Notes under the pieces: generated by a model
Databases searched by the model: none
Told to the model about the DNA's origin: nothing
What the model saw: only the letters and a program-made list of their open reading frames with translations
Shown here: positions 1-64,000 of the stretch, piece after piece
Numbering within the stretch: the stretch's first letter is position 1
Layout: each line of letters opens with the position of its first letter
Origin: an uncultured delta proteobacterium
GTDB taxonomy: Bacteria > Desulfobacterota > Binatia > UBA9968
Length of the DNA stretch: 64,000 nt
Reading direction: 5' to 3'
Assembly: GCA_963727625.1 (NCBI GenBank)
Contig: CAVSHR010000002.1
Location: forward strand, 384,001-448,000
Program-made: the position numbers and the translations under genes

Positions 1-156
1 AAGTCGCGAGTCGAGGCTCTCTTTTCTGAAATATCGCATCTCGACGGGTTCTCTGTTGCAGATGCGCTCGACCGAATTCGAACTACGGGTTGCGAATAAA
101 TGTGATACCTCTCTCGCTCGTTATTCGCATGCCTCGCGCTTTGAAGTCTCCACTTG

Positions 157-876
157 CTAATGGGTGTCATCCTCCACCCAGGTTTTCTTTCCATAATAGC
201 CGCGCCGACTCGCGGTCATGACGAATTTTTGGAATTGCCGGTCATCTCGGTACTTAGCCATATCGTATCGCTCGTAGTGGGTCATCTCATCTACCTCTCG
301 CCGCGGCCGAGCCGGAATGGGGCGACTGGCATAGCCCAGTGGGATGAGGTGATAAATTCTAAGCGGCTCCGGAACTCCGAGTAGAACTTTCAGCAGGGTT
401 TCCATATAGACCGAGCTAGCGTCGCTAACATACTGGGTTGCCAAGCCGAGGGAGGTAGCCGCGAGATGAATTAACAATGTGGCGCTGGCCAGGCCTGTGT
501 AGAAATGAGAATCGGCTTTGTCCAACATGGTCCTGACGGGATAGGTCTCTTTCACCCTGGGATCGCCCAAGATCATGATATGAATCGGCGCATGCCGAAA
601 GCCGTCGCCGGTCATCTTAGCGTCCCCCCGCACCGCCATTTCCATCTCCTTTTTGTGCTCCTGCTGTTTGAGGAAGATGTCGGCGATTTGATGACGCGTG
701 TTCTCGTCGCGGATAACGATGAACTCCCAGGGTTGGCCGTTGCCTCCCGATGGAGCCCACCGGGCGCATTCGAGAATCTTTTGGACCATTTCGTCAGGAA
801 CATCCTTTGTCTTATCGTACCCGCGGATACTTCTCCGGTCGGCCGCCAGCTCCGTCAGAGCGTCAATGGTCATCAT
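157..876 (-). CDS. Nitroreductase family protein (FMN-dependent)
   Basis: RRSIRGY and ARWAPSGGNGQPWEF motifs; C-terminal LIPLGY; GGGAGG RBS before ATG at 876. Confidence 0.9.
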   Translation of the reverse strand: MMTIDALTELAADRRSIRGYDKTKDVPDEMVQKILECARWAPSGGNGQPWEFIVIRDENTRHQIADIFLKQQEHKKEMEMAVRGDAKMTGDGFRHAPIHIMILGDPRVKETYPVRTMLDKADSHFYTGLASATLLIHLAATSLGLATQYVSDASSVYMETLLKVLLGVPEPLRIYHLIPLGYASRPIPARPRREVDEMTHYERYDMAKYRDDRQFQKFVMTASRRGYYGKKTWVEDDTH

Positions 877-903
877 AGAAACCTCCCTTGGCAACTTATC
901 AAT

Positions 904-1647
904 TTAGCGTTTCTTGCGCTTTAGCGTGAGGCTGTAGCTGAAGATGTCGCTCCGGTAAAATCCCAACGTGAGCAGCAATAAATTCTTTCTGTGGAAATAA
1001 TATCTCTTGACAAAAAGTACCGGTGAGCCCGGCGAGATCCCCAGATAGGATGCCGCGTCGTCGTCGGCGAGTTTTGCTCCAACCAGATGCTTCACGTCAC
1101 TGATCGTAATAGGCAACACGGACTCGATGGCACTGGAAAGAGGCAGCGTGAGCAAGCTTCGCGGAGAGAGCTTAGTCGCGACCCCTGTCGGGACGTAGGA
1201 ATGTACATATGCCAGAGCTTGCCCGCGCGCCAATCTCGTCCGCGTTATCCGTGTTATCGTATCCCCTTCGGACAGGTCAAATTCTCTTCGTATGTTTTCC
1301 GTTGGCTTGAGATTCTCCGTCCGAAGAAGCTTGAAACTCGTGCCCTCTAGATTCAGCGTGACTAGAGTTTCCGCTTCGATCTCCAAGTTGATTGCTTGAT
1401 TGACCGGTCCGCTCCAGCTCACAAAAGTGCCCTTGGCGCGCTCGCGCCGGACGAGTCCCTCCTGAGCCAGTTGGCCCAGCGCTTGACGCACGGTGATGAC
1501 GCTCACGCCCAGGTGCCGGGCAAGATCCAATTCGCCAGGGAGCTGAAAGCCTCGACTCCATGTTCCGGAAAGAATGTTGTCGCGGATCTCCGTCATGACT
1601 TTGAAATAGAGCGGCACGGGAGAGCCCGATCTTTTGGCGAGGCGCAT
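904..1647 (-). CDS. GntR family (HutC/UTRA) transcriptional regulator
   Basis: PLYFKV..LPGELDLARHLGVSVITVRQAL..GLVRRERAKGTFV wHTH plus UTRA-like C-terminus. Confidence 0.92.
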   Translation of the reverse strand: MRLAKRSGSPVPLYFKVMTEIRDNILSGTWSRGFQLPGELDLARHLGVSVITVRQALGQLAQEGLVRRERAKGTFVSWSGPVNQAINLEIEAETLVTLNLEGTSFKLLRTENLKPTENIRREFDLSEGDTITRITRTRLARGQALAYVHSYVPTGVATKLSPRSLLTLPLSSAIESVLPITISDVKHLVGAKLADDDAASYLGISPGSPVLFVKRYYFHRKNLLLLTLGFYRSDIFSYSLTLKRKKR

Positions 1648-1761
1648 GTCGGTGACCTATAATTCGCCGAGAGCGGTCAATTGGCGGGATCCTCCGGCGA
1701 GTGTTTTGCGATCTTAAACCATCAAAGCTCAAACTCTCGATTCAGCCGCTGACCCCTAGAC

Positions 1762-2253
1762 CTACGCACTCTGAGCCTTTCTCTTCTTGAAGAACTGGAT
1801 ATGGCTCAAGGCGTCGGCGGCAACGATGCGCCCGATGGGGCCGATGCTGTACGAGGCATCGCAGACCTTTCTGTCCGAGTCGAGGATGAAATTCGTCGCG
1901 TGAATGATCTTTCTGCGCTCTTCCCAAAAGGCACCGATCTTGTCGGCGTCTCTCGGCACTTCGAGGCCATAGGCCGCGGGAAAGGTAAGCTGCAATTTTT
2001 CTACGGTCTCTTTCGCTTTGTCGAGGGGGTCGACGGATAGGGCGACGACGTCGACATTTTCTTTTTTGAACTCTTCGATATGCGATTGGTAGTCGGCTAA
2101 CTGCCGCATGCAGTACGGTCACCAACTGCCGCGATAAAAGATGAGAACCGCATATTCACCCGTGAGGTCCCGGGGAATTCGGACAGTTCGCCCGTCGACG
2201 GTTTGAACTTCATATTCAGGGAAAAGGTCGCCAGAGTTGAGTTGTCGTGCCAT
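1762..2253 (-). CDS. Peroxiredoxin-like (AhpC/TSA/redoxin) selenoprotein, UxxC; in-frame TGA at 2121-2119
   Basis: GGAGGG-ATG at 2253 gives MARQLNSGDLFPEYEVQTVDGRTVRIPRDLTGEYAVLIFYRGSW-TGA-PYCMRQLADYQ..., in frame with ORF 1762..2109; family motif is FYRGxWCPYC. Confidence 0.9.
2094..2118 (-). promoter_or_regulatory. Putative SECIS of the Prx-like gene
   Basis: CGGC-AGUUA-GCCG; loop starts 17 nt after UGA, same register and AG-start loop as the AhpD SECIS hairpins; stem only 4 bp. Confidence 0.55.
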
Positions 2254-2552
2254 ATGCCCTCCGTGAGAAGTTAGTGGTCAAACTTCGATATCACGCACCG
2301 TTGCAACATCATTACACAAACTTCGGGTTAAACTGCGTTGTTGTCATCGGTTCGGTTGGCCGCGTATGTTGACTGCTTATATGATTAGTAGTAGGAGGTC
2401 AATTGGTTTGCAGCGCCGGCGCGAGCGCGGTTTCGTCGAGCGCGCCGGCGCCGAATCGCCGCCGATCACGACCGAGGCAAGCTTGAACGAAAGAAGCTCG
2501 CCGCGATTACGGGCAATGACGGTTTCGCGTCGAAAACGGAAAAGGCAGGGCC

Positions 2553-2849
2553 ATGATTGATCTTTACTACTGGACCACGCCGAACGGTCACAAAATCACG
2601 ATCTTTCTCGAAGAGGCGGCGCTGCCCTATTCGATCGCCGACATGGCCAGCTATCCCTGGATCGTGCCCCATGAACGGCATAAGCAAAAGCTCGACGAGT
2701 TTTCGAACTTGAATCGCTGGTTTCTGGCCATCGGGCGGCGACCCGCCGTGCAGCGCGCCTATGAATTGGCAAAAACGATCAACACGAAGCCGACGGTCAA
2801 CGAGGATTCGAAGTCCATCCTTTTTGGGCAAGGGAGGCGCTCGGTATAA
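2553..2849 (+). pseudogene. Internally deleted glutathione S-transferase (YfcG/YghU-like)
   Basis: N-terminal MIDLYYWTTPNGHKITIFLEEAALPY joined directly to C-terminal SIADMASYPWI..RPAVQRAY; most of the GST body is missing. Confidence 0.8.
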
Positions 2850-2939
2850 GTGTGGTGGGTTTGGAATCCACCTGTCTTCGACAACCGCCCGCCCGAAGCC
2901 GCAAGCTAAGCTTAGTCTGAGCCGAAAGGAGGAAGTTCG

Positions 2940-3611
2940 ATGCCGTGGATAAAAATTATACCCGAGCATGAGGCCGAGGGTGAGCTGAAAGAAGTCTATC
3001 GAAAGATAAAAAAACAACGCCAGGATGAGAAGATCAATCAAGATCGTGACGCAGGCCCCGGCGGCCCGCCCGTGAGCCCGCCGATGTTGCACAGCCTCAA
3101 TCCCAAAGCCATGTGGCACACCGCCGAGCTTATGTGGGAGATCATGCGCGGTGAGTCGCGTCTGACCACGGTGCAGCGCGAGATGATCGCTACGGTGACC
3201 TCGGCGACGCTGCACTGCCGCTTTTGAACCGTCGCCCACGCAGAGTTTCTGCGTCAGGAAGGCGGCGACGACCTGACGGCGGAGCAGGTTAAAGACGATT
3301 GGCGGCAAATGGAGTTGAGCGGAGCCGAATACGCCATGTTGGAATTTGCCGAAAAGCTCACGCTCACGCCGAGCAATATGCGCGAAACGGACGTGCAAAA
3401 ATTACACGATGCCGGCTGGACGGATCGCGACATCCTCGATATCGTCCATGTTTGCGCCTATTTTAATTTTCGCGTGCGCGTGGTCGACGGTCTTGGCCTG
3501 GAAGTCGCCGATTGGCAAGTCGAGCGCGCCCGCGCCGGTGCCGCGCGGGCGGCAGAAATCGCGAAAGAGCGCGGTGTGACGATGCCGGCCGATCCCTGGA
3601 AAGTACGTTGA
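2940..3611 (+). CDS. AhpD/carboxymuconolactone decarboxylase-like selenoprotein 1 (CRFU); TGA at 3225-3227
   Basis: REMIATVTSATLHCRF-TGA-TVAHAEFLRQ continues in frame into ORF 3309..3611 (FAEKLT..AYFNFRVRVVDGLG). Confidence 0.92.
3228..3270 (+). promoter_or_regulatory. Putative SECIS (AhpD-1)
   Basis: Upper stem ACGCAG(3238-43)/CTGCGT(3249-54), loop AGTTT; lower stem CGTCGCC/GGCGACG. Confidence 0.75.
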
Positions 3612-3621
3612 GGATTGCATC

Positions 3622-4269
3622 ATGAGCTTCATCAAAGTCGTTCGCGAATCGGAGGCGACCGGCGAGCTTCAGGAAGTTTACGAGCGGACGCTCAGCCGAT
3701 TGAGCCCTTCGGTGCGCCAGCGCCGCGGCGACAAGCTGCCGCCCATCGTCAGGATTTTCAGTCTCTGCCCGGCGCTGCTCGAAGCGCGGGTCGGTTTCGA
3801 CAAGGGCATCTATCGCCCCGGCCATTCCGGTTTGGGCCGGCGCAAGGAGGAGCTCATCGCCACGCAGGTGGCGGCGCTGAGCGGCTGCCGGTTTTGAGGC
3901 ATCGGCCACGGAGAGTTTCTCCGTGTCGACGGCAAAATGGCGGTGGAGGAAGTCGCCAAAGTGATCTCCAACTGGCGCGAGGCGGATCTGGACGAACAGG
4001 AGAAGGCCATGCTCGCGTTCACGGAAAAATTCACCCTCACGCCGAGTCAGATCACAGACGCCGATATCGAGGCGCTGCGCCGGGCGGGATTCGGCGAGGA
4101 GCAAATACTTTCCATCGCCCTGGGCGCCGGTTATCGAAACTGGGTGGATCGCATCGCCGATCTGCTCGGCGTCGAAGAGGAAAAATTCGACTTCCCCGAG
4201 GAAATCTTGAAAGCTTTCGGGGTAACGCGCGAGCAGCTTCAAACTTCGCTCTACGGGGATGACCGATGA
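3622..4269 (+). CDS. AhpD-like selenoprotein 2 (CRFU); TGA at 3895-3897
   Basis: KEELIATQVAALSGCRF-TGA-GIGHGEFLRVDGK continues in frame into ORF 3937..4269. Confidence 0.92.
3898..3929 (+). promoter_or_regulatory. Putative SECIS (AhpD-2)
   Basis: ACGGAG(3908-13)/CTCCGT(3919-24), loop AGTTT; extension TCGGC/GTCGA. Confidence 0.75.
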
Positions 4270-4718
4270 GCCGCTTGCAAATGGCCGCGGGAAAGAAACT
4301 CGAAAACTTGCTCGGCGCGGCGCCGGGCGCGCTTGAAGCTGACAGCGCGATGCGCACCCTGCTGATCGATCAATTGACACCGCGACTCTACAGTTTGATC
4401 GGCGTTGTGGTCGCCGGTTGTCTGCGTTGCGAAAAGTTCGTCGAAGCTCTGCGCGGGCCGCTGGACAATACTTTTGTTGCTCAAGCCGCGCGTGATTGGC
4501 GCGCGCTTGAACTCACGACGGTGGAAAAGGCAGTGCTGGCCTACGCGGAAAAAGGCACCATGGACGAGGCTTCGGTGCGCAAAGGGGAGATCGACGAGCT
4601 GCGCGCAGCCGGTCTTAGCGATCGAGACGTGTTATTGACCGCCACCGCGATCGCCTATCACAACTATTCGATTCGCATGGCGGCGGCGTTCGACGTTCTA
4701 CCGAGTGCGGGTGAATGA
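4266..4718 (+). CDS. Degenerate AhpD/CMD-fold protein
   Basis: DWRALELTTVEKAVLAYAEK..LRAAGLSDRDV..AYHNYSIR matches the C-halves of the neighbours; ATGA overlap with the upstream gene. Confidence 0.85.
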   Translation: MSRLQMAAGKKLENLLGAAPGALEADSAMRTLLIDQLTPRLYSLIGVVVAGCLRCEKFVEALRGPLDNTFVAQAARDWRALELTTVEKAVLAYAEKGTMDEASVRKGEIDELRAAGLSDRDVLLTATAIAYHNYSIRMAAAFDVLPSAGE

Positions 4719-4748
4719 CCTAAAACCGAAAAGGAAGGATATTCCTAA

Positions 4749-5654
4749 ATGCGAGGCATAACTCCCAGACGAGAGCAGGGCATGGCCGATCCGGTGTTGG
4801 CCGAGATGGTTCATGCTACGGGGGCGACGGAGTCGCGCCACTACGCGGCGGTCAAGCCGACCATCCAAGCCTATCGCGCCAGTTGGGTGAAGCTCGCACC
4901 CTATCGAGATGGTCCCGTCAATTCGAATCGGGTGGCGGTCGACGATCCGGTGGCGATGACCGCTCAGGTCAAGGCAAAAGCATCGGCGTTGGGCGCCAAC
5001 CTGGTCGGGGTCTGTCGTTTGCAGCCGCATATGATCGATCTCGGTTCGGAATTGCCGCATGAATTCGTCATCGCGTGCTGCGTGGCGGAGGATTATGAAA
5101 AAGTCACTCAAGGGCCGGATGCGGTCGAAGAAGAAGCCATGCGGACCTATGCGAAATGCACCGAGATCGCCACGGATCTGGCCGCCTACGTGCGCGACCT
5201 GGGCTATCCCGCCATCGCCCATCACAACGGCGCCAGCGAAGTCCAGGCGATCCCGATTTTCTACCAGGTGGGCTTCGGCGAGCTGGGCCGGCACGGCAGT
5301 CTGATCAACGAGAAATACGGCGCGAGCTTCCGCCCGGGATTCGTGACCACGGACCTGCCGCTGGTGGAAGACCATCCGCGGGAATTCGGCGTGCAGGACT
5401 TCTGCATGACCTGCAACGTCTGCCAGCGCAACTGCCCGGGCGACGCGATACCGCAGGATCATGTCGTCACCCACGGCATCAAACGCTGGCTGATCGATCT
5501 GGAGAAATGCTACCCCTACTCGCGCTTGCGCGAAGAGTACTGTCATCTCTGCGTCGACGCCTGTCCGTACATCGTGAAGTCCTATCCCGAAACCTACAAA
5601 GCCTTCATGAAAGAGCGCAAGCAAGTGGGCTACAAAACGCCGAAGACCTATTGA
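4749..5654 (+). CDS. Reductive dehalogenase/epoxyqueuosine reductase-like cobalamin and 2x[4Fe-4S] protein, no signal peptide
   Basis: LGANLVG, LGYPA, GFGELGRHGSLINEKYG, VTTDLPL, CMTCNVCQRNCP and C-x10-CHLCVDACP. Confidence 0.85.
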   Translation: MRGITPRREQGMADPVLAEMVHATGATESRHYAAVKPTIQAYRASWVKLAPYRDGPVNSNRVAVDDPVAMTAQVKAKASALGANLVGVCRLQPHMIDLGSELPHEFVIACCVAEDYEKVTQGPDAVEEEAMRTYAKCTEIATDLAAYVRDLGYPAIAHHNGASEVQAIPIFYQVGFGELGRHGSLINEKYGASFRPGFVTTDLPLVEDHPREFGVQDFCMTCNVCQRNCPGDAIPQDHVVTHGIKRWLIDLEKCYPYSRLREEYCHLCVDACPYIVKSYPETYKAFMKERKQVGYKTPKTY

Positions 5655-5660
5655 ACTTTT

Positions 5661-5870
5661 ATGGAAAAACTCTACGTCAACGAAATCGGCCCCGATGGCC
5701 ACGTGAGCACCGCAGGCTTGTTCTATTCGCTGGCCGAGGCGCAAAGGATCGTCGAAATGCTGCGCGCCAATCCCGAGCGAGCGGGCTATCGGTATGAAAT
5801 CGTCGAGGCGGTGCGGCATACCTTAACCGAGAAGCAGGCGAATCCGACCGCGACCGCGCAGAAGGAGTGA
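5661..5870 (+). CDS. Small hypothetical protein within the operon
   Basis: 69 aa; fills the gap between flanking genes and overlaps the next start (GTGA); host-like codons. Confidence 0.6.
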   Translation: MEKLYVNEIGPDGHVSTAGLFYSLAEAQRIVEMLRANPERAGYRYEIVEAVRHTLTEKQANPTATAQKE

Positions 5871-6424
5871 CCATGCCCTATATCAAAACCGTGCCGCCGG
5901 CCGAGGCCACCGGCAAGCTCAAGGAAGTTTACGAGTCCGGCTCCGGCCCGTCCGCGGCGCGCGGCAAGGTGTCGATGATCCGCCAGGTGCAAAGCCTCAA
6001 CACTGACAACCTCGCCGCCTGGCGCGCGCTCGACGTGTCGATCATGCGCGGCGAGTCGCGCATCACCCGGCGCCAGCGCGAGATGATCGCCACGGCGGTG
6101 TCGTCGACCAATCATTGCAGCTATTGAATGACCGCCCACGGAGAGGCTCTCCGTACCGAATCCAATGACGACCCGCTGGTCGAAGGCATCAAGCAGGATT
6201 ACACCCGACTGGATCTGCCGCCCGCCGAGCGCGCGATGCTCGACTACGCTGTCAAACTAACGGTGGCGCCGTCGACGGCGAATGAAGCGGATATCGAGAA
6301 CCTACGCGCCCACGGTTTCGATGATCGCGATATCTTGGACATCGTTTACGTCATTTGCCTTTATAACTTCAACGACCGCATGGCGGACGCCACCGGTATT
6401 ACCGGGCATGATTTTTTTAAGTGA
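5867..6424 (+). CDS. AhpD-like selenoprotein 3 (CSYU); TGA at 6125-6127
   Basis: REMIATAVSSTNHCSY-TGA-MTAHGEALR; ORFs 5867..6127 and 6128..6424 abut in frame (start may be ATG 5873). Confidence 0.92.
6128..6154 (+). promoter_or_regulatory. Putative SECIS (AhpD-3)
   Basis: ACGGAG(6138-43)/CTCCGT(6149-54), loop AGGCT. Confidence 0.72.
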
Positions 6425-6469
6425 GTCATTTATTCACCGAGCGTCGCACTCGGTAAGATTGGAGAAAGC

Positions 6470-7015
6470 ATGAGCAAGTCGCCAGGGAAGATCGATCGCG
6501 CAGCGTTTCGCGAGGTGCATAAACAGCAGCAAGAGCGGGCCAAGCAAGGCCCGGAAGGATACACAACGACAACACGAGCTGTGATCCGGCTCATTGAAGG
6601 TCAATTGAAAGAAGCCCGCATCGGCGAATATACCATCCAGTGCGACGAGGCGAAGTCGCGCAAGGGCGGCGGCAAGGCGCCTTCGCCGCTGCAGTACTTC
6701 GTCGCGGCGACGGGATTTTGAATGTTCAGTCAACTGACGCGGTACGCGTCGCAACTGGACATCGAGATCGAAGACGCCGAGATGGACATTCGCATGACCT
6801 ACGACACCCGCGGCAAGCTGCTGCTCGCGGACGTGCATCCGGGCTGCCGCGAGCTGACCTACGTATTCAAGATCAAGAGCTCGGCGCCGTCGGAGAAGGT
6901 TCAGGAGATGCTGCGGCTGATCGAAAAAGGCTGCCACACGATCAATTCTTTGAAAATCCCGGTGCCGGTGGCCGGAAAGTTGATTCACAACGGTCAGGAA
7001 ATCGCCGCGCCGTAA
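6470..7015 (+). CDS. OsmC/Ohr-like selenoprotein; TGA at 6719-6721
   Basis: DEAKSRKGGGKAPSPLQYFVAATGF-TGA-MFSQL...EKGCHTINSL; TGA replaces the first OsmC Cys, second Cys retained. Confidence 0.92.
6722..6762 (+). promoter_or_regulatory. Putative SECIS (OsmC)
   Basis: Lower stem ATGTTCAGT/ACTGGACAT; upper stem GACGCG/CGCGTC with GTA loop. Confidence 0.75.
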
Positions 7016-7079
7016 AACTTAGCCAGACGCAATTGAAATTCTCTGTTGCCTCGGACTTTAGGGAATCGGCACATGATGC

Positions 7080-7158
7080 CCCTCGCAAAGGCGCAAAGAC
7101 GCCAAGTTTGGAGAAGTACGAAAGAGTTTTCTTTGCGCGCTTAGCGCCTTGGCGAGGG
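7080..7158. repeat. REP-like imperfect palindrome
   Basis: CCCTCGCAAAGGCGCAAAGACGCCAAG ... CTTTGCGCGCTTAGCGCCTTGGCGAGGG. Confidence 0.6.
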
Positions 7159-7241
7159 AATGAGTCTTGAACTCAATCTTTTAGGCCTCTCGGACGGAAG
7201 ATCCAAGGAGCGAGTTAAAACTGGCTCAGAAGGAAGTATTC

Positions 7242-8027
7242 ATGATTGAGCTCTACCACAACGACATGTCGGTCTGCGCCCAGAAGGTGCGCTTCGCCCT
7301 CGCGGAGAAAAAACTTTCATGGGACGGCCATCACATGAATCTCCGCGCCGGTGATCAGCAAAAGCCGGAATATTTAAAGCTCAATCCCAACGCGGTGGTG
7401 CCGACGCTGGTGGATGACGGCACGGTGATCATCGAGTCCACGGTGATCAACGAGTATCTCGACGACGCCTATCCCGAACCGAGACTCAAGCCGGCGGACG
7501 CCGCCGGACGCGCGCGCATGCGGCTCTGGACCAAGCAACTCGACGAAGGCGTGCACGCGGCTACCAGCGTGGTCAGCTCGGCGATCGCGTTTCGCTATCA
7601 GAAGCTCGCCATCGGCATGGAAGCCCTCGAAGAATTTCACAAGAAAATGCCCGACCCGGTGAAGCGGGAGAAGAGCTGGGAGAATGTCACCAAAGGCGTC
7701 GAATCGCGTTTCTTTCCCGAAGCGATCATGCGCTTTGAAAAGCTGCTCGCCGACATGGAAACAACTCTGGGAGATTCGCCATGGCTCGCCGGCAACGAAT
7801 TTTCGCTCGCGGATATCGGTTTCGCGCCCTACATCACCCGGCTCGATCACTTGCAATTGCAGTTTCTCTGGGACAAGCGGCCGCATATCCCCGACTGGTA
7901 CGATCGCCTGCGCGAGCGGCGGGGTTACACCGAAGCGCTGGAAAAATGGTTCAATCCGAAATATCTGCCGCTAATGAAAGAAAAGGGGCTGGAAGCTCGC
8001 GACCGAGTCAAAGAGATCGTCGGTTAG
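7242..8027 (+). CDS. Glutathione S-transferase family protein
   Basis: LYHNDMSVCAQKVRFAL, LNPNAVVPTL, IESTVINEYLD, WLAGNEFSLADI. Confidence 0.93.
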   Translation: MIELYHNDMSVCAQKVRFALAEKKLSWDGHHMNLRAGDQQKPEYLKLNPNAVVPTLVDDGTVIIESTVINEYLDDAYPEPRLKPADAAGRARMRLWTKQLDEGVHAATSVVSSAIAFRYQKLAIGMEALEEFHKKMPDPVKREKSWENVTKGVESRFFPEAIMRFEKLLADMETTLGDSPWLAGNEFSLADIGFAPYITRLDHLQLQFLWDKRPHIPDWYDRLRERRGYTEALEKWFNPKYLPLMKEKGLEARDRVKEIVG

Positions 8028-8143
8028 GGGATCAGTCATTAAATTACGACGAACGAGTCACGGAAGGATAAACTCTCCTGGCCGCTCAAGTTGGCCAGAC
8101 TTCAGCTCTCATTAACGGAACGGCGCTGGAAGGCGCAACCTCC

Positions 8144-8497
8144 TCATGGCTGAATGGTCTCGACGAACCCCTCTGTCGGCACTTCATGCCCTAAGCCTGA
8201 TTCTCGGGCTCCGTGGTAGATAAGATCCGCTAGCGCAGTAAATTGCGCGCCCACACCGGTACTGTTGAGGAAGAGGGTGCGTTGCTCGCGGCCTGCTCTA
8301 CCGTTTATCTTTCCCGCGACCAGCTCGCCTAGATCAGGAAATTTGTTCCAGTCGAGATCGCGCGGTGGATGATCGCGCATGACAAATCCATACTGCTTTT
8401 CCATCGAAGAAAAGTCGGTTGAAACGTATTTATGCTCCTTCTCACGAGTATGGAAGACCACCACATCGGCCTGTGCGAAACAATCGCGTAGAATCTT
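8144..8497 (-). pseudogene. C-terminal fragment of an ornithine cyclodeaminase/mu-crystallin family protein
   Basis: ADVVV..DLGELVAGKINGR..RTLFLNSTGVGAQFTA..ARESGLG; 5' part cut off at the Y1-element end. Confidence 0.75.
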
Positions 8498-8506
8498 GGG
8501 AGAATC

Positions 8507-9557
8507 TTGGTGTCAGACTTATTATTTAATTATTTATTTTGCCGGCTCGCAACTCTTTTAATAAGCCGCCAATATTTTTACTCAGATCGGCTTCCTGAGC
8601 CAACCTCTCTCGCAGTCGCTTTAGTCCTAAACTCAAGCTCACCTGATCACGGCCATATCGTGCTGCTACCTCGTTGAGCTTGATAGTCCCCAATTCCTGC
8701 CCGAGGTACGCTACCACCGCGCGCACAAATGACCCTCGATGTTCTTTGGTTCGTAAATGCAGAAGTTCCGCTGCGTATTCATACCGTCGAGATACCGCAC
8801 TCTCGATGGTGCTCAGATCCACTCGTATCTTCGGCGGCGAATCAAGGTCAAGATGACGATTGATTTTATCGACAAACTGATCGTCTCCTAAAAACCTTTG
8901 CTCTTTGATATCGTAAAAATCATCGCGATGTCCCGAGCCAATGCCGTCCGACACAAACTCCTTATACTTGCGGCGCGCACGCGCCATGTCGGGCGCGAAC
9001 TGCTCTAAAACCCAGTCCGTTTGGACCACGGCCGTTCCCTTCGTGGCGCCACTGTTGAGATAGTCGCGGTGGCTGCTCCAGGGATAATCCGCCGGATCGG
9101 CTACAATCTCGGACCGAACCGGATTGAGATGAAGATAGCGTACCAGTTCGAGAAGATAAGAATCTCGATCACAGAGGATGCCTTTGTAGCGTCCCTGGAA
9201 TAGGTGGCCAACAAGCTTGTACTTGCGATTGAAGTACAAGGTGTAGCTTTGCTGCAAGCCCTGCATGATCTTGGCTAGCGGGTACTTTGCGACTTGCATC
9301 AAAAGATGCACGTGGTTGGTCATCAAGACGTAAGCATAAAGTTGAAATTGGTAGCGTCTGCCGTACTGGTTGAGCAACTTCAGATAGCGCCGCCGATCGG
9401 TATCGGCGCGAAAAATGATCTGGCGCTGGTTGCCGCGACAAATCACATGGTAAAGCGCACCAGGGTAGTGCACTCTCGGCTTTCTGGCCACGGATTTTGG
9501 AATATCACGACAGCAACGCTGAATGCAAGAAATAAATATATAAATGTCTGACACCAA
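8507..9557 (-). mobile_element. Y1/RAYT-type element bounded by 12-bp inverted repeats
   Basis: TTGGTGTCAGAC (8507-8518) and GTCTGACACCAA (9546-9557) flank the transposase. Confidence 0.75.
8526..9491 (-). CDS. REP-associated-type tyrosine (Y1 HUH) transposase with C-terminal DnaA_C-like HTH
   Basis: MARKPRVHYPGALYHVICRGN, AYVLMTNHVHL (HUH), GHLFQGRYK, YLHLNPVR, YPWSSH. Confidence 0.92.
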   Translation of the reverse strand: MARKPRVHYPGALYHVICRGNQRQIIFRADTDRRRYLKLLNQYGRRYQFQLYAYVLMTNHVHLLMQVAKYPLAKIMQGLQQSYTLYFNRKYKLVGHLFQGRYKGILCDRDSYLLELVRYLHLNPVRSEIVADPADYPWSSHRDYLNSGATKGTAVVQTDWVLEQFAPDMARARRKYKEFVSDGIGSGHRDDFYDIKEQRFLGDDQFVDKINRHLDLDSPPKIRVDLSTIESAVSRRYEYAAELLHLRTKEHRGSFVRAVVAYLGQELGTIKLNEVAARYGRDQVSLSLGLKRLRERLAQEADLSKNIGGLLKELRAGKINN

Positions 9558-9585
9558 TTTCCCACCATTTCCCCAATTTCCCCAA

Positions 9586-9774
9586 TTCTTTCACAAGATG
9601 AATGACGTACAGGATCGGAGCGTGAAAAACCGCACCAAGGATTAGCGTGAGATTGAGGAGCGGATAGCGTGACGGCAATACGTCGGATGCAATCCAGATG
9701 AGGAGGATGATCGCTGCGAAGTTCCACCAACTCATCCCGGTCATGAACGCGCGACGAACTGTGTCAATGGTCAT
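9586..9774 (-). pseudogene. Truncated small membrane protein
   Basis: Hydrophobic WWNFAAIILLIWI..LTLILGAVFHAPILYVIHL running into the Y1 end repeats. Confidence 0.4.
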
Positions 9775-9898
9775 GGGTCTTTTGCTTAGCTCTGTGCGCA
9801 CACACAAAGTCACCGGCCGGGGGCCGTTGTGAGCATACCGCCATTTACCTAGGGTCCATGTTCTTAAGCCAAGAGAAAAGTAGTTTTCTCAGTCCGCT

Positions 9899-10723
9899 TT
9901 AGGCATTAGGTTTTACGGCTACCACTTCGATCAAGCTGACTCGTTCCTCATCAAGATTACGATGCAGATTGTAGGCCTTGGTTTTGATATCGTTTCCGAC
10001 TAGCAGGTGTACGCCCAGTATTGGCAGAACCGGCTCGCCGATGGGTTCCGCCACATTGGCAAAGGCCTGCTGTGCAAGATCCGTTTTGTCATTCGAAACT
10101 TTAATATCAAAACCGGCGGATGTTACGACATCGCAGAATGACTCTGGCGGTATCAGAAAGCTCATGGAACTGTCTTGCGCCCACGGCACCGGAAAATACG
10201 GCGGTGTGTTTTTATTGCCGCACACCTCGTACAAAACAGCACGCGCGCCTGGTTTGAGCACACGATAAGTTTCCTTTAGCCACGACAGCTTGTCCTCGAC
10301 GTTCATGTTCATCTGGAGTGACCAGGCGCCGTCAAAGGAATTGTCGTCAAACGGCAAGTCGAGCGCACTCGTCGCATGGAACTTTACCCGCTCCTGCATA
10401 TTGAGTAATTGCGTCAATCTTTCTGCGGTTTCAATGTATTCTTCACTCAAATCAATACCGGTCACACGACATCCGGTTTGATGCGACAAGCGACGGGTGG
10501 AGCCGCCGATTCCGCAACCGACATCCAGGATATGCATCTCTGGTGTAAAGCCGGCAAGTTTAATCAGCTCTTTGGTTGCGGTGTCACCGCGGATATGAAA
10601 TTCGTCAACGGGCTGAAGATCATCCAGTGTGATTTTCGACAAATCCTTGCCAAGTTTATTAAGGCCATCAATGATCCTGTTGTACAAATCATTCGGCGAG
10701 TAATAACTGTGAATGTTTTTCAT
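9899..10723 (-). CDS. Class I SAM-dependent methyltransferase
   Basis: DEFHIRG, ILDVGCGIGG, GIDLS, LPFDDNSFD, RVLKPG; lower GC than host genes. Confidence 0.92.
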   Translation of the reverse strand: MKNIHSYYSPNDLYNRIIDGLNKLGKDLSKITLDDLQPVDEFHIRGDTATKELIKLAGFTPEMHILDVGCGIGGSTRRLSHQTGCRVTGIDLSEEYIETAERLTQLLNMQERVKFHATSALDLPFDDNSFDGAWSLQMNMNVEDKLSWLKETYRVLKPGARAVLYEVCGNKNTPPYFPVPWAQDSSMSFLIPPESFCDVVTSAGFDIKVSNDKTDLAQQAFANVAEPIGEPVLPILGVHLLVGNDIKTKAYNLHRNLDEERVSLIEVVAVKPNA

Positions 10724-10952
10724 ATCTTTAATCCTGATCAGTTAGTTGTTTAAACAGCTTGTCGCAGCAATCCATGCTTTTCATAACCATGAGGCTAATT
10801 AAAGGGGACATTCTGAATTTCTGTTTCTTTTCTCGTCAACCTTGTCGTCTTAGGCTTGCGCCTAAACCATTGCGTCTAGATCTGTGCCCGCCCGGTCCTC
10901 TTGCTCCCCCTCCCGTTTCCGCAGTAGAGATTGAAGGGGAAGGGGCCGGACT

Positions 10953-12110
10953 ATGAAATTCTCAATCTTCATGATGCCGCTGCACCATCCGACGGAAAAT
11001 CCGTCGTTGGCCTTCGATCGCGACATTTCATTGATCGAGTATACCGACGAGCTCGGCTACGACGAGTTCTTCATCGGCGAGCATCATTCGGGCGGGTGGG
11101 AGACCATGCCGGCGCCGGAGATGGCGCTGGCGAAGGCGTCAGCGCGCGCGCACCGCATCCGCCTCGGGACTTCGGTCATAAGCGCGCCGTTTCATCATCC
11201 CTTTCATGTCGCCGAGCGCATGGCGTTCCTCGACCATTTGACTCGCGGTCGCGCTATTCTCGGCGTCGGACCTTGCGCCCTGGTCACCGACAAAAAACTT
11301 TTCGGCCTGCCTAATGAAAAACTGTACCCGATGCTCGCTGAGTCGGTGGATATCATCGTTCGCCTTTTGGAATCTCCTGATCCCATCGACTACGAAGGCA
11401 AATTCTGGTCTTTCAAGCAGATGCGCTTGCAGTTGCGCTCGTACCAGCAACCGCGCATGCCGCTGGCGATCGCTTCGTCGGGTAATGCGATCAGTTTGGA
11501 GCTGGCGGGCAAACACGGCATGTTATTCCTGTCGCCGGCGGGTAAAAACATCCGAAACAATCAATCAAAGGCCGAGCAATGGAACAAAGTCGAGGCGATT
11601 GCGGCGAAACATGGCACGGCGACGTCGCGGGACAATTGGCGCATCGCTACCTGCGTTTATCTGGCCGACAGTAAGGAGAAAGCGTGGCGCGACGTCGGGG
11701 CGGCAATCGATCGCGACAAGGAGTACTTCTTCTCGATCGGCTTGAAGGCGCCCTATGAAGCCTATCCCGGCCAGCCGGCCGGTGAAATTACCGCGCGCTC
11801 CGGAGCCGACCGGCGCGACTGGATCATCGGCACGCCGGACGACGCCATCGGTCACATCGAGCGCATGCAGGCGGAGACCGGGGGTTTCGGCGGGCTGATG
11901 CTGGCGACGCATGAATGGGCGAGCACGGAGAAACTGCGCCGCTCCTATGAGTTGTTCGCGCGCTACGTGATGCCGCACTTTCGCGGCCATACGCTGGGCT
12001 ACCGCGACGAGTGGCGGCGCATTCAAGAGGCGGCGGCCAACGGCGGCTTCAAATCCGACGACCCGAAGAGACCAAGCAATCTCGTGCTCAGGGACGGGTC
12101 GAGCAAGTGA
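10953..12110 (+). CDS. LLM-class flavin-dependent monooxygenase
   Basis: LGYDEFFIGEHH, IRLGTSVISAPFHHP, LDHLTRGR..GVG, SYELFARYVMP. Confidence 0.93.
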   Translation: MKFSIFMMPLHHPTENPSLAFDRDISLIEYTDELGYDEFFIGEHHSGGWETMPAPEMALAKASARAHRIRLGTSVISAPFHHPFHVAERMAFLDHLTRGRAILGVGPCALVTDKKLFGLPNEKLYPMLAESVDIIVRLLESPDPIDYEGKFWSFKQMRLQLRSYQQPRMPLAIASSGNAISLELAGKHGMLFLSPAGKNIRNNQSKAEQWNKVEAIAAKHGTATSRDNWRIATCVYLADSKEKAWRDVGAAIDRDKEYFFSIGLKAPYEAYPGQPAGEITARSGADRRDWIIGTPDDAIGHIERMQAETGGFGGLMLATHEWASTEKLRRSYELFARYVMPHFRGHTLGYRDEWRRIQEAAANGGFKSDDPKRPSNLVLRDGSSK

Positions 12111-12124
12111 TCGGAGTCTAAAGT

Positions 12125-12829
12125 TTGCATACGAAGTGGGACTGGGAAAGCGTCCTTGGCGCGCGTGTGCGGGAAACCATGGCGTCGGTCGACATGGAGC
12201 GCTATTTCGACGTAAAAATGACCAAAACGCGTGCGCGCATCGCGCTGCTGCAGCTCAGTCTATTTGTCAGTTGCCGGCGCGATTGTTGGGCGAATTTGAT
12301 CGCCAATTGCGACGCGCCGGCGATTCGGCAGAAATTGATGGAACACGAGTACGACGAGCTGGTGGAGGATGAATACAGCGCCAAAGGCCACTACGATCTG
12401 CTCATCCGTCAAGGGGCGCTGATCGGCTTGACCGCCGACGACTTCGCGAACGTTCAACCGCTGCGCACCAGCATGGCAACTTTTTATGGCTGGAAGTGGA
12501 TCACCCGCGCGGGTTCTTGGCAAGATGGACTGATCGCGATGATGGCGACCGAGTGGGTGAACGACGACCGCCGCCTGATGGACCAGGGGGGCGGCTTGTC
12601 GCGGCGCGACGGCCTGCGCTGGATTCGCGACTTCGGTTACCAGTGGGAGGAGATGCCCAACTTCGCCGCGCATGCCGTGGCGGATGAGAAGCACGGCGAT
12701 CTCTTCCTGCCGCTGTTGGATAAATTCATTCCGAATCGGGAAAGTGCGCTCAAAATGGCCGACGACGCCATGGAATTGTTCAAGCTGTATCATCTGGGTG
12801 TCGCCGAAGAGATAGAGAGATCGGATTAA
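12125..12829 (+). CDS. Heme-oxygenase-like diiron (PqqC/TenA/CADD-like) redox enzyme
   Basis: EHEYDE..GHYDL, ATEW, FAAHAVADEKHG ligand pattern; start uncertain. Confidence 0.75.
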   Translation: MHTKWDWESVLGARVRETMASVDMERYFDVKMTKTRARIALLQLSLFVSCRRDCWANLIANCDAPAIRQKLMEHEYDELVEDEYSAKGHYDLLIRQGALIGLTADDFANVQPLRTSMATFYGWKWITRAGSWQDGLIAMMATEWVNDDRRLMDQGGGLSRRDGLRWIRDFGYQWEEMPNFAAHAVADEKHGDLFLPLLDKFIPNRESALKMADDAMELFKLYHLGVAEEIERSD

Positions 12830-12931
12830 TTCGAATTCGCCGCAGAGCCGGATTCGGTAAATTAACAAAACATTAAATGTCGATGCGCCGCCTCACCAGC
12901 CCTCTGACCACAATCCGAGATCATTGAACTT

Positions 12932-14167
12932 TTGAACCTTGAACCCTTGAACGGCAACCTCCGACGTTTCTTTCCCCGCGTTCCGTTCGCCGTGCCATTT
13001 TGGAACGGCGAAACTTATCGCCAGGTACTACGCTGCTGCTTTTCCGGCCGCGTCGTCGCCGGTTCACAACTCGCTCAACTTAGATCGCAAATTATGATCG
13101 CCATCGGAGTAAAGGATGCCTTGCTCTGCGGCTCGGGAAGCCTCGCTCTCGAAATCGCCCTGCGCGCGTGCGAGGTTCGACCGGGCGATGAAGTGGTGCT
13201 GCCGGCTTTTTGTTGCAGCGCGGTGGCGGCGCCGGTGCTTGCGGTGGGCGCTATTCCGGTGCTCGCCGACGTGGGTGACGAACTCAATCTCACCGCCGAA
13301 ACTGTCGACGCGGCACTGACGGGAAAAACCAGAGCGATCATCGTGCCGCACCTCTTCGGCAATCCCGCCGACATTGACGCAATCGTCGAATTCGCTCGAC
13401 CGCGAAATATCCGCGTCATCGACGACGCCGCGCAGGCACTGGGTGCGAATATCGGCGGCCGCGCCGTCGGCAGCTTCGGCGATGCGGGGATCGTGAGCTT
13501 TGGCCGGGAAAAGGTCTGTTTCGGTATCGGCGGCGGGGCGCTGGTTTCACGGAACAAAAAACTCATTGGCGATATCGATCTGGCGCGGCTCCCGCCCGGC
13601 GGTTCACTGCCGGTGTTGAAAGACTTTTTTTCGACCCTGGTTTGGCGCCGCTGGCGGCGTTGGAGCGCACCGCTGGCAAGAATTTTTGAGAATTCTAAAA
13701 ACACTGGCCCTTATCTGCCGCCGAGCCCCTATCGCGTGGAGGCGATGGTCAACCTCAAGTCCGCGGTTGCCGTGAGTCTCATGCAAACCATAGCCGAGAA
13801 CATCGCGGCGCGGCGCGCGCGGGTCGAGGTTTATCAGGAGCTTCTCGGCGGCTCTGCGCGGCTGGAATTGATCGCGCACCGCGCAGGCTCGGCTTGCTTG
13901 GCGCAGGTGGTTCGGGTATTGCCAAAACATCGCAATGATGATGCAGCTTCGCGAGCGCTCGGCGCGCTCGGCGCCGCCGGGTATGAAATCCGCGGCAGCT
14001 ATGTGCCGATTCATCTGCTTTCGCAGTTTCCACAATGCGTCTGGGATAGTCTTCCGCGTACCGAACGGGTCTGGGCCGATCTGATCGAACTGCCGTGTGA
14101 GCCGAACATGCCGTTGCGCGAAGCCGAACGTATCGCTGTCATCGTTCGGCGGATGCTCGACTCCTGA
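12932..14167 (+). CDS. DegT/DnrJ/EryC1/StrS PLP-dependent aminotransferase
   Basis: GSGSLAL, PGDEVVLP, HLFGNPAD, IDDAAQALG, GSFGDAGIVSFGREK. Confidence 0.9.
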   Translation: MNLEPLNGNLRRFFPRVPFAVPFWNGETYRQVLRCCFSGRVVAGSQLAQLRSQIMIAIGVKDALLCGSGSLALEIALRACEVRPGDEVVLPAFCCSAVAAPVLAVGAIPVLADVGDELNLTAETVDAALTGKTRAIIVPHLFGNPADIDAIVEFARPRNIRVIDDAAQALGANIGGRAVGSFGDAGIVSFGREKVCFGIGGGALVSRNKKLIGDIDLARLPPGGSLPVLKDFFSTLVWRRWRRWSAPLARIFENSKNTGPYLPPSPYRVEAMVNLKSAVAVSLMQTIAENIAARRARVEVYQELLGGSARLELIAHRAGSACLAQVVRVLPKHRNDDAASRALGALGAAGYEIRGSYVPIHLLSQFPQCVWDSLPRTERVWADLIELPCEPNMPLREAERIAVIVRRMLDS

Positions 14168-14230
14168 GCGGGCGACGTTATTTTTCGCTCGGTCCGCTCG
14201 ACCGAAGCGGGAAAATTATGCTAACGCTCG

Positions 14231-16855
14231 ATGGAGATGGATTGGGTGATCCAGAGTTTAGCTCAGCGAACGCGGAGCGCTTGTTCCCTTTGGACGGTCA
14301 TGGCGCTTGTGCTCATGTCCGGGTGCAGCTTCAATGCGACCGTTGGCGGTGATCGGCCGGTCGCTTTCACATCCGTGCGCTCGGATGGATTCACCAACTT
14401 CGAGACCGAACCGGTGCGCCCGCTGGCGCTCTCTGCGGATGGAAATTATCTCTACGTTCTTAACACGGCGGACGATCGACTGGAGATCTTCGACGCTCGC
14501 GGCGATACGTTGCGTTCCGTGGGCGAGACTGCGGTCGGCTTGCGGCCCGTGGCGCTTGTGCTGCGCGGCAACCAGGCGTGGGTGGTCAATCATCTTTCCG
14601 ATTCCGTCAGCGTGGTCGACGTCGCAGATCCGCACCGGCCGCGCGTGATTCATACCTTGCAAGTTGGCGACGAGCCCCGTGGGATCGTCGCCGCTGGGAT
14701 CAAGCGCGAGAGAATCTTTGTCGCCACCGCGCGGCGCGGTGAAAGCCTCACCCCGGGTATTGGCCGCGCCCAACTGTGGATGTTCGACGCCACGCAACCG
14801 AAGGCGCCTGCCAAGATCTTGACGCTGTTCGGCTCCAAGCCGCGCGCGCTCGCGGCTTCTGCCGACGGGCGGCAAGTTTACGCAGCGGTTTTTCATTCGG
14901 GCAATGGCACGGCCACGGTATCCGGCGAAGACGCGGTGCGCCTCGGGCGCGCAAAGCAACTCTATTTCCCCGATATTCCCTACTCGGCTGTTCCCAAACA
15001 GGGCGCCATCGTGCGCCGTGTAGACGGCCGTTGGCAGGATCACGACAAGCGGGATTGGAGCTCGGTGGTACCGTTTGATCTGCCGGATTACGATGTATTC
15101 GTGATTGCCGCTGCCGATGAAGATCCAAGAGTGGTCGAAACGGTCTCTAACGTCGGCACCGTGCTGTTCAATCTCGCGGTTCAGCCGGGCAGCGGCGAGG
15201 TCTGGGTCAGCAACACCGAAGCCTTTAATGTCCTTCCCTACGAGCCGCGCCTGCAAGGAAGATTCGCGGCGAATCGCATTACCCGCATTTTTGCCGGGCC
15301 GGGACATCGCGTCGAGGCAGTCGATCTAAACCCGCATATTGATCGGCGCGCAGCGGGATCACACGCCGAGCGGGAACAGAGCTTGGCTCAGCCGCTCGAT
15401 CTGGTATTTCAACCGGACGGCAGCCAGGCGTACGTGGCCGCGTTCGGATCGAGGAAAGTCGGCGTGCTCGACGGTGCCGGTCGGGTCATCGACCGCATCG
15501 ACGTAGGGTTCGGTCCGGGCGGGCTGGCGCTCGATGCTAAGCGCCATCGACTCTACGTTCTCAATTGCTTTGACGCGACGATTTCGCTGGTCGATTTGCG
15601 CCAGCGTCGCGCCGTCGCGACGGTCCCGTTACGCTATGATCCTACGCCACCGCCCATCAAACGCGGCCGAGTTCTTCTCTACGACGCCGCGCGAACTTCC
15701 CGTCACGGCGATCTATCCTGCGCCACCTGTCATGTGTTCGGCGATAGGGATGGCTTAGCCTGGGATCTCAGCGATCCTAACGGGCCAAACATCGATTATC
15801 CGGTGGCATTGAGGAATAGCGGTCTGGCGGAACCGAAACAAGCGCTGCATCCGCTCAAAGGTCCGATGGTGACGCAGAGTTTGCGCGGCTTGGTGAACAG
15901 CGCGCCATTTCATTGGCGCGGCGATCGCTTTGGAAATCCCATTGCTCCCGGCGGTGATATCGCCAGCTTCAAGGATTTCAATCCAGCGTTCGTCGATCTG
16001 CTCGGCCGCTCGAAACCGGTTGCGGATTCGACGATGGATGCCTTCGCTCGTTTCGCGATGACGATTCGCTATCCTCCCAATCCGAACCAGCGGCTCGACC
16101 GGCGCCTCGATGCCGAGCAGCAGGCAGGCTTCAATTTTTTTACCGGGCCGTTTTTTTCCGATAGCGGGGAGCAGAACTGCGTAAGTTGCCATGCTTTGCC
16201 ACTGGGCACCAACCGCCTAGTCAACTTTGAAGGGCCGCAGGTCGGCAGGGACATGAAGACCGCCCATCTGCGCGACGTGTATGAAAAAGTTGGGCGATTC
16301 AATGTGCCGGGCCCGCAAGTCTCCGGGTTCGGGTTGCTCCATGACGGCGCTTTCGACACCGTGGTCAACTTCCTTCGTCTGGATATTTTCCTCTTCCCGG
16401 GAGACAGCGTAGAAGAAAAAGATCGGATGCGCCGTTTGCTTGAAAGTTACATCATGGCGTTCGACACGGGCATGGCTCCGGCGGTGGGACGGCAAGTTAC
16501 GGCCTCCGGGCCGATACGCGTCGAAGATCGCCGCGTTCTTGCGCTGCTCATGCAGCGCTCGCTTGCCGGCGACTGCGACTTGATCGCCAAAGGTTGGGAA
16601 GGAAACATCCAGCGAGGTTGGCTGCTGCGCGGCGAACGGTTCGCCGCCGACCGGCGCGGCCAAACCGCGCTGGGGCTCGACGCTTTACTAGAGCGCTACA
16701 ACAGCATCGGCGAACCGCTTACCTTTACTTGCGTTCCGCCGGGCGACGGCCGGCGCAGCGCGCTGGACCGGGATCTGGATGGCCGTTTGGACGGAGACGA
16801 AACCCCGATCGGTAGTGCTCGCGCCAATGCTGAAAAAATGCCGGCATTGCAATGA
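14231..16855 (+). CDS. Secreted YVTN-type beta-propeller fused to a di-heme cytochrome c (CCP/MauG-like) region
   Basis: Propeller repeats (LYVLNT, WVVNHLSDSVSVVD); CATCH and CVSCH; KGPMVTQSLRG, FHWRGDR; possible lipobox LMSGC. Confidence 0.85.
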   Translation: MEMDWVIQSLAQRTRSACSLWTVMALVLMSGCSFNATVGGDRPVAFTSVRSDGFTNFETEPVRPLALSADGNYLYVLNTADDRLEIFDARGDTLRSVGETAVGLRPVALVLRGNQAWVVNHLSDSVSVVDVADPHRPRVIHTLQVGDEPRGIVAAGIKRERIFVATARRGESLTPGIGRAQLWMFDATQPKAPAKILTLFGSKPRALAASADGRQVYAAVFHSGNGTATVSGEDAVRLGRAKQLYFPDIPYSAVPKQGAIVRRVDGRWQDHDKRDWSSVVPFDLPDYDVFVIAAADEDPRVVETVSNVGTVLFNLAVQPGSGEVWVSNTEAFNVLPYEPRLQGRFAANRITRIFAGPGHRVEAVDLNPHIDRRAAGSHAEREQSLAQPLDLVFQPDGSQAYVAAFGSRKVGVLDGAGRVIDRIDVGFGPGGLALDAKRHRLYVLNCFDATISLVDLRQRRAVATVPLRYDPTPPPIKRGRVLLYDAARTSRHGDLSCATCHVFGDRDGLAWDLSDPNGPNIDYPVALRNSGLAEPKQALHPLKGPMVTQSLRGLVNSAPFHWRGDRFGNPIAPGGDIASFKDFNPAFVDLLGRSKPVADSTMDAFARFAMTIRYPPNPNQRLDRRLDAEQQAGFNFFTGPFFSDSGEQNCVSCHALPLGTNRLVNFEGPQVGRDMKTAHLRDVYEKVGRFNVPGPQVSGFGLLHDGAFDTVVNFLRLDIFLFPGDSVEEKDRMRRLLESYIMAFDTGMAPAVGRQVTASGPIRVEDRRVLALLMQRSLAGDCDLIAKGWEGNIQRGWLLRGERFAADRRGQTALGLDALLERYNSIGEPLTFTCVPPGDGRRSALDRDLDGRLDGDETPIGSARANAEKMPALQ

Positions 16856-17985
16856 CCCCTTTTCGATCCAAGTTCGTAGGCATGCTGGTCGTGACGCTCT
16901 GGTGCTCGGCTTGCGCGGGCATACCGGTGAGCGGCGTGGTCGGTGGGCAGTCAATTACTACTCGCGTCGATTCCGAGGCCGCGCGCTACTACGTCGCCAA
17001 CTACCTGGCGGGCAAACGAGCGAATTCGCCCCTTGACGCGCGCATCGACGACGTTTACCGAAACGGCGATGGCGGTCTTCCCGATCGCAACCAACTCAAA
17101 CAGCTGAGCGACGATTTCTCGACCGATTTTGCCGCGCTCTATTTCGCCGAATCTATCGACCGAGCGGCGAAGAATCGCCGGCTGCGCAACGAATTCGGGA
17201 GAACCCTCGCCGTTCTGGGCGAGAGTCTTTCCAATGGCCGCATACAATTGCCTGCCGGGGCGGCTCGCTACGAGTTTCTCTTGGTGCCGGGTTATCTCTA
17301 CGAACGTCATAGTTTCACAGGCGCCAATCTTGCGGCGCCACGGGCGACGCTCGATCGGCTCGGCTTGCCGCATCATTTCGTCGCGACCATTGAAGACGGC
17401 GCCATCGAGCGCAACGCCGAGATCGTCGCCGCGGCGATCCGCGGCCGTTCTTCGATGGGAAGGCGCTTGATTATTGTCAGCGTCAGCAAGTCCGGGCCGG
17501 AAGTTGCCTTAGCGTTGACTAAATTAGGCGAGGTTAATTCCCGCCGGGTCGCTGCATGGGTCAATATCGTTGGCACGCTGCAAGGCAGCGCGCTTGCCGA
17601 CGATGGGTTGTTGCAATTGGAAGAGCTATCCGGAGCAGTCGACATTACAGGCGTGGAGAGCTTGAGCACCCAACGGAGTCGGGAGCGCTTTCGCCATTTT
17701 CATATCCCTGGCCACGTGCTGGTGCTGAACTATATAGGCATACCCTTGGAGAGCGATATTTCGCTGATGGCGCGCAGTGGTTATTTACAGTTGAAGAGCC
17801 AGGGGCCGAATGACGGTCTTTCGTTACTTGCCGATCTCGTCATTCCCGAAGGCCTGACACTCGCAGCGCTCGGCCATGACCATTTTTTGTTGGACGATCA
17901 AGTCGATGCGGCCACCGCAGCGCTCGCTATCCTGCTGATCCGGCGGCTCGACGCCCGGGCCATGGTGCAATCGGCGGATCGGTAG
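16852..17985 (+). CDS. Putative lipoprotein, alpha/beta-hydrolase fold
   Basis: Lipobox-like SAC; LVPGY, VSKSG nucleophile elbow, GPNDG, HDH. Confidence 0.7.
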   Translation: MTPFRSKFVGMLVVTLWCSACAGIPVSGVVGGQSITTRVDSEAARYYVANYLAGKRANSPLDARIDDVYRNGDGGLPDRNQLKQLSDDFSTDFAALYFAESIDRAAKNRRLRNEFGRTLAVLGESLSNGRIQLPAGAARYEFLLVPGYLYERHSFTGANLAAPRATLDRLGLPHHFVATIEDGAIERNAEIVAAAIRGRSSMGRRLIIVSVSKSGPEVALALTKLGEVNSRRVAAWVNIVGTLQGSALADDGLLQLEELSGAVDITGVESLSTQRSRERFRHFHIPGHVLVLNYIGIPLESDISLMARSGYLQLKSQGPNDGLSLLADLVIPEGLTLAALGHDHFLLDDQVDAATAALAILLIRRLDARAMVQSADR

Positions 17986-18059
17986 TAGCTTGTAAGAAAA
18001 ATTTCCGATTTAAGACGAGAAACGAGTAACGAAAAATTTCTATCCCTAGAAACCCTGAC

Positions 18060-19535
18060 ATGAACGAACTTCACTTTATCGACACCACGCTGCGCGACGG
18101 GCAGTTGAGTCTATGGGCGCTGGGGATGAAAACCGGCGCCATGCTCGCCATCGCCGAGCAGATGGATCGCTGCGGCTTTGAGTCGCTGGAATTCTTCGGC
18201 TTTGCCGGCTTCATCAAGTATGTGCGCGAGCACAAGGAAAACCCTTTCGATTGGATGCGCCTCGGCGCCAGGAAATTTCACCGCACCCGGCTGCGCTACC
18301 ACGGCGGCCTGGCGTCGGGTTTTGAAAAAGTGCCGCGCTCGGTGCGTAAGCTGATGATCGAGCGCATCGTCGCCCACGGCATTACCCTGACGCGATCTTC
18401 CGACCCGTGGAACGATTACGAGGTCGCCGCGAGAGAGAATAAGGATCTGGCCGAGCTTGGCATGGATGTCGTCATCAACATCATCTATTCGGTTTCGCCG
18501 CGCCATACCGACGAATACTACGCGCGCAAGGCGCGCGAGGCGGCGGCGATCAAGCCCTACCGCATCTGCTTCAAGGACGTGGCCGGCCTGCTGACGCCGG
18601 ATCGAGCGCAAACATTGATTCCGCTGATTCAAAAAAATATCGGCCCCGTGCCGCTCGAGTTTCACGCCCACTGCAACAACGGCCTGGCGCCGTTTAATTA
18701 TCTCGAAGCGGTCAAGCTCGGCGTCGACACGTTGCACACGGCGATCCCGCCGCTGGCGAACGGCTCGGCGCAGCCGTCGATTTTCAACGTCGCCGCCAAC
18801 GCCTGCGCGCTCGGTTTCAAACCGCTCGTCGATCTCGAAGCGGTCAAGCCGGTCGAAAACCATTTTACTTACATCGCCAGGCGCGAAGGCCATCCGATCG
18901 GCGCCCAGCGCGAATACGACCACGCGCAGTATTTGCATCAAGTCCCGGGCGGGATGATTTCCAACTTGCGCTACCAGCTCCGCGCGATGGGGATGGAGAA
19001 TAAACTTGCCGAGACGTTGGAGGAATGCGGCCGTGTGCGCGCCGAGTTCGGTTATCCAATCATGGTCACGCCGCTGGCTCAGTTTGTCGGCAGCCAGGCC
19101 GCTATCAACATCATCACCGGCGAGCGCTACAAAGAGGTGACCGATCAATCGATCCAGTACGCGCTCGGCCACTGGGGCAAGGAAGCGCCGCTGGTGATGG
19201 AGGCCAGCGTCAAAGACAAGATTATCAGCCGCCCGCGTGCCAAAGAGTGGGTGAAGTGGACGCCGCCCGATCTCACGCTGAATGAAGTGCGGCAAAAGTT
19301 CGGCGGGCCGGGTGTAACTGATGAAGAGCTGGTCTTGCGCGTAATTGCGGGCGAGGCCGCGGTGAAGACTATGCTTGCCGCCGGCGCGCCGAAGGAATAT
19401 CTGAGCGCCGGCCAACCGCTGCTAAGGTTGATCGGCGAGCTGGCCAACCGCCGAGATTGCCGTCAAGTTTACATTCAAAAAAATGGCTTTACGCTGAGGC
19501 TGGAAAAAAGCGCCAAGCCATCGGAAAGAATTTAG
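18060..19535 (+). CDS. Pyruvate/oxaloacetate carboxyltransferase subunit (PycB/OadA-like), no biotinyl domain
   Basis: DTTLRDGQLSL, CFKDVAGLLTP, FHAHCNNG, HQVPGGMISNL, GYPIMVTP. Confidence 0.88.
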   Translation: MNELHFIDTTLRDGQLSLWALGMKTGAMLAIAEQMDRCGFESLEFFGFAGFIKYVREHKENPFDWMRLGARKFHRTRLRYHGGLASGFEKVPRSVRKLMIERIVAHGITLTRSSDPWNDYEVAARENKDLAELGMDVVINIIYSVSPRHTDEYYARKAREAAAIKPYRICFKDVAGLLTPDRAQTLIPLIQKNIGPVPLEFHAHCNNGLAPFNYLEAVKLGVDTLHTAIPPLANGSAQPSIFNVAANACALGFKPLVDLEAVKPVENHFTYIARREGHPIGAQREYDHAQYLHQVPGGMISNLRYQLRAMGMENKLAETLEECGRVRAEFGYPIMVTPLAQFVGSQAAINIITGERYKEVTDQSIQYALGHWGKEAPLVMEASVKDKIISRPRAKEWVKWTPPDLTLNEVRQKFGGPGVTDEELVLRVIAGEAAVKTMLAAGAPKEYLSAGQPLLRLIGELANRRDCRQVYIQKNGFTLRLEKSAKPSERI

Positions 19536-19651
19536 CCAGCCGATCACATATGTTCCGGACACCTCCCGCTTCGGTTGACATGCCAGCATGCCATTGGATA
19601 CTCTCCGATCGCGCGCGGAAGCATAGGTCTAGCGTTTAAAAGGGGGCAAGT

Positions 19652-21814
19652 ATGACCAAGGTAAAAGCGTTGTACTGGAGCGTTGCCATCATCGCTGTCG
19701 CCGCGTTCTTGGCGGTTATGCCAAGTCCTCTGAGCAGCCAGCAGGGTGGCACAGTAAGCGTCGACAGTAACGATATCGGCGGCGTGGTCACCAGCTCCAA
19801 AGGACCGGAAGCCGGCGTCTGGGTGATCGCCGAGACTACCGACCTGCCTACCAGGTTTGCGAGAATGGTGGTGACCGATGATCGCGGGCGCTACGTACTG
19901 CCCGATCTACCCAAGGCTCATTACAGTATCTGGGTGCGCGGTTACGGATTGGTCGATTCGCCGAAGCTCAAAGCGACACCCGGCAAGAATCTCAATTTAA
20001 AGGCAGTGCTCGCGCCCAATGATGCAGCTGCGGCGCAATACTATCCGGCAATCTATTGGTATTCGATGCTCAAAATACCCGACAAGGGCGAGTTCGGCGG
20101 AAAGGGCACGATTCCGGCGAAGATCACCCAGACCCAATGGGTGAATACGATGAAGAGCAACGGCTGTATCGGGTGCCATCAGTTGGGTCAGCTTTCGACC
20201 CGCACCTTTCCGAAAAATGTGCCGCATCCCATCAATATGAAAACATCCCAGGAAGCGTGGTTTCGCCGCATCCAGTCCGGTCAATCCGGCGAGTCGATGT
20301 TCGGCACGATGGTCAAACAAATGGGCGGGGCGCCGATTCGCTACCTTGCGGAGTGGACCGACCGCATCGCCAAGGGTGAGTTGCCTCATACCAAGCCGGC
20401 CCGGCCCCAAGGCGTTGAGCGCAACATAGTCGTGACTACGTGGGATTGGCTCGATGAAAAACATTATCTTCACGACTTGATCGCCTCGGATCGCCGCAAC
20501 CCGACGGTCAATGCCTACGGTCCCCTTTACGGCTCCGCAGAGTACAGCACCGACATGATTCCGATCCTCGATCCGGTTAAAAACACCGCCGAACGCATCG
20601 TCGCGCCGGTTCGCGATGCCAATACACCGGAAGCGCTGGGGCCGGGTCACGCGGCAAGCGATAAAATCATGCAACCTTCGCCTTACTGGGGTCAGGAGAA
20701 AATCTGGGACACCAAGGCTAACAATCACAACGGCATGTTCGACAAGAAGGGGCGGGTGTGGTTTGCGGCGAGGTTTCGCGACGCCAAGAATCCGGACTTC
20801 TGCAGAAAGGGCTCCGATCATCCTTCGGCCAAGCTCTTCCCGCTCGAGCGCACCAACCGTCAGATTACGATGCTTGATCCCAAGACCGGGCAGTACACCT
20901 TCGTCGACACCTGCTTCCAGACCCATCATTTGCAATTTGGTTACGACGCCAACGACACGCTGTGGACCAGCGGCGGTAGAACGGTGGTCGGCTGGATTAA
21001 CACCAAGATGCTCGATGAGACCGGCGACATCGCCAAGTCGCAGGGCTGGACCGCACTCGTTCTTGACACTAACGGCAACGGCAAGCGTGACGAATACGTC
21101 GAACCCAATCAACCGGTGGACCCAAGAAAAGACAAGCGCATCGTCGCGGGTTTTTACGCCGTGATGCCGAGCCCGGTCGACGGCTCGATCTGGGGATCTT
21201 GGCGCAGCAATCCGGGAGCTGTCGTACGAGTCGCTCCGGGAAGCAATCCGCCCGAGACGGCGCTCGCGGAAATTTACAAGGTGCCGCCGCCGGCATTCGG
21301 GCCGCGCGGCGGCGACATCGATCGCAACGGTGTGGTCTGGGTATCACTTGCCAGCGGCCATCTCGGCAGCTTCGACCGGAGAAAGTGCAAAGGCCCGCTA
21401 AATGGTCCGAAGGCAACCGGGGATCATTGTCCCGAGGGGTGGACGTTTTACAAATATCCCGGTCCCGGATTCGAGGGGATCGGTGATAACAGCGCGGAGT
21501 CGAGTTACTACACTTGGGTCGATCAGCACAACACGTTCGGCCTCGGCGAGAACGTGCCGATGTCGACCGGCAACTTGAACGACGGCCTGATCGCCATGAA
21601 GGACGCCAAGATGGTCGTGCTGCGCGTGCCCTATCCGATGGGCTTTTACGCCAAAGGGTTCGACGGACGCATCGACGATCCGAAGGCCGGTTGGAAGGGG
21701 CGCGGCTTGTGGACCACGAGCGGCGATCGTACGCCGTGGCTGAAGGAAGGCGGCAAGGGGAGAACGCCGATGGTTGTGCACTTCCAACTGCGCCCCAATC
21801 CGCTGGCGAAGTGA
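19652..21814 (+). CDS. Secreted carboxypeptidase-regulatory-like domain protein with one c-type heme and a beta-propeller
   Basis: Signal peptide; GPEAGVWVIAET..TDDRGRY; CIGCH; propeller-like C-terminus. Confidence 0.85.
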   Translation: MTKVKALYWSVAIIAVAAFLAVMPSPLSSQQGGTVSVDSNDIGGVVTSSKGPEAGVWVIAETTDLPTRFARMVVTDDRGRYVLPDLPKAHYSIWVRGYGLVDSPKLKATPGKNLNLKAVLAPNDAAAAQYYPAIYWYSMLKIPDKGEFGGKGTIPAKITQTQWVNTMKSNGCIGCHQLGQLSTRTFPKNVPHPINMKTSQEAWFRRIQSGQSGESMFGTMVKQMGGAPIRYLAEWTDRIAKGELPHTKPARPQGVERNIVVTTWDWLDEKHYLHDLIASDRRNPTVNAYGPLYGSAEYSTDMIPILDPVKNTAERIVAPVRDANTPEALGPGHAASDKIMQPSPYWGQEKIWDTKANNHNGMFDKKGRVWFAARFRDAKNPDFCRKGSDHPSAKLFPLERTNRQITMLDPKTGQYTFVDTCFQTHHLQFGYDANDTLWTSGGRTVVGWINTKMLDETGDIAKSQGWTALVLDTNGNGKRDEYVEPNQPVDPRKDKRIVAGFYAVMPSPVDGSIWGSWRSNPGAVVRVAPGSNPPETALAEIYKVPPPAFGPRGGDIDRNGVVWVSLASGHLGSFDRRKCKGPLNGPKATGDHCPEGWTFYKYPGPGFEGIGDNSAESSYYTWVDQHNTFGLGENVPMSTGNLNDGLIAMKDAKMVVLRVPYPMGFYAKGFDGRIDDPKAGWKGRGLWTTSGDRTPWLKEGGKGRTPMVVHFQLRPNPLAK

Positions 21815-21833
21815 AAAAAGGCGTGAGCCGCGA

Positions 21834-21895
21834 GGCGTGAGTTAAGGAACGATCCGTTCCAGAACTTTCAGGATCGGATCGTCTTAACTCGCGTC
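21834..21895. repeat. Long intergenic hairpin (terminator or REP-like)
   Basis: GGCGTGAGTTAAG..ACGATCCG / CGGATCGT..CTTAACTCGCGTC. Confidence 0.6.
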
Positions 21896-22009
21896 CGACG
21901 TTGGCCGTCTTACTATTGATGAGGTCAAGGGAGCAGATTAAGTAGCTAAGCTCGGCTGATTCGCGAACAGCGCGAAGCCGGTGCATCTGCCTGCAGAAAG
22001 GTCGTATAC

Positions 22010-23725
22010 ATGCCGAAGATCGCGCTCAACAATGTAACGGTATCCGACGCCTATATGGCGCTGCTCGCCGACCGCGGTATCGACTACTGGTTTGCCAACG
22101 CCGGGACGGATTTCGCGCCGGTGGTGGAGACTTTGGCGAAGGCTCAAGTGTTGGAAACGAAAGTGCCGACACCGATCACCTGCCCGCACGAGAATACCGC
22201 CATGCATATGGCGATCGGTTATTTTCTCGTCACCGGTAGGCCGCAGGCGGTGATGGTGCATGTCAATGTCGGTACGGCCAACGGCATGAACGGCTTGCTC
22301 AACGCGGCGCGCGGTCATGTGCCGATGCTGTTCACGGCGGGGCGTACACCGACCAACGAAGACGGCTTGCCCGGCCATCGCAGCCTCGACATTCATTGGA
22401 CCCAGGAGATGTACGATCAAGCCGGTATGCTGCGAGAGTCGGTTAAATGGGACTACGAGTTGCGCAACGGCCAGCAGCTCGAAACCGTCGTCGACCGCGC
22501 GCTCAGCATTACCAAAAGCGAACCGATGGGTCCGGTCTATCTTTCGCTGCCGCGCGAAGTGCTGGCGCAACCGATGAGTGAATTCACCTACTCGACGCCG
22601 TCGCGCCAGCATCCGGCCGCGCCGGCCTGTCCCAACGGCGCTGCCGCGGAAGAAGCGGCGGCGCTGATCGCCAATGCGGGAAATCCGTTGATTATTACCA
22701 ATTCGGCCGGTCGAGATCCCAAGGCGTGGACGGCGCTCGGCGAATTCGCCGAGCGTTACGCGATACCGGTAATTCAGTATCGTAACCGATACATATCGCT
22801 CCCGAGCAATCATCCGATGAATTTAGGGTACGAATTGAATCCGCTGCTCGGCAACGCCGACGTGATTCTGGCCATCGATATCGCGGTGCCGTGGCTGCCG
22901 GCGAGCGACAAGGTGCGCGCCGATGCCAAGGTCATTCATATGGCGCCCGACCCTTTGCATGGCTACGTGCCGGTCCGCGGCCATCCCTGCGACATCGCGC
23001 TGGCCTGCTCGACTGCCGAAGGCTTGCGCGTGTTGAACGAGACCATGGCCGAACATGAAGCGAGAGCAAAGGTACGCATCGATAGGCGCCGCGCCACGAT
23101 CGCCGAGGCGTGGAAAACCCTGCGCGACGGATGGCGCAAGAATCTCGAGTCGGCGAAAGACAAATCGCCGATACATCCGGCGTGGATCACGCACTGCATC
23201 AATGAAATCAAAGGCAAGGACACGATCGTGATCAAAGAATCGCCGCTGACGCAGGAGCATATCGATTTCTCCCGGCCGGCGACGTTATTCAATGCCGGTG
23301 CTGCTTCCGGGCTCGGCCACGGCCTGGGCTGCGCGCTGGGCGCCAAGCTGGCTGCGCGCGATCGCCTGGTCATTGGTACCCACGGCGACGGCTCGTACAT
23401 GTTCGGCAATCCGATCTCGGCGCACTATGTCGGCGCGGAGCAGGAGCTGCCGGTGCTGACAGTGCTGTTCAACAATCAGCGTTGGCAGGCGGTGCGCCGT
23501 GCCACGGTTGGGCTCAATCGCGACGGTTACGCGGCCAAGAGCCCGCACCAACCGATCACGTTCCTCGACAGCATCTCGAATTATCATAAGGCAGTGGAAT
23601 GCGCCGACGGTTACGGCGAGAAGGTTACTGATGCGAATCAAGTGCTGTCGGCGCTGGAGCGCGGTCTCAAAGCAGTCACGGTCGAGAAACGCCAGGCAGT
23701 GATCAATGTGATCTGTTCGGCGTAA
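22010..23725 (+). CDS. Thiamine pyrophosphate-requiring enzyme (acetolactate synthase-like family)
   Basis: NAGTDF, PHENTA, GDGSYMFG..NN TPP motif. Confidence 0.92.
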   Translation: MPKIALNNVTVSDAYMALLADRGIDYWFANAGTDFAPVVETLAKAQVLETKVPTPITCPHENTAMHMAIGYFLVTGRPQAVMVHVNVGTANGMNGLLNAARGHVPMLFTAGRTPTNEDGLPGHRSLDIHWTQEMYDQAGMLRESVKWDYELRNGQQLETVVDRALSITKSEPMGPVYLSLPREVLAQPMSEFTYSTPSRQHPAAPACPNGAAAEEAAALIANAGNPLIITNSAGRDPKAWTALGEFAERYAIPVIQYRNRYISLPSNHPMNLGYELNPLLGNADVILAIDIAVPWLPASDKVRADAKVIHMAPDPLHGYVPVRGHPCDIALACSTAEGLRVLNETMAEHEARAKVRIDRRRATIAEAWKTLRDGWRKNLESAKDKSPIHPAWITHCINEIKGKDTIVIKESPLTQEHIDFSRPATLFNAGAASGLGHGLGCALGAKLAARDRLVIGTHGDGSYMFGNPISAHYVGAEQELPVLTVLFNNQRWQAVRRATVGLNRDGYAAKSPHQPITFLDSISNYHKAVECADGYGEKVTDANQVLSALERGLKAVTVEKRQAVINVICSA

Positions 23726-24111
23726 CGGTTTTTTGAAAATTTCGTCGAGAGTCCGTCGTCGCCAAGCCGGAATCAAGGGTGAAAATTTGGAGTTCAGCGC
23801 CGGCGCAGAGGGGCTATGAATTGGGTTTTGTGCTCTTTATGCATCGCGAGAGGGTCGAGCAGTTTTCTGCTGCGACACCGGATTCACAAAGCGGACGCGC
23901 TGACCTTTCCGCAATTGAAAAACGGATTTGCGCGGGTAGCTCAAGAGATTTTGCCAGCTAAAAGGATTGCCTCACGTAATCGCTCGACCTTCCGGCGGTC
24001 AATTTTCATTGCCTCGCAAGCCGACCTTCCCCGACTCAGCAGGACGGTTTCAGCCCTGCGCTCGACGACGCTTAGCCTTGGCGATTCGAGCGCCGCAATT
24101 CGCGCAATTGA

Positions 24112-24480
24112 TTATCTCGCCATGGTTTTGCGATGGCGCGCCGCGCCCATATGGCCGAGCCCGATTGTTGAAACTCCGAGCAGGGGATGAATGATCTGGA
24201 TGACCCAGTGAAAGTCGCCGACCAGCAATGACGACTGGATCATGCCGAGGCCGGCCGTGAGTGCGCCGACGATCAATGCAACTACGGCGATGATCCAGCT
24301 GCCGCCTTTAGAGAGCGCCTGGGCGACGCCGACCACCCAGAGCGCGCCGACCGCCAGCAGGCCGAGCAGCATGTGCATGGAAACCAAATTCAAGGCGGCG
24401 CTGAACCAGAAGAACAGGCCCAAGATCAGCGCGAGTATTCCGGCCAGACTCAATACGACCGATGCGATACGAATCACCAT
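24112..24480 (-). CDS. Small 4-TM membrane protein
   Basis: Four hydrophobic helices with His residues (HMLLG, HPLLG); AGAGGAGG RBS. Confidence 0.75.
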   Translation of the reverse strand: MVIRIASVVLSLAGILALILGLFFWFSAALNLVSMHMLLGLLAVGALWVVGVAQALSKGGSWIIAVVALIVGALTAGLGMIQSSLLVGDFHWVIQIIHPLLGVSTIGLGHMGAARHRKTMAR

Positions 24481-24657
24481 AGCGATAAAATCTCCTCCTC
24501 TGTCGATCATGACGCTGCAAGACGGTGCGTCCGAAATGGGAACTCATAAAACGGCGGATCGATCGATTAAACAGCGTTCAAGTGCTTGCTGATTGTGTTA
24601 GCAGATTTCTCAGCGGATCACGATGGCGACGCAACCGCGGTTCTTAGCTCGGTTCGA

Positions 24658-26262
24658 TCATTTTGTGCCGCGCGCTGCGGCGGACGAATCTGCTTCTTGG
24701 AGATCCTCGCTTTCTCCCGATTCGAGATTGAGCAAGCGGGCGTCTATGTCGGCAAGAAGTTTTTCATAGACTGTTTGGCTCAGCACTCCTTGATGGAAGG
24801 CATCGATGATTTCTTCTTTCTCTGCGAGCAACAGATGGCGACGCGCCCATTGGGTTTCCTCCTCGTGGATTTCCCTCCGCTCAATGTGAAACTCATTAAG
24901 TTTCGCCCGGTCCTGTTCCCTTTGCTGCTCGTACTCGCGGCGCAGATCGGCGAGCACTTCCGGGCGGGTGAAATGGACATGGGACATGCGGTCTAGCTCC
25001 TGCAGTGCGGCGTTGGCCGCTTGGAGCTTGCCACGAGTGAACTCGTAGAGCGCTCTTTCCTCATGGCCGCGCACGATGCCGAGCCAACGCAGCAGCGGCG
25101 ACATCGTTAAGCCGTGAACGAGAATGGATAAGATGACGACGCCGAAGGTCATTGAAACCAGCAATTGGCGGTGCGGAAATTCATCCGGCAAGCTCAGTAC
25201 GAGGACCATGGGCAAACCGCCGCGCAGGCCTCCCCAGATCAATACAACGCTCCACGCCCATGAAATTCGTTCTTTCGTCCTGCGTAGCAGCAACCAGGCG
25301 GTGAAGATCACAAAAGTGCGGCCCAGGATGACGATCAGGTAGGCGACTAATATTGCCTGCCACGAAGCGAGTAACTCTTGAAAATTCACTTCCAGACCGA
25401 TCAGAAGAAAGACGATCGAGTTGAGTGCAAAAGCGACGTATTCCCAGAAGGTTTCCACTGCGATGCGCGTGGAGGGTGACATGCCGACGCGCGCGGCGTA
25501 GTTGCCGCAGAGCATGCCCGCCGAAACGGTGGCAATCACGCCTGAGTACCCGAAGTGCTCAGCGGCGAGAAACGAGCCGTAAGCGACGATCGTCGTCAGC
25601 GCGATCTCGATCATCGGATCGTCCACCCGTTTGACGATTTGCGCGACGGTTAGGCCGATGGCAATACCGACGAATGCGCCGAGACCGACGATCTTGACAA
25701 AATCGAGAGCCAGATCCTGGGCGGTTACCACCGCGCCGTTGATGAGGGCGAGGCTCAGGGTGAAAAAAACGATCGCGGTGCCGTCATTGAGCAAGCTCTC
25801 GCCGTCGAGCAGCATGGAAAGCCGCTTCGGCACGCCGAGGGATTTAAAAATCGCGATCACCGCGATGGGATCGCTGGCGGCGATCAGTGCGCCGAACACC
25901 AGCGCGTTTTTCCAGGTGAAGCCCTGGACGAAATGCAGCGTATTGGCGACCGGAGTCAAGATCACGGCCGTCAACGCGATCGCCACCACAACACCGGGTA
26001 GGGCCAGTGAGGAAATAGCGAGGCGGTTGCGCCAAAACTGCGTAAAGTCGATGTGAAACGCCGCCTCAAAAAGCAAGCCCGGCAGGAAAACATTGAACAA
26101 CAGCGCCTTGGTTAGATGGGGGGCCTCGAAGGCATTTAGCAGTCCCAGGCCGAGTCCCGTGAGTACCAACGCCACCGTGTATGGAATCGCGAGCCGCTGC
26201 ACGGCGATGGCGACCATCGTGGCGACCATGAACAGGACAATAAAAATAATTTCCGTTTCCAT
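24658..26262 (-). CDS. CPA1 family Na+/H+ antiporter
   Basis: FLPGLLFEAA, SDPIAV, DGESLLNDG, WGGLRG. Confidence 0.93.
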   Translation of the reverse strand: METEIIFIVLFMVATMVAIAVQRLAIPYTVALVLTGLGLGLLNAFEAPHLTKALLFNVFLPGLLFEAAFHIDFTQFWRNRLAISSLALPGVVVAIALTAVILTPVANTLHFVQGFTWKNALVFGALIAASDPIAVIAIFKSLGVPKRLSMLLDGESLLNDGTAIVFFTLSLALINGAVVTAQDLALDFVKIVGLGAFVGIAIGLTVAQIVKRVDDPMIEIALTTIVAYGSFLAAEHFGYSGVIATVSAGMLCGNYAARVGMSPSTRIAVETFWEYVAFALNSIVFLLIGLEVNFQELLASWQAILVAYLIVILGRTFVIFTAWLLLRRTKERISWAWSVVLIWGGLRGGLPMVLVLSLPDEFPHRQLLVSMTFGVVILSILVHGLTMSPLLRWLGIVRGHEERALYEFTRGKLQAANAALQELDRMSHVHFTRPEVLADLRREYEQQREQDRAKLNEFHIERREIHEEETQWARRHLLLAEKEEIIDAFHQGVLSQTVYEKLLADIDARLLNLESGESEDLQEADSSAAARGTK

Positions 26263-26444
26263 GACAGCGACAAATTTATATCAACCTTTTATCTATTGTA
26301 AGATGATATGCCGCGAATCGGTTAAACTTCTGTTGACCCTCAATTTTAGATGAGCAGTCGGTTCTGACAGATTCACTTGCCACTCCATGCAAAAGGTCGA
26401 TTCTTGACCAGTTTTGCGCACATATAGTAGGATACTCCCGACTC

Positions 26445-27119
26445 ATGAGTCCGATAAAAGTCGTTATCGCCGATGACCATGTGTTATTTCGCGAAGGTCT
26501 GAAGCGGATACTTTCTTTGGAAAAAGATATCCTGGTTGTCGGCGAAGCGGCCAGTTGCGCCGAGGCCGTTGAAAATACCGTACGGATGCGGCCGGATGTC
26601 CTGCTCATGGATCTCAAGATGCCGGCCGGGGACGCGGTCGAATCGCTGGTTAAGATCGGCGAAAAAAGTCCCGCGACTAAAGTGATGATTCTCACCGCCC
26701 ATTCGGAAGACGAGAGCGTTTTGAGTACGGCGAAAAACCGCGCGCGCGGTTATGTTCTCAAAGGAATATCTGTGCCGACCCTGATCCAGGCAATCAAGAA
26801 AGTCAACGCGGGGGAGATATGGGTGGACCCGGAAGTCCCGGCCGGAGTCGATTTCGAGCGCATTGCAAAAGGCTTGACGCTGGATGTGGGCCCGCCGGCG
26901 AATGAAATTCTGAACAGCTTGACCAAACGCGAGCTGGAAATATTAAATTTGGTTGCCGAGGGTTTGTCGAACGAGGAAATCGGCAAAAAAGTTTTCATCA
27001 GCAAAAAGACAGTCAAGACCCACCTGACCAACATTTTCGACAAGTTGCAAGTCAACAATCGTTTCAAGGCCGCTCTCTTGGTCATGCCCAACTGGAAGAA
27101 GCCTAGCGCATCGAAATAG
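26445..27119 (+). CDS. NarL/LuxR family response regulator (no kinase nearby)
   Basis: IADDH, LMDLKMP receiver; LTKRELEIL..GLSNEEI..TVKTH HTH. Confidence 0.93.
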   Translation: MSPIKVVIADDHVLFREGLKRILSLEKDILVVGEAASCAEAVENTVRMRPDVLLMDLKMPAGDAVESLVKIGEKSPATKVMILTAHSEDESVLSTAKNRARGYVLKGISVPTLIQAIKKVNAGEIWVDPEVPAGVDFERIAKGLTLDVGPPANEILNSLTKRELEILNLVAEGLSNEEIGKKVFISKKTVKTHLTNIFDKLQVNNRFKAALLVMPNWKKPSASK

Positions 27120-27321
27120 GCAATAAGTAGCTCCCCAGTTCCAACCGCGCGCAAGTGAGCGGCGGCTCCGGCCGCGGGCATCGGCGTGAATGAATTTTTA
27201 CCTTCTGCCGCGGGCAGTGCAGGCGAGTCGTCGATCGCCTTGCGCCGCGCTTAAGGTTCCTTGACGGTTCGTCTCGTAGTCGGTAACCTCACTGGACCCT
27301 AAAGAGAATCAGGCAAATCCG

Positions 27322-28059
27322 ATGGTTTCATCTTTTCTGCGATCCGATCTGGCCCCGACGGGCAAAATCCGAGTTGGAATCAACTATGGCAATCCGGTGC
27401 TCGCATCCAAGAATCTATCCAGCGGCGAGCTCTCCGGTGTGGCGGTCGATCTCTCGCGCGAGCTTGGTCGGCGCGTTGAACTGACGGTAGAGCTCGTGGG
27501 CTACGACGCGGCGGGAAAGATGTTCGACGCGGTGAAAACCGGGGCTTGGGACATCGCGTTTCTCGCAGTCGATCCGGGACGGGCCGGCGAGATCGATTTC
27601 ACCGCGCCTTATATCGAAATAGAAGGGACGTATCTTGTGCCTCCCGGATCGCCGTTTCGCGCCGTCGAGGAAGTCGACCGCGCCGGCGTACGCATCGGCA
27701 TATCGGCCAAGAGCGCCTATGATTTGTATTTGAGCCGCTCGATCAAGCAGGCCGAATTGGTGCGCGCATCCGGTCCCAATGCCGCATTTGAACTACTTCT
27801 AGAAGGCAAAGTGGACGTGGTCGCGGGCGTACGCCAACATCTCGATGCCAGCACGGCCAAGCTTGCCGGCGCGCGGGTGTTCGACGGCCGTTTCATGGCG
27901 ATTCAACAAGCGCTCGGTATCCAAAAAGGCCGCGCAGAAAGCGCTAAATACCTGCGCTCATTCATCGAAGATGTGAAAGCCTCGGGATTTGTCGCTCAGG
28001 CGATCGAAAAATCCGGCGTGCGCGGCGTTTTGGTTGCGCCTCCGGCTGCGCTTGACTAG
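27322..28059 (+). CDS. Family 3 (polar amino acid) solute-binding protein
   Basis: LAPTGKIRVGIN, WDIAFLA, IDFTAPY. Confidence 0.85.
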   Translation: MVSSFLRSDLAPTGKIRVGINYGNPVLASKNLSSGELSGVAVDLSRELGRRVELTVELVGYDAAGKMFDAVKTGAWDIAFLAVDPGRAGEIDFTAPYIEIEGTYLVPPGSPFRAVEEVDRAGVRIGISAKSAYDLYLSRSIKQAELVRASGPNAAFELLLEGKVDVVAGVRQHLDASTAKLAGARVFDGRFMAIQQALGIQKGRAESAKYLRSFIEDVKASGFVAQAIEKSGVRGVLVAPPAALD

Positions 28060-28543
28060 CGCGGCGCCGAGATATCCACGCTCCTCTCCAGACCGTGACC
28101 TGCGGCGGTTAAAGTCACGGGATCGACAGACGATATTCTTCCCTTGGTTCGCGCGAACTCATCGCGCTCGATTTTGGCAATTCGAATCTTCCGGCGCTTT
28201 TGCGCTTGTCCGCAGGTTCCCAAAGGAAGAACCTGAAGTCATCAGAAAATTTTTCGGTCGCAGAGATCGCACATAGCCGGGTAGGTCGCTTTGGGCCGGA
28301 CTCATGGAATGAGGCGATTTCTGCCGTTTTCGTCCCCCTTGACCGAAACCTTGCGTATTTATAGGGTGGCGCAGATCCGTTGCGGCGGCTACTCGCTTCA
28401 TTGATCCAACCTCGTCCGACAGAGTCTCCTCCAACGGATCGGCGGCAATTCAATTCAAAAGCGGCTCGGCTGTTTTTGGTTTCTCGCGGAACGCGATTCG
28501 AATCGAGCAATTTCTGCCCCCAAACGATGCAGGAGGAGGAAAA

Positions 28544-29524
28544 ATGAAAAAGATCGGTTGGTTTTCAGCTCTCGCTTTTTTTCTTGGTGGCTTGGCGACG
28601 ACCTCCCTCGCGGCGGCGGATTTGAAAACGGTGAAGATGGTGATTCCCCGGAGCAGCACCTTCGTGTTGAGCTATTTTGGCGCGCGCGACGCAGGGATTT
28701 TCCGCAAGCACGGCATCGAGGTCGAAGTGGACGCCCGTCCCTTTGCCGGGTTCCTGTCGGCTCTGCCGGGCAGGCAGGTTTTTGTCGGCACCTACGCCGG
28801 TCTCAATGCCATCGATCAGATGAACAACGGCAAGGACATGATCGTCATCGGCGGCGGTTTGACCTCGATGCAAGATGTCTGGGTGCGCAAGGACTCGCCT
28901 TTGAAAAAACTGTCCGATCTCAGAGGCAAGAAGCTCGGCGTCTGGTCGAGAGGCGCCGGCGCCACCAAAGCGCTGGAAGTGCTGTCGATGGACGGTTTCA
29001 AGTTGAATATCAATAAGGATCTCGAAACGATCGAGATCGCCGGCCCCGCTCTGGCGGCCCTGTTGGACAGGGGTGAAGTGGATGCGATGTTCAACCTGAG
29101 CTCGCTCTCGATCGCGGCCGCGGCGCAGCCGGACAAGTATCGCGTGCTGTTCAGCCCCGACGATTACTGGAAGGAGAAGACCGGCGCACCGTTGGTCTGG
29201 TCCGCGCCGACCGTTGCCTGGAAGGATTGGATCGACGAGGACCGCCAGCGCGCCAAGAATCTCGTTGACGCGCTGCACGAGTCGTGGCAGTGGCTGCGCC
29301 GGAACTCGGACAAGGCCGTGGAAAAGTACGGCAAGCTCGCCGGCGTGCGGAATGCCGCCGAAGCCGCGACGCTCAAAAAGATGCTCCAGGCGGGCGGCAT
29401 CTTTCTCGACAAGTGGAACCCGAAGATCGTCGATGCGCAGTGGCAGTTTCTCCAGTTGGCCAAAGAAGCGGGCATCATCAAGGCGGTACCCGCCAAAGCT
29501 CAACACTCTTTAATCTTGCGCTAG
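28544..29524 (+). CDS. ABC substrate-binding protein (NMT1/SsuA-like)
   Basis: Signal peptide; GIFRKHGIEVE, SDLRGKKLG, GEVDA. Confidence 0.9.
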   Translation: MKKIGWFSALAFFLGGLATTSLAAADLKTVKMVIPRSSTFVLSYFGARDAGIFRKHGIEVEVDARPFAGFLSALPGRQVFVGTYAGLNAIDQMNNGKDMIVIGGGLTSMQDVWVRKDSPLKKLSDLRGKKLGVWSRGAGATKALEVLSMDGFKLNINKDLETIEIAGPALAALLDRGEVDAMFNLSSLSIAAAAQPDKYRVLFSPDDYWKEKTGAPLVWSAPTVAWKDWIDEDRQRAKNLVDALHESWQWLRRNSDKAVEKYGKLAGVRNAAEAATLKKMLQAGGIFLDKWNPKIVDAQWQFLQLAKEAGIIKAVPAKAQHSLILR

Positions 29525-29537
29525 CGAAAGCGACCTC

Positions 29538-30302
29538 GTGAAGTTCTTCAGGCCAGAAAAATTGCCTGGCCTCCTTTCAATGGTCGGACTTCTGCTGCTG
29601 TGGAAGGCCGTGTCGTGGTTCTTTCTGCCGACTTTTCTCCCATCGCCAGGGGAGCTCCTAGCCAACGTCGTGTCGATATTCAGCAGCCCGTCGGCCTATC
29701 TCGTCGTCGGCAAGACCTTGCAACGAGTCTTTGTCGGACTCATCCTCTCCATGGTTATTGGATCCTCCATGGGCCTGATTATGGGACTGCGCCGGTCGGT
29801 GGGAAGTTTTTTAGATAGCTGGGTCATGGTGCTCTTGACCTTCCCGGCGATCTCGTGGGCGTTTCTCTCCGTGCTCTGGTTCGGTTTGTCCGAAATCGCG
29901 CCGATATTCACCGTTGTGCTGATCGTCTTTCCCTACGTCACGATGAACGTCTGGGAAGGCACCAAAGCGCTGGACAAGGAGCTCACCGACATGGCGACGG
30001 TTTTCCGGGCGAAGCGTTTCTTGTTTCTGCGCAAAGTCTTGATCCCGCAGCTCATGCCTTTTCTATTTTCCTCGCTGCGCATCAGCTTCGCGCTGTCGTG
30101 GAAAATCGCCCTGGTGAGCGAAGCCTTCGGCGCCGGCCGCGGTGTCGGCAAAGAACTGATGTACTGGTTTCAGGGAACGAGGGCCGACATGATGCTCGCC
30201 TGGGGTGCCAGCTTCATGGTGCTGATGGTTTTGATCGACACTCTGGTTCTGCGGCGCTGGGAGAACCGGGTTTTTTCCTGGAGACCCCTAGCGGCGAGAT
30301 GA
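29538..30302 (+). CDS. ABC permease (NitT/TauC)
   Basis: LPSP, ALDKELTDMA..IPQLMP..SWK..SE. Confidence 0.9.
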   Translation: MKFFRPEKLPGLLSMVGLLLLWKAVSWFFLPTFLPSPGELLANVVSIFSSPSAYLVVGKTLQRVFVGLILSMVIGSSMGLIMGLRRSVGSFLDSWVMVLLTFPAISWAFLSVLWFGLSEIAPIFTVVLIVFPYVTMNVWEGTKALDKELTDMATVFRAKRFLFLRKVLIPQLMPFLFSSLRISFALSWKIALVSEAFGAGRGVGKELMYWFQGTRADMMLAWGASFMVLMVLIDTLVLRRWENRVFSWRPLAAR

Positions 30303-31087
30303 GGACAACCATGTCGTCTCAGGCGGTGGTGATCGAAGGGTTGAGCAAAAAGTTTCCGAGCCCCAGCGGGTTCGGCGAATTCGCGGTCATCGAGTCCTTG
30401 AGCCTGCAAATTTCCCGCGGCAGCTTCGCCAGCATCGTCGGACCCTCCGGCTGCGGCAAGAGCACGCTGCTCAATATCATCGCCGGCATCGAACCGCACG
30501 ACTCGGGCGAAGTGCGCATCGTCGCGCAAGATGGCGCCGATTCCGGCGCGCGCATCGGTTACGTGTTTCAGAGCCCGCGATTGCTCAACTGGCTTACCGT
30601 GGAAGACAACCTCAAGTTTGCTCTCGAAGCGCAGAACATCGGTCGCGCCATCTGGGGCGAGCGGGTGCGGAAATATCTCGACATGGTGGGACTCGCCGGG
30701 CAGGAGCGCAATTTTCCGCTCAAGCTTTCCGGCGGCATGCAGCAGAGGGTGGCGATCGCGCGCGCCCTGGCGATCGAGCCCGACATCCTGTTGATGGACG
30801 AGCCGTTCAGCCATCTCGACGAAATTACCGCGCGCAAGATGCGCGTCGACTTGATGCATATTTTAGAGCGCGCCCGGCCGACGATTCTGTTTGTCACCCA
30901 TTCATTGCGCGAAGCGGTTTTCCTCTCGGAAGAAATTTATATGATGAGCGTCAAGCCGGCGCGTGTCTTCAAGCACCTGCGCGTGGATATCCCGCGGCCG
31001 CGCGAGCCGGAGGATTCGCGCTTGTTCGATCTGGAGAAAGACTTGGTCAAGGAATTCTTTGCGGTACTGGAGCAGGACCAGCGATGA
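30299..31087 (+). CDS. ABC ATP-binding protein (NitT/TauB)
   Basis: GPSGCGKST, LSGGMQQR, LLMDEPF. Confidence 0.93.
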   Translation: MRTTMSSQAVVIEGLSKKFPSPSGFGEFAVIESLSLQISRGSFASIVGPSGCGKSTLLNIIAGIEPHDSGEVRIVAQDGADSGARIGYVFQSPRLLNWLTVEDNLKFALEAQNIGRAIWGERVRKYLDMVGLAGQERNFPLKLSGGMQQRVAIARALAIEPDILLMDEPFSHLDEITARKMRVDLMHILERARPTILFVTHSLREAVFLSEEIYMMSVKPARVFKHLRVDIPRPREPEDSRLFDLEKDLVKEFFAVLEQDQR

Positions 31088-31854
31088 ATAAACCGATCTG
31101 GCTGCGCTGTTTGTCGATCGTTTCCTTCCTCGGCGTCTGGTGGGTGGGATCGCTCTTCAGCGCGCCGGAGATTTTGCCCGGCCCGCTCGCCATCGGCGCA
31201 ACGATTGTGAGCAATTTCACCACGCCGGGACCGGAAGACAAAACCGCGGAGTTTCACATCGCCATCACGCTGGCGCGAATATTCTTCACCTTCAGCATCG
31301 CGATGGTGCTGGGCATCGCCCTCGGTTTGATCTTGGGGCTGAGCCGCAAGATGGAAATGGCCTTCGGTTACTTAATTCCGATCTCGTTGACGATTCCGAC
31401 GCTCCTGGCGGTGTTTCTCTGCGTCATGTGGTTCGGCTTCAGCGAGGCTGGGGGGCTCTTTGCCGTGATCATGACGGTCACGCCTTTCGTCACCGTGAAC
31501 ATGCTCGCCGGAACCAAGGCGTTGGACAAAGAGCTGATCGACATGGCCCATGCCTTCAAAGCCAGCCGCAGCCTATTGATCCGCAAGGTGCTGATCTGGC
31601 AGCTCATGCCGTATATTTTTTCGGCCTTTCGCTACGCCTTCGGCATGACCTGGAAGATCGTCGCGCTGGCCGAGACCTTCGGCCTCAAGTATGGCATCGG
31701 CTACATGTTCACGTTTTGGTTCGAGCAGTTCAATATGGCGCAGGTGATGGCATGGATTGTTCTTTTCGTCGCGCTCATGTTGATCCTCGAACACGGCGTG
31801 ATCGCGCGCGTCGAGGAAAAACTCTTTGCCTGGCGCCCGGTGCGCGCGGGTTAG
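31084..31854 (+). CDS. ABC permease (NitT/TauC)
   Basis: LPGP, ALDKELIDMA, WKIVALAE. Confidence 0.9.
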   Translation: MNKPIWLRCLSIVSFLGVWWVGSLFSAPEILPGPLAIGATIVSNFTTPGPEDKTAEFHIAITLARIFFTFSIAMVLGIALGLILGLSRKMEMAFGYLIPISLTIPTLLAVFLCVMWFGFSEAGGLFAVIMTVTPFVTVNMLAGTKALDKELIDMAHAFKASRSLLIRKVLIWQLMPYIFSAFRYAFGMTWKIVALAETFGLKYGIGYMFTFWFEQFNMAQVMAWIVLFVALMLILEHGVIARVEEKLFAWRPVRAG

Positions 31855-31939
31855 CTCGGATCGCGCGCCGCTCCGGCGTTCTGTCGCGAGTCAAACGTTC
31901 GTTAAAATTTTGGGGTTTTCTGGTTTTCCCGTGAAGAAG

Positions 31940-32240
31940 AATTCACCACAGGGATCCAGTGCGGCAAAGCCGCAACCAAAGTCGAAAAAGTCATTCCACC
32001 ACAGAGGCTCAGAGCTCGCAGAGTTCGGAGTTTTTTTTGATACCATTCTTTTATCGGCGTGCTTCGCGTCTCCGCGGTGAGTTTGCTGCTGGACCGATTC
32101 AATTGGCTCGTCGACGGATAAATTGCGTGAGCGGAGAAAACTTTCAACTACAGGAATACAGAGCTCGCAGAGGGTTTGTTCAAGATGCTATTTTTGATTC
32201 GAGTTTCTCCCTGCCTTCCGCGCCTCGGCGGCGCAATCTC
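31940..32240. repeat. Cluster of degenerate REP-like palindromes between convergent ABC operons
   Basis: CACCACAGAGGCTCAGAGCTCGCAGAG...CGTCTCCGCGGTG and a second CAGAGCTCGCAGAG copy. Confidence 0.5.
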
Positions 32241-32495
32241 CGAGCCCTACTTCACAGGAAGACCCGAATTGTAACAGTGTCTTTGGGCCGCCATGCCCGC
32301 GCTCATGGTGGGTCTGGTCGCGACCCATCCTGGATTCCGGGTCGCGCTAGCTATCGCTAGCGTGCCCGGAATGGCGGGTGAATCAGAAGTAAACTCCGGT
32401 CTGGCCGGACTGAGCCGTCGCAGATGGCGCGGAACTCTCTTTCCCTTCAATTGCGAGCGCGATGTTACCCGCAAGAGTGCCGCGGTTCTCGGCGC

Positions 32496-33506
32496 TTACT
32501 TGCCTAGCCGCTTGAGCGCCTCGAGGCGATAGCTGTCGTCGATGAAGTGCTGCGGCGGATAAGATTTGTCGAGACCTTTGTTTTCAACCTCCAGCTTGAT
32601 CACCGTTTCCATGCCTTTGAGGCTTGGTTCCGCGTTATTGTCGATCGGACGCAGCTCCTCCAGGACTTCCTTGTAGGCCTGCTCGGCGTAATTTCTTTTC
32701 ACCTTGAAGTGCTTGATCATGCTCTGAATCGACGCTTCCTTGTTTTTCGGATCATTGAGGAAGCGCATCGCTTTGATCATTGCCATCAGGAAGCGCACGG
32801 TTTGATCTTTGTGGCTAGAGATCCATTTCTCATTGCCGGCGATCACCGTGAATTGATAATCGGGCAGATATTGAGAAATATTCGCCAATACCTTCAGACC
32901 GTCTTCCTTGGCTTGATAGGATGTCGGGATCGTCACCATCGCCGCTGCCACTGCGCCTTTCTTGACCGCGGCGTAGCGCGCCGGCGTGCCACCGACTGTG
33001 AGTAAATCGTAGTCGCCAGGATATTTGAGGCCATGGGCGCCGAGAATCTTCTGCAACAGCACGGTACTCCCGGAAGTAAGATTGATGACGCCCATGGTGC
33101 CGCCTTTGAGATCTTCAACTTTCTTGTATTTCGCGCCGGCGATCATGTCATAGAGCGCCTTGGTAAAATCGCCCCCGATGATTTTGATGGCGGCGCCCTT
33201 GGAAATAGCAACGACGGTGCCCTGAGTATTTCCCGGAAAAAGTAAATTGGTGGAATTCGCCGAAAGCGCCTGCACCGCCTTGGCGACGGAATTGGTTTGG
33301 AACTCGCGCACCTCTAGATTCTGTTGCTTGAAATACCCCTGGTCCCAAGCAACCCAGCGGGGCCAGTGATCGCCGGCGGTGGAGAGAATCCCGAGTTTGA
33401 TTTCGTCGGCCGCCCACAGCCGGTCGGTAAATTTGCCAACGACGGTTAGAACGAGCATGACGCACAACCCGATCGCCGTTTTTTTCACAAGCGTTAAAGA
33501 GACCAT
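32496..33506 (-). CDS. ABC substrate-binding protein (NMT1-like)
   Basis: Signal peptide; QGYFKQQNLEV, EDLKGG, VGGTPARYAA. Confidence 0.9.
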   Translation of the reverse strand: MVSLTLVKKTAIGLCVMLVLTVVGKFTDRLWAADEIKLGILSTAGDHWPRWVAWDQGYFKQQNLEVREFQTNSVAKAVQALSANSTNLLFPGNTQGTVVAISKGAAIKIIGGDFTKALYDMIAGAKYKKVEDLKGGTMGVINLTSGSTVLLQKILGAHGLKYPGDYDLLTVGGTPARYAAVKKGAVAAAMVTIPTSYQAKEDGLKVLANISQYLPDYQFTVIAGNEKWISSHKDQTVRFLMAMIKAMRFLNDPKNKEASIQSMIKHFKVKRNYAEQAYKEVLEELRPIDNNAEPSLKGMETVIKLEVENKGLDKSYPPQHFIDDSYRLEALKRLGK

Positions 33507-33545
33507 GATTTTTCCTCCCTTTCTAAATAAAACTTTTGAACCCGA

Positions 33546-34328
33546 TTAGATCTTCGACCCATACCAAGGCGCGATCCTTCGCTCCGCGTACTTGAGAATC
33601 TCGAAGGTGACGTAGCCGCCGATGGCGAGCAGCACCACGCCGACGAACGCGTCCGCCGTCCGGAACGATTCCGACGCGGCCGAAATGAGATAGCCGATGC
33701 CGGCGCGCGAGCCGAAAAACTCGCTCACGATGGCTCCCACGATCGCCCGTCCGACGCTCAGGCGCAGGCCGGTCATCACCATAGGAATCGAGCTCGGCGC
33801 GGTCACCTTGAAAAAAATTTGCCGCGGCGTGCCGCCGAAGGCGCGCACGGCCTCAACCAGCCGGGCATCCACAGTGGTGATGCCGGTGTAGGTGTTGAAC
33901 AAGACCGGAAAGACCGCGGAGATGAACACGATGGCGATCTTTGAGACGATGCCGACGCCGAGGGCGGTGATGAAAAGCGGCGCGAGCAAGATGACCGGGG
34001 CGTTGTAGGCGATCGTCACCCAGGGATTGATGACGTTCTTGATCGCGCGGTTGAGCGCCATGACGATGCCGAGGGCGATGCCGACCACGGCGCCGACGGA
34101 GTAGCCCAGAATGAATTCGACAAAGGTCGCGTGCACGTGGCGCGCGATTTCGCCGCGCGCGAGCAATTTAACGAAGGCTTCGGCGATGCGCACCGGGCCG
34201 ACGGACACGAGAGGATTTTGGATCAGAAACGCGTCGACCAGTTGCCAGATCCCAAGCCCCGCGACGACCGATAGGACGGCGTCAAATTGCTTCTCGTGCG
34301 CGCGGTAGACATTCACGACGGCGCTCAT
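33546..34328 (-). CDS. ABC permease
   Basis: MSAVVNV..; LVEAVRAFG, LRLSVGRA..SEFFG. Confidence 0.9.
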   Translation of the reverse strand: MSAVVNVYRAHEKQFDAVLSVVAGLGIWQLVDAFLIQNPLVSVGPVRIAEAFVKLLARGEIARHVHATFVEFILGYSVGAVVGIALGIVMALNRAIKNVINPWVTIAYNAPVILLAPLFITALGVGIVSKIAIVFISAVFPVLFNTYTGITTVDARLVEAVRAFGGTPRQIFFKVTAPSSIPMVMTGLRLSVGRAIVGAIVSEFFGSRAGIGYLISAASESFRTADAFVGVVLLAIGGYVTFEILKYAERRIAPWYGSKI

Positions 34329-34330
34329 GA

Positions 34331-35182
34331 TTATTCCATCTCCATGCCCCGGACCTGTTGCTGCAACTGATGCGTGTACCAGGGAGAGAGCCAGCTTTGC
34401 AGTTTTTCCAACGCGACAAACGCCGCGATGCCAAAAACGACCAGGACGACGATCCCCACGAATACCGGACCCGGCATGAAAAGCTGGGAATAGAGATAGA
34501 CCATGAAGCCAAGCCCTGCCTCGGCGCCGAACAGCTCCGCTACCACGACCCCGATCACGGCGCGGCCGACCGCAAGGCGCATGCCGGCGATAATCGCAGG
34601 AGTGGCATCGGGAATCATGACTTTGAAAAATATTTGCCGCGGCGAGCCGCCGAAGGCGCGGACGACATCGACCAGATTCTGCCGGACCGATTTGATACCG
34701 GTGTAGGTATTCAGCAAAATCGGAAAGACCGCGCCGAGAAAGACGATCAGCGAGCTCGGCAGAATGCCCAAGCCGAACCACACCACAACGATCGGCGCCA
34801 GGGCAACGCGCGGCGTAGCGTAGATGCACGATACCCAGGGATCGAGGAAGTTGTTGATCTTGTCCTGGGTCGCCATCAGGAAACCGAACGGCACGCCGAC
34901 AACGATCGCCAGAAGAAATCCATCGAAAAATTCCAGGAAGCTGAAGTAACAATTTCTCACCAGCTCGCCGTTCTGGTAAAGCTCCGCGAAGGATTGCGCG
35001 ACTTGCCAAGGCGAAGCGAAAAAATGATTGATCGCGTAGGCCTGAAAATAAACCGTACGGGCCAGCCCATCGTAAAATAATTGCCACAGAACGATGCCGC
35101 CGAGCACAGACAGGGCACCGGTCATCTGCGGCACGCGCCACCCGCTGGGAATGAGCGGCGCTGTTTTCGCCGCGGCCCTCAC
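34331..35182 (-). CDS. ABC permease
   Basis: GTG overlapping the ATPase stop; YATPRVALAP, MRLAVGRA..AELFG. Confidence 0.88.
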   Translation of the reverse strand: MRAAAKTAPLIPSGWRVPQMTGALSVLGGIVLWQLFYDGLARTVYFQAYAINHFFASPWQVAQSFAELYQNGELVRNCYFSFLEFFDGFLLAIVVGVPFGFLMATQDKINNFLDPWVSCIYATPRVALAPIVVVWFGLGILPSSLIVFLGAVFPILLNTYTGIKSVRQNLVDVVRAFGGSPRQIFFKVMIPDATPAIIAGMRLAVGRAVIGVVVAELFGAEAGLGFMVYLYSQLFMPGPVFVGIVVLVVFGIAAFVALEKLQSWLSPWYTHQLQQQVRGMEME

Positions 35183-35997
35183 AAAATCCCTTCTTCCTTT
35201 TCTCGGCCCATGGATTTTAATACCTCTTCCTGAATCAGGTTCCAGACCTGATCGGCCAGATCGAGAAATTTCTGGCTGCGCTTGACCGTCAGCGCGCGCG
35301 GGCGCGGCAGGTCGACTCTGACGATCTCGCGGATCCTGGCGGGCCGCGCGGAAAAAACCACGACGCGGTCGGATAGATAAATCGCTTCCTCGATCTGGTG
35401 CGTGACGAAGATCACGGTTTTGCGCGTCTGGCGCCACATCTTGAGCAGCTCGGCTTGCATGATCTCGCGGGTCTGGGCGTCCAGCGAAGCGAAAGGCTCA
35501 TCCATCAAAAGGATTTCCGGATCGACGATCAGCGCACGTGCCAGATTGACGCGCTGCTGCATGCCGCCGGAAAGCTCGTGCGGGTAGTGCTGCTCAAAGC
35601 CTTTTAGCCCGACCAGGGCGATATATTCCTCGGCCTTTTTACGCGCCTCTTTTTTGTTAGCGCCCTGGAGCTCGAGGCCCAGGATGACGTTGTCGATGAC
35701 CGTGCGCCAAAGCAACAAAGACGAGTCTTGGAAAACGAAGCCCTTGTCCGGTCCCGGTTTGATGACGGCCCTGCCGTCGAGCAGGATTTCGCCCTCGTCG
35801 CGGGGAATCAGGCCGTCGAGGATGCGCAGGAAGGTGGTCTTGCCGCAGCCGCTCGGGCCGACCAAAGAGATAAATTCCGAGGGATGAACCTCGAAGGAAA
35901 TGTCGTCGAACACCTGGATCGGCTCCGCCGATCGCTGGCTGCGAAAACTCTTGCGCAAGTTTTGTACGACGAGTTTCGATGCTGGATTCGGTGTCAT
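35179..35997 (-). CDS. ABC ATP-binding protein
   Basis: GPSGCGKTT, LSGGMQQR, LMDEPF. Confidence 0.93.
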   Translation of the reverse strand: MTPNPASKLVVQNLRKSFRSQRSAEPIQVFDDISFEVHPSEFISLVGPSGCGKTTFLRILDGLIPRDEGEILLDGRAVIKPGPDKGFVFQDSSLLLWRTVIDNVILGLELQGANKKEARKKAEEYIALVGLKGFEQHYPHELSGGMQQRVNLARALIVDPEILLMDEPFASLDAQTREIMQAELLKMWRQTRKTVIFVTHQIEEAIYLSDRVVVFSARPARIREIVRVDLPRPRALTVKRSQKFLDLADQVWNLIQEEVLKSMGREKEEGIL

Positions 35998-36233
35998 GTT
36001 GGCTTCACGGCGTACGGCGCTTTATGAAGCCTCTATATACCAACTGGTCTTACAGTCAAGGTGATTTTGCAAACGGCACGCGGTGGTTGTTGCGGTCCGC
36101 CGCGGGGCTTTGCTAATTTCGGCGCATCACGAACGCCGCGCCGCGAAGGTCGCGAATCGCCAAGAACGAACGCGTTGCCAGGATAGCCCGCCTGGTGCTA
36201 GGCTTCTCAAAGAAACAGGAAGGAGCGGCCATC

Positions 36234-37046
36234 ATGCTGGAATCGGTCACTGTCGATATTCCTTACACCGTGGACAGCGGTGAAAAGCTCGTGAACGAGA
36301 CTTTCGGGCCGAACAATATTCGCCGCAGCCGGACCGGCACCGACGACAAAAAGCAGATGACTGTCGCCAACGGCCGGCTGCTCGCCGATCGTTTCTCGTT
36401 GGACGAAAACGGTTTCGTCTTCGTCGAGCACAAGACCCAGGTCACCGACTTTTTCAACGCGGAGCAGTTGAAGACGGTGTACTACCCGGAGGTCGAGGAG
36501 CTGATTAAAAAATTCTCGGGCGCGTCGCGCGTGGCGATCTTTGATCACACGCTGCGCTCCGGCGACGAATCGGAGCGGGAGGAAAAGCTCATCCGCGAGC
36601 CGGTGCTCTCGGCGCACAACGACTACACCGAATGGTCCGGGCCTAACCGGGTGCGCGAGTTTCTCCCCGACGAAGCCGACGAGTTGCTCAAGCACCGTTT
36701 CGCGATCATCCAGGTGTGGCGCGCGATCAATCGGCCGATCCAAGCCAACCCGCTCGCGCTCGCCGACGCCAAAAGCGTCGTGTTTGACGATCTTCTCGTG
36801 GCGGAGCGCCGCTACCCGCACCGGGTCGGGCAGACTTATCGTTTGAAATTCAATCCCAATCACCGCTGGTTTTATTTTCCCGAAATGCGCCGCGACGAAG
36901 CGCTGGTGTTCAAAGTCTACGACTCGGAAAAAGATGGCCGCGCCCGCTTCACGCCGCACACCTCGTTCGCCGATCCCAACTCGCCGCCCAACGCCCCGGC
37001 GCGGCAGAGCATCGAAGCGCGGGCGTTCGCGTTTTTTACAGCTTAA
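36234..37046 (+). CDS. CmcJ/NvfI-like Fe(II)/2-oxoglutarate-type oxidoreductase
   Basis: FSLDENGF, YYPE, FDHTLR, AHNDYT, QVWR, PLALAD, TPHTSF, RQSIE. Confidence 0.8.
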   Translation: MLESVTVDIPYTVDSGEKLVNETFGPNNIRRSRTGTDDKKQMTVANGRLLADRFSLDENGFVFVEHKTQVTDFFNAEQLKTVYYPEVEELIKKFSGASRVAIFDHTLRSGDESEREEKLIREPVLSAHNDYTEWSGPNRVREFLPDEADELLKHRFAIIQVWRAINRPIQANPLALADAKSVVFDDLLVAERRYPHRVGQTYRLKFNPNHRWFYFPEMRRDEALVFKVYDSEKDGRARFTPHTSFADPNSPPNAPARQSIEARAFAFFTA

Positions 37047-37240
37047 CTTGTAAGCACCAAAAATAATGACTTATCCCAAAAACTCTTCATAACGATTTCT
37101 CGCGGCGTTCACCCTACCGGCGAATTTGTTGATTAACTTTTTTCGGCGACTGTCAACAATTTTGACCTGTAAAGCGGCAAATCAGAGCATTCCCATGGTC
37201 TGACGCCATTGAGGTATTGCGCTTACACGCTACGCGGTTT

Positions 37241-38206
37241 CTAGATTTCTGCCGAGGTTTGAACTGTGAAATGTTTTTGTGCCCAGGCCACGCGAAGCTC
37301 GGGTGTGGAAAAAATTTCTTGCGGCGCTTGATCGACCTGATTCAAGCGACCCCACAGTCCCGCGCCATTCGCCAGTTGTATGGCGAGCCCGGGACGCGCG
37401 TTGAGTTCGAGGAGCACCGGGCCGAGCCGGCAGTCGATCACCAGATCGACGCCCAGATAGCCCAGCCCGGTCATTTCCATCGCCGCGGCTGCCATGAGCA
37501 GCATTTTCTCCCAATAGGGAACGGCGATGCCCGCTACCGGTTTTTGCGTGTCCGGGTGGTGCGTGATGACCTTCGCGCGGCGCACTGCCTTGAGCGTCAA
37601 TCCCGTGCCGATGTCGATGCCGGCACCGATGGCGCCGCGATGGAGGTTGGCCTTGCCGTCGGATGCGAGAGTAGGCAGGCGGACCATGCTCATGACCGGG
37701 ACGCCGCGGTAGACGACGATGCGCATATCGGGGACGCCGCGATAACTCACTTCGGCAAACACCGGATCGGGCTCGACCAAGGCTTCGACGATTGCCGCGT
37801 CGGGTACCCCGCCGAGGGAAAATATCCCGGAAAGCACGTCGGAAAAATGAAAGGCCAGCTCGTCCCAGGACAAAACTTGGCCGCTTGATTTGACAAATCG
37901 ACCGTCGGTGAAATCCGTGATGATGAAGATGCCGCTGCCGCCGGCACCCCGCGCTGGTTTGACGACGAAGCGGCCGAGCGCCGCGAGTTTATCGCGGAGC
38001 TTGCTCACGTCGCCTTGATGCGCGACGACGCAATGGGTTTGCGGCGTCGGGACGCCATGCTTCTCGGCTAGCGATTTGGTGAGGACTTTGTTGTCCACCA
38101 GCGGGAAGGCCGAGCGCGGGTTGCAGCGCATAATATATTCGGCGTTGCGGCGGTTCATGTTCAAGACCCCGGCCTCGGTCAGTTCACGAAAGGCATTTAA
38201 CATCAT
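37241..38206 (-). CDS. Alpha-L-glutamate ligase-like ATP-grasp protein
   Basis: MNRRN..NPR..VDNK, FVVKP, GVPDMR, RLPT..GKANLH, LELNARPGL. Confidence 0.9.
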   Translation of the reverse strand: MMLNAFRELTEAGVLNMNRRNAEYIMRCNPRSAFPLVDNKVLTKSLAEKHGVPTPQTHCVVAHQGDVSKLRDKLAALGRFVVKPARGAGGSGIFIITDFTDGRFVKSSGQVLSWDELAFHFSDVLSGIFSLGGVPDAAIVEALVEPDPVFAEVSYRGVPDMRIVVYRGVPVMSMVRLPTLASDGKANLHRGAIGAGIDIGTGLTLKAVRRAKVITHHPDTQKPVAGIAVPYWEKMLLMAAAAMEMTGLGYLGVDLVIDCRLGPVLLELNARPGLAIQLANGAGLWGRLNQVDQAPQEIFSTPELRVAWAQKHFTVQTSAEI

Positions 38207-39726
38207 GAGTGCTTCCGTAATTCCCAGAAGCGTGACAGCTCGCCTAAACGAAAACCCGTGTAGCGGCCGAGCATGACTTGTAGCGCGGCGACGAAGCCGA
38301 TGAGCTCCGGATACAGGAAAAACGTCAACTGGAGAGATTCCCAATGAATGATCTCGTAGGTAATCGACGCCACTGCGGCGCTGCCGGCGGCAGTGCGTAG
38401 GCCCTCGCGCACGCCGGCTTCCTCCGTGATCACGAAAAAGCGTTCGATCGTCATGGTCAGAATCACGATGGGCAGCAGCCCCACGGCCATAAACGGACGG
38501 AGGCCGATCTTGTTGCCGATCAGCGCGACGACCGTCAAGCACGCAACCACGAGACTCAGCAGCACCGATAAGCGCGGCACGAGCAATAGACGCAAGCTGT
38601 TGAGGGCGCGCCTGAATACATAGCCGATCGCAATCACCGCTACGAAAACGGACAGGCCGAATACCAGCCCGGTATTGCGGAAGGCCAGCGCCATGAGCAC
38701 GGGCATGAAGATGCCGAAGGTGGGGAAGCCGACTACGTTGCGCAAGAAGGCGATCAACAGGGCGCTGATCGGAATCAGCAGCAGGATGCGAAAGGTGTCT
38801 TGGAATTCTGCCGGCAGGCGAAACAGCGACCATTGATCCAACCAGTGGTCGGAACCGGCGAATCTCTGAAAATAAAGATCCCAGCTGCCGACGCGATGGC
38901 GGGCGAGTGTCCACTGCACTTCATCCAAGCTGCCGGAGAGCAACTGGATCGCTGGAATGTTGCGCGCCAGAGCCAAGATCGAGCCGGAGCTCGGATAGAT
39001 TTCACCGGTGGCAATACGCACGTTTTCCCATTGGCTGCCGGTCCATACTTCGACCCACGAGAGCGGCACCGTGTAGACGCCTTCCGCTAACCGAAGTCCC
39101 TGCACCGCGCGGGCCGGCATTCCGGCGGCGCGGCAGAGAATCACCAGCGTGGTCAACGCGCCATATTTCTTTTGGATGTCCGACCAGCGCTGCAGCGTCG
39201 GGTCCTCCGGCGGCAGAGGTTTCCAAATATGTTGTTTCGACTCGACGATCGCGCGCAGCCGCGCCGCCGCCGGCAAATTTGACCAGCGCGCGGCCAATTT
39301 TTCCGCTGTGGCCTGCTCTTCTTCGCTCACCTCCGCGGGATAGTCGCCGAGCGGGGGCGGCGCGCTCTTGGGCTTGCGGTTGCGCAGCAGAATCTGCGCC
39401 CCATAGCTGATCGAATCCTGGATGTCGCCGGCCTGAGTAGACCAGATGCCGACTCGATTGACGTCATGGCGCGCCAGACTGAAATCGAGCGCGCCGGATG
39501 TGATCTGTTCGTCAAAAACAGTCTGCGAGTCGTCGTTGAGCGGCACCGCGACGGCGATACGTAGGCCTTTTTCACCGGTTTTGACGTCGGCCTTTACGGA
39601 AAATTGCCAGAGCCCGCCGGGAAGCGTCGGTAACAGCGGGTACTGGAGCCAGATCACCCGATAACCGACGGTCAGCGCGGGGATCAATAGCAATGCGGCC
39701 AGGACGAGATAAAGCGGTCGTTTCAA
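38203..39726 (-). CDS. 7TM protein with inactive transglutaminase domain
   Basis: CRAAGMPAR..WVEVW TGase remnant; RNVVGFPTFGIFMPVL, LPIVILTMTIER, GRYTGFRL. Confidence 0.88.
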   Translation of the reverse strand: MKRPLYLVLAALLLIPALTVGYRVIWLQYPLLPTLPGGLWQFSVKADVKTGEKGLRIAVAVPLNDDSQTVFDEQITSGALDFSLARHDVNRVGIWSTQAGDIQDSISYGAQILLRNRKPKSAPPPLGDYPAEVSEEEQATAEKLAARWSNLPAAARLRAIVESKQHIWKPLPPEDPTLQRWSDIQKKYGALTTLVILCRAAGMPARAVQGLRLAEGVYTVPLSWVEVWTGSQWENVRIATGEIYPSSGSILALARNIPAIQLLSGSLDEVQWTLARHRVGSWDLYFQRFAGSDHWLDQWSLFRLPAEFQDTFRILLLIPISALLIAFLRNVVGFPTFGIFMPVLMALAFRNTGLVFGLSVFVAVIAIGYVFRRALNSLRLLLVPRLSVLLSLVVACLTVVALIGNKIGLRPFMAVGLLPIVILTMTIERFFVITEEAGVREGLRTAAGSAAVASITYEIIHWESLQLTFFLYPELIGFVAALQVMLGRYTGFRLGELSRFWELRKHS

Positions 39727-40244
39727 CGAGCACGCCCCTTTGCGCAATTCGGCGGGAGCATTTTGCGATGACTGACGTCGACGACGAAGCGGCCTGCCAA
39801 CGCATTCCGGCCGATCAAGAGCGAGTACTCCATCTTCGATCGATCATTTAAATTTAGCGCCGTGGAAACAAGCTGGGTGCCGATGCACAGTTGCAATCGC
39901 ACGACCGGCCGGCGCTCTCGACCTTCGGAGGTTCGGACGGTTCGCCACCGGAGAATCGGCAACTTAACCGCCTGCGCTCCGCCCGGCTCGAATAATTTAA
40001 ACTCCACGGTTTCATCTTTGACGCGAATATCGCGCGCGTCGAGCGAAGAGGTCGCCGCTCCGGTGTCGATACGCGCTATCAGCTTGATATTCCAGGGCAG
40101 AACGACGATCTCTTCTACGGCACCCACGGTTTCTTTCGCCGCGGCGACGGCGGGGTCTCGATCGAAGGGAAAAACTGCAAGCCACGTGATCGCCCAGCCC
40201 AGCAGAAGGTAGCTGGGCTTGTTGCTGAAAGTTTTGTCTCTCAT
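39723..40244 (-). CDS. Secreted retropepsin-like aspartyl protease (RimK-associated family)
   Basis: ARIDTGAATSSL, RPVV, DRSKM..LIGR. Confidence 0.88.
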   Translation of the reverse strand: MRDKTFSNKPSYLLLGWAITWLAVFPFDRDPAVAAAKETVGAVEEIVVLPWNIKLIARIDTGAATSSLDARDIRVKDETVEFKLFEPGGAQAVKLPILRWRTVRTSEGRERRPVVRLQLCIGTQLVSTALNLNDRSKMEYSLLIGRNALAGRFVVDVSHRKMLPPNCAKGRAR

Positions 40245-40577
40245 CGGATCACGTCGAATCGTTCCGGTCTAAATTGCCGATCGTTCAAAAAAACCGCCGA
40301 GCAATCGCTCCATAATAGCAGATGCTTTTCCTTGGGCGAGGGATATTGAAAAAATAGGCAGCTTCATTTGTCGCCAGCCGCGTTATTGCGGCAACCTTTG
40401 GCTGTCAAGGCTGTTCGCCGAAGTGACAGCATGTCAAGTGATTTAGCCCGGCGCAATCCGCGGCACAGGGAGACCGTTTCTCCAGGTCACCCCAACTGTC
40501 GTTATCGCGCGGCAAGTTGAGCGGTTTGCCGGGCCGGTATATTAGGAAGCGAGTGCTGCAGCCGAACAAACTCCCAG

Positions 40578-41462
40578 ATGAACCCTTCCACCACACAGCG
40601 TAAAAAACTTCCCGCGGCGATTCGCGGCGGCCTGTGGATGACCGCGGCGGCGGGGGCCTTTACGCTCATGACCAGCCTCATCCGGCAAACGGCGCCGGAT
40701 GTTCACCCCTTCGAGATCGCTTTTTTCCGCGCCCTGGTGAATCTCGTTTTGATGCTGCCGTTTGCGTTGCGCGCGGGCGTCGCCGGACTCAAGACCAACA
40801 ACCGCAAAGCGTTCATGCTGCGCGGCGTTTGCGGTCTGGCGTTTTTGATGACTTATTTTTCCGGCGCGGCGCTGGTGCCGATCGCAGAGTCGCAGGCGCT
40901 GATCTTTACCTCGCCGCTGTGGGGGGCTCTTCTCGCCGTGCTTTTCCTCGGCGAACAGGTCGGCCATGCGCGCGCTCTGGCGTTGATCGCGGGATTCGTC
41001 GGCGTTCTGATCATCCTGCGTCCGGGAGTCGTGCAGCTCAGCTTGGGCGCTGTGCTTGTGCTGGCCGGGGCGTTGTCCGCGGCGGCGAGCAACACTATCG
41101 TGAAGTTCACCACCCGCACGGATCATCCCGACGCCGTGGTCTTTTATCAAATGGTTTACGTCACACCGCTGATATTCGTCCCGGCGTTGTGGGTGTGGAC
41201 CTGGCCGACCTTCAACCAATTGCTTTTGATGATCGGCGTAGGCTTTTTCGCGACTTTGAACCAGCGTTTTTTGTCGCGCGCCTACGCCGCCGCGGATGCG
41301 ATGGCAGTTTTGCCCTTCGAATTCGCTCGACTGCCATTCGCCGCGGTGATCGGCTTTTTTACCTTCCGTGAACTGCCGGATCTCTGGGCCTGGGTGGGCG
41401 GCGCGGTGATCTTCGGCGCGTCACTCTATATGGTGCGACGGGAGACGCGTCCTGCGCGATGA
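40578..41462 (+). CDS. DMT/EamA transporter
   Basis: About 10 TM; IAFFR, FTSPL..FLGE, ILRPG, ELPD. Confidence 0.9.
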   Translation: MNPSTTQRKKLPAAIRGGLWMTAAAGAFTLMTSLIRQTAPDVHPFEIAFFRALVNLVLMLPFALRAGVAGLKTNNRKAFMLRGVCGLAFLMTYFSGAALVPIAESQALIFTSPLWGALLAVLFLGEQVGHARALALIAGFVGVLIILRPGVVQLSLGAVLVLAGALSAAASNTIVKFTTRTDHPDAVVFYQMVYVTPLIFVPALWVWTWPTFNQLLLMIGVGFFATLNQRFLSRAYAAADAMAVLPFEFARLPFAAVIGFFTFRELPDLWAWVGGAVIFGASLYMVRRETRPAR

Positions 41463-41590
41463 GGCACGCGGGAGCTGAGCGGGGAAATCCTGCCTTGGCT
41501 ATTTCTTCTTCACATTGACACAAAGAATGAGCTCGCATACTTTACTCTCGCACGGATCAAATGCATTCCATGAGCGCAAAGAGGTCGACG

Positions 41591-42571
41591 ATGAAGATCG
41601 GTTTGAGTCCTCTGCAGGGGCAGGTGAGCTTCGAGGAGACCTTGCGCGAATGCGAGCGCGCCGAGGGCGCGGGGTTCGACTCAGTGTGGCTCGGCGAGCA
41701 CCACAACAATCCGATCTTGCATCCCGCGCCGCTGATCGGTCTGGCTGCGATCGCGAGCCGGACGGGCCGTATCAGCCTGGGTACCGGCGTGCTCTTGCTG
41801 CCGCTCTATCATCCCATGATGGTCGCCGAAGAAGGCGCGATGGTCGACATGATTTCCGGCGGCCGATTGATTCTCGGCATTGGCGCGGGCTACGCGCCGG
41901 AAGAGTTCGCCGCCTTCGGCACTTCGCTCAAGGAGCGCGGCAGCCGCATGGAGGAAGGGGCTGCGCTGCTGCTGCGACTTTGGACGGAAGAAAACGTCAC
42001 GCATCGCGGCAAACATTTCCAAGTGACCGATGCCACGGTAGCGCCGCGCCCGGTGCAGCGGCCTCGGCCGCCGATCTGGTTTGGCGCATGGGCGGGGGCG
42101 GCGATCCGCCGCGCCGCGCGCTTGGGCGACGCCTGGTTCGTCGGGCCTTCGGCCAATCTCAGTGAGATCGGGCCGAGCGCGCGCATGTATCACGAAGCTT
42201 GCCGGGAATATGGCAAAGGCCAGGGAGAAGTTGCGCTATTTCGCTATGTGTTCGTCGCCGGCACGACGAAAGCCGCGATCGATACGGCAGGCGGCTCATT
42301 CATCCAGGCGTTTGAAAGAATGTATTTCCGTTGGCCGCACCCGGTGGTCAAAAAGCCGCAAGGCGAACTTACGATCGAAAGGCTAGCCGAAAACCGAATT
42401 ATATTCGGCGACCCGCAAACTTGCATCCACGAAATCAACCGATTTCGACACGAGTTGAACGTCAGCCATCTGGTCTGCCGATTTTCCGTGCCGGGAATTC
42501 CCCGCGACGCGTGCGCCAGATCTTTCGAGCTGTTCACGCGCGAAGTGATGCCGGCACTCAGGTCGAAATGA
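41591..42571 (+). CDS. LLM-class flavin-dependent oxidoreductase
   Basis: GFDSVWLGEHH, LGTGVLLLPLYHP, SGGRLILGIG, PRPVQRPRPPIW. Confidence 0.93.
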   Translation: MKIGLSPLQGQVSFEETLRECERAEGAGFDSVWLGEHHNNPILHPAPLIGLAAIASRTGRISLGTGVLLLPLYHPMMVAEEGAMVDMISGGRLILGIGAGYAPEEFAAFGTSLKERGSRMEEGAALLLRLWTEENVTHRGKHFQVTDATVAPRPVQRPRPPIWFGAWAGAAIRRAARLGDAWFVGPSANLSEIGPSARMYHEACREYGKGQGEVALFRYVFVAGTTKAAIDTAGGSFIQAFERMYFRWPHPVVKKPQGELTIERLAENRIIFGDPQTCIHEINRFRHELNVSHLVCRFSVPGIPRDACARSFELFTREVMPALRSK

Positions 42572-43469
42572 CCGGGTATAGCGCAGGTGATAGCGACGGG
42601 AGATCACGGACTCTTGATTCGGCCCTGGTGTTTTTGCAGAAGGCGGCCGTTTGCGAGCCGTATCGGTTCTCGGAAAATTTTAGAATAGTGCCGCGTTTCT
42701 CATCCTCGACGTAGCGAGACAAACTCGGTCCAGTCTCCATCGGTGAATACTACCGGGGACGCTCAGCCGAAGGCGGCGCCGGATCTTGATCCAAAAAACC
42801 GAATTATGGCGAAACGACGGGAATCGAATCATTCCTTCGTTGCGCGGAACTCGTTTCGATGCTCACGCAGATGCTCGAGCCGCTCGACCGCTCTCGCTCG
42901 ACATTGGCAGCAGGCCAGATTGGAAAACGAGACATCGCGGCATTTGTGACATTTCCAGTGGCGGCAAAAGGGGCATTTTGCGTCGATGAGGACCCAGAAG
43001 TGTGTCGTGAGTGCCAAGTTGATCAACCTTATGTTTGGGAAAAAATTTAATGGAAAATATTTAGACGCCGGTGAAGTCCTTTGGTTACATCGTGACGCCG
43101 ATAGTAAGTTAGATGATCGCGATCCTCAAGCGATCCGACCGTCCACAGCAAAATTTTTTACGAGCAAATAGAATTGTTGGCAGGTTCGCGAATAACGACG
43201 CTAAAGTGTGGAAACCGATTGTCCGTGCAGGTCAGCTCGGTCGCTGCTAAGCTCCTGATCGCCGCGTTAGCGACCCCGATGAGCGTCGAAACTGCCTGTT
43301 AGAGGTAAACTTATTTTGATATCGATCGACAACGATTCGCGGGCGATTTTGTCCCGCACTTCATTGCGGTACCCATTTGACGGATTCCAACCTGGCCACG
43401 GAAGAGTCCGCTCCAAGCCGGCGACAGTCGCTGCGACGACATTGTTTTGCCGCGCGGCGGACTAACAGC

Positions 43470-43817
43470 TCATTGGTCCGCCCGAACCGGGCGGACGCCG
43501 AAAGGTTCGGAGCGGTTGCCGAAAAGGATCAGTGGGGTGCTGCCAACGTTGGTCAGCTGGTAGTACTCCTTGGCGGGCAGGAAGACGATGTCATTTTTTT
43601 CGATGACCCGCTCGTCACCTTTCAATCCCTTGACCGAGCACCGCCCGTCGATGACCAAAAAAGTTTCCGGCGATTGGTGATAGTGCATCGGCGTGCCGTC
43701 TCCCGGCTCGAAGTGGAGCATCCAGGAGCGAAAGTTGTCGGTGCCGAAGAGGTGGACGTTGCGGAGATTGTCTCTGTCGGCCTCGGTGATTTTCTGTTTC
43801 AAGCTGACAAACTCCAT
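43470..43817 (-). CDS. Cupin domain protein
   Basis: PGDGTPMHYHQSPETFLVIDG..LTNVG; GAGGAG RBS. Confidence 0.88.
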   Translation of the reverse strand: MEFVSLKQKITEADRDNLRNVHLFGTDNFRSWMLHFEPGDGTPMHYHQSPETFLVIDGRCSVKGLKGDERVIEKNDIVFLPAKEYYQLTNVGSTPLILFGNRSEPFGVRPVRADQ

Positions 43818-44208
43818 AAACTTTTTCTCCTCGTTGACTGGTAATGGCTTAAACTAGAGCAGCCGGGCTTCAGTTGTCAATTCTCGCCGCGCTAATAATC
43901 GCGCGACTACTTTACCGTGCTTGGTACGACCGAAATTGCCAGCTAGTTCCATGGTTGTCCAGACGATGAGCACCGAGCCGGTGCGGGGGAATTGTTTTAT
44001 AGTTCGAGTCCGTGAATCAAGAGTCGTTGCTGCATCGAACATTTTCGCTCCGACCGGGTAATTGTTTCCAAGGTACTTCTAATCGTAGACTTTCAAGTAG
44101 TCGGAAACCCAATAAATTACATGGCCCGATCCCTTGGCATGGGGGTTGCGTTAGACGTCCAGTATAGTCGTGTTGTTTAATCAATTTAAGGAGATAAGGA
44201 GCAGCAAA

Positions 44209-44808
44209 ATGAAATTTACCAAAGCGATAATTTTGGGTGGACTGCTGGTTGGGGCCTTGTCGATCCCAAAAGCCCCGGCGATGGCCGGCGACCGGTATTA
44301 CTTTCGCGTGCCGCCGGGCCATTTACCGCCGGCCGGCAAATGCCGCATTTGGTACCCTGGTACACCTCCAGGTCGTCAGCCCCCGCCGGGAGACTGTCGG
44401 GTGCTTAGCCGCCAGGTTCCACGCGGCGCATACCTGATTGGGTATGGTCGCAGATGGGATTACACCGAGCTGAACGATCGGCGCTTTCGACACCAGGATT
44501 TCTACAGGGACCGCTATGTCGGTCGAAAAGAAATCTACCGGGATGTTCGGGAAGTCCATCAAGCGCGTAAGAAAGTCTACCAAGACACGCGCGACCTGCA
44601 GCATGCCCACGATGAGCTCCGGAAGGATCGCGCGGAGCTGCACAAAGACATTCGAAACGGCGCGAGCAAGCAGGAAATTATTCATGGACGCCGCGAGGTC
44701 CGAGAGGATCTGAAAAAAGTCGGGGACTCGAAGCGCGATCTCCGCCGAAGCCAAGATAAGTTGCAATCGGCCGAGAACGATCCGCGCCGCGATCCGCGCC
44801 GAAGATAG
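44209..44808 (+). CDS. Secreted hypothetical protein with a Pro/Cys domain and charged helical repeat tail
   Basis: Signal peptide; VPPGHLPPAGKCRIWYPGTPPGRQPPPGDC; D/R/E-rich repeats. Confidence 0.75.
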   Translation: MKFTKAIILGGLLVGALSIPKAPAMAGDRYYFRVPPGHLPPAGKCRIWYPGTPPGRQPPPGDCRVLSRQVPRGAYLIGYGRRWDYTELNDRRFRHQDFYRDRYVGRKEIYRDVREVHQARKKVYQDTRDLQHAHDELRKDRAELHKDIRNGASKQEIIHGRREVREDLKKVGDSKRDLRRSQDKLQSAENDPRRDPRRR

Positions 44809-44823
44809 CGCGTAATTCAAAAT

Positions 44824-44868
44824 GGCAACGGCCCGACCGCGTCATTTCCCAGCGGTCGGGCCGTTGCC
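44824..44868. terminator. Perfect 17-bp hairpin after the gene
   Basis: GGCAACGGCCCGACCGC / GCGGTCGGGCCGTTGCC; no clear U-tract. Confidence 0.6.
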
Positions 44869-45204
44869 TAGCAAACTCTCTGAGAATTTGCTCCCCCTAT
44901 CGGTTCCGCTTAAAGAGTTTTCGGCCTTGCCGCAACCTGAAACCGAAATTCGGTTTTCCATCAGCCAATTATATCTAAAAGCTCTGCGCGCTTTCCGGCT
45001 AAGGCCGTTAGAAGGGCGGCGTTAAAGCTCGGTCGATCCTCAGCATTTGGTTTGGGGTGTGCCTGACAGCAAGGACCGTGTGTGGGCCATAGCCGAAAAA
45101 CGCGCTCTGCTCGGACTGCTCAAATTCCGCGGCGAGTTGACATCTAGTGAATGTTTCGAATAAGGCGTTCCTGTTCAAGAGACGTTCTTCGCGGGAGGTC
45201 AACC

Positions 45205-45516
45205 ATGGTGGTATTGCACGTTACCGTTCAAGTTAAGCCGGAACACTTGGCGGAGTTCCTAGAGGTGCTGCGCCATGACGCGGTGCATTCGGAAGAGGAC
45301 GAGCCCGGGTGCTTGCGTTTCGATGTCGTCCAAGACAAGACCGATCCCAACCGGTTTTACTACTACGAAGTTTACAAAAATGAGGCGGCGCTGGAAACGC
45401 ACCGGCAAACGCCCCATTTCAAGCTCTACGCTGAAAAAACCAAGGACTGGATGGCGGCACCGCCGGAAAGACGATTCGGCAGGAATTTGATTCCCAACGA
45501 CGCCGCGTGGCGCTAG
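45205..45516 (+). CDS. ABM/LsrG-like putative quinol monooxygenase
   Basis: EPGCLRFDV..FYYYEVY..HRQTPHF. Confidence 0.9.
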   Translation: MVVLHVTVQVKPEHLAEFLEVLRHDAVHSEEDEPGCLRFDVVQDKTDPNRFYYYEVYKNEAALETHRQTPHFKLYAEKTKDWMAAPPERRFGRNLIPNDAAWR

Positions 45517-45737
45517 CGGAATCGAGAGGCGCGATGATGGCGATATCTTGGGTAAAAATTAGATGTTGTGCCGTCCATCGGCCTTCCTCGATCCAGTTTG
45601 GCCGTTCGATTAGAAATTTCCGCTGTGGCGGAAAAAACGGCCTTGCCTGAAAATTCGCGAAGTCGTAAGTTAATTCCCGGCGAAGGGTTTCGTCGAATCA
45701 GTTGGGCTTTTCCGCGTCGTCTTAATAGGGAGGGATC

Positions 45738-46739
45738 ATGAAGCTTCCGCGGCGATCCTGGTTAATCACTCTTGGGCTGCTTCTCGGCGTATGTTTATCT
45801 TTCCGCGGCGCACAGGCCCAAGACAAAGTCCGGCTCTCGCATAGTGCGTTGGAGAGCAGCAATGCGGTCTGGTACGTGGCGCAGGACCGCGGGTTTTACA
45901 AAAAGTACGGCTTGGATGCCGATTTAATTTTTATCCCCAGCACCACGACGAGCGTGGCGAGCCTGGTCGCGGGCGACGTGCAAGTCGCTAACGCTTCGGG
46001 CGGCGGTGTCGCCAGCGCGGCGGTGGCCGGCGCCGATCTCGTGATGGTCTCGTGTTATCTCAATTCGCTCCCTTACGAGCTGGTCGTCGGCGAGAACATA
46101 AAATCAGCGGAAGACTTGAAGGGTAAGAGCATCGGTATCAGCCGGGTGGGCAGTGCTTCCGACGTAGCGGCACGCGCGCTGATTCGCGGAGTGGGGTTGG
46201 AGCCCGACAAGCAAGTCCCGATCATGCAAATAGGCGGCCCGGCGGAGCGGGCGGCGGCGTTTCGCACCGGCAGGATAGCCGGTTTCCCGTCGCCGCCGGG
46301 TATTATTTATTTGACCAAGGGTATGCCGTTTCGGATTCTCATCAGCACGGCAGATTTTCAGAAGCGGTTTGAATTTCCGTATATCTGCGCGACTACGACG
46401 CGAGGCTATCTCTCGCGCCACCGGGACACGGTCAAAAAAGTGATTATGGCGCATATCGAAGCGACTCAGTTTTTCAAGACCCATAAGGAAGAAACCAAGC
46501 ACAGTATCGCCAAGCACAGCCGCATCAACAACGACAACTATCTGGAGGCCGCGTACAATGCCACGGCAAAGCTCTATGATGAGGTGCCATTGGTAACTCG
46601 CGCGGGTGTCGAGGTGCAAATCAAAGAAGCGACCAGCCGCAAGCCGGGCTCCCAACTTCATTTTGAAGACATGGTCGACCAAAGCATCGTTCAAGAGTTG
46701 GAGAAAAGCGGTTTTATCGACAAGATTTATAAACGTTGA
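45738..46739 (+). CDS. Orphan ABC substrate-binding protein (NMT1-like)
   Basis: Signal peptide; GFYKKYGLD, EDLKGKSIGISRVGS. Confidence 0.9.
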   Translation: MKLPRRSWLITLGLLLGVCLSFRGAQAQDKVRLSHSALESSNAVWYVAQDRGFYKKYGLDADLIFIPSTTTSVASLVAGDVQVANASGGGVASAAVAGADLVMVSCYLNSLPYELVVGENIKSAEDLKGKSIGISRVGSASDVAARALIRGVGLEPDKQVPIMQIGGPAERAAAFRTGRIAGFPSPPGIIYLTKGMPFRILISTADFQKRFEFPYICATTTRGYLSRHRDTVKKVIMAHIEATQFFKTHKEETKHSIAKHSRINNDNYLEAAYNATAKLYDEVPLVTRAGVEVQIKEATSRKPGSQLHFEDMVDQSIVQELEKSGFIDKIYKR

Positions 46740-47106
46740 CGCACTCACGGATTCGCAGCGTCTGGATCGTGGGCGATCGGCAATGACCAGCGCGATTGAT
46801 CTCTAAGCTGGACGCCTCTTCATCTTCGGAGTGCGGCAAGAGGTGTCACGCCAATTTTTTCCCGTGCATCGGTATGAGAATCGAATGCGGAATGTCGAAA
46901 GCAGCCTGGCTTAGTCTCCTTATTCGATTCGGAACACGCGCCGCTTAACCAGATTTCTTGCGCAAGAACCGCTTCTGCGAATGCGGCGCGGTTGTTCACA
47001 GAAGCGCTGACAATTTCCTATTCGCCGGGCGTTATTGTAAACATGATCTTAGGCCATTTGGGTCCGGCCCAAGGCGATCGGCAATTTTTTATAAGGAGGT
47101 GCTAAC

Positions 47107-47535
47107 ATGAGATGGTGGCGAATGCTTTCAGTGATTGGTTTGGCTTTTCTAATGGCGAACTGTGTGCCGCCCGGGGGGTATCGCGACGACCGTCGCGGTG
47201 TCGCGCGCGGCAACCAGGGGTGGGAGCTTCTCGGCCAACAACAAGCCGATTTTAGGGCCGATCATGATCGGATCGATGTCGGCAGACGCGAGGGAAGGTT
47301 CAGCGCGATTCGCATCGAGGTTCGCGGCGCACCTTTGGAAATGCGCGACATAGTCGTCACGTTCGGCGACGGCAGGAAGTTTTCACCCAACTTGCGCGCA
47401 CGCTTCGACGAAAATTCGCGGAGTCGCGTCATCGACCTCCCGGGCGACCGGAGGGTGATCCGGTCGGTGGTGTTTAGTTATCGCAGCATTGATCGCCGTG
47501 AGGGACGGGCCACCGTGATGCTTTACGCTCGGTGA
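47107..47535 (+). CDS. Putative lipoprotein (DUF2541/YaaI-like)
   Basis: LMANC lipobox; WELLG..DHDRI..GRF..IDLPG. Confidence 0.7.
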   Translation: MRWWRMLSVIGLAFLMANCVPPGGYRDDRRGVARGNQGWELLGQQQADFRADHDRIDVGRREGRFSAIRIEVRGAPLEMRDIVVTFGDGRKFSPNLRARFDENSRSRVIDLPGDRRVIRSVVFSYRSIDRREGRATVMLYAR

Positions 47536-47638
47536 GCGGTTCGCGCGGCGTTGTCGATAGAGCGTCACCAGCGACTTTGGCCATGCGCATTCTGCATTCG
47601 CGCTGACAGAGAAAAGACATGCCACAGGTCAACCAAAG

Positions 47639-48733
47639 ATGAGCACGAAAGGTCGGGCGGCGATATTTGTCGAACCGAGGAAACCGTTGGTTGTCGACGA
47701 AGTGGAGTTTCCCGATCCCGGGCCGGATCAGGTATTGGTGAGGATTTTCGCCAGCGGTGTCTGCCACTCGCAGCTCCATACCATGCAAAGGCCGGCTCGT
47801 CCCGGACATCGTTTGCCCGCGCTGCTCGGTCATGAAGCGACCGGCGTCGTGGTGGCCAAGGGCCGCGAGGTGAAACATATCAAAGAAGGGGACCACGCGA
47901 TAACGACTTGGGTCGATCGCGACAATTCGACGACCAATCAGCCCTTGGTCATGCATGCTCTGAACGATCGCGCACAGTACCAGGCAAGGTGGAACGGCAA
48001 AGAGATAATGCACTCGGCCGCGACCTGGGCGGAATACGCTTTGGCATCGGAAAGAGTGGTGCTGCCGATGCCGGCCGAGCTGCCGACCGATGTGACTGCG
48101 ATCGTCGGCTGCGCCGTAATGACCGGCGCCGGCGCGATCGTCAATACCCTTCAAGTTCACCCAGGGCAGTCCGTAGCCGTGATTGGCGCCGGCGGCATCG
48201 GTCTGTGCGCGATTGCCGCAGCGGCTATCGTCGCGGCCTATCCGATCATCGCCGTGGACGTGAATCCCGACAAACTCGCCTTTGCTCGGCGCTTCGGCGC
48301 CACTCATGTCATCCATGGGAACGACGTCGAAACTGTGCAGGCGATCAAAGATCTCACCGGCGGCGGGACTGATTATGCCATCGACGCGGTCGGCCTACCG
48401 CAGACCCAAGAACAAATTCTCCGCGCCGTGCGTCCCGGCTATTCGGGCATGAACAGAGGCGGCACGGCGTTGCTCATCGGCATCACGCCGCCCGACGCCA
48501 AAGCTACGCTCGATACGAGTTTATTCGCCGGCAACCGCTCATTTACGCGCACCAGCGGCGGCGATTGCAAACCGGAGCGCGATTTTCCGATATTCCTTCG
48601 GTGGTATCGCGAAGACAAGTTGAAGCTCGACGAGTTGATCACGAATCGCTACAAGCTGGAACAGATCAACCAAGCAGTCGAAGACTTGGAGCATGGGCGA
48701 ATTCTCGGGCGAGGGATTCTCACCTTTAACTAA
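47639..48733 (+). CDS. Zinc-binding MDR alcohol dehydrogenase
   Basis: GVCHSQ, LGHE, VGCAVMTG, GAGGIG. Confidence 0.92.
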   Translation: MSTKGRAAIFVEPRKPLVVDEVEFPDPGPDQVLVRIFASGVCHSQLHTMQRPARPGHRLPALLGHEATGVVVAKGREVKHIKEGDHAITTWVDRDNSTTNQPLVMHALNDRAQYQARWNGKEIMHSAATWAEYALASERVVLPMPAELPTDVTAIVGCAVMTGAGAIVNTLQVHPGQSVAVIGAGGIGLCAIAAAAIVAAYPIIAVDVNPDKLAFARRFGATHVIHGNDVETVQAIKDLTGGGTDYAIDAVGLPQTQEQILRAVRPGYSGMNRGGTALLIGITPPDAKATLDTSLFAGNRSFTRTSGGDCKPERDFPIFLRWYREDKLKLDELITNRYKLEQINQAVEDLEHGRILGRGILTFN

Positions 48734-48769
48734 TCACAAACGCGCATCAAAGGGCGGATTGATTCAATC

Positions 48770-49747
48770 ATGGACGGAAGCACTCCCGGTAATACGAAAC
48801 CTGCGTCGGTGGGCAGGGACACGATAAGATCGCGGTTGGTTCTTGAAATTGCCTCACAGTTGGTCGATCAACCGGACTGGCCCAGCCGCCAGGCGCAAGT
48901 GAGCCTGCGGCCGCAGGGGGCGGATCAATGGGCGATAAACATGATCGCAAGCGACGGCCCCGCGGCGATCGATCTCGTCGCCAGTGGCAAGATGCATCTG
49001 GCCATCAGCAATCCGTCGATCTTTTTGGCGCTTGCTGTGCGCGGCACCGGACCGTTTGCCGCGCCGATCCCGTTGCGCGCAATCACGGTCATCCCGTCGC
49101 CCGACCAGCTTGCGTTCGCGGTGACTGAAAAAACCGGACTCAAGTCATTCAACGATATCCGCGAGCGGCGCTATCCTTTGCGCGTCTCCATGCGCGGGCA
49201 AAAAGACCACGCGCTCCACCCGATCATCGACGAAGTTTTGAAGGCGGCCGGTTTTTCCCTCGATGACGTTGTCTCCTGGGGCGGCCAGGTGCGCTACGAC
49301 GGCGGTCTGCCGATGAAGAGCAACCGCTTCGGCGCCATGCAGCGCGGCGAGGTCGACATGATCGTCGACGAAGCGGTGCGCGGCTGGATCAATGCCGCCG
49401 CGGGTGCGGGCATGCGCGTGCTGCCTTTCGACGAGCCCATGCTAACGCAGCTGGAAGCGATCGGCCTGCGCCGCGCAGTGATTCCCAAGAGCCGCTATCC
49501 GAATTTGCCGGATGACGTGCCGACGCTGGATTTCAGCGGCTTCGCCGTCTACACCCACGCCGAAGTGTCCGACGACGTCGTCACATCGATCTGCGCCGCT
49601 CTCGAAGCGCGCAAAGAGCGCATCGGCTGGCAGGAGCCCGGACCGCTGCCGCTCGACCAGATGTGCCGCGACACCGCCGCGGCGCCGCTGGCGATTCCGC
49701 TCCATCCCGCGGCGGAAAAGTTCTGGCGCGGGCGGGGTTATCTGTAA
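48770..49747 (+). CDS. TAXI-family TRAP solute-binding-like protein
   Basis: PLRAITVIP, GEVD, IPLHPAAEKFWRGRG C-terminus; no signal peptide visible. Confidence 0.7.
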   Translation: MDGSTPGNTKPASVGRDTIRSRLVLEIASQLVDQPDWPSRQAQVSLRPQGADQWAINMIASDGPAAIDLVASGKMHLAISNPSIFLALAVRGTGPFAAPIPLRAITVIPSPDQLAFAVTEKTGLKSFNDIRERRYPLRVSMRGQKDHALHPIIDEVLKAAGFSLDDVVSWGGQVRYDGGLPMKSNRFGAMQRGEVDMIVDEAVRGWINAAAGAGMRVLPFDEPMLTQLEAIGLRRAVIPKSRYPNLPDDVPTLDFSGFAVYTHAEVSDDVVTSICAALEARKERIGWQEPGPLPLDQMCRDTAAAPLAIPLHPAAEKFWRGRGYL

Positions 49748-49837
49748 TAGCAAAGGGTCCTTCTGTACACGAGGCATCATCTACCGCGCTTTCCGACCAC
49801 CGTGCCCAAGTGACCAAGACATGCTAGACTCCTGCCT

Positions 49838-50137
49838 GTGGCGTACCGCGTTCAGTTCGCGAGTTCTGTAGAGGAACAGTTCGCTGGGCTCTCTGCTCGT
49901 GAACAAGCGATCGTGCTCAGCGCTGTAAAGGTTCAGTTACGACACGAGCCGACAAGGGAGACGCGAAACAGAAAACTGTTGCGTCCTAACCCATTAGCGC
50001 CTTGGGAATTACAAATCGGTTCTCTGCGGATTTTCTATGAGGTGGATGCATTGGAATCTGATTTGGTAAACATTCTCGCCATTGGGGTTAAGAAAAGGAA
50101 TCGGCTTCTGGTTGCAGGCAAGGAGATTCGGATATGA
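49838..50137 (+). CDS. RelE/ParE family toxin
   Basis: YRVQF, WELQIGSLRIFYEV..ILAIGVK. Confidence 0.85.
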   Translation: MAYRVQFASSVEEQFAGLSAREQAIVLSAVKVQLRHEPTRETRNRKLLRPNPLAPWELQIGSLRIFYEVDALESDLVNILAIGVKKRNRLLVAGKEIRI

Positions 50138-50436
50138 AGGCAATAAAGCTACCCAAAGAGATTCAGTCATTTCTCGATGTTGCCGAGGCTGCAGAGGAAG
50201 AAACGCTCGTCTTCACGAAGAAGAAACGACCGGTCGCTGCTCTGGTCTCTCTCAGAAGGGTGGATCGAGAGTCAGTCGCGCTTAGCACGAACCCACAGTT
50301 TTTGAAGATTGTAGAAACTGCGAGAAGAGAAATTCGGGCAGGAAAAATAATTTCGCTGGAGACATTGGAGAAAAAATATCGCGTAAAAACGCCTAGCAAA
50401 AGAATGGAGCGAACGCGAAAAACACGTCGCCAGTGA
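50134..50436 (+). CDS. Phd/YefM-like antitoxin
   Basis: ETLVFTKKKRPVAALV; ATGA overlap with the toxin. Confidence 0.75.
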   Translation: MKAIKLPKEIQSFLDVAEAAEEETLVFTKKKRPVAALVSLRRVDRESVALSTNPQFLKIVETARREIRAGKIISLETLEKKYRVKTPSKRMERTRKTRRQ

Positions 50437-50537
50437 GGGCGATGCTGCTCCAACCGGCAGCGAAAAAATTCTGGCGCGCCCAGGGTATCTGAGTTAAATT
50501 GCCCCGGATCTCCCCGCATATGGCTGGCTGATGCACG

Positions 50538-52934
50538 ATGAATGAATCCATTGAAATCCCAGTGAATACCGTGCGCGGATTTTGCGCGCTGTGCACGGCG
50601 CACTGCGCGACCGTCGCAACAGTGACGGACGGCAAAGTCGTTCGCCTCGAAAGTGATCCCGACCATCCCAACGGCGGAGTATTTTGTCTGAAGGGCAAGG
50701 CCGCACCCGAGCTGGTCTATCATCCCGACCGGCTGAATCATCCTCTCAAACGGACGCGCCCAAAAGGGGATCCCGATCCCGGCTGGCAACGGGTAAGTTG
50801 GGATGACGCGCTCGACGACATCGCGCGACGATTGATCTCTATCCGTGGACAATACGGTCCGCGCGCCGTGGCGCTGGCGAAGGGCACTGGCGGTGGGACG
50901 TCGGTGTCCGACGCGGAGCGCTGGTTGGCGCGGTTTCTCAATTCCTTCGGTAGCCCCAACTGGGTGTCGACGACCCATGTCTGCAATTGGCACAAGGATA
51001 CCGGCTTTACCTACACGTTCGGCGTCGAAATCCCGACGCCGGATGTCGCGCAGAGCGGCGCGTTTCTGCTCTGGGGCCACAACCCGAGCTCCACGTCGCT
51101 GATCTTGGCGCATGACATCGTCGCGGCGAGAAAGCGCGGCATGAAGATCGTCGCGGTGGACCCGCGCCGCGTCGGCATCGCAGCCCAAGCCGATATTCTG
51201 CTGCAAGTGCGTCCGGGCACCGACGGCGCCCTGGCTTTGGCCATGATCGACGTGGCGATTAAAGAGAAGCTTTTCGACGAAGACTTTGTCCGCCGGTGGA
51301 CCAACGGCACTTTTCTGATTCGCCAAGATAACGGCGCCCCGCTGACCGAGGCCGACCTCACCGGTAGCGGATCGCGCGACCGCTTCGTGGTCTGGGACGA
51401 AGTCGGCGGCGATCCGGTGCTGTACAACTCCGGCAGCGGAGACCTCGAGCGACCGACTTCTCGCGCGGCGCTTACGGGAGAGTTTCGAGTCCAGTCCAAA
51501 GACGGCGAGGCAATCGAGTGCGCGCCGGCGTTTGCCGAACTCGCCGCTCTGGCGGCGCGCCACGGACCGGAAATCTCCGCGGCGATCACCTGGGTCGACG
51601 CCGACAAGGTCAAGCAAGCAGTTCATCTCCTCGCGGCCAACCGGCCGGTGAGCATGTTCATGCATAACGGCGTCGGCCAGCATACCAACGCGACGCAGAC
51701 CAGCCGCGCGATCGCGACGTTCTACGCGCTGCTCGGCGACTTCGATCGGCCCGGCGGCAACGTGGTGTTTCCCAAGGCGCCGCTGAACGCGGTGTCCGGC
51801 AAAGAGTTTCTGCCTAAGGAATCGGCCGCGGAGCGAATCGGCCGTGAGCGCAAACCCTTGGGACCGCCGGCCAAGCCGGGCAACTGTGCGGCCTACGATA
51901 TTTTCACCGCGATCCTGGAAAATCTTCCGTATCCGGTGAAGGCGCTGCTGAATTTCGGCTCGAACACGGTGTTGAATACCGGCGACTCGCAGCGGGCGCG
52001 CGAAGCGTTTCGCGCATTGGATTTTGCTGTCGCCGCCGAGCTGTTCATGACGCCGACCGCAGAGCTGTGCGACTACGTGCTGCCGGCCACGAGCTTTCTC
52101 GAAATGGCCAACCTGTCGAACGACTTCAAACACCGCCAGGAGGGCAGGCTGCATGTGCAGTATCGTCCGGCGGTAGTCGAGCCGCTCGGCGAGCGGCGCT
52201 CGGATACCTGGATCGTTTTTCAGCTGGCGAAACGCCTCGGGTTAGGCGAGAGTTTTTGGCAAGGCGATATCGACGCGGGCTATGAGCATGAATTGGCGCC
52301 GAGCGGAATTTCTCTGGACCGCCTGAAAGCCTCGCCTGGAGGCATCACCGTTTCGGCGCCGCCGCGCTATCAAAAATTTTCGGCGATGAATCAGAACGGC
52401 GAGCCGCGCGGTTTCAACACGCCGGACAAGACAGTCGCGATCTATTCCCACAGCTTCGCTGCTCACGGTTTCGCGCCGCTGCCGGAATATGTCGAACCGA
52501 TGATCAGTCCGCTCAGCCGCCCGGAACTCGCCAGTGAATTTCCCTTGGTGCTGACCAATGCGAAATTCACGACGTTCATCCATAGCCAGCTCCGCGGCCT
52601 ACCGAGCCTGCGCAAAGCATCGCCGCATCCGAGCGCCGACATTCATCCGCAAACCGCGGTGCGCTACGGCGTTCAAGACAAAGCGTGGATGATCATCGAA
52701 AGCCCGCGCGGCGCGATGCGGGCGAAAGCGCGAGTCACGGACGGGATCGCCCCCGGCGTCGTCTGCTGCCAGCACGGCTGGTGGCAAGAGTGCAAGGAAC
52801 TGGACCTTCCCGGCTACGACGCCTACAACGAGCACTCCGCCAACCCCAGCCTCCTCATCGGCTCCGACCTCGCCGATCCAATCAGCGGTTCCCTGCCGCA
52901 CCGCTCGTTTTTGTGCCGGGTTCGGCCCGGTTGA
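50538..52934 (+). CDS. Molybdopterin (bis-MGD) oxidoreductase, DMSO-reductase superfamily, cytoplasmic
   Basis: CALCTAHC..FCLKG 4Fe-4S, HPDRL..PLKR, VDPR, PGTDGALAL, DYVLPA, HGWW. Confidence 0.93.
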   Translation: MNESIEIPVNTVRGFCALCTAHCATVATVTDGKVVRLESDPDHPNGGVFCLKGKAAPELVYHPDRLNHPLKRTRPKGDPDPGWQRVSWDDALDDIARRLISIRGQYGPRAVALAKGTGGGTSVSDAERWLARFLNSFGSPNWVSTTHVCNWHKDTGFTYTFGVEIPTPDVAQSGAFLLWGHNPSSTSLILAHDIVAARKRGMKIVAVDPRRVGIAAQADILLQVRPGTDGALALAMIDVAIKEKLFDEDFVRRWTNGTFLIRQDNGAPLTEADLTGSGSRDRFVVWDEVGGDPVLYNSGSGDLERPTSRAALTGEFRVQSKDGEAIECAPAFAELAALAARHGPEISAAITWVDADKVKQAVHLLAANRPVSMFMHNGVGQHTNATQTSRAIATFYALLGDFDRPGGNVVFPKAPLNAVSGKEFLPKESAAERIGRERKPLGPPAKPGNCAAYDIFTAILENLPYPVKALLNFGSNTVLNTGDSQRAREAFRALDFAVAAELFMTPTAELCDYVLPATSFLEMANLSNDFKHRQEGRLHVQYRPAVVEPLGERRSDTWIVFQLAKRLGLGESFWQGDIDAGYEHELAPSGISLDRLKASPGGITVSAPPRYQKFSAMNQNGEPRGFNTPDKTVAIYSHSFAAHGFAPLPEYVEPMISPLSRPELASEFPLVLTNAKFTTFIHSQLRGLPSLRKASPHPSADIHPQTAVRYGVQDKAWMIIESPRGAMRAKARVTDGIAPGVVCCQHGWWQECKELDLPGYDAYNEHSANPSLLIGSDLADPISGSLPHRSFLCRVRPG

Positions 52935-53169
52935 GTGATGTGTTTGGGACGGGTGGACGCTTTCCGACTAGTAACGTCCGTCGAAAAGTTTTTACCAGAG
53001 ACGTATCCAGCGACGGGACGAATACATCGACTGGCCCCCCGGACGCGCTTCGGACAAAAGCAAAGGGCAGGGCAAATCGCCGCTGTCGCGATTGTTCTCA
53101 CGGCGTAATATAATGGTCACCGTAACTAATGGTTAGACGCTCCGAGCAACTTCAGCTATACGTGGATAA

Positions 53170-53505
53170 TGGCCCGAGCGGACCCTTCCTGACGACGTCC
53201 TATCCTTCATTCGGGAGTGTGTTCGCGGGGGTCGGATCCTTTGGACTTACCACGTCAACATGCGACTTGGACAGAGATTCATCGCGCGGGACACTATTAT
53301 CCGAGCGATCGATACCTACGAAATTGTGGAGTCCTATCCGGAGGACAAGTACTTTCCGAGCTATTTGGTGCTGGGCCGAGAGGGCGCCGATGCGTTTCAC
53401 ATATTGTTCGGTGCCGACGTAGAGGGTCAGAACGTGAGGATCATCACGGCATATTTCCCGAGCCCCGACGAATGGGAAACCGACTTCAAAAGCCGAAGGA
53501 GCTGA
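53170..53505 (+). pseudogene. DUF4258-type toxin; N-terminus out of frame with ATG at 53169
   Basis: Frame reads PERTLPDDVLSFIRECVRGGRILWTYHVNMRL..EIVESYPEDKYFPSYLVLG..IITAYFPSPDEW. Confidence 0.7.
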
Positions 53506-53507
53506 TT

Positions 53508-53729
53508 ATGAAGTGCACTGTCTGCGGCGGCCACATGCATGCCACCACCACCGACTTGCCATTTAAGATGGCGGAGGGGCGGATCGTAATTCTGAAGCAA
53601 CTGCCGGTTCTGCAATGTGAAGCGTGCCGCGAATATCTCATTGAAGATACCGTTATGGCACGGATCGATGAATTGCTGGCGAGACGTGACAGCACTGCCG
53701 AACTGGAAGTGATTCGTTATGCTGCTTAA
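53508..53729 (+). CDS. YgiT/MqsA-type zinc-finger antitoxin
   Basis: MKCTVCGG..LPVLQCEACREY. Confidence 0.88.
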   Translation: MKCTVCGGHMHATTTDLPFKMAEGRIVILKQLPVLQCEACREYLIEDTVMARIDELLARRDSTAELEVIRYAA

Positions 53730-53910
53730 AGACGATAGGAGACGAGTGGTGTGAGAGCGACGTAACACAAACAGACCTTATTCGAGGGTCAAGCGATTTA
53801 AGAATCACAGTTTACCGCCCGGCCTGTAATCCTTGAGGCCCCTATCATTGCGGAGCTTCTTCTAGGACAACCCAATCCTCATGTTGCATGGCGATGTGAA
53901 TCAATGTCGG

Positions 53911-53992
53911 CATCGGCTCCGACATCGCCGATCCGATCAGCGGCTCGCTGCCGCACCGGTCTTTTCTGTGCCGCGTCCGTCCGGCCCAATAG
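53911..53992 (+). repeat. Second copy of the molybdopterin oxidoreductase 3' end
   Basis: IGSDIADPISGSLPHRSFLCRVRPAQ*; compare 52856-52934. Confidence 0.88.
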
Positions 53993-54117
53993 GGGCGAAG
54001 TTTTTTGTCCCATTTGCGGCTTGATTGCGTCGACGCTTTTAGCATAATACGCGCGATCGAACGAAACGCGTGACGCGTCACCAAACCAATTTACATCCGA
54101 ATAATCAGGAGGGAACG

Positions 54118-54795
54118 ATGAGACTTTGGCATTATCTTCTTGTGATAGGCGCGCTTTTGATCGTCGGCAGCGGCCAGTGGGAAAACATCGTGGGCGCCGC
54201 CAGTGCTCCGCCGCCCAGCATGGGCTTCTTCGTTACCAGCGCAAAGAGCAAGACCGGAAATCTCGGCGGTCTAGCCGGTGCGGACAAAACTTGCCAAACC
54301 TTGGCTACCGCTGTGGGTCAGGGAGACAAAACCTGGCGCGCTTACCTTAGCGCGGAGCGCGATCCCTCCAACAACAATAATCCCACCAACGCCCGCGACC
54401 GGATCGGCAACGGGCCCTGGTTCAATGCCAATGGCATCATGGTCGGCAATGATCTCGCCGACCTTCACGCGCGCAGGGGAAATCCGATCTTGTTGGTAGA
54501 CGAGCACGGCCAAATGATTCCCGGCAATTGGCCCAATTCACCGAAGCCTACCGAGCATGACATCCTCACAGGTTCCACGGCTGAAGGCACAGTCATCGCT
54601 GGCAAGACCTGCGACAGTTGGACGTCGGATTCTCCCGACCTGAAGGCGCAAATAGGCCATTTGGACGGCATTGGGCTTGGTGGCAATACGGCGGGACGGA
54701 CTGCGTCGTGGAACTCCGCACATGAGAGTCGAAGTTGCGCCGACACCGCGCCGGGCGGTGGGGCGGGAAGGTTTTATTGCTTCGCGGTGAAGTAG
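54118..54795 (+). CDS. Secreted lectin/endostatin-like (C-type lectin-like fold) protein
   Basis: FFVTS..GNLGGLAGAD..CQ..WRAYLS..ARDRIG.GPW..HDILTGS..FYCFA. Confidence 0.8.
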   Translation: MRLWHYLLVIGALLIVGSGQWENIVGAASAPPPSMGFFVTSAKSKTGNLGGLAGADKTCQTLATAVGQGDKTWRAYLSAERDPSNNNNPTNARDRIGNGPWFNANGIMVGNDLADLHARRGNPILLVDEHGQMIPGNWPNSPKPTEHDILTGSTAEGTVIAGKTCDSWTSDSPDLKAQIGHLDGIGLGGNTAGRTASWNSAHESRSCADTAPGGGAGRFYCFAVK

Positions 54796-54894
54796 AAGGC
54801 GTTAGCACGATCCACGCGAGTTACAGTTGCTTTGAACGGTGAAATGGCCAACGATCAGCCAAATTGCCATCTCGGTTTTGTTGCGGCCTCAGGA

Positions 54895-55060
54895 CGTGGT
54901 GTGCTGCCAGTACGGCTGGTGACAGATGTGCAACGAACTGGAACTGCCCGGCTACGACGCCTACAACGAACAATCCGCCAACCCCAGTCTCCTCATCGCC
55001 TCGCCGATCCGATCAGCGGCCCTTTGCCGCACCGGTCGTTTCTCTGCCGCGTGCGGCCTC
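54895..55060 (+). repeat. Third, degraded copy of the molybdopterin oxidoreductase 3' end
   Basis: VVCCQYGW*QMCNELELPGYDAYNEQSANPSLLI/LADPISGPLPHRSFLCRVRP, with a stop and a short deletion. Confidence 0.88.
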
Positions 55061-55109
55061 CGAATTACTTTATTTGCAGCGGCTCGAAAGCCACTTTATC
55101 GCAATCCAA

Positions 55110-56537
55110 GGTTGTGGCCCCGGTTTTGTGGAAATTCGTATTTTCGGTATCCATGCCTGAAAAATTTCTTCTTTAAAAGCCCAACAACGAACGATCTCGA
55201 AGTGACCGAGGCCTAGACTACCCCCCTTCATGCGGCCTTCGACAAAGTCACTTGCTTTAGGTCTCGCCATCCGTCGATACGCCGCATATGGATCTGACCA
55301 CTGATGATCAACCCAAACAGCAACAGCTCGGCTGCCTGCGCGCTCGGCAATGAGCCTTGAGTCTTCACTCTGCGGCGAAACTCTCCGTTAAGCCGCTCAA
55401 TCGCATTGGTCGTGCGCAGCGATTTCCATTGGCTGTTGGGAAAACGGTAAAACGTCAACAGTTCCTCTCCCGCCTCCTCCAAGCTTGCCACCACTTTAGG
55501 AAGAAGCTTTTTCCACTTCACAACAAACTCCCGGTAAGCTTTCTTGGCTTCTTCCAAAGACTTCGCATTCACGATGGCATGATAATCCGTTTTTACTTGC
55601 TCCAAGGCATGCCGGGGTGTGTGCCGCTCTAGATTACGAAGCTTATGCACTGTGCAGCGCTGGACTTCGATCCCCACCCAGGTCTTCTCCACCGCAGCTC
55701 TTAGCCCTTTGTTCCCATCGATGATCACTACGCTCGGTCGCTTCAACCCACGGTCGGCTAACCCTTCAACGAACCCGCCCCAGCACTCGCTGGACTCGCT
55801 CTGTAACAGCTCCAAGCCCAATACCACTTTCTGCCCGTCCACTTTGACTCCTAAGCCCACCAACACCGGCGCCGAAACCACTTTGTTGGCAATCCGGACC
55901 CGCAACGCGATCGCATCCAGATACACAAACACCACCGACTCCGTCTTCAAAGACCGCTCGCGCCACTGGGAAAACAGGGCCTCAAGACGCCCCACTATCC
56001 GCGAGATCGCACTCTTGGAAAGCGGCGCTCCGCGCAAAAGGGGGGAAAGAGCCCCTCGTATGCGCCGCCCGTTCGCGCCGCTGAGGTAACAGCCCAATAG
56101 CGCGCTGTCCACCGACCGCGCTCGACGCTGATAACGCTCAACCAGCCTGCTTTGCCACTCCTTCTCTCCATCCCCCTGCTGCCTCAATCGCGCCCGCGGT
56201 AACTCGATTATCGTCTGACCCAGCCCCGTGCTCATCGAGCGCTCCCGCTTGCCGTTTCGGTACCCCCGTCGCGCGCCATTGCGCTCATAGGGCATGGCCG
56301 CCAACACTTCCCTCAACTCCGCTTCGGCTAGTGTCCAAATCACCTCCCGAATCCTCCCACGCAACGCTTCGCTCAGTGGATCGGGCCCTAAAAGAGCTTC
56401 CATTTGATCGAGAGATTGGATACTTTTCCTCATAGGCGTATTCCTCCTCGGTCTGACTCTCGCCAGAGCCAGTTATTGTTTTGGGATACCGAGAGAATAC
56501 GCCTTTTCCTTTTTTCCACCACAATCGGGACGCCGCC
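55110..56537 (-). mobile_element. IS256-family element with 8-bp TSD CAATCCAA
   Basis: TSD at 55102-55109 and 56538-56545; imperfect 25-bp IRs both ending GTGGAAA. Confidence 0.85.
55228..56433 (-). CDS. IS256 (mutator) transposase
   Basis: GYRNG, YLDAI, IIDG..GL, QRCTVHK.RN, RTTNAIERLN.EFRRR. Confidence 0.95.
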   Translation of the reverse strand: MRKSIQSLDQMEALLGPDPLSEALRGRIREVIWTLAEAELREVLAAMPYERNGARRGYRNGKRERSMSTGLGQTIIELPRARLRQQGDGEKEWQSRLVERYQRRARSVDSALLGCYLSGANGRRIRGALSPLLRGAPLSKSAISRIVGRLEALFSQWRERSLKTESVVFVYLDAIALRVRIANKVVSAPVLVGLGVKVDGQKVVLGLELLQSESSECWGGFVEGLADRGLKRPSVVIIDGNKGLRAAVEKTWVGIEVQRCTVHKLRNLERHTPRHALEQVKTDYHAIVNAKSLEEAKKAYREFVVKWKKLLPKVVASLEEAGEELLTFYRFPNSQWKSLRTTNAIERLNGEFRRRVKTQGSLPSAQAAELLLFGLIISGQIHMRRIDGWRDLKQVTLSKAA

Positions 56538-56717
56538 CAATCCAAAAGATGGTCTACGGAAGGATCAGCTCGCAGGTAGATCGGTATTATATTGTTCAAG
56601 TATATTGAAACTGTGCTGGAACGAGAATCAATTGACAAGTTGTCGATTGGAAGAGTAATTCTTGCAAAGTCCTGATTGATTGCACGCGGTAATATACAGG
56701 TCAGTATGCTCACTAGT

Positions 56718-58580
56718 CCTCAAATAAGCGCTGTGGACAGGAAAATTTGTTGAGGTGGATTTAAAAACGGGAAAAGCCCTCTGAAATGAGGTATACGAAG
56801 AGTTGCCACACAGCAACGTAACCCCAAAAAGCAGAGGGCTCCCAAGTGAAAATATCTATCGCATTTGGACGTGCAAGTCACGTCAATTCCGGTACGAGCA
56901 TCGATCCTGCCGAACTTCCGTGGCCCGAGACTCAAGGGCGGGTGATGCGCCATCCGCTGCTCCATCTTGAGAGCGATCCACGAGGTAACATTACGCATTA
57001 TGGAGGTTTGGTCTTGGCGCAGCAGTTTGTCCGGCGGTTTCGGGTTGCGCAGCGGTTGGACCAGGCCCTGGTGTTGTTTAGGCGTCATGCCCCCTACTTT
57101 GAGTCGGACCATGTGCTGGCGCTGATGTACACGCTTTATGCCGATGGGACATGTCTGGAGGACCAGGCGGTGCTGCAAGGGAGCGAGGCGATTCGAAGAC
57201 TGGTGGGAGCGTGTCGGATTCCGGACCCGACGACGGCGGGAGATTTTCTGCGTCGGTTTAAGAGCGCACAAGATTTGGAGCAGTTGAGTGGGGTGGGCGA
57301 CGAGGTGCAAGAGGCGGTGTGGTCGAAGTTGCCCGCCCCGGTACGTCGTCACAGGAAGAAGCACGAGATGGCGCTGGTGGATCTCGATGGTCACATCAAG
57401 CCCCTGTACGGGGTGCAGAAAGAGGGGGCGGATTTTAGCTACGACGGGCGTTGGTCGTATCAGCCGTTGGTGGTGACGCTGGGTGGCAGTGGGGAGTGCC
57501 TCAAGGTGGTCAATCAGCCAGGCAGCGGGCATGCTGCGGACGGCGCCGCCGAGGCTCTCAAGGAAGTTTTGCCACGGGTGAAGCGCCATTTCAAAAGCGC
57601 CATTGTGCGGGGCGATACCGACTTTGATCGGGCCGACGTGTACCAGGCGGTGATCGAGCAGGGGGCGTACTTTGCCATTGGGGCCAAGCTGCATCCCAAT
57701 CGCGCCGCGCTGGCCGAGGCGATTGCGGAGAAGCGTTGGCAGCGATTTTGTCCGCGCGCCGAGCGCAACAAGCCAGCCGGGTCTAGTCGTGAGGGGCGCA
57801 CCCCCAACTACCGCAAAACCAAAGCCCAACAGCGAGGGTACCGCACGTTGAGCACGCTTCAGCAGTGGATCAGCGAGATCGACTATCAGCCCGCCGGGGT
57901 GCCCTTTCCGTGTCGCCTGATCGTGCGGCGGATTTTGATTGAAGAGTGCGATGGTCAGGGAGTGCTCTTTCGCCATTTCCGCTACCGGTTGGTGCTGAGC
58001 GATCTGCCGCGTTCTTACACGGCTCAGCGGGTCGTCGATCTGACCTATCAGCGCTGCGACCAGGAAAACCTCATCGAGCAATTCGGTCACGGCATTGCGG
58101 GGTGGCGCATGCCGGTGGCGGAGTTTATGGGCAACTCGGCGTGGCTGGAAATAGCTCGGCTGGCGTGGAATCTGGGCAAGTGGATCGCCCAACTGGTCTT
58201 GCCCGAGGAGGTAGTGCGCTGGGAGTGGAAGCGCTTTCGCCGCCACTTTGTCTACATTGCGGCCAAGGTTCTCAAGCTCGGCAGAAGCTTGGTGGTGCGG
58301 CTGGCCGGATCGCATCGGTATTTGCCCGACATCCTCGCCGCTCATGCTCGATTGCAGACCTAACAGACGGTTGCGACGCGACCTCATCCGGCTGCTCCCG
58401 CGGGCCGACGCACGCCGCGCTGCGCTCAAAATCACTCTCGACCTCGGTTCATCGTCCAACAACATCCGACTGGCTCCGATTTGTGATATAAACGCATGCT
58501 CATGATGGGCTTACGAACCGTCAAGGATCTCCCTATGAACCGACCATGCATACTTTTAGACGCTTGGCGCTTATTTCAGG
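56718..58580 (+). mobile_element. IS1380-family element
   Basis: IRs CCTCAAATAAGCGC / GCGCTTATTTCAGG, each flanked by ACTAGT. Confidence 0.8.
56846..58363 (+). CDS. IS1380-family DDE transposase
   Basis: THYGGL, PDPTT, VDLD, YQPL, VRGD, Y.QRCDQENLI. Confidence 0.88.
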   Translation: MKISIAFGRASHVNSGTSIDPAELPWPETQGRVMRHPLLHLESDPRGNITHYGGLVLAQQFVRRFRVAQRLDQALVLFRRHAPYFESDHVLALMYTLYADGTCLEDQAVLQGSEAIRRLVGACRIPDPTTAGDFLRRFKSAQDLEQLSGVGDEVQEAVWSKLPAPVRRHRKKHEMALVDLDGHIKPLYGVQKEGADFSYDGRWSYQPLVVTLGGSGECLKVVNQPGSGHAADGAAEALKEVLPRVKRHFKSAIVRGDTDFDRADVYQAVIEQGAYFAIGAKLHPNRAALAEAIAEKRWQRFCPRAERNKPAGSSREGRTPNYRKTKAQQRGYRTLSTLQQWISEIDYQPAGVPFPCRLIVRRILIEECDGQGVLFRHFRYRLVLSDLPRSYTAQRVVDLTYQRCDQENLIEQFGHGIAGWRMPVAEFMGNSAWLEIARLAWNLGKWIAQLVLPEEVVRWEWKRFRRHFVYIAAKVLKLGRSLVVRLAGSHRYLPDILAAHARLQT

Positions 58581-58680
58581 ACTAGTCAACTCCAGACTTG
58601 AACCTAATTATTCCCCCTAATTATTCCTAATTATTCTAATTATACAATTATTAATTCAATTCCTCCTGACCCCAATTCCC
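58581..58680. repeat. Y1-element end motif with stuttered TAATTATT repeats
   Basis: ACTAGTCAACTCCAGACTTGA identical to 62711-62731, then CCTAATTATTC-type units and a second TGACCCCAATT. Confidence 0.75.
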
Positions 58681-58721
58681 CCTCCCCCCCAAAGATGCGA
58701 GCACTAATGCTCCCGCTTCAC

Positions 58722-59285
58722 CTACTTTCGGCCATACCGCTGTTGCTGGCGCTGTTCTGCTTTCCGAAGTCGTTCTTGGGTCGGCTTAACATCTACCGAA
58801 AAATGATATTTCCGCCAGGTGGTTTTCATTTGTATTACGTCATCATCATCAAGGTAAATAGTCTTGGAGGCCAGGCCTTGGGTAGGGGGAAAATCGTTGC
58901 GCGGGTCTCCTAAAAGAATTGCGAGCCCATTTTTCCGAACATGTGCCCCTCGATAAACTTCTCCGTGCGGCATAAGCTTATAAATTATCCAGATCAAGCC
59001 CTTAGAGACATGAGGATTAAAATAAATCGGCACATCCTTGCCTGATTTTCCGATATCAAGATAATAACTAGCATAACCCATCGCATAAATCTCGTCTTTC
59101 ACTGCCAAAATAACAGCTTGGACCTCGTGGTCAGTGACCTTCCGTTGTGGTGGAGCGTCAGGTTGTGCAAATACATAGGATGCCCCACTGGCCAATACTA
59201 ATAAATTTAATAGAAGGTGCGTTCCGTAGAATTTTCTACGGAAAAACCTGGATATAAACTGATGCACCTTTGGGTACATCTCCAC
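58722..59285 (-). CDS. Putative exported immunity protein for Rhs cassette 3
   Basis: Directly downstream of and overlapping the toxin; signal-like LLLNLLVLASGASYVFA; AT-rich. Confidence 0.65.
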   Translation of the reverse strand: MEMYPKVHQFISRFFRRKFYGTHLLLNLLVLASGASYVFAQPDAPPQRKVTDHEVQAVILAVKDEIYAMGYASYYLDIGKSGKDVPIYFNPHVSKGLIWIIYKLMPHGEVYRGAHVRKNGLAILLGDPRNDFPPTQGLASKTIYLDDDDVIQMKTTWRKYHFSVDVKPTQERLRKAEQRQQQRYGRK

Positions 59286-60369
59286 CTCCAGCTACGTTTC
59301 TAAATGGTCCAAAGGTCAATCTCGGCGTTCCTTGGGCCCACCGCGGTATGGGTTGGTTGACGCCTGGAGCATACTGGAAGAAATGTTGTGCCCCACCTGT
59401 CGGATCACCCTTAGGATTACTCAACACATGCTGAGCTGCCGTACTTGATTCGTTGTAAGCTTGCACAGCCGAAGGAACTCCATTTTGAATCGCCGTCGCT
59501 TCATTAACTGTTAAGGTTGTCGACGCTGTTCCTCTACCGAGGGGAACTCCCGTGGCCTCTCGGTTCATACCAACATAACCGATTGCGACCCGCGCGTCGA
59601 ACAAGGGCCCGCGCAGTCCAGCAGTTTCGTTATAGATGACATTTGTCAACCGATTGAGTTGATCTGCTACTTGCGCGGCTTTTAGCCCAAGATATATGGC
59701 CGGGCTGGAGAGGGACGAAAAATCTGAGCCCGGCAGGTCGACTGCGAAACCCAGACCGCCTCCAATCGAGCCTCCGTTTCCCACTCCACCAAACTCTGTC
59801 AACTCTCCCGCGAATCCAAGTATAGCGCTGCCGATTTGACAGCCCGTGTTTTTGCAAAAACCCAATCCACCCGAGGCGGCAAAGAGGAGTCCCGCTGGAT
59901 TTCCGCTGAGCGCCATCCCGATGCCGCCGATGATCTCCAGCACACCCAAAGCCGTTCTAAATTCGGGAACATGGTCCGCGACCGCGCCGAGACCTCCTCC
60001 TATGACAGCTCCTAAAGGCCCGCCGATGAAAAATCCAAAAATCGAGCCGAAGATGTTACCAAAGAACCCGCCCTTTTTCTTATGCCGATGGAAATACCCA
60101 TCGGGGTCGATGTAGTTCTGCGGGTTGTTAACGACGTAGCTGTAGCGGTTGAGATTCTGAGGGTCTAACGGCGTCTGGACGAAGGGATCGGCCGAGACAA
60201 ATCGCCCAGTCTCGGCGTCGTAGTATCTGCCGCCGTAGTAATAGAGCCCCGTCTCGGGGTCGAGCTTCTGACCGGTGAACCTCTGGGTTGGGTCGATCGT
60301 GCCCTCGGATCGGGAAGCAGTGCCCCAGGGATCGTACTCGTTGAGCTGGACTCGGGTGGCTTTGAGAAC
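59236..60369 (-). pseudogene. Orphan Rhs core fragment with SleB/Hydrolase_2-like C-terminal toxin (cassette 3)
   Basis: YDPWG..RFTGQKLDPETGLYYYGGRYYD..NRYSYVVNNP..DPDG; CT has VIYNETAG..VAIGYVGMNR..DPTGGAQHFF; no start upstream of the core. Confidence 0.85.
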
Positions 60370-60609
60370 TCAGAAAAGAGTCGCATCCCTTTTTCTCCCG
60401 CGAAATGTCAGGGAAGCCGTGATCAGCCGGTTGGAATCGTCGTGCTGGAACGTCTGGCTGTAGGTGAATTGACTGTCGCTGGCGGAGGCAGATTTGATGT
60501 CCCAGGCGGGAATGGATGAGGTCTATGCCAGGGCGAATGCCTGGAATCTGCGCGGTCGCCCTGCGAGAATAGCAATAAGGAGTTACGCAATTTAGGCAAG
60601 TCAGGCACC
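60061..60609. repeat. About 550-bp direct repeat, copy A (Rhs core plus about 250-bp non-coding spacer)
   Basis: Near-identical to 61781-62329 (offset 1720). Confidence 0.9.
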
Positions 60610-60652
60610 GGTGAGCCACTAAACGCTAAACAGGAAGCTCAACAGCTAAAAA

Positions 60653-60919
60653 TTAATTTGGACAAGAGTGAATTAATATTAAAGTTGTCACGCCAATCGC
60701 AAATAAGGCTCCGCACATCCAAGAGATATTACGCCAAAAAATCCCTTCTGGAGTCAGATACCGATGCCCCCCGAATTGGATGAAAAATGGGTTAAACAGT
60801 AGACGGGCCTGAAACATCGGTATGCCTGGTTTTCTTTTGGCAATTAATAGAAACTGGGATACCGCGCAAATCACCCATAGCAATAAAAGAATCAATAGCA
60901 CGGCTAATCGCAACAGCAT
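60653..60919 (-). CDS. Putative membrane immunity protein for Rhs cassette 2
   Basis: 88 aa with two strong TM helices; GGAG RBS; follows the toxin. Confidence 0.7.
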   Translation of the reverse strand: MLLRLAVLLILLLLWVICAVSQFLLIAKRKPGIPMFQARLLFNPFFIQFGGHRYLTPEGIFWRNISWMCGALFAIGVTTLILIHSCPN

Positions 60920-61000
60920 GAGTACGATTTCTCCATTAAGGGAACGTTGTCAATATGACCTATTGACCTATTGCTATCGTCAGTCATCTATCCATTACTT

Positions 61001-62089
61001 TCACTTTCCACCACAAAACAACAAACAGGTCGCTATCGTTCTGTCACGCGTAATTGCGACACCTAGGCCAGGACCGGCAATGCCGGCTGTTGGAGATAGG
61101 ATGTTGATGTTGTCGTCATAACTGTATCCCAAACCAATACCCAGTTGTGCTTGGAAATTATTTACCACTCCACCTGGATCAGCGCCAGAATAACCCGACA
61201 CAGTGAGCCCAAGGCCTCCCATCCAGCCTTCACCGCTAGTGGCATAGGAATAATAAATGCCCCAACCGTCGTTTCCTATGTAAATTCCAACACCACCCTG
61301 ATATGCACGACTTAAGAGTCCTTTTGCAATAATTTGTCCCTGTACGCCAAACTGTATGCCACCTTTAGCTCCTCTTTTTGGAGTATCGCGTTGCTGGGAG
61401 GTCTTTGCCTTTGCTTTATTTCCTGCGGCCACTTGTGTGGAGGTACTCCTCACGAGCCCGAGCAAGGTCCGCAGCAGTTCCCAGTTCGTATCCGTGCAGA
61501 CATCGCATCCGGTTTCCATCGCAAGGCGCAAAGCTGGGCTGAAGAACCCCCCTCCCCCTGCATTGCTTAATCCGGGAATCTGTGGTCCGCCGGCATCCGC
61601 AACAAATCCTCCCTGGTTTGCTCCACTAACCGGTCCAGCGCTCTCGGCTACTATTCGACCTAAATCAGCGAGAGCCCATGCTGTACTAGCAAATCCGACG
61701 AGGTCCGCACCTGGCGGGGCACCCATCGATAGCAAGACAATGTCAAAGATAATACTAAAGATCTTTCCGAAGATACTATTAAAGAACCCGCCCTTTTTCT
61801 TGTGCCGATGGAAATACCCGTCGGGGTCGATGTAGTTCTGCGGGTTGTTGACGACGTAGCTGTAGCGGTTGAGATTCTGTGGATCTAACGGCGTCTGGAC
61901 AAAAGGATCGGCGGAAACAAATCTGCCGCTCTCGGCGTCGTAGTATCTTCCCCCGTAATAGTAAAGCCCGGTCTCCGGGTCGCGCTTCTGGCCGGTAAAC
62001 CGCTGGTCGGGATCGATCGATCCCTCGGTTCGGGAAACCGTGCCCCAAGGATCGTATTCGTCGAGCTGGACACGGGTGGCTTTGAGAAC
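61001..62089 (-). pseudogene. Orphan Rhs core fragment with Gly-rich C-terminal toxin (cassette 2)
   Basis: RVQLDEYDPWG..GLYYYGGRYYD..DPDGYFHRHKKKGGFF, open into ORF 61001..61735; no start upstream of the core. Confidence 0.85.
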
Positions 62090-62329
62090 TCAGAAAAAAG
62101 TCGCTTCCCTTTTTCTCCGCCGAAATGTCAGGGAAGCCGTGTGATCAGCCGGTTGGGATCGTTGTGCTGACACGTCTGGCTGCAAGTGAATTGACTGTCG
62201 CTGGCGGAGGCAGATTTGATGTCCCAGGCGGGGATGGATGAGGTCTATGCCAGGGCGAATGCCTGGAATCTGCGCGGTCGCCTGCGAGCCAGCAATAAGG
62301 AGTTACGCAATTTAGGCAAGTCAGGCACC
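61781..62329. repeat. About 550-bp direct repeat, copy B
   Basis: Near-identical to 60061-60609. Confidence 0.9.
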
Positions 62330-62349
62330 AGTCACTGGGCAGGCACCAG

Positions 62350-62683
62350 TCACTGGGCCTCGATGAGGATCGCCTTGTATCGGCCGCGGAACAGCGTCCC
62401 GTCGCGCCGGTGGCGCCGGTTGAATCGCTGGGTATAGATACCGTCCACGTGGCGCATGACTCGGGATAGATTCCCTCTCGGTGTTTTCACACAGAGGTGA
62501 TAATGATTGCCCATCAGGGCATAGGCAAAGACTTCGATGTCCCACAGCCGATGGGCTTCGGCCACGGTATCGAGAAAGGCTTGATCGTCCGCCTCGTCGA
62601 CAAACGTCGGCTGTCTTGTCCGACCCCGGTTCATGACGTGATACACCGCTTTGGGGATATTGTATTCTTAGCGGACGCGACAT
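62350..62683 (-). pseudogene. Frameshifted, truncated RAYT-type Y1 transposase
   Basis: MSRPLRIQYP/KAVYHVMNRG..AYALMGNHYHL..LFRGRYKAILIEAQ*; catalytic Tyr region absent. Confidence 0.88.
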
Positions 62684-62710
62684 GGATATGAACTATCAAG
62701 GAAGGAGGGA

Positions 62711-62792
62711 ACTAGTCAACTCCAGACTTGACCCCAATTCTGCACCCAATTCTGCACCCCAATTCTGCAATTCTGCTGGACCCCAATTCTGC
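62711..62792. repeat. Y1-element end motif plus five AATTCTGC units
   Basis: AGACTTGACCCCAATTCTGC followed by (ACCCC)AATTCTGC stutter. Confidence 0.8.
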
Positions 62793-62827
62793 TCTTCTCC
62801 CCCATTTATCTCACCTATACCGGGTTC

Positions 62828-63187
62828 TTACTCGAGGTCATTGTCTCGGATGGAAGACACATAGACATTAGGCTTAAGCTGAATCATCAAATCGCGCAAC
62901 CCCGCTCCCTCTTTGAATAACAAATGCAGAACCTCCTTTACCGTGGTGATCTCGACCTTTATGCTGTCTATTTCTTCCAAGCATAGATTAATTAAGTCGA
63001 TTTGATTTCGAGACCATCGAAGCTGCGCGCTACCGTATCCTGGCTGGATTTCGAATTCTACGTGGTCGGTATCACGTACGGTAACAAAGGTAAGGTGGTT
63101 ATAACACCAAGGCACACCAGCATCTTTGAGTAAGGGTTCCGATTCAAAGAACTGAATCAATTCGTAGTCCTTAGGAAAATTTTCCAT
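62828..63187 (-). CDS. Putative cytoplasmic immunity protein for Rhs cassette 1
   Basis: 119 aa acidic, AT-rich ORF after the toxin; PKDYELIQFFESEP..PWCYN. Confidence 0.7.
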   Translation of the reverse strand: MENFPKDYELIQFFESEPLLKDAGVPWCYNHLTFVTVRDTDHVEFEIQPGYGSAQLRWSRNQIDLINLCLEEIDSIKVEITTVKEVLHLLFKEGAGLRDLMIQLKPNVYVSSIRDNDLE

Positions 63188-63237
63188 TTCTAATGCTTTT
63201 AATACTAACCGACAACTGATGTATTCTCAACCCATTT

Positions 63238-64000
63238 CTATTTGGTTATGCGCGTGAATAGGAAGTGGACAATTTGTTGCTTGCTAGGGTCCACAACTAA
63301 TTGGTACGTACCAACCCGTCCCGCGAATGTACCAATAACATCCCACCGAAGTCCGCCGGGAATTCCTCCCGGATCCGGTATGGGTGGTCGTGCGGCCATA
63401 ATTTCACGCACAAGTAATGACGAGCTAATATAAGGCCTCTTTAGTGCTTGACTCGCGACCGTCCCTGACAGGGTAAGTCGCCCCACGTTTTATTATAAGG
63501 CTCTCAACAACGCGGTTTACTAGTCCGTCATCATCAGCGGCAATATGCCGTATGTTCCTACTGAGCGCCGTAGGCGAACAATCGATGCATGTATCTCCGG
63601 TCTGTTGTGAGCGTGAATAGATTCCAAGATTGGCGGTTGTGTCGCTAGTAAAACCACCCGCCGCATTGTTAGCTTGCGCGACCTGTATGGCTGGTGAGAA
63701 ACTGCTTGCGAAGACCCCTGCGTGACTCGCAAGTACCGCCTGTGTGAGAAATCCAAAATCCAGCCCTGGCGGAGCCAACCCTGCAAATAGGCCTCCGGTA
63801 AATCCCCCAATAACCCCGCCGAGAAACGGGTTTCCGCCATTGAGCGCAGCGTTCACCGTACCACCGACAAACCCTCCTACGGCAGCAGCAACCTGTATGG
63901 GAGCCCCCGCTCCACCAGTGACTATTGTGACAATCGCCCCGATGAAAAACCCGAAGAAACTCTTGAAAAACCCGCCCTTCTTTTTCTTATGCCGATGGAA
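63238..64000 (-). pseudogene. Rhs C-terminal toxin (cassette 1), partial at the window edge, frameshift near 63490
   Basis: FHRHKKKKGGFF leader and Gly-rich linker; terminal RPYISS..EIMAA..PDPGG..RWDV.GTF..YQLVV..IVHFLF lies in the +1 frame. Confidence 0.75.

What the first reader, a model, noticed from the sequence alone, without database searches (positions are those of the whole stretch)
1762..7015. Hidden selenoprotein island: five UGA-recoded redox genes in about 5 kb
Seen in sequence: five genes that the ORF track splits or truncates each have one in-frame TGA exactly at the family's catalytic Cys. They are Prx-like FYRGSW-U-PYC (2121), AhpD-like CRF-U-TVAH (3225), CRF-U-GIGH (3895) and CSY-U-MTAH (6125), and OsmC-like ATGF-U-MFS (6719). 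Both halves of each gene are intact, with no other lesions. The three AhpD genes also end at TGA, so decoding is context-specific rather than a genome-wide code change. Established: Prx-like, AhpD-like and OsmC-like bacterial selenoproteins exist as individual families. Inference: four Sec proteins from one apparent operon plus a divergent Sec-Prx form a dedicated selenol redox system that standard annotation would miss.
Basis: partly seen in the sequence, partly recalled or inferred. Interest (0 to 1): 0.92.

Follow-up and report, generated by a model that had tools for sequence, protein, structure and literature searches.

The report
Five-selenoprotein redox gene cluster in Binatia
Five neighbouring antioxidant-type genes of an uncultured Binatia bacterium each read the stop codon UGA as selenocysteine at their reactive site; the protein families are already known to do this, but so dense and conserved a cluster, joined to a dehalogenase-like enzyme, was not found in the papers searched.

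Summary
Five genes (Prx-like, three AhpD-like, OsmC-like) each carry one in-frame TGA. It lies at the redox Cys column of their family. Selenocysteine decoding is strongly supported:
- tRNA-Sec, selA, selB and selD are present in the genome.
- Orthologs down to 55-68% identity, in about 40 related genomes and 39 public loci, keep the TGA.
- Full-length homologs carry Cys there.
- In all five genes the lowest synonymous variation of the whole gene lies just after the TGA.
- The AhpD hairpin shows compensatory base changes.

TGA is also the commonest ordinary stop, so decoding depends on context.

All three families are long-known selenoprotein families, and NCBIfam has models that four of the five pass. 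The organism is selenoprotein-rich, with at least 26 Sec genes.

What looks undescribed is the conserved operon: AhpD1-AhpD2-AhpD(Cys)-RdhA-like cobalamin/Fe-S protein-69-aa subunit-AhpD3-OsmC. It recurs in one Binatia genus. A single "dedicated selenol system" remains inference. The RdhA-like/small pair also occurs without the selenoproteins, and the Prx gene moves about.

Verdict: real, a new arrangement of known kinds, moderately interesting.

The parts
1762..2253 (-). Prx-like thiol:disulfide oxidoreductase selenoprotein gene (163 aa, UxxC, stop TAG), transcribed away from the operon
   Evidence: In relatives, 31 of 31 rows at 62% identity or more that cover residue 45 hold a TGA (G005 left out). 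The codon at the U column is TGA in 15 of 15 distinct orthologs.
2119..2121 (-). Sec codon U45 of the Prx-like gene
   Evidence: The column holds C in P0132 and W in five JGI full-length calls.
2094..2106 (-). Most likely SECIS apical hairpin of the Prx-like gene (CGGC-AGUUA-GCCG, +16..+28). It overlaps an alternative hairpin at 2100..2114.
   Evidence: Invariant and 100% paired in 15 orthologs, with no covariation. The alternative hairpin is 97% paired. Paralog C4:691987 has CGGCA-GGU-UGCCG at the same place. The gene's synonymous-variation minimum lies here.
2940..3611 (+). AhpD-like selenoprotein 1 (223 aa, CxxU, stop TGA)
   Evidence: TIGR01926 scores 127.9 against a cut-off of 81.8. The TGA is kept in 12 of 12 ortholog rows at 58% identity or more (G005 left out) and in all 39 public loci.
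3225..3227 (+). Sec codon U96 of AhpD1
   Evidence: Aligns with the second Cys of CxxC in PDB 6k40, 3c1l and 2pfx. The column is C in 10 and W in 4 of 14 full-length database homologs.
3238..3254 (+). SECIS hairpin of AhpD1 (ACGCAGA-GUU-UCUGCGU)
   Evidence: 97.5% of 448 cells paired and two pairs with compensatory change. Synonymous-variation minimum of the gene.
3622..4269 (+). AhpD-like selenoprotein 2 (215 aa, CxxU, stop TGA overlapping the next start as ATGA)
   Evidence: TIGR01926 scores 94.5. The TGA is kept in 11 of 12 distinct orthologs. The exception is one 55%-identity copy, seen in L028/L087.
3895..3897 (+). Sec codon U92 of AhpD2
3907..3925 (+). SECIS hairpin of AhpD2 (CACGGAGA-GUU-UCUCCGUG)
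4266..4718 (+). Short Cys-type AhpD-like paralog (150 aa, CLRC). It lacks the relay Glu and His.
   Evidence: TIGR01926 scores 47.7, below the cut-off. It is 33% identical to AhpD1. The alignment is ambiguous at the motif. Syntenic in related loci.
4749..5654 (+). Compact RdhA-like cobalamin/2x[4Fe-4S] protein (301 aa)
   Evidence: PDB 4RAS/6ZXU NpRdhA at 3e-51 and PceA at 2e-23. TIGR02486 scores 119, below the cut-off of 160. The Cys motifs are invariant in 10 orthologs.
5661..5870 (+). Conserved 69-aa ORF of no known family, predicted subunit of the RdhA-like protein. Its stop overlaps the AhpD3 start (GTGA).
   Evidence: No Pfam or NCBIfam match. 27 of 69 columns are invariant in 10 orthologs. 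Only Binatota clusters in the ESM Atlas. Complex model 0.85 against a best control of 0.02.
5867..6424 (+). AhpD-like selenoprotein 3 (185 aa, CxxU, GTG start, stop TGA)
   Evidence: TIGR01926 scores 141. TGA in 11 of 11 distinct orthologs.
6125..6127 (+). Sec codon U87 of AhpD3
6138..6154 (+). SECIS hairpin of AhpD3 (ACGGAGA-GGC-UCUCCGU)
6470..7015 (+). OsmC-like selenoprotein (181 aa, U84 plus C154, stop TAA)
   Evidence: NF041052 scores 145 against a cut-off of 95. 10 of 10 ortholog rows at 68% identity or more hold 1 TGA. TGA in 14 of 14 distinct orthologs.
6719..6721 (+). Sec codon U84 of the OsmC-like gene
   Evidence: Aligns with Cys in PDB 2opl and 3cje and with Cys in the genome's own paralog C2:45663-46199.
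6723..6761 (+). SECIS stem-loop of the OsmC-like gene (inner UGACGCG-GUA-CGCGUCG at 6735-6751, with an outer helix)
   Evidence: 96% paired in 14 orthologs, with wobble changes only. Paralogs have GCCCG-GUA-CGGGC and UCCCG-GUA-CGGGG at the same place. Synonymous-variation minimum of the gene.
904..1647 (-). GntR/UTRA regulator, a recurring neighbour and candidate regulator
   Evidence: It lies beside the cluster in L059, L060, L061, L066, L068, L069, L087 and L088.
157..894 (-). Nitroreductase-family gene, a recurring neighbour
   Evidence: Syntenic in L060 and L066.
7242..8027 (+). Glutathione S-transferase gene downstream of the operon
   Evidence: Syntenic in L061 and L063. In G003 a GST hit lies directly next to the RdhA-like/small pair.

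Best explanation
Shown: these are five genuine selenoprotein genes of a selenoprotein-rich Binatia bacterium. In each, SelB and tRNA-Sec would read one UGA as selenocysteine. A short hairpin that starts 13-17 nt after the UGA, with a G-first apical loop at about +21 to +24, directs this. The UGAs that end six genes of the region have no such element and terminate.

The selenol replaces the reactive thiol in each protein:
- the second Cys of the Glu...Cys-x-x-Cys-x-x-x-His relay of the three AhpD-like proteins (CxxU);
- the first of the two Cys of the OsmC-like hydroperoxidase (the peroxidatic one, as recalled for OsmC/Ohr);
- the N-terminal Cys of a thioredoxin-fold UxxC motif in the Prx-like protein.

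Seven genes from 2940 to 7015 are packed with gaps of -4 to 45 nt. They recur in the same order in one Binatia genus, so they are most likely one operon.

Inferred:
- The OsmC-Sec enzyme reduces organic hydroperoxides or similar electrophiles and is recycled by selenol/thiol exchange with the CxxU AhpD-like proteins, as AhpD recycles AhpC.
- The compact RdhA-like cobalamin/Fe-S enzyme with its 69-aa subunit is a separate older module. The AhpD3-OsmC pair was added to it.
- Whether the RdhA-like module exchanges electrons with the selenoproteins is open.
For: Sec machinery in the genome:
- tRNA-Sec scores 76.7 bits against a cut-off of 47, with anticodon TCA.
- selA scores 607 bits, selB 397 bits and selD 377 bits. 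selD itself has one in-frame TGA.
- selA is present in 5 of 5 relatives tested. One is the single-contig G025, which carries Prx, AhpD1 and OsmC Sec orthologs on that same contig.

Conservation of the TGA:
- The codon at the U column is TGA in 42 of 42 AhpD1, 11 of 12 AhpD2, 11 of 11 AhpD3, 14 of 14 OsmC and 15 of 15 Prx distinct ortholog sequences.
- Both flanks align over the full length down to 55-68% identity.

Cys/Sec pairing:
- PDB homologs have Cys at the column.
- 10 of 14 full-length AhpD homologs have C, and the other 4 have W.
- The OsmC paralog in the same genome has Cys.

RNA element:
- In all five genes the gene-wide minimum of third-position variation is an 8-codon window starting between U-1 and U+5. 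Values are 0.09-0.28 against gene means of 0.55-0.74.
- In the AhpD hairpin, 97.5% of 448 cells pair. C-G changes to G-C in 22 sequences and A-U to G-C in 6. The covariation score is 0.213 against 0.087, reached by 0 of 500 shuffles.
- OsmC paralogs keep the GUA loop on different stems.
- 26 Sec sites of the genome have stronger downstream hairpins than 1006 other read-through TGAs: median -9.9 against -6.7 kcal/mol, p = 6e-5.

Genetic code: TGA ends 1434 of 3609 long open frames.

Operon: the gene order is conserved in L059, L061, L063, L068 and L088, and in part in 8 more loci. Related genomes G017, G019, G012 and G004 show it too.

AhpD relay: the Glu(-12)/Cys/Sec/His(+4) spacing matches the M. 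tuberculosis relay Glu118/Cys130/Cys133/His137 quoted in PMC3141380.

RdhA-like protein. The complex model with the small ORF scores ipSAE 0.85 against a best control of 0.02. In the tool's calibration this mark was reached by 58 of 80 solved complexes and 2 of 110 mismatched pairs. The runs agree in at least 71% of contacts, and the partner's pLDDT is at least 74.
Against: - There is no protein-level or selenium evidence of any kind.
- Single-sequence hairpin energies are not remarkable against shuffles: z = -1.0 to -2.1, and +0.17 for Prx.
- The Prx hairpins show no covariation. The OsmC stem shows wobble changes only.
- The Cys-type OsmC paralog can also fold a hairpin at a similar place, so a hairpin alone does not discriminate.
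- No Rfam family matched.
- The covariation events are few and follow clades.
- The assembly is a MAG with an estimated 6.3% contamination.

Against one common pathway:
- The Prx gene's place varies.
- The orthologs are dispersed in G025.
- AhpD1 stands without the other cluster genes, as judged by tblastn with the window's proteins, in 20 loci labelled Dehalococcoidia, SAR202, Chloroflexota or Chloroflexia.
- Family f3 has the RdhA-like ortholog (11 of 11 genomes) but no AhpD1-like hit (0 of 11).
- G003 has RdhA-like, small ORF and GST with no AhpD or OsmC between them.
Confidence: 0.88

Rival explanations
1. The selenoprotein genes are real, but the 'island' is only an accretion of separately acting redox genes. 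They would share regulation, or a recombination-prone spot, but no pathway.
For: - The Prx position varies among loci.
- The orthologs are dispersed in the single-contig genome G025.
- The RdhA-like/small pair occurs without AhpD or OsmC in G003 and G038.
- Some loci lack AhpD2 and AhpD(Cys): L064, L071, L072 and L094.
- The genome has at least 21 further Sec genes elsewhere.
- An IS200-like transposase and gene remnants flank the region.
Against: - Spacing is tight and two pairs of genes have overlapping stop and start.
- The same order recurs in at least 5 full and 8 partial loci at 75-94% protein identity.
- AhpD3 lies next to the RdhA-like/small pair in 9 clear cases and 1 partial case of 11 genomes of the genus that have the ortholog (G005 left out).
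Confidence: 0.35
2. The TGAs are read as another amino acid (Trp, Gly or Cys), or the organism has a changed genetic code.
For: Some database gene calls show W at the column: 4 of 14 AhpD homologs and 5 of 6 full-length Prx homologs.
Against: - TGA is the commonest terminator of long frames, 1434 of 3609.
- It ends six genes of this very region.
- The aligned residue in true full-length homologs is Cys, not Trp.
- A complete Sec machinery is present.
- The W calls are most simply TGA translated under another table by the caller. I could not see their DNA.
Confidence: 0.03
3. The genes are pseudogenes, or the TGAs are assembly errors.
For: A GST remnant and an ornithine-cyclodeaminase fragment nearby show that decay occurs in this region. 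One AhpD2 copy in another MAG has lost the TGA region.
Against: - The same TGA recurs in dozens of independent assemblies, with both halves conserved.
- It always falls at the redox Cys column.
- No second lesion is present.
- There is selection on synonymous sites just downstream.
Confidence: 0.01
4. Each gene is expressed as two separate polypeptides, split at the TGA.
For: Gene callers produce the downstream halves as ORFs.
Against: - The codons directly after the TGA, before any start codon, are conserved as protein. An example is T-V-A-H-A-E-F-L-R with the relay His.
- In AhpD1 the first ATG lies 28 codons downstream.
- The split would separate the two residues of the CxxU motif.
Confidence: 0.02

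Closest known systems
AhpD-like selenoproteins (COG2128 / TIGR01926 'peroxidase-related enzyme', CxxU): 'AhpD-like 1' of the Sargasso Sea and GOS selenoproteomes
   Same: - Same family model, passed at 94.5-141 bits against a cut-off of 81.8.
- Same CxxU motif.
- The GOS paper lists 299 such sequences and the 2026 review lists TIGR01926 with CxxU.
- The Glu/Cys/Cys/His relay of M. tuberculosis AhpD is kept.
   Different: - Three paralogs (37-46% identical to each other) plus a degenerate Cys paralog sit in one operon.
- AhpD1 has an N-terminal insertion and a C-terminal tail of about 35 residues.
- No AhpC gene was seen in the region read (window 1-9500).
OsmC-related (seleno)protein NF041052; OsmC/Ohr organic hydroperoxide reductases
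   Same: - Passes NF041052 at 145 bits against a cut-off of 95.
- Sec lies at the first Cys, and the second Cys (C154) is kept.
- OsmC-like is listed as a selenoprotein family in GOS with 5 sequences.
   Different: - The motif is UxxS here, against UxxT in the GOS table.
- It is an N-terminally extended form, and one of three Sec paralogs plus one Cys paralog in this genome.
Prx-like thiol:disulfide oxidoreductase selenoproteins ('Prx-like 1', PF00578, UxxC)
   Same: - PF00578 match of 82 bits.
- W-U-P-x-C motif.
- The family is listed in the GOS paper (225 sequences) and in the 2026 review.
   Different: - Not a classical peroxiredoxin: Sec replaces the motif Thr, and the peroxidatic column holds C48.
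- It passes no NCBIfam equivalog cut-off.
NpRdhA, the catabolic reductive dehalogenase of Nitratireductor pacificus (PDB 4RAS, 6ZXU)
   Same: - The 301-aa protein aligns with the catalytic half, chain residues 346-571, at 3e-51.
- It keeps both [4Fe-4S] motifs.
- It keeps the proton-donor Tyr426 and has a basic residue (Arg) at Lys488.
   Different: - Less than half the length: no N-terminal duplicate domain.
- Ala at Ser422, and Arg552 falls in an indel.
- Below the TIGR02486 cut-off (119 against 160).
- Paired with a 69-aa protein of no known family.
- Substrate and cobalamin binding are unknown.
Multi-selenoprotein operons: SAO (six Sec genes), Tso (three), frhA-frhD-hdrA-glpC (four); Prx-like/AhpD-like neighbour pair in GOS
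   Same: Several Sec genes lie in one transcription unit, which is taken as a sign of a shared pathway (review PMC13188914, passages seen). One GOS read had Prx-like 1 next to AhpD-like 2.
   Different: - Different families: none of the Sao or Tso NCBIfam models matched.
- Here four Sec genes lie in the operon, three of them paralogs, plus one divergent Sec gene.
- The lineage (Binatia) appears in no paper with 'selenocysteine' or 'selenoprotein' in the library searched.

Membership tests
Bacterial selenoprotein gene (Sec-UGA) | In-frame UGA aligned with Cys (or Sec) in homologs, with both flanks conserved | tested here: met
   For Prx the Cys support is thin: one full-length homolog with C (P0132), plus CxxC families such as ResA and StoA.
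Bacterial selenoprotein gene (Sec-UGA) | SECIS stem-loop just downstream of the UGA with a G in the apical loop. The 16-37 nt spacing rule is recalled from bSECISearch, not from a call. | tested here: met
   AhpD1-3: covariation and a synonymous-site minimum. OsmC: conserved stem, paralog covariation and a minimum. Prx: the minimum is present, but the choice between two small hairpins is unresolved and there is no covariation.
Bacterial selenoprotein gene (Sec-UGA) | selA, selB, selC and selD in the same genome | tested here: met
   selA is also in 5 of 5 relatives.
Bacterial selenoprotein gene (Sec-UGA) | Selenium actually present in the full-length protein | not testable with these tools
   No RNA or protein data. 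No RNA run holds the stretch.
AhpD-like / TIGR01926 peroxidase-related enzyme | Score above the curated cut-off | tested here: met
   127.9, 94.5 and 141 against 81.8. The Cys paralog at 4266..4718 scores 47.7, so the feature is not met for it.
AhpD-like / TIGR01926 peroxidase-related enzyme | Glu ... Cys-x-x-Cys-x-x-x-His proton relay | tested here: met
   E81/C93/U96/H100, E77/C89/U92/H96 and E72/C84/U87/H91. The relay is as quoted in PMC3141380. The residue equivalent to His132 is Phe or Tyr.
AhpD-like / TIGR01926 peroxidase-related enzyme | Alkylhydroperoxidase or AhpC-reducing activity | not testable with these tools
   No call bears on this; it needs an enzyme assay.
OsmC-related (seleno)protein NF041052 | Score above the cut-off, and the two conserved Cys positions | tested here: met
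   145 against 95. U84 and C154 align with the Cys pair of 3cje.
Peroxiredoxin proper (PxxxTxxC) | Thr and peroxidatic Cys of the T-x-x-C motif | tested here: not met
   U45 stands at the Thr column and C48 at the Cys column. I therefore file the gene as a Prx-like UxxC thiol:disulfide oxidoreductase, not as a peroxiredoxin.
Reductive dehalogenase RdhA (TIGR02486) | Score above the curated cut-off | tested here: not met
   119.4 against 160.35. I therefore call it 'RdhA-like'.
Reductive dehalogenase RdhA (TIGR02486) | Two [4Fe-4S] motifs, and the Tyr proton donor with a basic partner | tested here: met
   C219/222/225/229 and C254/265/268/272 are invariant. Tyr stands at Y426 and Arg at K488. 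The residue roles are from PMC7565698.
Reductive dehalogenase RdhA (TIGR02486) | Cobalamin binding; dehalogenation of a substrate | not testable with these tools
   No call bears on this; it needs purified protein.
SAO / Tso selenoprotein operons | Presence of the Sao or Tso marker families | tested here: not met
   No Sao or Tso model appears among the NCBIfam matches of the ten proteins.

The most novel reading that the evidence does not exclude
The operon is a selenol-driven reductive pathway. CxxU AhpD-like proteins would pass electrons to, or take them from, a minimal cobalamin/Fe-S enzyme of the reductive-dehalogenase family. They would do so through a new 69-aa subunit that docks between its two Fe-S motifs. 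This would be a selenol/thiol-linked electron supply, not found in the papers I searched, for an RdhA-type enzyme acting on halogenated or other electrophilic compounds. OsmC-Sec, the GSTs and the nitroreductase would handle side products.
Probability: 0.12. Interest if true: 0.8.

Novelty: new variant of a known kind. Interest (0 to 1): 0.5.

Why it matters
The cluster is a clean, comparative-genomics-grade example of context-dependent UGA decoding. Within about 5 kb, five UGAs are read as Sec and six terminate.

It shows that gene callers systematically halve these genes in public databases. Most of the listed database relatives of AhpD1 and Prx are fragments.

It places Binatia among selenoprotein-rich lineages, with at least 26 Sec genes here. 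The review quotes records of 57 and 63. I found no paper in the searched library that links this lineage with selenocysteine or selenoproteins.

It offers a testable hypothesis for AhpD-like selenoproteins, whose functions the 2026 review calls unknown. They sit with an OsmC-Sec peroxidase and with an RdhA-like enzyme plus a new small subunit.

If the selenoproteins do feed or serve that enzyme, this would bear on how oxygen-tolerant, non-respiratory dehalogenase-family enzymes obtain electrons.

Tried and rejected
- Rfam scan of 1600..7200 at E up to 10: no SECIS family, only four chance-level hits.
- Single-sequence folding against shuffles: not significant. I dropped it as evidence and used comparative tests instead.
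- Negative control with the Cys-type OsmC paralog: it also folds a hairpin downstream of its Cys codon, so the control is not clean.
- Promoter and terminator scan: 5 promoter-like sites against 2.0 expected, and 8 terminator-like sites against 6.2 expected. Nothing usable for operon borders.
- RNA evidence: no RNA holder is listed for 1700..7100. Only small-share DNA holders exist. Read laying was not used. No claim on habitat or expression is made.
- Haft and Tolstoy 2025 (PMC12013261) is not held, so I could not check whether this neighbourhood is among theirs.
- Deng et al. 2026 and Peng et al. 2016 were not read.
- Supplementary tables of the GOS, ISME J, mSystems and Cell Reports papers were not seen and may list these genes or this cluster.
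- deep-Sep paper (PMC12013277): 0 occurrences of AhpD, OsmC, operon, Binat or dehalogenase.
- Neighbours of the RdhA-like gene in family f3 (L117): five ORFs gave no Pfam match and look like wrong-frame ORFs. I did not pursue this.
- Pseudogene, code-change and split-gene readings are rejected for the reasons given under the rival explanations.

Genome-wide scan:
- 1032 read-through TGAs were found. 211 had spanning paralog hits, and 57 had Cys or Sec aligned.
- I picked 24 by recognisable motif and fetched 20.
- The other 4 were not checked: a second ArsM-like gene, two unknowns, and a thioredoxin with TGA at a Trp column.
- The count of 26 is therefore a floor from a biased method, not a selenoproteome.

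Rows dropped:
- L028 (unpublished G005) was left out.
- The L087 AhpD2 copy (TTC at the column, 55% identity) was removed from alignment A1 by my 'starts with TGA' filter.
- Orthologs below 55% identity were not used.

Papers, and what I saw of each:
- PMC13188914: passages.
- PMC2398784: passages.
- PMC7565698: passages.
- PMC3141380: passages.
- PMC1088965, PMC1794560, PMC1976440 and PMC9312934: search listing and start of abstract only.

Recalled, from no call: the peroxidatic role of the first Cys in OsmC/Ohr, the 16-37 nt SECIS spacing, the PceA Arg305 analogy, and the MetE zinc ligands.

Full report
**Observation**

- 2121..2119 on the minus strand (Prx-like, U45);
- 3225 (AhpD1, U96);
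- 3895 (AhpD2, U92);
- 6125 (AhpD3, U87);
- 6719 (OsmC-like, U84).

Each gene has exactly one internal TGA. Pfam domains run across it: AhpC-TSA 4e-23; CMD 5e-10, 2e-10 and 1e-11; OsmC 2e-14.

The three AhpD genes end at TGA (3609, 4267, 6422). So do three further genes of the operon. OsmC ends at TAA and Prx at TAG.

**Sec machinery and genetic code**

The window lies on contig C2 of a 6.62-Mb, 15-contig assembly. Its estimated completeness is 98.45% and its contamination 6.3%. The assembly holds:
- a tRNA-Sec at 76.7 bits against a cut-off of 47, which ARAGORN reads as anticodon TCA;
- a selA-selB-selD cluster on contig C5 at 607, 397 and 377 bits, all over their cut-offs. selD itself carries one in-frame TGA.

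The island and the machinery lie on different contigs of a MAG, so I checked relatives. selA is present in 5 of 5 relatives that carry the genes. One of them is the single-contig genome G025, whose Prx, AhpD1 and OsmC orthologs with TGA lie on that same contig.

TGA is the commonest terminator of long open frames in the genome: 1434 of 3609. The code is therefore standard and the decoding is local.

**Conservation**

I searched 41 genomes of the same genus and order. G005, which is unpublished, is left out of these counts.
- AhpD1: 12 of 12 rows at 58% identity or more hold one TGA.
- Prx: 31 of 31 rows at 62% identity or more that cover residue 45 hold a TGA.
- OsmC: 10 of 10 rows at 68% identity or more hold one TGA. 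A paralog group at 39-49% identity holds none.

A scan of one genome per species found 39 loci with an AhpD1 relative. They are labelled Candidatus Binatia or 'Deltaproteobacteria bacterium', with one each labelled Syntrophobacteraceae, Syntrophobacter and Candidatus Udaeobacter, and, at 55-77% identity, Dehalococcoidia, SAR202, Chloroflexota and Chloroflexia. In all 39 the U column is a stop.

Read at the codon level, the column is TGA in the following numbers of distinct sequences:
- 42 of 42 AhpD1;
- 11 of 12 AhpD2;
- 11 of 11 AhpD3;
- 14 of 14 OsmC;
- 15 of 15 Prx.

The one exception is a 55%-identity AhpD2 copy that seems to have lost the segment.

**Cys/Sec pairing**

AhpD1's U aligns with the second Cys of the CxxC motif of solved AhpD-like proteins (6k40, 3c1l, 2pfx). 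OsmC's U aligns with a Cys of 2opl and 3cje and with Cys in the genome's own paralog.

Among 14 full-length database homologs of AhpD1, the column is C in 10 and W in 4. For Prx, five JGI full-length calls have W and one ENA protein has C. The W calls are most simply TGA translated under another table. I could not see their DNA.

Against peroxiredoxins, U45 stands at the motif Thr and C48 at the peroxidatic Cys. The protein is a thioredoxin-fold W-U-x-x-C oxidoreductase. This is the 'Prx-like 1, UxxC' family of the GOS study.

**SECIS elements**

Each UGA is followed by a small hairpin:
- AhpD1: ACGCAGA-GUU-UCUGCGU;
- AhpD2: CACGGAGA-GUU-UCUCCGUG;
- AhpD3: ACGGAGA-GGC-UCUCCGU. In all three AhpD genes the hairpin starts 13 nt after the U of UGA;
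- OsmC: GACGCG-GUA-CGCGUC, inside a longer helix.

Single-sequence energies are unremarkable against shuffles (z from -2.1 to +0.17), so I used comparative tests.

First, covariation. On 64 AhpD sequences the 7-bp stem is paired in 97.5% of 448 cells. Two pairs change on both sides: C-G to G-C in 22 sequences and A-U to G-C in 6. The covariation score is 0.213 against 0.087, reached by 0 of 500 shuffles, and slid registers score 0.08 or less. The events are few and follow clades.

Second, synonymous constraint. In all five genes the lowest third-position variation of the whole gene is an 8-codon window that starts between U-1 and U+5. Minimum against gene mean:
- Prx: 0.26 against 0.72;
- AhpD1: 0.28 against 0.74;
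- AhpD2: 0.16 against 0.55;
- AhpD3: 0.09 against 0.58;
- OsmC: 0.12 against 0.63.

This is independent of any structure model. It is what an RNA element overlapping the coding sequence predicts.

Third, genome-wide comparison. 26 Sec sites have stronger downstream hairpins than 1006 other read-through TGAs: median -9.9 against -6.7 kcal/mol, p = 6e-5. Most of them share a G-first triloop at about +21 to +24. OsmC paralogs keep the GUA loop on different stems.

Weak points:
- The OsmC stem shows wobble changes only.
- Prx has two mutually exclusive small hairpins without covariation. I prefer CGGC-AGUUA-GCCG, because a paralog has CGGCA-GGU-UGCCG at the same place.
- The Cys-type OsmC paralog can also fold a hairpin.
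- Rfam has no match.

**Annotation**

Most of the listed database relatives of AhpD1 are about 126-aa pieces covering only the part after the TGA. Most of the 120 listed relatives of Prx (496 in all) are 105-115-aa pieces. However, NCBIfam already has models that the three AhpD genes pass (TIGR01926) and that OsmC passes (NF041052, named '(seleno)protein').

**Context in the genome**

I ran a rough scan of my own: read-through ORFs, coding score, then paralog alignment with Cys or Sec at the column. I picked 24 further candidates and fetched 20 of them. All 20 have NCBIfam matches that span the TGA:
- four GrdB-family proteins (450-481 bits against a cut-off of 65);
- five TxxU peroxiredoxins;
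- four more UxxC Prx-like proteins;
- two more OsmC-related proteins (173 and 178 bits);
- one YciW-related protein;
- two rhodaneses;
- one ArsM;
- one MetE-like protein.

With SelD and the five genes here, that makes at least 26 Sec genes. This is a floor from a biased method. Even so, five within 5254 bases is far from chance (about 2e-7).

**The operon**

Genes from 2940 to 7015 lie on one strand with these gaps:
- 10 nt between AhpD1 and AhpD2;
- -4 nt (ATGA overlap) between AhpD2 and the Cys-type AhpD paralog;
- 30 nt to the RdhA-like gene;
- 6 nt to the small ORF;
- -4 nt (GTGA overlap) to AhpD3;
- 45 nt to OsmC.

The order AhpD1-AhpD2-AhpD(Cys)-RdhA-like-small-AhpD3-OsmC(-GST) recurs in L059, L061, L063, L068 and L088, and in part in eight more loci. 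L064, L071, L072 and L094 lack AhpD2 and AhpD(Cys). The Prx gene, the GntR/UTRA regulator and a nitroreductase are frequent but movable neighbours.

In G025 the Prx, AhpD1 and OsmC orthologs lie at about 1.0, 2.5 and 3.6 Mb. The island was therefore assembled within one genus.

The fourth AhpD-like gene (4266..4718) has CLRC. It lacks the relay Glu and His and scores below the cut-off.

**The non-selenoprotein core**

The 301-aa Fe-S protein matches the catalytic half of the catabolic reductive dehalogenase NpRdhA (4RAS/6ZXU, 3e-51) and PceA (2e-23).
- Both [4Fe-4S] motifs are invariant in 10 orthologs.
- The proton-donor Tyr426 is kept, and Lys488 is Arg. The roles are from PMC7565698.
- It is below the TIGR02486 cut-off (119 against 160), so I call it RdhA-like.

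The 69-aa ORF after it has no family. It is conserved, with 27 of 69 columns invariant.

A complex model supports, but does not show, binding of the small ORF to the RdhA-like protein:
- The ipSAE score is 0.85, against a best control of 0.02.
- In the tool's calibration this mark was reached by 58 of 80 solved complexes and by 2 of 110 mismatched pairs.
- The runs agree in at least 71% of contacts, and the partner's pLDDT is at least 74.
- My own shallow alignments were used.
- The interface lies at residues 235-252, between the two Fe-S motifs.

The pair is older than the island. It occurs with a GST but without AhpD or OsmC in G003, and without them in G038 of family f3. Family f3 has the ortholog in 11 of 11 genomes but no AhpD1-like hit in 0 of 11. 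Within the genus, AhpD3 lies next to the pair in 9 clear cases and 1 partial case of 11 genomes.

**Mechanism**

Shown:
- recoding signals;
- family membership;
- conserved redox residues: the Glu/Cys/Sec/His relay with the spacing of M. tuberculosis AhpD, and U84 plus C154 in OsmC;
- operon-like packing.

Inferred:
- OsmC-Sec reduces hydroperoxides.
- CxxU AhpD-like proteins recycle it by selenylsulfide exchange, as AhpD recycles AhpC.
- The Prx-like UxxC protein is a further disulfide exchanger.

A link between these proteins and the RdhA-like enzyme is possible. It is my most novel reading, at about 12%, and it is not required by the data.

**Comparison and novelty**

The GOS paper lists AhpD-like (CxxU), Prx-like (UxxC) and OsmC-like selenoproteins. 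It records one read with Prx-like and AhpD-like genes as neighbours.

The 2026 review has a section on selenoprotein operons. It names SAO with six Sec genes, Tso with three, and frh/hdr with four. These are different families, and none of their models match here.

Literature searches gave the following:
- 'Binatia' with 'selenocysteine': no paper.
- 'Binatota' with 'selenoprotein': no paper.
- 'reductive dehalogenase' with 'AhpD' and 'selenocysteine': only a general review.

Haft and Tolstoy 2025 is not held, and supplements were not seen. 'Not in print' therefore means only 'not found in these searches'.

I rate the finding as a new variant of a known kind, a multi-selenoprotein operon of new composition in a lineage not yet linked with selenium, with interest of about 0.5.

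Noticed in passing
G000:C3:159959-161059 (minus strand; locus L115), outside the window: A MetE-like protein (cobalamin-independent methionine synthase family; NF005085 at 239 bits, below the cut-off) has an in-frame TGA at residue 241, in FGFHI-U-RGN. This is the H-x-C position, which I recall as a zinc ligand in MetE. Of 15 ortholog rows at 62-79% identity that cover the site, 14 keep one TGA (G005 left out). Paralogs at 45% identity or less have no stop. The 2026 review has no occurrence of 'methionine synthase' or 'homocysteine'. This may be an unlisted selenoprotein family.
   Followed up: partly
whole genome G000: The genome holds at least 26 Sec genes with a family match across the TGA. 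Among them are four GrdB-family proteins, five TxxU peroxiredoxins, five UxxC Prx-like proteins, three OsmC-related proteins, rhodaneses, ArsM and Sec-SelD. Four further candidates were not checked. One is a thioredoxin with TGA at a Trp column (C4:1602473-1602982).
   Followed up: partly
window 2553..2849 (+): This is a remnant of a YfcG-like glutathione-dependent disulfide oxidoreductase/GST. Only model positions 1-26 and 205-264 are left, so it has an internal deletion. The two parts lie about 390 nt apart in L087, where the gene looks whole.
   Followed up: partly
loci L073-L085, L089-L093 and L095: MAGs labelled Dehalococcoidia, SAR202, Chloroflexota or Chloroflexia carry AhpD1 orthologs at 55-77% protein identity. 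They have the same TGA, and most have a near-identical hairpin, but none of the other cluster genes as judged by tblastn with the window's proteins. This suggests transfer between phyla. No tree was built.
   Followed up: no
G000:C2:45663-46819, outside the window: A second small module: the Cys-type OsmC paralog (46% identical, no stop) lies directly upstream of a Prx-like UxxC selenoprotein gene.
   Followed up: no
window 8144..8464 (-) and 8526..9557 (-): A C-terminal fragment of an ornithine cyclodeaminase-family gene lies next to an IS200-like (Y1) transposase gene, just right of the island.
   Followed up: no
database proteins P0005, P0104, P0108, P0111 and P0125-P0129: These full-length public gene calls carry W at the Sec column. 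Presumably TGA was translated as Trp by the caller. Such records would mislead alignment-based Cys/Sec tests.
   Followed up: no
G022:C804:195-2056: Two tandem copies of the RdhA-like gene (92% and 80% identical to the window's) lie ahead of two AhpD-like Sec genes and OsmC-Sec in one relative.
   Followed up: no

Follow-up and report, generated by a model that had tools for sequence, protein, structure and literature searches.

A selenoprotein-rich gene arrangement around a short RdhA-like protein and its 69-residue partner ORF in one lineage of Binatia-type bacteria

When a B12 enzyme is encoded among selenoproteins, do these serve the enzyme, or are they neighbours for other reasons? The question arises from a stretch of 64,000 nucleotides (the window), for which a sequence-only reading had proposed a new pathway, with an RdhA/QueG-like cobalamin reductase coupled to selenol carriers or acceptors. 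We assigned the following features.

160-897, minus strand: nitroreductase-family gene (245 aa), last of the divergent arm; PF00881, 107 bits
907-1650, minus strand: GntR/HutC-type regulator with UTRA effector domain (247 aa); PF00392, 60.9 bits, and PF07702, 78.4 bits
1765-2256, minus strand: Prx-like selenoprotein (163 aa, WUPYC); PF00578, 82 bits; TGA 2119-2121
2553-2849, plus strand: glutathione S-transferase (GST) remnant (98 aa); NF010579 matches residues 1-26, NF008731 residues 26-78
2940-3611, plus strand: AhpD1, AhpD-like selenoprotein 1 (223 aa, CRFUxxxH); TIGR01926, 127.9 bits; predicted selenocysteine (Sec) codon 3225-3227
3622-4269, plus strand: AhpD2, AhpD-like selenoprotein 2 (215 aa, CRFUxxxH); TIGR01926, 94.5 bits; predicted Sec codon 3895-3897
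4266-4718, plus strand: AhpD3, truncated AhpD-like protein 3 (150 aa, CLRC, without Sec and without His); TIGR01926, 47.7 bits
4749-5654, plus strand: Rdh-like, predicted simplified cytosolic RdhA-like corrinoid/2x[4Fe-4S] reductase (301 aa); TIGR02486, 119.4 bits
5661-5870, plus strand: sORF, 69-aa partner ORF of no known family; follows Rdh in 58/64 loci
5873-6424, plus strand: AhpD4, AhpD-like selenoprotein 4 (183 aa, CSYUxxxH); TIGR01926, 141.1 bits; predicted Sec codon 6125-6127
6470-7015, plus strand: OsmC-like selenoprotein (181 aa, GFUMFS); NF041052, 145 bits; predicted Sec codon 6719-6721
7242-8027, plus strand: GST family protein (261 aa); Pfam GST_N and GST_C domains

These coordinates and the gaps between the plus-strand genes from AhpD1 to GST (10, -4, 30, 6, 2, 45 and 226 nt) confirm the same-strand order AhpD(U), AhpD(U), AhpD remnant, Rdh-like, 69-aa ORF, AhpD(U), OsmC(U), GST that had been read from the letters, as well as the divergent Sec-Prx, GntR and nitroreductase genes, all three on the minus strand (160-2256). 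The stop of AhpD2 is overlapped by the start of AhpD3 (ATGA), the 226-nt gap lies between OsmC and GST, and co-transcription of the operon genes is probable. The Kyte-Doolittle mean reached at least 1.6 over a 19-residue window in none of the assigned genes of the window, the sole hydrophobic frames overlapping assigned genes in other frames; thus the locus has neither a TAT-type region nor a free-standing RdhB-like anchor gene, in agreement with the earlier description. Domain and profile annotation found no ferredoxin, flavodoxin or reductase-module gene in the operon. The GST remnant, which the earlier reading had left out, lies between Prx and AhpD1 and joins the N-terminal 26 residues to a C-terminal piece; at locus L004 about 390 nt separate the two pieces, as they would in an intact gene. 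Orthologues of the complete GST (85-91% identity) lie downstream in L002, L005, L008, L020, L024 and L035, and a GST of 52-62% identity directly precedes the Rdh-like gene in L122 and L123. GntR is found upstream of AhpD genes in 8/64 loci (L001, L002, L010, L016, L023, L035, L060 and L064), adjoined in L016 and L060 by orthologues (87-89% identity) of the nitroreductase-family gene, which scores 69.7 bits against the BluB model, under its cut-off of 150.

The in-frame TGA codons behave as selenocysteine codons: SelB is present, and the codons are conserved in orthologues and have frozen hairpins 3' of them. TGA was kept in 12/12 orthologues of AhpD1 (hairpin 3238-3254), 8/8 of AhpD2 (3908-3924), 20/20 of AhpD4 (6138-6154) and 9/9 of OsmC (6735-6751); in AhpD4 an 18-nt hairpin stretch is almost invariant while the flanking wobble bases vary (17 distinct sequences). 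The Prx TGA was kept in 4/4 orthologues of at least 60% identity, and no convincing hairpin was found 3' of it. The three AhpD(U) proteins and the OsmC-like protein score above the cut-offs of their models (81.8 bits for TIGR01926, 95 bits for OsmC_like_Se NF041052). AhpD3, previously called degenerate, merits the term in part: its N-terminal part and the His of CxxCxxxH are missing, it has no Pfam match and it aligns to TIGR01926 under the cut-off and over its C-terminal half only, but it still keeps a CxxC. Further Prx and OsmC homologues with in-frame TGA were seen on contigs C4, C5, C6 and C9 of the same genome.

The constant partner of the Rdh-like protein is the 69-aa ORF, not AhpD, a point that the sequence-only reading had missed. 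Here the ORF continues the reading frame of the Rdh-like gene after the TGA stop of the latter; among relatives both the stop codon (TGA 27, TAG 23, TAA 12) and the frame to the sORF vary, and the two are thus separate genes. The sORF matched no Pfam family at threshold, and its model, with a beta-beta-alpha-beta core at residues 1-50 (AF2 core pLDDT ~89), had no significant fold match. Three complex runs of the Rdh-like protein with the sORF gave scores of 0.00, 0.88 and 0.87; in the complex model (0.87, versus 0.00 for the best control) the partner had a pLDDT of 57-77. In relatives that are mostly alphaproteobacterial, this place is taken by another accessory domain (~110 aa), present as an N-terminal fusion, a C-terminal fusion or a separate downstream ORF.

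The expected linkage of the Rdh-like gene to Sec-AhpD and OsmC genes does recur in many species-level genomes, but it is strong in, and limited to, a single clade of Binatia-type genomes. An AhpD gene lay at most 3.5 kb from the Rdh-like gene in 27/33 scorable rows of this clade (96% support), the other 6/33 being without AhpD, and in 0/19 scorable rows of its sister clade, in which 0/5 genomes had an over-cut-off TIGR01926 match. Outside the sORF-bearing clade the count was 0/34 scorable rows, mostly alphaproteobacterial; distant RdhA-type loci had AhpD in 4/75 and 4/80 cases (about 5%), and none of 49 distant Sec-AhpD loci from other phyla had an Rdh-like gene nearby. Since these sets are mostly or wholly unlinked, the selenoproteins are not partners that the enzyme requires, and the proposed coupling to selenol carriers or acceptors is not supported as it was put (0/19, 0/34 and 0/49). 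In the sister clade, as read from ORF translations, Rdh and sORF lie amid housekeeping genes (dTMP kinase, DNA polymerase III delta', Met-tRNA ligase and pilin genes).

Such a distribution is what would be expected if the Rdh-sORF pair had come to lie beside a selenoprotein island of antioxidant type (AhpD, OsmC, Prx, GST, GntR) once, in the clade ancestor, and the two had stayed together with no functional link. All AhpD-linked rows belong to the single clade (well-supported branches force only 3 of the 6 changes that the tree requires), elsewhere the two families are for the most part not neighbours, and selenoprotein genes, such as the Prx and OsmC homologues on the four other contigs, are numerous in the genome; the linkage may thus be inherited rather than selected. 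However, it outlasts rearrangements: AhpD1 directly precedes Rdh in L011, L015, L030 and L055, L016 has a 2.5-kb insertion, L003 has a tandem Rdh, and in L055 a GST comes right after the sORF. A single transcript would suit the shared strand and the gaps of 2-45 nt, and TIGR01926-type genes are almost absent elsewhere in these genomes. Every such gene of the organism's own genome sits at this locus, 11/12 over-cut-off matches in 5 clade genomes lie within 4 kb of the Rdh-like gene, and 20/23 scorable AhpD4-orthologue loci have an Rdh-like gene (L257, L262 and L263 have full flanks and none). We consider mere shared ancestry unlikely.

The same proximity, together with the tight sORF-AhpD4 spacing (2 nt here, 5 nt in many loci), the en bloc duplication of the Rdh-sORF-AhpD4 unit in multi-copy genomes (L017, L018 and L025; L010) and the lack of another electron-donor gene in the operon, could also be taken to mean that the CxxU AhpD-like selenoproteins serve the B12 enzyme as dedicated redox partners, delivering electrons or accepting or carrying substrate or product. 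This would imply a thiol/selenol-driven reductive dehalogenase or C-X lyase that works without ferredoxin or NADPH reductase. Scattered, independent co-occurrences point the same way: a gammaproteobacterial MAG (L198) encodes a CFYU AhpD-related selenoprotein ~520 nt upstream of a 327-aa mini-Rdh, and in an Acidobacteriota MAG (L130) an OsmC-OsmC protein follows a mini-Rdh after 7 nt, with a CxxC AhpD nearby. Yet the sister clade keeps enzyme and sORF without any TIGR01926 gene, distant loci of either family rarely or never contain the other, and thiol/selenol couples are usually too weakly reducing to form Co(I). Direct coupling is therefore quite improbable in our judgement.

As to the enzyme itself, its sequence and predicted fold make NpRdhA its nearest counterpart and place it among the 'simplified cytosolic' homologues of reductive dehalogenases; this agrees with the earlier view of a cytoplasmic RdhA/QueG-like protein, the type being that of RdhA and not of QueG. 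Among PDB sequences it matched NpRdhA (4RAS, E 2.9e-51), PceA (E 1.8e-23) and QueG (E 0.024), and Foldseek with the AF2 model (pLDDT 91.2) gave TM 0.73, 0.64 and 0.49, respectively. Both [4Fe-4S] motifs (C219/C222/C225/C229 and C254/C265/C268/C272) and the GELGRHG and TDLPL segments were found as reported, and all eight Cys are invariant in 63 sequences. Likewise invariant are Y134, aligned to the Tyr in the 'MRAYMRG' segment of NpRdhA, and R195, at the column where 4RAS and the K488Q variant 6ZY0 differ. CobS is present, and the protein would bind cobalamin and may carry out dehalogenase-type chemistry; the 119.4 bits against the reductive dehalogenase model TIGR02486 fall below the NCBI cut-off of 160.35, so that dehalogenase chemistry is not assured.

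This low score leaves room for a class-III B12 enzyme that deoxygenates or reduces an oxidised metabolite, for instance an epoxide, within an oxidative-damage repair set. QueG, whose fold is related (Foldseek E 1.4e-8), reduces an epoxide, all neighbours are of peroxide or redox type, and the sister-clade neighbourhood is of housekeeping kind; but sequence and fold are far nearer to NpRdhA and PceA, the dehalogenase-typical pair of Tyr and basic residue is invariant, and there is no pointer to a non-halogenated substrate, which makes this reading rather improbable. A second epoxyqueuosine reductase acting on tRNA is effectively refuted, although JGI annotation pipelines name many homologues 'epoxyqueuosine reductase' and the QueG model matches weakly over residues 164-240, because that match reaches 40.3 bits against a cut-off of 200, the PDB comparison sets QueG far behind NpRdhA, and a canonical QueG (393.8 bits) lies on another contig of the same genome.

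Compared with catabolic, cytosolic NpRdhA/BhbA, its best sequence and fold match, the Rdh-like protein shares the two [4Fe-4S] motifs, the absence of a TAT signal and RdhB, the Tyr and a basic residue at the K488 column; it differs in its length (301 aa versus about 700), in having Arg rather than Lys at that column, a separate 69-aa partner and a score under the TIGR02486 cut-off, and in lacking the vestigial N-terminal cobalamin-like domain and the reductase module. QueG shares the class-III B12/[4Fe-4S] superfamily fold, with a far weaker match than the dehalogenases. The protein fits the description of RdhA-like proteins from cold-seep metagenomes that are short and cytosolic and lack the vestigial domain, mainly from Desulfobacterota and Chloroflexota (PMC12219181), although these average 395 aa; their neighbours include IclR/MarR regulators and beta-oxidation genes, and the text consulted from that study reports no selenoproteins or small partner ORF. 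An AhpD-family CxxCxxxH protein, SMUL_1530, is encoded within the dehalogenase gene region of Sulfurospirillum multivorans; it was detected only in PCE-grown cells, and its authors proposed protection against oxidative stress (PMC4585668), a precedent for an accessory role. That system, as presented there, is respiratory, with a TAT signal on PceA and with PceB; its single AhpD is a Cys protein, and OsmC, GST and selenocysteine are absent. AhpD-like (TIGR01926, CxxU), OsmC-like and Prx-like (UxxC) proteins are catalogued selenoprotein families, to which the three AhpD(U), OsmC(U) and Prx(U) all belong, and Prx-like and AhpD-like genes have been noted side by side in metagenomic reads (PMC2398784, PMC13188914); the accessible text of these surveys describes no five-selenoprotein cluster around an RdhA-like gene and does not contain the word 'dehalogenase'. 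The assertion that no such system had been described thus holds for the operon architecture alone, which is real, unreported in the literature searched and confined to one lineage; short cytosolic RdhA-like proteins, AhpD in a dehalogenase region and the selenoprotein families were already known from these sources.

The reading we tentatively favour is that this Binatia-type soil bacterium has a lineage-specific operon for detoxification and redox stress, built around a two-subunit B12 reductase with the selenoproteins as accessories. Judging from its position, the divergently encoded GntR/UTRA regulator would control it. The core would be a cytoplasmic enzyme of the 301-aa Rdh-like subunit (corrinoid-binding core, two [4Fe-4S] clusters, putative catalytic Tyr134 and Arg195) and the 69-aa beta-beta-alpha-beta subunit, predicted to dock on the ferredoxin-domain beta-hairpin (residues 237-252) and the N-terminus; the complex run at 0.00 counts against two subunits, and a niche detoxification role sits oddly with the sister clade, where Rdh and sORF are kept in a housekeeping neighbourhood. 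Co(I) chemistry would strip a small organic electrophile in the cytoplasm of a halide or a comparable leaving group, serving detoxification or catabolism rather than respiration. The three Sec AhpD-like proteins, the Cys AhpD remnant, Sec-OsmC, GST and Sec-Prx would form a co-expressed thiol/selenol peroxidase and conjugation set with a probable protective role, likely handling peroxides and electrophilic products and shielding the oxygen-sensitive cofactors of the enzyme.

We translated positions 1-12000 of the window with TGA read as selenocysteine (U), checked the translations against the sequence itself and assigned families with Pfam and NCBIfam. This confirmed the same-strand order described in the sequence-only reading: AhpD(U), AhpD(U), a third AhpD, an RdhA-like B12/[4Fe-4S] reductase (Rdh-like, 301 aa), a 69-aa ORF (sORF), AhpD(U), OsmC(U) and GST, with Sec-Prx, GntR and nitroreductase genes lying divergently. 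The features are listed below in window coordinates (TIGR01926 is the peroxidase-related AhpD model, cut-off 81.8 bits).

160-897, minus strand (divergent): nitroreductase-family gene
907-1650, minus strand (divergent): GntR/UTRA regulator
1765-2256, minus strand (divergent): Prx-like gene, AhpC-TSA 82 bits
2553-2849, plus strand: GST remnant, 98 aa; residues 1-26 match a YfcG-type GST N-terminus and are joined to a C-terminal segment (internal deletion)
2940-3611, plus strand: AhpD1, TIGR01926 127.9 bits, CxxUxxxH
3622-4269, plus strand: AhpD2, TIGR01926 94.5 bits, CxxUxxxH
4266-4718, plus strand: AhpD3, TIGR01926 47.7 bits (under the cut-off), CLRC, no His, shortened N-terminus
4749-5654, plus strand: Rdh-like gene, RdhA model TIGR02486 119.4 bits (under its cut-off)
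5661-5870, plus strand: sORF, 69 aa, no family
5873-6424, plus strand: AhpD4, TIGR01926 141.1 bits, CxxUxxxH
6470-7015, plus strand: OsmC, OsmC_like_Se model NF041052 145 bits, cut-off 95
7242-8027, plus strand: GST, N- and C-terminal domains

From AhpD1 to GST, the intergenic gaps were, in order, 10, -4, 30, 6, 2, 45 and 226 nt. AhpD3 had been called degenerate, which fits its sub-cut-off score, missing His and shortened N-terminus, although its CxxC motif is retained. The two pieces of the GST remnant lie ~390 nt apart in another genome (locus L004), and a paralogous region of the same genome as the window (contig C7:153594-154288) has them ~380 nt apart. A scan of 1600-8600 returned promoter-like sites at 2341-2385, upstream of the GST remnant, to which we give no weight as evidence, and eight terminator-like sites vs 8.0 expected from shuffling, i.e. 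no excess. Just past GST, a 370-aa ORF (8526-9638, minus strand) reads as a putative Y1-type (REP-associated/IS200-like) transposase, and GC falls from ~0.56 to 0.50 past 8 kb of the window; together they may mark an island edge.

The selenocysteine reading of the AhpD, OsmC and Prx TGAs was borne out by several observations. Family-model homology extended through each TGA in the NCBIfam matches, and the aligned codon was TGA in every orthologue with at least 60% identity (AhpD1 12/12, AhpD2 8/8, AhpD4 20/20, OsmC 9/9, Prx 4/4). Moreover, all three AhpD(U) genes shared a 7-bp hairpin starting 13 nt past the UGA, with a compensatory change between paralogues (GCAGAG/CUGCGU in AhpD1 vs GGAGAG/CUCCGU in AhpD2 and AhpD4), and across 10, 8 and 17 distinct orthologue sequences (35 in total) the hairpin bases were near-invariant and the flanking wobble bases variable. 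OsmC had a hairpin of its own after its TGA, and no convincing hairpin followed that of Prx. An Rfam scan of window positions 1-9000 found no SECIS family, its sole match being Phage_DGR at chance level (E 0.14). For the Sec-insertion machinery, SelB was searched for and found in the same genome (397.5 bits, above cut-off), and homologues with Cys at the Sec column occurred at loci L222 and L268. On this comparative sequence evidence, the TGA codons of the operon are selenocysteine codons. According to the accessible parts of PMC13188914 and PMC2398784, AhpD-like TIGR01926 CxxU, OsmC-like and Prx-like UxxC proteins are selenoprotein families already catalogued. Elsewhere in this genome (contigs C4, C5, C6 and C9, and other parts of C2) there are additional Prx-like and OsmC-like homologues whose reading frames contain TGA, and a GST homologue containing TGA (C4:74027-73509); the organism appears rich in selenoproteins.

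Regarding the central enzyme, its match to TIGR02486 spans residues 105-277 and stays, at 119.4 bits, below the NCBI curated cut-off of 160.35. It was nevertheless not a QueG, the assignment that would have spoken against the sequence-only reading: it scored 40.3 bits with the QueG model TIGR00276 (cut-off 200), and a canonical QueG is encoded separately on contig C4 (393.8 bits). Among solved structures, the best sequence match was the catabolic dehalogenase NpRdhA (4RAS, E 2.9e-51), followed by PceA (E 1.8e-23) and QueG (E 0.024). The order was the same in Foldseek for an AlphaFold2 model derived from 63 sequences (pLDDT 91.2), with NpRdhA first (E 5.8e-20, TM 0.73), then PceA (TM 0.64), QueG (E 1.4e-8, TM 0.49) and MMACHC (E 1.2e-3), and the predicted structure contains the corrinoid-binding core fold. 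As had been claimed, both [4Fe-4S] motifs are present (C219/C222/C225/C229 and C254/C265/C268/C272), their eight Cys being invariant in the 63 sequences, and the C-terminal ferredoxin-like domain matched Fer4_7 with 34 bits. The catalytic Tyr and its neighbouring basic residue, which we take to be Tyr426/Lys488 in NpRdhA and Tyr246/Arg305 in PceA, lead to two positions that are likewise invariant in the 63 sequences: Y134, which aligns with the Tyr of NpRdhA 'MRAYMRG', and R195, which aligns with the column differing between 4RAS and the K488Q variant 6ZY0. Tyr246 of PceA is given in the accessible text of PMC10008544.

Also in agreement with the sequence-only reading, the pairing of TAT signal and adjacent rdhB that characterizes respiratory RdhA/RdhB systems was not found: no TAT model occurred among the NCBIfam matches, no membrane-anchor gene rdhB adjoined, and neither the N-terminus of the enzyme nor any neighbouring gene contained a hydrophobic segment (maximum KD19 1.47). 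Alignments and model thus place the Rdh-like protein among the class-III B12 enzymes on their RdhA side, as a minimal and cytoplasmic representative. The genome, 98% complete, contained CobS and gave no match to CbiC, so that its cobamide is more likely salvaged than made de novo. It also encodes two further RdhA-like paralogues. One region (C2:607606-611364, locus L077) holds a second paralogue of 438 aa with no obvious signal peptide, followed by a 206-aa ORF that resembles the RdhA core only and ends at TGA, and then by an ORF in which a 2x[4Fe-4S] ferredoxin motif appears fused to a GlcG/DUF336-like domain; a second such domain was read from the sequence upstream.

The gene found most regularly beside the enzyme was the sORF. 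In a homologue scan restricted to one genome per species (64 loci, mostly Candidatus Binatia MAGs), with the sORF mapped by tblastn, 58 loci had it directly behind the Rdh-like gene, typically at 5-10 nt. Six loci had none: three offered no usable downstream sequence (L013, L060, L064), and three had downstream sequence with no match (L027, L056, L057). At L044 it lay 2.1 kb away from the Rdh-like gene. Residues 1 to ~48 were strongly conserved. A selenocysteine read-through fusion of the two ORFs was ruled out, since the Rdh stop codon varied among 62 ends (TGA 27, TAG 23, TAA 12) and the three possible frame offsets all occurred (21, 25 and 13 times in 59 pairs), showing that Rdh-like and sORF are two genes. 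The constant partner of the Rdh-like enzyme is the predicted 69-aa product. At locus L003 (195-2059), two tandem Rdh-like genes are 92% and 79% identical to the window's, and sORF-AhpD4 follows the second only.

The sORF product has a predicted beta-beta-alpha-beta fold (core pLDDT ~89), for which Foldseek found nothing in the PDB at E <=0.001 (best PaaB, E 0.2), and a search of the ESM Atlas met nothing but that atlas's Binatota clusters labelled 'hypothetical protein'. Prediction of the complex with the Rdh-like protein, using alignments made in this analysis, scored 0.87 (runs 0.00, 0.88, 0.87), vs 0.00 for the best of three controls, with sORF pLDDT of 57-77. According to the tool's report the runs agreed in at least 20% of contacts, a mark that 116 of 157 solved complexes attained, as did 2 of 215 mismatched pairs. 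The predicted interface on the enzyme would comprise residues 1-6, 15-19, 93 and 98-99 together with a hairpin (237-252) that lies between the cluster motifs. This modelling lends support to a putative complex of the sORF product with the Rdh-like protein.

In relatives with 44-57% identity, mostly alphaproteobacterial, the sORF was replaced by an accessory domain of ~110 aa, which ends in '...PLRIMTFSRGDWE...' and carries the invariant motif W...PLR..FSRG.WE. This domain was encoded as a separate ORF ~70-110 nt downstream of the Rdh-like gene in L083, L086, L093, L097, L102, L105, L124 and L056, fused at the C-terminus in L085, L092, L094, L103, L112 and the homologue sequence P0125, and fused at the N-terminus in P0124 and P0128. 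Such a domain, separate or fused at either end, is a Rosetta-stone pattern among these predicted proteins. Profile comparison gave no sign of homology between sORF and accessory domain (hhalign probability 0.3%, only 12 columns aligned), and for neither did Pfam give a match at threshold (best Tt1218-like, E 0.035, and DUF7336, E 0.067).

The association with AhpD was narrower. We computed a tree from 98 Rdh-like sequences of full length (the window's and those of loci L001-L064 and L082-L124, minus any match that had stops or fell short of 271 residues) and scored as linked every row with a tblastn match to any of AhpD1-4 within 3.5 kb of the Rdh-like gene. All linked rows fell in one clade of 36 rows (SH-aLRT 96; 27 linked, 6 unlinked, 3 unscorable), and linked loci often also carried OsmC(U) and GST, with Prx(U), GntR and nitroreductase in the divergent arm. 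The sister clade (20 rows, including complete Binatia chromosomes) had the sORF in 19/20, the distant one of L044 not being counted, and AhpD in 0/19 scorable rows; its neighbours, named from translations, were putative dTMP kinase, DNA polymerase III delta', Met-tRNA ligase and pilin genes. Outside the sORF-bearing clade AhpD was found in 0/34 scorable rows, mostly alphaproteobacterial. On the tree the linkage label needed six changes, three of them forced by starred branches.

For more distant loci, HMMs of AhpD and OsmC made in this analysis were run against translations in all six frames, TGA being read through. AhpD occurred in 4 of 75 such loci (L127, L130, L122, L097) and OsmC in one (L130); a second set, 80 RdhA-type loci drawn from many phyla, had AhpD in four (L177, L141, L166, L198) and OsmC in three (L141, L192, L196), the two sets overlapping (L177 = L127, L141 = L130 and a few other shared places). 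Outside Rdh loci, ten Binatia genomes (~60 Mb) held 37 TIGR01926 matches at E <=0.001, which gives a background expectation of ~0.5 AhpD per 80 windows of 10.7 kb; against this, the 4/80 found may reflect a weak AhpD enrichment at distant RdhA loci, the two figures coming from different models. At L130, from an Acidobacteriota MAG, a mini RdhA-like gene is followed after 7 nt by a 402-aa OsmC-OsmC protein (2473-3681), and a CxxC AhpD-like gene lies 2.6 kb beyond on the opposite strand (~5300-6079, minus strand). At L198, a locus of a gammaproteobacterial MAG, a 327-aa mini RdhA-like gene (3581-4564) is preceded on its strand, at a distance of ~520 nt, by the gene of an AhpD-related protein (1808-3064) of 418 aa and two domains, the first with CDFC and the second with CFYU (in-frame TGA). 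The proposed recurrent linkage to AhpD/OsmC genes thus held within one clade, but failed in its sister clade and outside, and was infrequent at distant loci.

Seen from the AhpD side, AhpD1-4 tblastn matches in this genome (E <=1e-6) all lay in this cluster, bar one weak 74-residue match on contig C5. In five linked-clade genomes, 11 of 12 TIGR01926 matches above cut-off were within 4 kb of an Rdh-like gene (the exception being L219 = L263), and five complete sister-clade genomes had no TIGR01926 match above cut-off. A scan with the AhpD alignment gave 74 loci. An Rdh-like gene was present in 20 of the 25 with an AhpD4 orthologue of at least 70% identity (6 earlier loci, and 14 among the 19 that were new). 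Five had none: L258 and L260, which had no upstream sequence, and L257, L262 and L263, which had adequate upstream sequence or full flanks. The remaining 49 loci shared 40-47% identity and came from Dehalococcoidia, Poribacteria, Cloacimonadota, Acidobacteriota and other groups; the Sec column was TGA in 48 and Cys in 1, and none contained an Rdh-like gene within the available flanking DNA, a 0/49 that is a lower bound at L273, L276 and L309, these being short contigs of Binatia-like MAGs.

Taken together, these data indicate that the enzyme and its sORF are an autonomous unit, found with and without selenoproteins, and that Sec-AhpD is a widespread family normally working without any Rdh-like gene. 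In one Binatia lineage the two have stayed closely linked, and the link has outlasted rearrangements as well as duplications of whole blocks. This is most simply explained by an operon for detoxification and redox stress that is specific to the lineage: a non-respiratory corrinoid reductase would act on a halogenated or otherwise electrophilic compound, and GST and the proteins of thiol/selenol peroxidase type would deal with peroxides or reactive products and might protect the enzyme's cofactors. There is a published precedent for AhpD beside a dehalogenase gene, since in the accessible text of PMC4585668 the AhpD-family protein SMUL_1530, in the Sulfurospirillum multivorans dehalogenase region, was detected only in PCE-grown cells and a role in oxidative-stress protection was suggested.

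Direct hand-over of electrons or substrate by the selenoproteins is possible, but the distribution of these genes speaks against its being essential for the enzyme to work. The sequence-only reading had coupled the reductase to selenol carriers; as an obligate link, this is contradicted by the enzyme and sORF standing without AhpD in the sister clade. Moreover, thiol/selenol couples are usually insufficiently reducing to form Co(I), an argument against selenol donors. We consider improbable a self-contained cytoplasmic system of Rdh-like/sORF and CxxU AhpD, lacking any ferredoxin or NADPH-reductase module, in which selenols, re-reduced by thioredoxin or glutathione, drive or complete B12-dependent C-halogen/C-heteroatom cleavage and the 69-aa subunit serves as docking adaptor at the iron-sulfur domain.

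All component families of this putative detoxification and redox-stress operon are known, and their assembly is undescribed in the searchable literature. Our searches, mostly outside subscription journals and in main texts, titles and abstracts of the papers listed, found nothing linking a dehalogenase homologue with selenoprotein AhpD/OsmC genes, no treatment of selenoproteins in Binatia and no paper on a reductive dehalogenase in Binatota; the accessible text of the 2026 selenoproteome review and of the GOS paper (PMC13188914, PMC2398784) does not mention 'dehalogenase'. The earlier statement that no such system had been described therefore stands for the operon architecture, but not for the type of enzyme, as short cytosolic RdhA-like proteins without the vestigial domain appear in the accessible part of PMC12219181 as the 'simplified cytosolic type'. 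Matching DNA was found as a small share or in part in four sequencing runs, from soil and marsh metagenomes, and no RNA runs were listed as matching.

Five selenoprotein genes are clustered here around a minimal cytosolic dehalogenase homologue, which is of interest at a time when recognition of multi-selenoprotein operons is just beginning (accessible text of PMC13188914, section 9). The analysis also points to an unannotated 69-aa subunit, or a ~110-aa fused domain in mostly alphaproteobacterial relatives, as an apparent component of short RdhA-like enzymes, themselves a widespread group. If the selenoproteins do feed or complete the reaction, this would be a new way to drive corrinoid chemistry. 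A small soluble enzyme with defined partners would in addition offer a tractable handle on the non-respiratory B12 reductases of abundant uncultured soil bacteria.

Follow-up and report, generated by a model that had tools for sequence, protein, structure and literature searches.

Predicted bacterial SECIS hairpins inside three paralogous AhpD-like CxxU selenoprotein genes

The SECIS of Escherichia coli fdhF is a minimal 17-nt upper stem-loop located about 11 nt after the UGA, with a bulged U and a GU in the loop. The hairpins described here resemble it in lying just 3' of a UGA at a nearly equal distance, in their short upper stem and in the A-G-[G/U] start of the loop, while they differ in the lack of a bulged U, in starting 10 nt instead of 11 nt after the UGA and, in one of the three genes (gene C below), in a loop G followed by G and not by U. 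The general bacterial SECIS (bSECIS) model (bSECISearch, Zhang and Gladyshev; summarised in the Fig. 2 legend of PMC13188914) comprises a loop of 3-9 nt, an upper stem of 4-16 bp, a spacing of 16-37 nt and an MFE <= -7.5 kcal/mol, with a G in the first two loop positions, usually as N1-G-[G|U]-N-N2 with N1-N2 pairing. A passage of PMC4605307 describes a stem of 6-8 bp whose loop carries a conserved G some 20 nt downstream of the UGA, and a passage of one review counts the bulged U and GU among the conserved SECIS features (PMC8704476). As for the proteins, AhpD-like CxxU selenoproteins (COG2128) with a predicted SECIS have been known since 2005, first from the Sargasso Sea, according to a section of PMC1088965, and are described as abundant in GOS data in a section of PMC2398784.

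Three genes of this kind were analyzed in the window, i.e. the whole stretch of 64,000 nucleotides under study. They resemble the known AhpD-like selenoproteins in the TIGR01926 score (all three above the curated cut-off of 81.8 bits), in the CxxU motif and in a predicted SECIS whose small loop contains a G, and differ from them in being three paralogues arranged in tandem, in a genome of soil or sediment type, beside Prx-like and OsmC-like selenoprotein genes. The features of the locus are the following.

1762..2253, minus strand: Prx-like selenoprotein gene, S-W-U-P-Y-C, Sec-UGA at 2121-2119; Pfam AhpC-TSA 82.1 bits
2094..2106, minus strand: weak SECIS candidate for the Prx-like gene, CGGC-AGUUA-GCCG, with a stem of only 4 bp, below the test of at least 5 bp
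2940..3611, plus strand: AhpD-like selenoprotein gene A, 223 aa, C-R-F-U-TVAH; TIGR01926 127.9 bits; Pfam CMD
3225..3227, plus strand: Sec-UGA of gene A, in frame, aligned with Cys/TGA of homologues
3238..3254, plus strand: predicted SECIS of gene A, ACGCAG-AGUUU-CUGCGU, UGA + 10 nt; -8.2 kcal/mol; resampling 1.7%
3609-3611, plus strand: terminal stop of gene A, an ordinary TGA
3622..4269, plus strand: AhpD-like selenoprotein gene B, 215 aa, C-R-F-U-GIGH; TIGR01926 94.5 bits
3895..3897, plus strand: Sec-UGA of gene B, in frame, from homologue alignment
3907..3925, plus strand: hairpin of gene B with its outer pair (C)...(G), 8 bp when closed; -11.0 kcal/mol; resampling 0.9%
3908-3924, plus strand: predicted SECIS of gene B, ACGGAG-AGUUU-CUCCGU, UGA + 10 nt
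4266..4718, plus strand: paralogue D, Cys-type truncated AhpD-like, CLRC; TIGR01926 match confined to the C-terminal half, 47.7 bits, below cut-off
5873..6424, plus strand: AhpD-like selenoprotein gene C, 183 aa, C-S-Y-U-MTAH; TIGR01926 141.1 bits
6125..6127, plus strand: Sec-UGA of gene C, in frame, from homologue alignment
6138..6154, plus strand: predicted SECIS of gene C, ACGGAG-AGGCU-CUCCGU, UGA + 10 nt; -8.4 kcal/mol; resampling 2.9%
6470..7015, plus strand: OsmC-like selenoprotein gene, Sec-UGA at 6719-6721; NF041052 OsmC_like_Se 145 bits, cut-off 95
6735-6751, plus strand: hairpin of the OsmC-like gene, UGACGCG-GUA-CGCGUCG

In genes A, B and C, U replaces the second Cys of CxxC and is followed by xxxH (CRFU-TVAH, CRFU-GIGH and CSYU-MTAH). 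Direct reading of the sequence confirmed the arrangement proposed by an earlier sequence-only reading of this DNA, namely UGA, 10 nt, a 6-bp stem and a 5-nt loop starting with AG in all three genes. In RNAfold the first and last loop bases also paired, resulting in stems of 7-8 bp with GUU or GGC triloops. The stems are perfect over 6-8 bp, without a bulged U, and the loop G is placed at +18 from the UGA, followed by U in genes A and B and by G in gene C. Each of the three genes also terminates at an ordinary TGA, and none of these stops is followed by a SECIS-like hairpin; the test for such a hairpin was equally negative for paralogue D, which has no UGA.

These data were compared with the general bSECIS model. 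Loop and stem lie within its ranges both as 5 nt on 6 bp and as 3 nt on 7-8 bp, the loops AGUUU, AGUUU and AGGCU follow the loop pattern with N1 and N2 able to pair, and the spacing, 16 nt if the stem is read as 6 bp and 17 nt if it is read as 7 bp, falls at the lower limit. The energies of the bare hairpins (-8.2, -11.0 and -8.4 kcal/mol for A, B and C) are below the threshold, and the UGA is aligned with the Cys of the homologues in a genome provided with selA, selB, selC and selD. The AhpD hairpin differs from the general description in a sequence unusually fixed within the gene family. On these comparisons, the three hairpins are very probably canonical bSECIS elements inside the CDS of three paralogous TIGR01926 CxxU genes. 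An Rfam search of window positions 1500-7500 (E <= 10) returned four chance-level matches only and no SECIS family, so that the call is unsupported by any curated RNA model.

The assignment of the hairpins as SECIS elements was then evaluated on 70 Sec-encoding homologues, from many phyla, and 34 Cys-encoding ones. The position-locked stem was fully paired (6/6) in 48 of the 70 Sec rows and in 0 of the 34 Cys rows, pointing to a SECIS function, although the contrast is partly one of protein divergence since the Cys homologues mostly belong to a more distant subfamily with another peptide (HGAAVR, HTAALK). Equal retention of the hairpin by Cys homologues, indicated beforehand as the result that would speak against a SECIS, was thus not observed. 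Paired cells accounted for 87.6% in Sec rows (35-52% in slid controls) against 44.6% in Cys rows; as the rows are related, cell counts and the Mann-Whitney p-value suggest more independence than there is. Among the Sec rows, pair 2 was CG in 61 and UA in 5, pair 4 GC in 49 and CG in 9, and pair 5 AU in 36 and GU in 30, with compensatory swaps of the C-G/G-C and C-G/U-A types. The compensatory Ala/Gly and Leu change already noticed by eye (GCA/CTG in gene A against GGA/CTC in genes B and C) proved to be real, consisting in a C-G to G-C swap at stem pair 4 that recurs across the Sec homologues. Loop position 2 was G in 47 of the 48 full hairpins and position 3 was G or U in all 48. The stem was incomplete at this position in 22 of the 70 Sec rows, many of which have other hairpins farther downstream, and RNAalifold gave no consensus structure for the full set of 70 Sec rows.

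The hairpins had originally been interpreted as a compact, lineage-specific SECIS. A new class of this type, read by a specialised SelB of the lineage, is very unlikely. It would agree with the spacing of 16-17 nt, at the lower limit of the published 16-37, and with perfect stems lacking the bulged U that the passage of PMC8704476 lists as a conserved feature. However, all four features of the general model in the PMC13188914 legend are present, and that model lists no bulged U, so its absence here is normal. Moreover, the same hairpin occurs at the corresponding place in Sec records titled Binatia, Chloroflexota, Gemmatimonadota, Calditrichia, Acidobacteriota, Bacillus and Halanaerobiaceae, i.e. 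at least seven higher taxa. The hairpin is specific to the gene family and spread over phyla rather than restricted to one lineage, and this cross-phylum occurrence has largely refuted the idea already.

The genome itself also argues against a lineage-specific class, as its other family-supported Sec sites use different stems and loops (GUA, GGU, GGC, GUG, AGUG and CGGGA, whose starts range from +17 to +23). The suggested genome scan for TGA-N10-12-stem-AGNNN-stem returned 103 matches, corresponding to 52.6 per 1e5 TGA, with no enrichment over the background of all 64 trinucleotide anchors (median 47.9, range 29.9-60.0), and only 5 of the 103 fell within selenoprotein genes; the AG-loop pattern derived from one genome is thus unusable as a selenoprotein finder. 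The family covariance model that had been recommended (R1, 45 positions, 6 pairs), when searched against its own genome, recovered no selenoprotein sites beyond the three AhpD training sites. The search gave one further match, of 23 bits, at C7:134998, which lies within no open frame.

Selenoprotein synthesis is well represented in this genome, with selA (607 bits), selB (397 bits), selD (377 bits) and tRNA-Sec (76.7 bits) all above their cut-offs; selD contains 1 TGA itself. The genome is rich in candidate selenoprotein genes, with 5 in the window and 20 elsewhere besides selD, and lends itself to testing SECIS models. Of its 25 candidate Sec sites, 23 have 5 or more uninterrupted pairs below the loop, a figure biased by the fact that most of the 20 extra sites were drawn from a hairpin-filtered list. 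In a hairpin-blind list, a hairpin was present at 11 of 12 family-supported sites and at 1 of 26 other TGA sites, among which only the stop C2:389652 was examined individually.

The Prx-like gene had been proposed as an unrelated example of the same signal. The loop AGTTA is indeed at +17 (2102-2098, minus strand), but the example is weak as a SECIS, since the CGGC/GCCG stem has only 4 bp (2106-2103 paired with 2097-2094). Folds of 45-60 nt gave -6.3 to -7.4 kcal/mol. Only two comparators were found, an orthologue from the flanks of 79 loci (L062) and a paralogue from the genome (C4:691988): the paralogue shows a good 6-bp GGU hairpin, whereas L062, like the gene in the window, offers no more than CGGC/GCCG.

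We also considered that the AhpD hairpins might simply result from the conserved active-site peptide H-G-E-x-L-R, with no RNA function and the UGA read through otherwise. The stem does lie within a conserved motif directly 3' of CxxU-xxx-H, and a Cys form (L081) with the similar peptide HAEALR pairs at 5 of 6 positions. This origin is nevertheless highly improbable, as Cys forms with the compatible peptides HGAELR and HGALLR use GGC/TTG/CGC and pair only at 3-4 of 6, and many Sec forms without the AhpD stem carry an alternative G-loop hairpin a few nt downstream. When the same peptides were resampled with synonymous codons (3000 samples per gene, local fold scored over +8..+33), a fold as stable as that observed was reached in only 0.9% (B), 2.9% (C) and 1.7% (A) of the samples.

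Codon usage led in the same direction, with rare codons used exactly where the stem forms but not in the rest of these genes. Across 871 long ORFs of the genome, CGT makes up 11.1% of the Arg codons and CGC 47.5%, GGA 12.5% of the Gly codons and GCA 9.1% of the Ala codons; GGA/GCA and CGT are the codons that make up the stem in genes A, B and C, with CGT at the stem Arg in all three. The suggestion that CGT is a forced choice despite the commoner CGC was supported by the homologues, Arg+9 being CGT in 46 of 61 Sec rows against 3 of 23 Cys rows. Likewise, 50 of 52 Sec rows but only 3 of 17 Cys rows have GGA or GGG at Gly+5, while elsewhere in the same Sec genes CGT accounts for only 10.5% of Arg codons and GGR for 40.8% of Gly codons. 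These codon-level and within-gene controls answer the problem of protein divergence only partly. The hairpins of genes A, B and C are more than chance and under selection. Since the codons His(CAC)-Gly/Ala(GGR/GCR)...Leu(CUC/CUG)-Arg(CGU) form the stem, the peptide H-[GA]-x-x-L-R and the choice of its codons are both constrained by the RNA.

Finally, that the in-frame TGAs are real stops, pseudogenes or assembly errors, with hairpins acting otherwise, e.g. as attenuators, has almost no likelihood, because nothing favours it except the default reading of TGA, while TGA matches the catalytic Cys position in 70 distinct homologous sequences, the frame is open with the family profile matching on both sides, and the Sec machinery of the genome is complete.

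According to the bSECIS interpretation, when the UGA is in the ribosomal A site the hairpin, starting 10 nt downstream, would be positioned at the mRNA entrance. SelB, loaded with GTP and Sec-tRNA(Sec), would bind the apical G-[G/U] loop via its C-terminal winged-helix domains, presumably with the same winged-helix/loop recognition as Moorella thermoacetica SelB WH3-4 and its SECIS (PDB 1WSU, as cited in the passage of PMC4605307), and would deliver Sec instead of termination, with probable read-through of the UGA.

The three UGAs of genes A, B and C should then be annotated as Sec and not as stops. The signal is a textbook bacterial one in an already known selenoprotein family, and the understanding of how bacterial SECIS elements work is unchanged by these hairpins; they offer a clean, well-controlled case of an RNA signal shaping codons and peptide within an enzyme active-site region. 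In the sections of literature text covered, figures being outside that scope, a family-wide 17-nt AhpD consensus was not found stated. The occurrence of a near-fixed UGA-N10-ACGGRG-NGKNN-CUCCGU in at least seven higher taxa might tentatively be taken to indicate that diverse SelBs accept a minimal bulge-free element, or that the Sec form spread together with its SECIS by repeated horizontal transfer. If diverse SelBs do accept it, the AhpD 17-nt element would be a portable minimal SECIS encoding only H-G-x-x-L-R.

The stretch from 1762 to 7015 of the window (5.3 kb) was found to carry five candidate selenoprotein genes, namely one Prx-like, three AhpD-like and one OsmC-like. Interspersed among them are a gene for a reductive-dehalogenase-like Fe-S protein and an AhpD-like fragment of the Cys type. 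The features are the following:

1762-2253, minus strand: Prx-like gene, motif SWUPYC
2940-3611, plus strand: AhpD-like gene A, TIGR01926 127.9 bits (cut-off 81.8), in-frame TGA
3622-4269, plus strand: AhpD-like gene B, TIGR01926 94.5 bits (cut-off 81.8), in-frame TGA
4266-4718: paralogue D, truncated, Cys-type AhpD-like
4749-5654: reductive-dehalogenase-like Fe-S protein gene, scoring 119 bits on TIGR02486, short of the cut-off of 160
5873-6424, plus strand: AhpD-like gene C, TIGR01926 141.1 bits (cut-off 81.8), in-frame TGA
6470-7015: OsmC-like gene, NF041052 "OsmC-related (seleno)protein" 145 bits, in-frame TGA at 6719
within the stretch: a 69-codon ORF

The in-frame TGA of A, B and C falls in each case at the second Cys position of CxxC-xxx-H, and the three genes share only 35-42% identity with one another (tblastn). 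In a record titled Candidatus Binatia, a single contig carries orthologues of A, B and C in a span of about 6.5 kb (loci L021 and L031). The stop of gene B and the start of paralogue D overlap in ATGA (4266-4269), and this overlap suggests translational coupling of the two genes.

Exactly 10 nt after the TGA, each gene continues with a hairpin, ACGCAG-AGTTT-CTGCGT in A, ACGGAG-AGTTT-CTCCGT in B and ACGGAG-AGGCT-CTCCGT in C, so that the 6-bp stem and 5-nt AG loop described in the sequence-only reading can be read directly in all three, as can its compensatory pair, GCA/CTG against GGA/CTC being a C-G to G-C swap. RNAfold also paired the outer loop bases, giving stems of 7-8 bp with GUU or GGC triloops and energies of -8.2 (A), -11.0 (B) and -8.4 kcal/mol (C). 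Downstream of the ordinary terminal TGAs of the same three genes no such hairpin was observed.

Homologues were collected by a pattern scan with one genome per species, in which 601 stretches matched and 525 encoded relatives; the 80 best yielded 79 loci and, together with the window genes, 85 rows with TGA (65, Sec rows) or TGC/TGT (20, Cys rows) at the aligned codon. When 121 genomes of the same phylum were searched with a profile, 36 places outside the own genome were returned, and 20 of them were taken, namely the 15 that scored above the cut-off and 5 that scored below it; the motif was present in 19, with TGA in 5 and Cys in 14, and L135, lacking it, was left out. Positions +11..+16, counted from the UGA, paired fully with +22..+27 in 48 of the 70 Sec rows but in none of the 34 Cys rows; an equally well kept hairpin in Cys homologues, which would have spoken against a SECIS, was thus not observed. 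In the Sec rows of the ungapped alignments 87.6% of cells were paired, a level reached by 0 of 500 shuffles, against 35-52% in slid controls, while the 44.6% of the Cys rows lay inside their own slid-control range (15-47%). At pair 2, 61 rows had C-G and 5 had U-A (four of these 5 belong to records with the titles Anaerolineaceae, Bacillus, Acidobacteriota and Halanaerobiaceae); at pair 4, 49 had G-C and 9 C-G, and at pair 5, 36 had A-U and 30 G-U, these row and pair tallies being counts of related sequences and not of independent events. In the full hairpins, loop position 2 was G in 47 of 48 and position 3 was G or U in all 48. Sec rows lacking this stem often carried a different hairpin with a G-rich loop, such as GACCTC-CGGGCC-GAGGTC from +18/19 where the peptide reads HA[ED]DLRAEV and CGGCGCG-GTC-TGCGCCG from +13 where it reads HHRRGLRRL.

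The forced codon choice proposed for the stems was borne out. CGT makes up 11.1% of Arg codons in the own genome (CGC 47.5%), GGA 12.5% of Gly and GCA 9.1% of Ala (871 long ORFs). CGT encoded the Arg at codon +9 in 46 of 61 Sec rows against 3 of 23 Cys rows. Gly at +5 was GGA/GGG in 50 of 52 Sec rows against 3 of 17 Cys rows, and Leu occupied +8 in 70 of 70 against only 11 of 34; elsewhere in the same Sec genes CGT accounted for 10.5% of Arg, GGR for 40.8% of Gly and CTC for 32% of Leu. The codon choice at stem positions thus holds beyond the window, across homologues. When synonymous codons were drawn at genome frequencies (3000 draws per gene), local folds as stable as observed were obtained in 1.7% (A), 0.9% (B) and 2.9% (C) of draws.

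The suggestion of a lineage-specific SECIS was not supported; other Sec candidates of the same genome carry varied G-loops on unrelated stems. When TGAs flanked by coding signal on either side were sought without regard to hairpins, 38 sites emerged, 12 of them with family support. In 11 of these 12, against only 1 of the 26 others, a G[G/U] loop that begins at +16..+28 sits on a stem of 5 bp or more. Twenty further candidates all showed a family match with E <= 1e-5 across the TGA (6 above curated cut-offs); their loops, among them GUA, GGU, GGC, GUG, AGUG and CGGGA, begin between +17 and +23. This set was chosen with a bias towards hairpins, which as background follow 8% of 4707 Cys codons. 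Used as a genome scan, the AG-loop pattern showed no enrichment after TGA, with 5 selenoprotein sites among 103 hits. The AGUUA loop attributed to the Prx gene is indeed at +17, but its stem has only 4 bp; a Prx paralogue (C4:691988) has a 6-bp GGU hairpin.

The genome is rich in candidate selenoproteins, which number 26: the five of the window, selD and the 20 elsewhere, which include SelL-related, YciW-related, OsmC-like (two), GrdB-like (two), UGSC (three), PrdB-like, rhodanese of LYCAU type, deiodinase-related and several Prx-like proteins and one distant AhpD. The selA, selB and selD genes, all above cut-offs, are contiguous on contig 5 (715112-719466), selD itself having one in-frame TGA, and roughly 49 kb separate them from tRNA-Sec (76.7 bits; 768830-768920).

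A MetE-like gene (L115; contig 3, 159959-161125, minus strand; PRK06520 239 bits, below the cut-off of 313) has a single in-frame TGA in FGFHI-U-RGNQ, at a position that is Cys in five paralogues of the same genome, followed by the SECIS-like hairpin GGCAGCC-GGU-GGCUGUC. In the available text of a 2026 selenoproteome review (PMC13188914) methionine synthase, MetE and homocysteine are not mentioned, and this gene may represent an unlisted selenoprotein family. An open frame of 589 residues between stops (L110; contig 7, 197639-199405, minus strand), with a UGSC-family match of 58.6 bits, below cut-off, carries a TGA in frame at GVGH-U-STC; a simple rule detected no SECIS-like hairpin there (local fold -17.3 kcal/mol), and its SECIS geometry may be different.

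Finally, the AhpD hairpins were compared with published bacterial SECIS elements. Earlier work reports 299 AhpD-like selenoprotein sequences in GOS data (PMC1088965, PMC2398784), and the review lists an "AhpD-like protein, TIGR01926, CxxU" (PMC13188914). [quoted passage not shown] The hairpins of A, B and C agree with these descriptions in each respect, their spacing lying at the lower end of the range (PMC13188914). Judged from the sequence comparisons, they are real SECIS elements of the ordinary bacterial kind that are under selection, and the selenoprotein family to which they belong is a known one.
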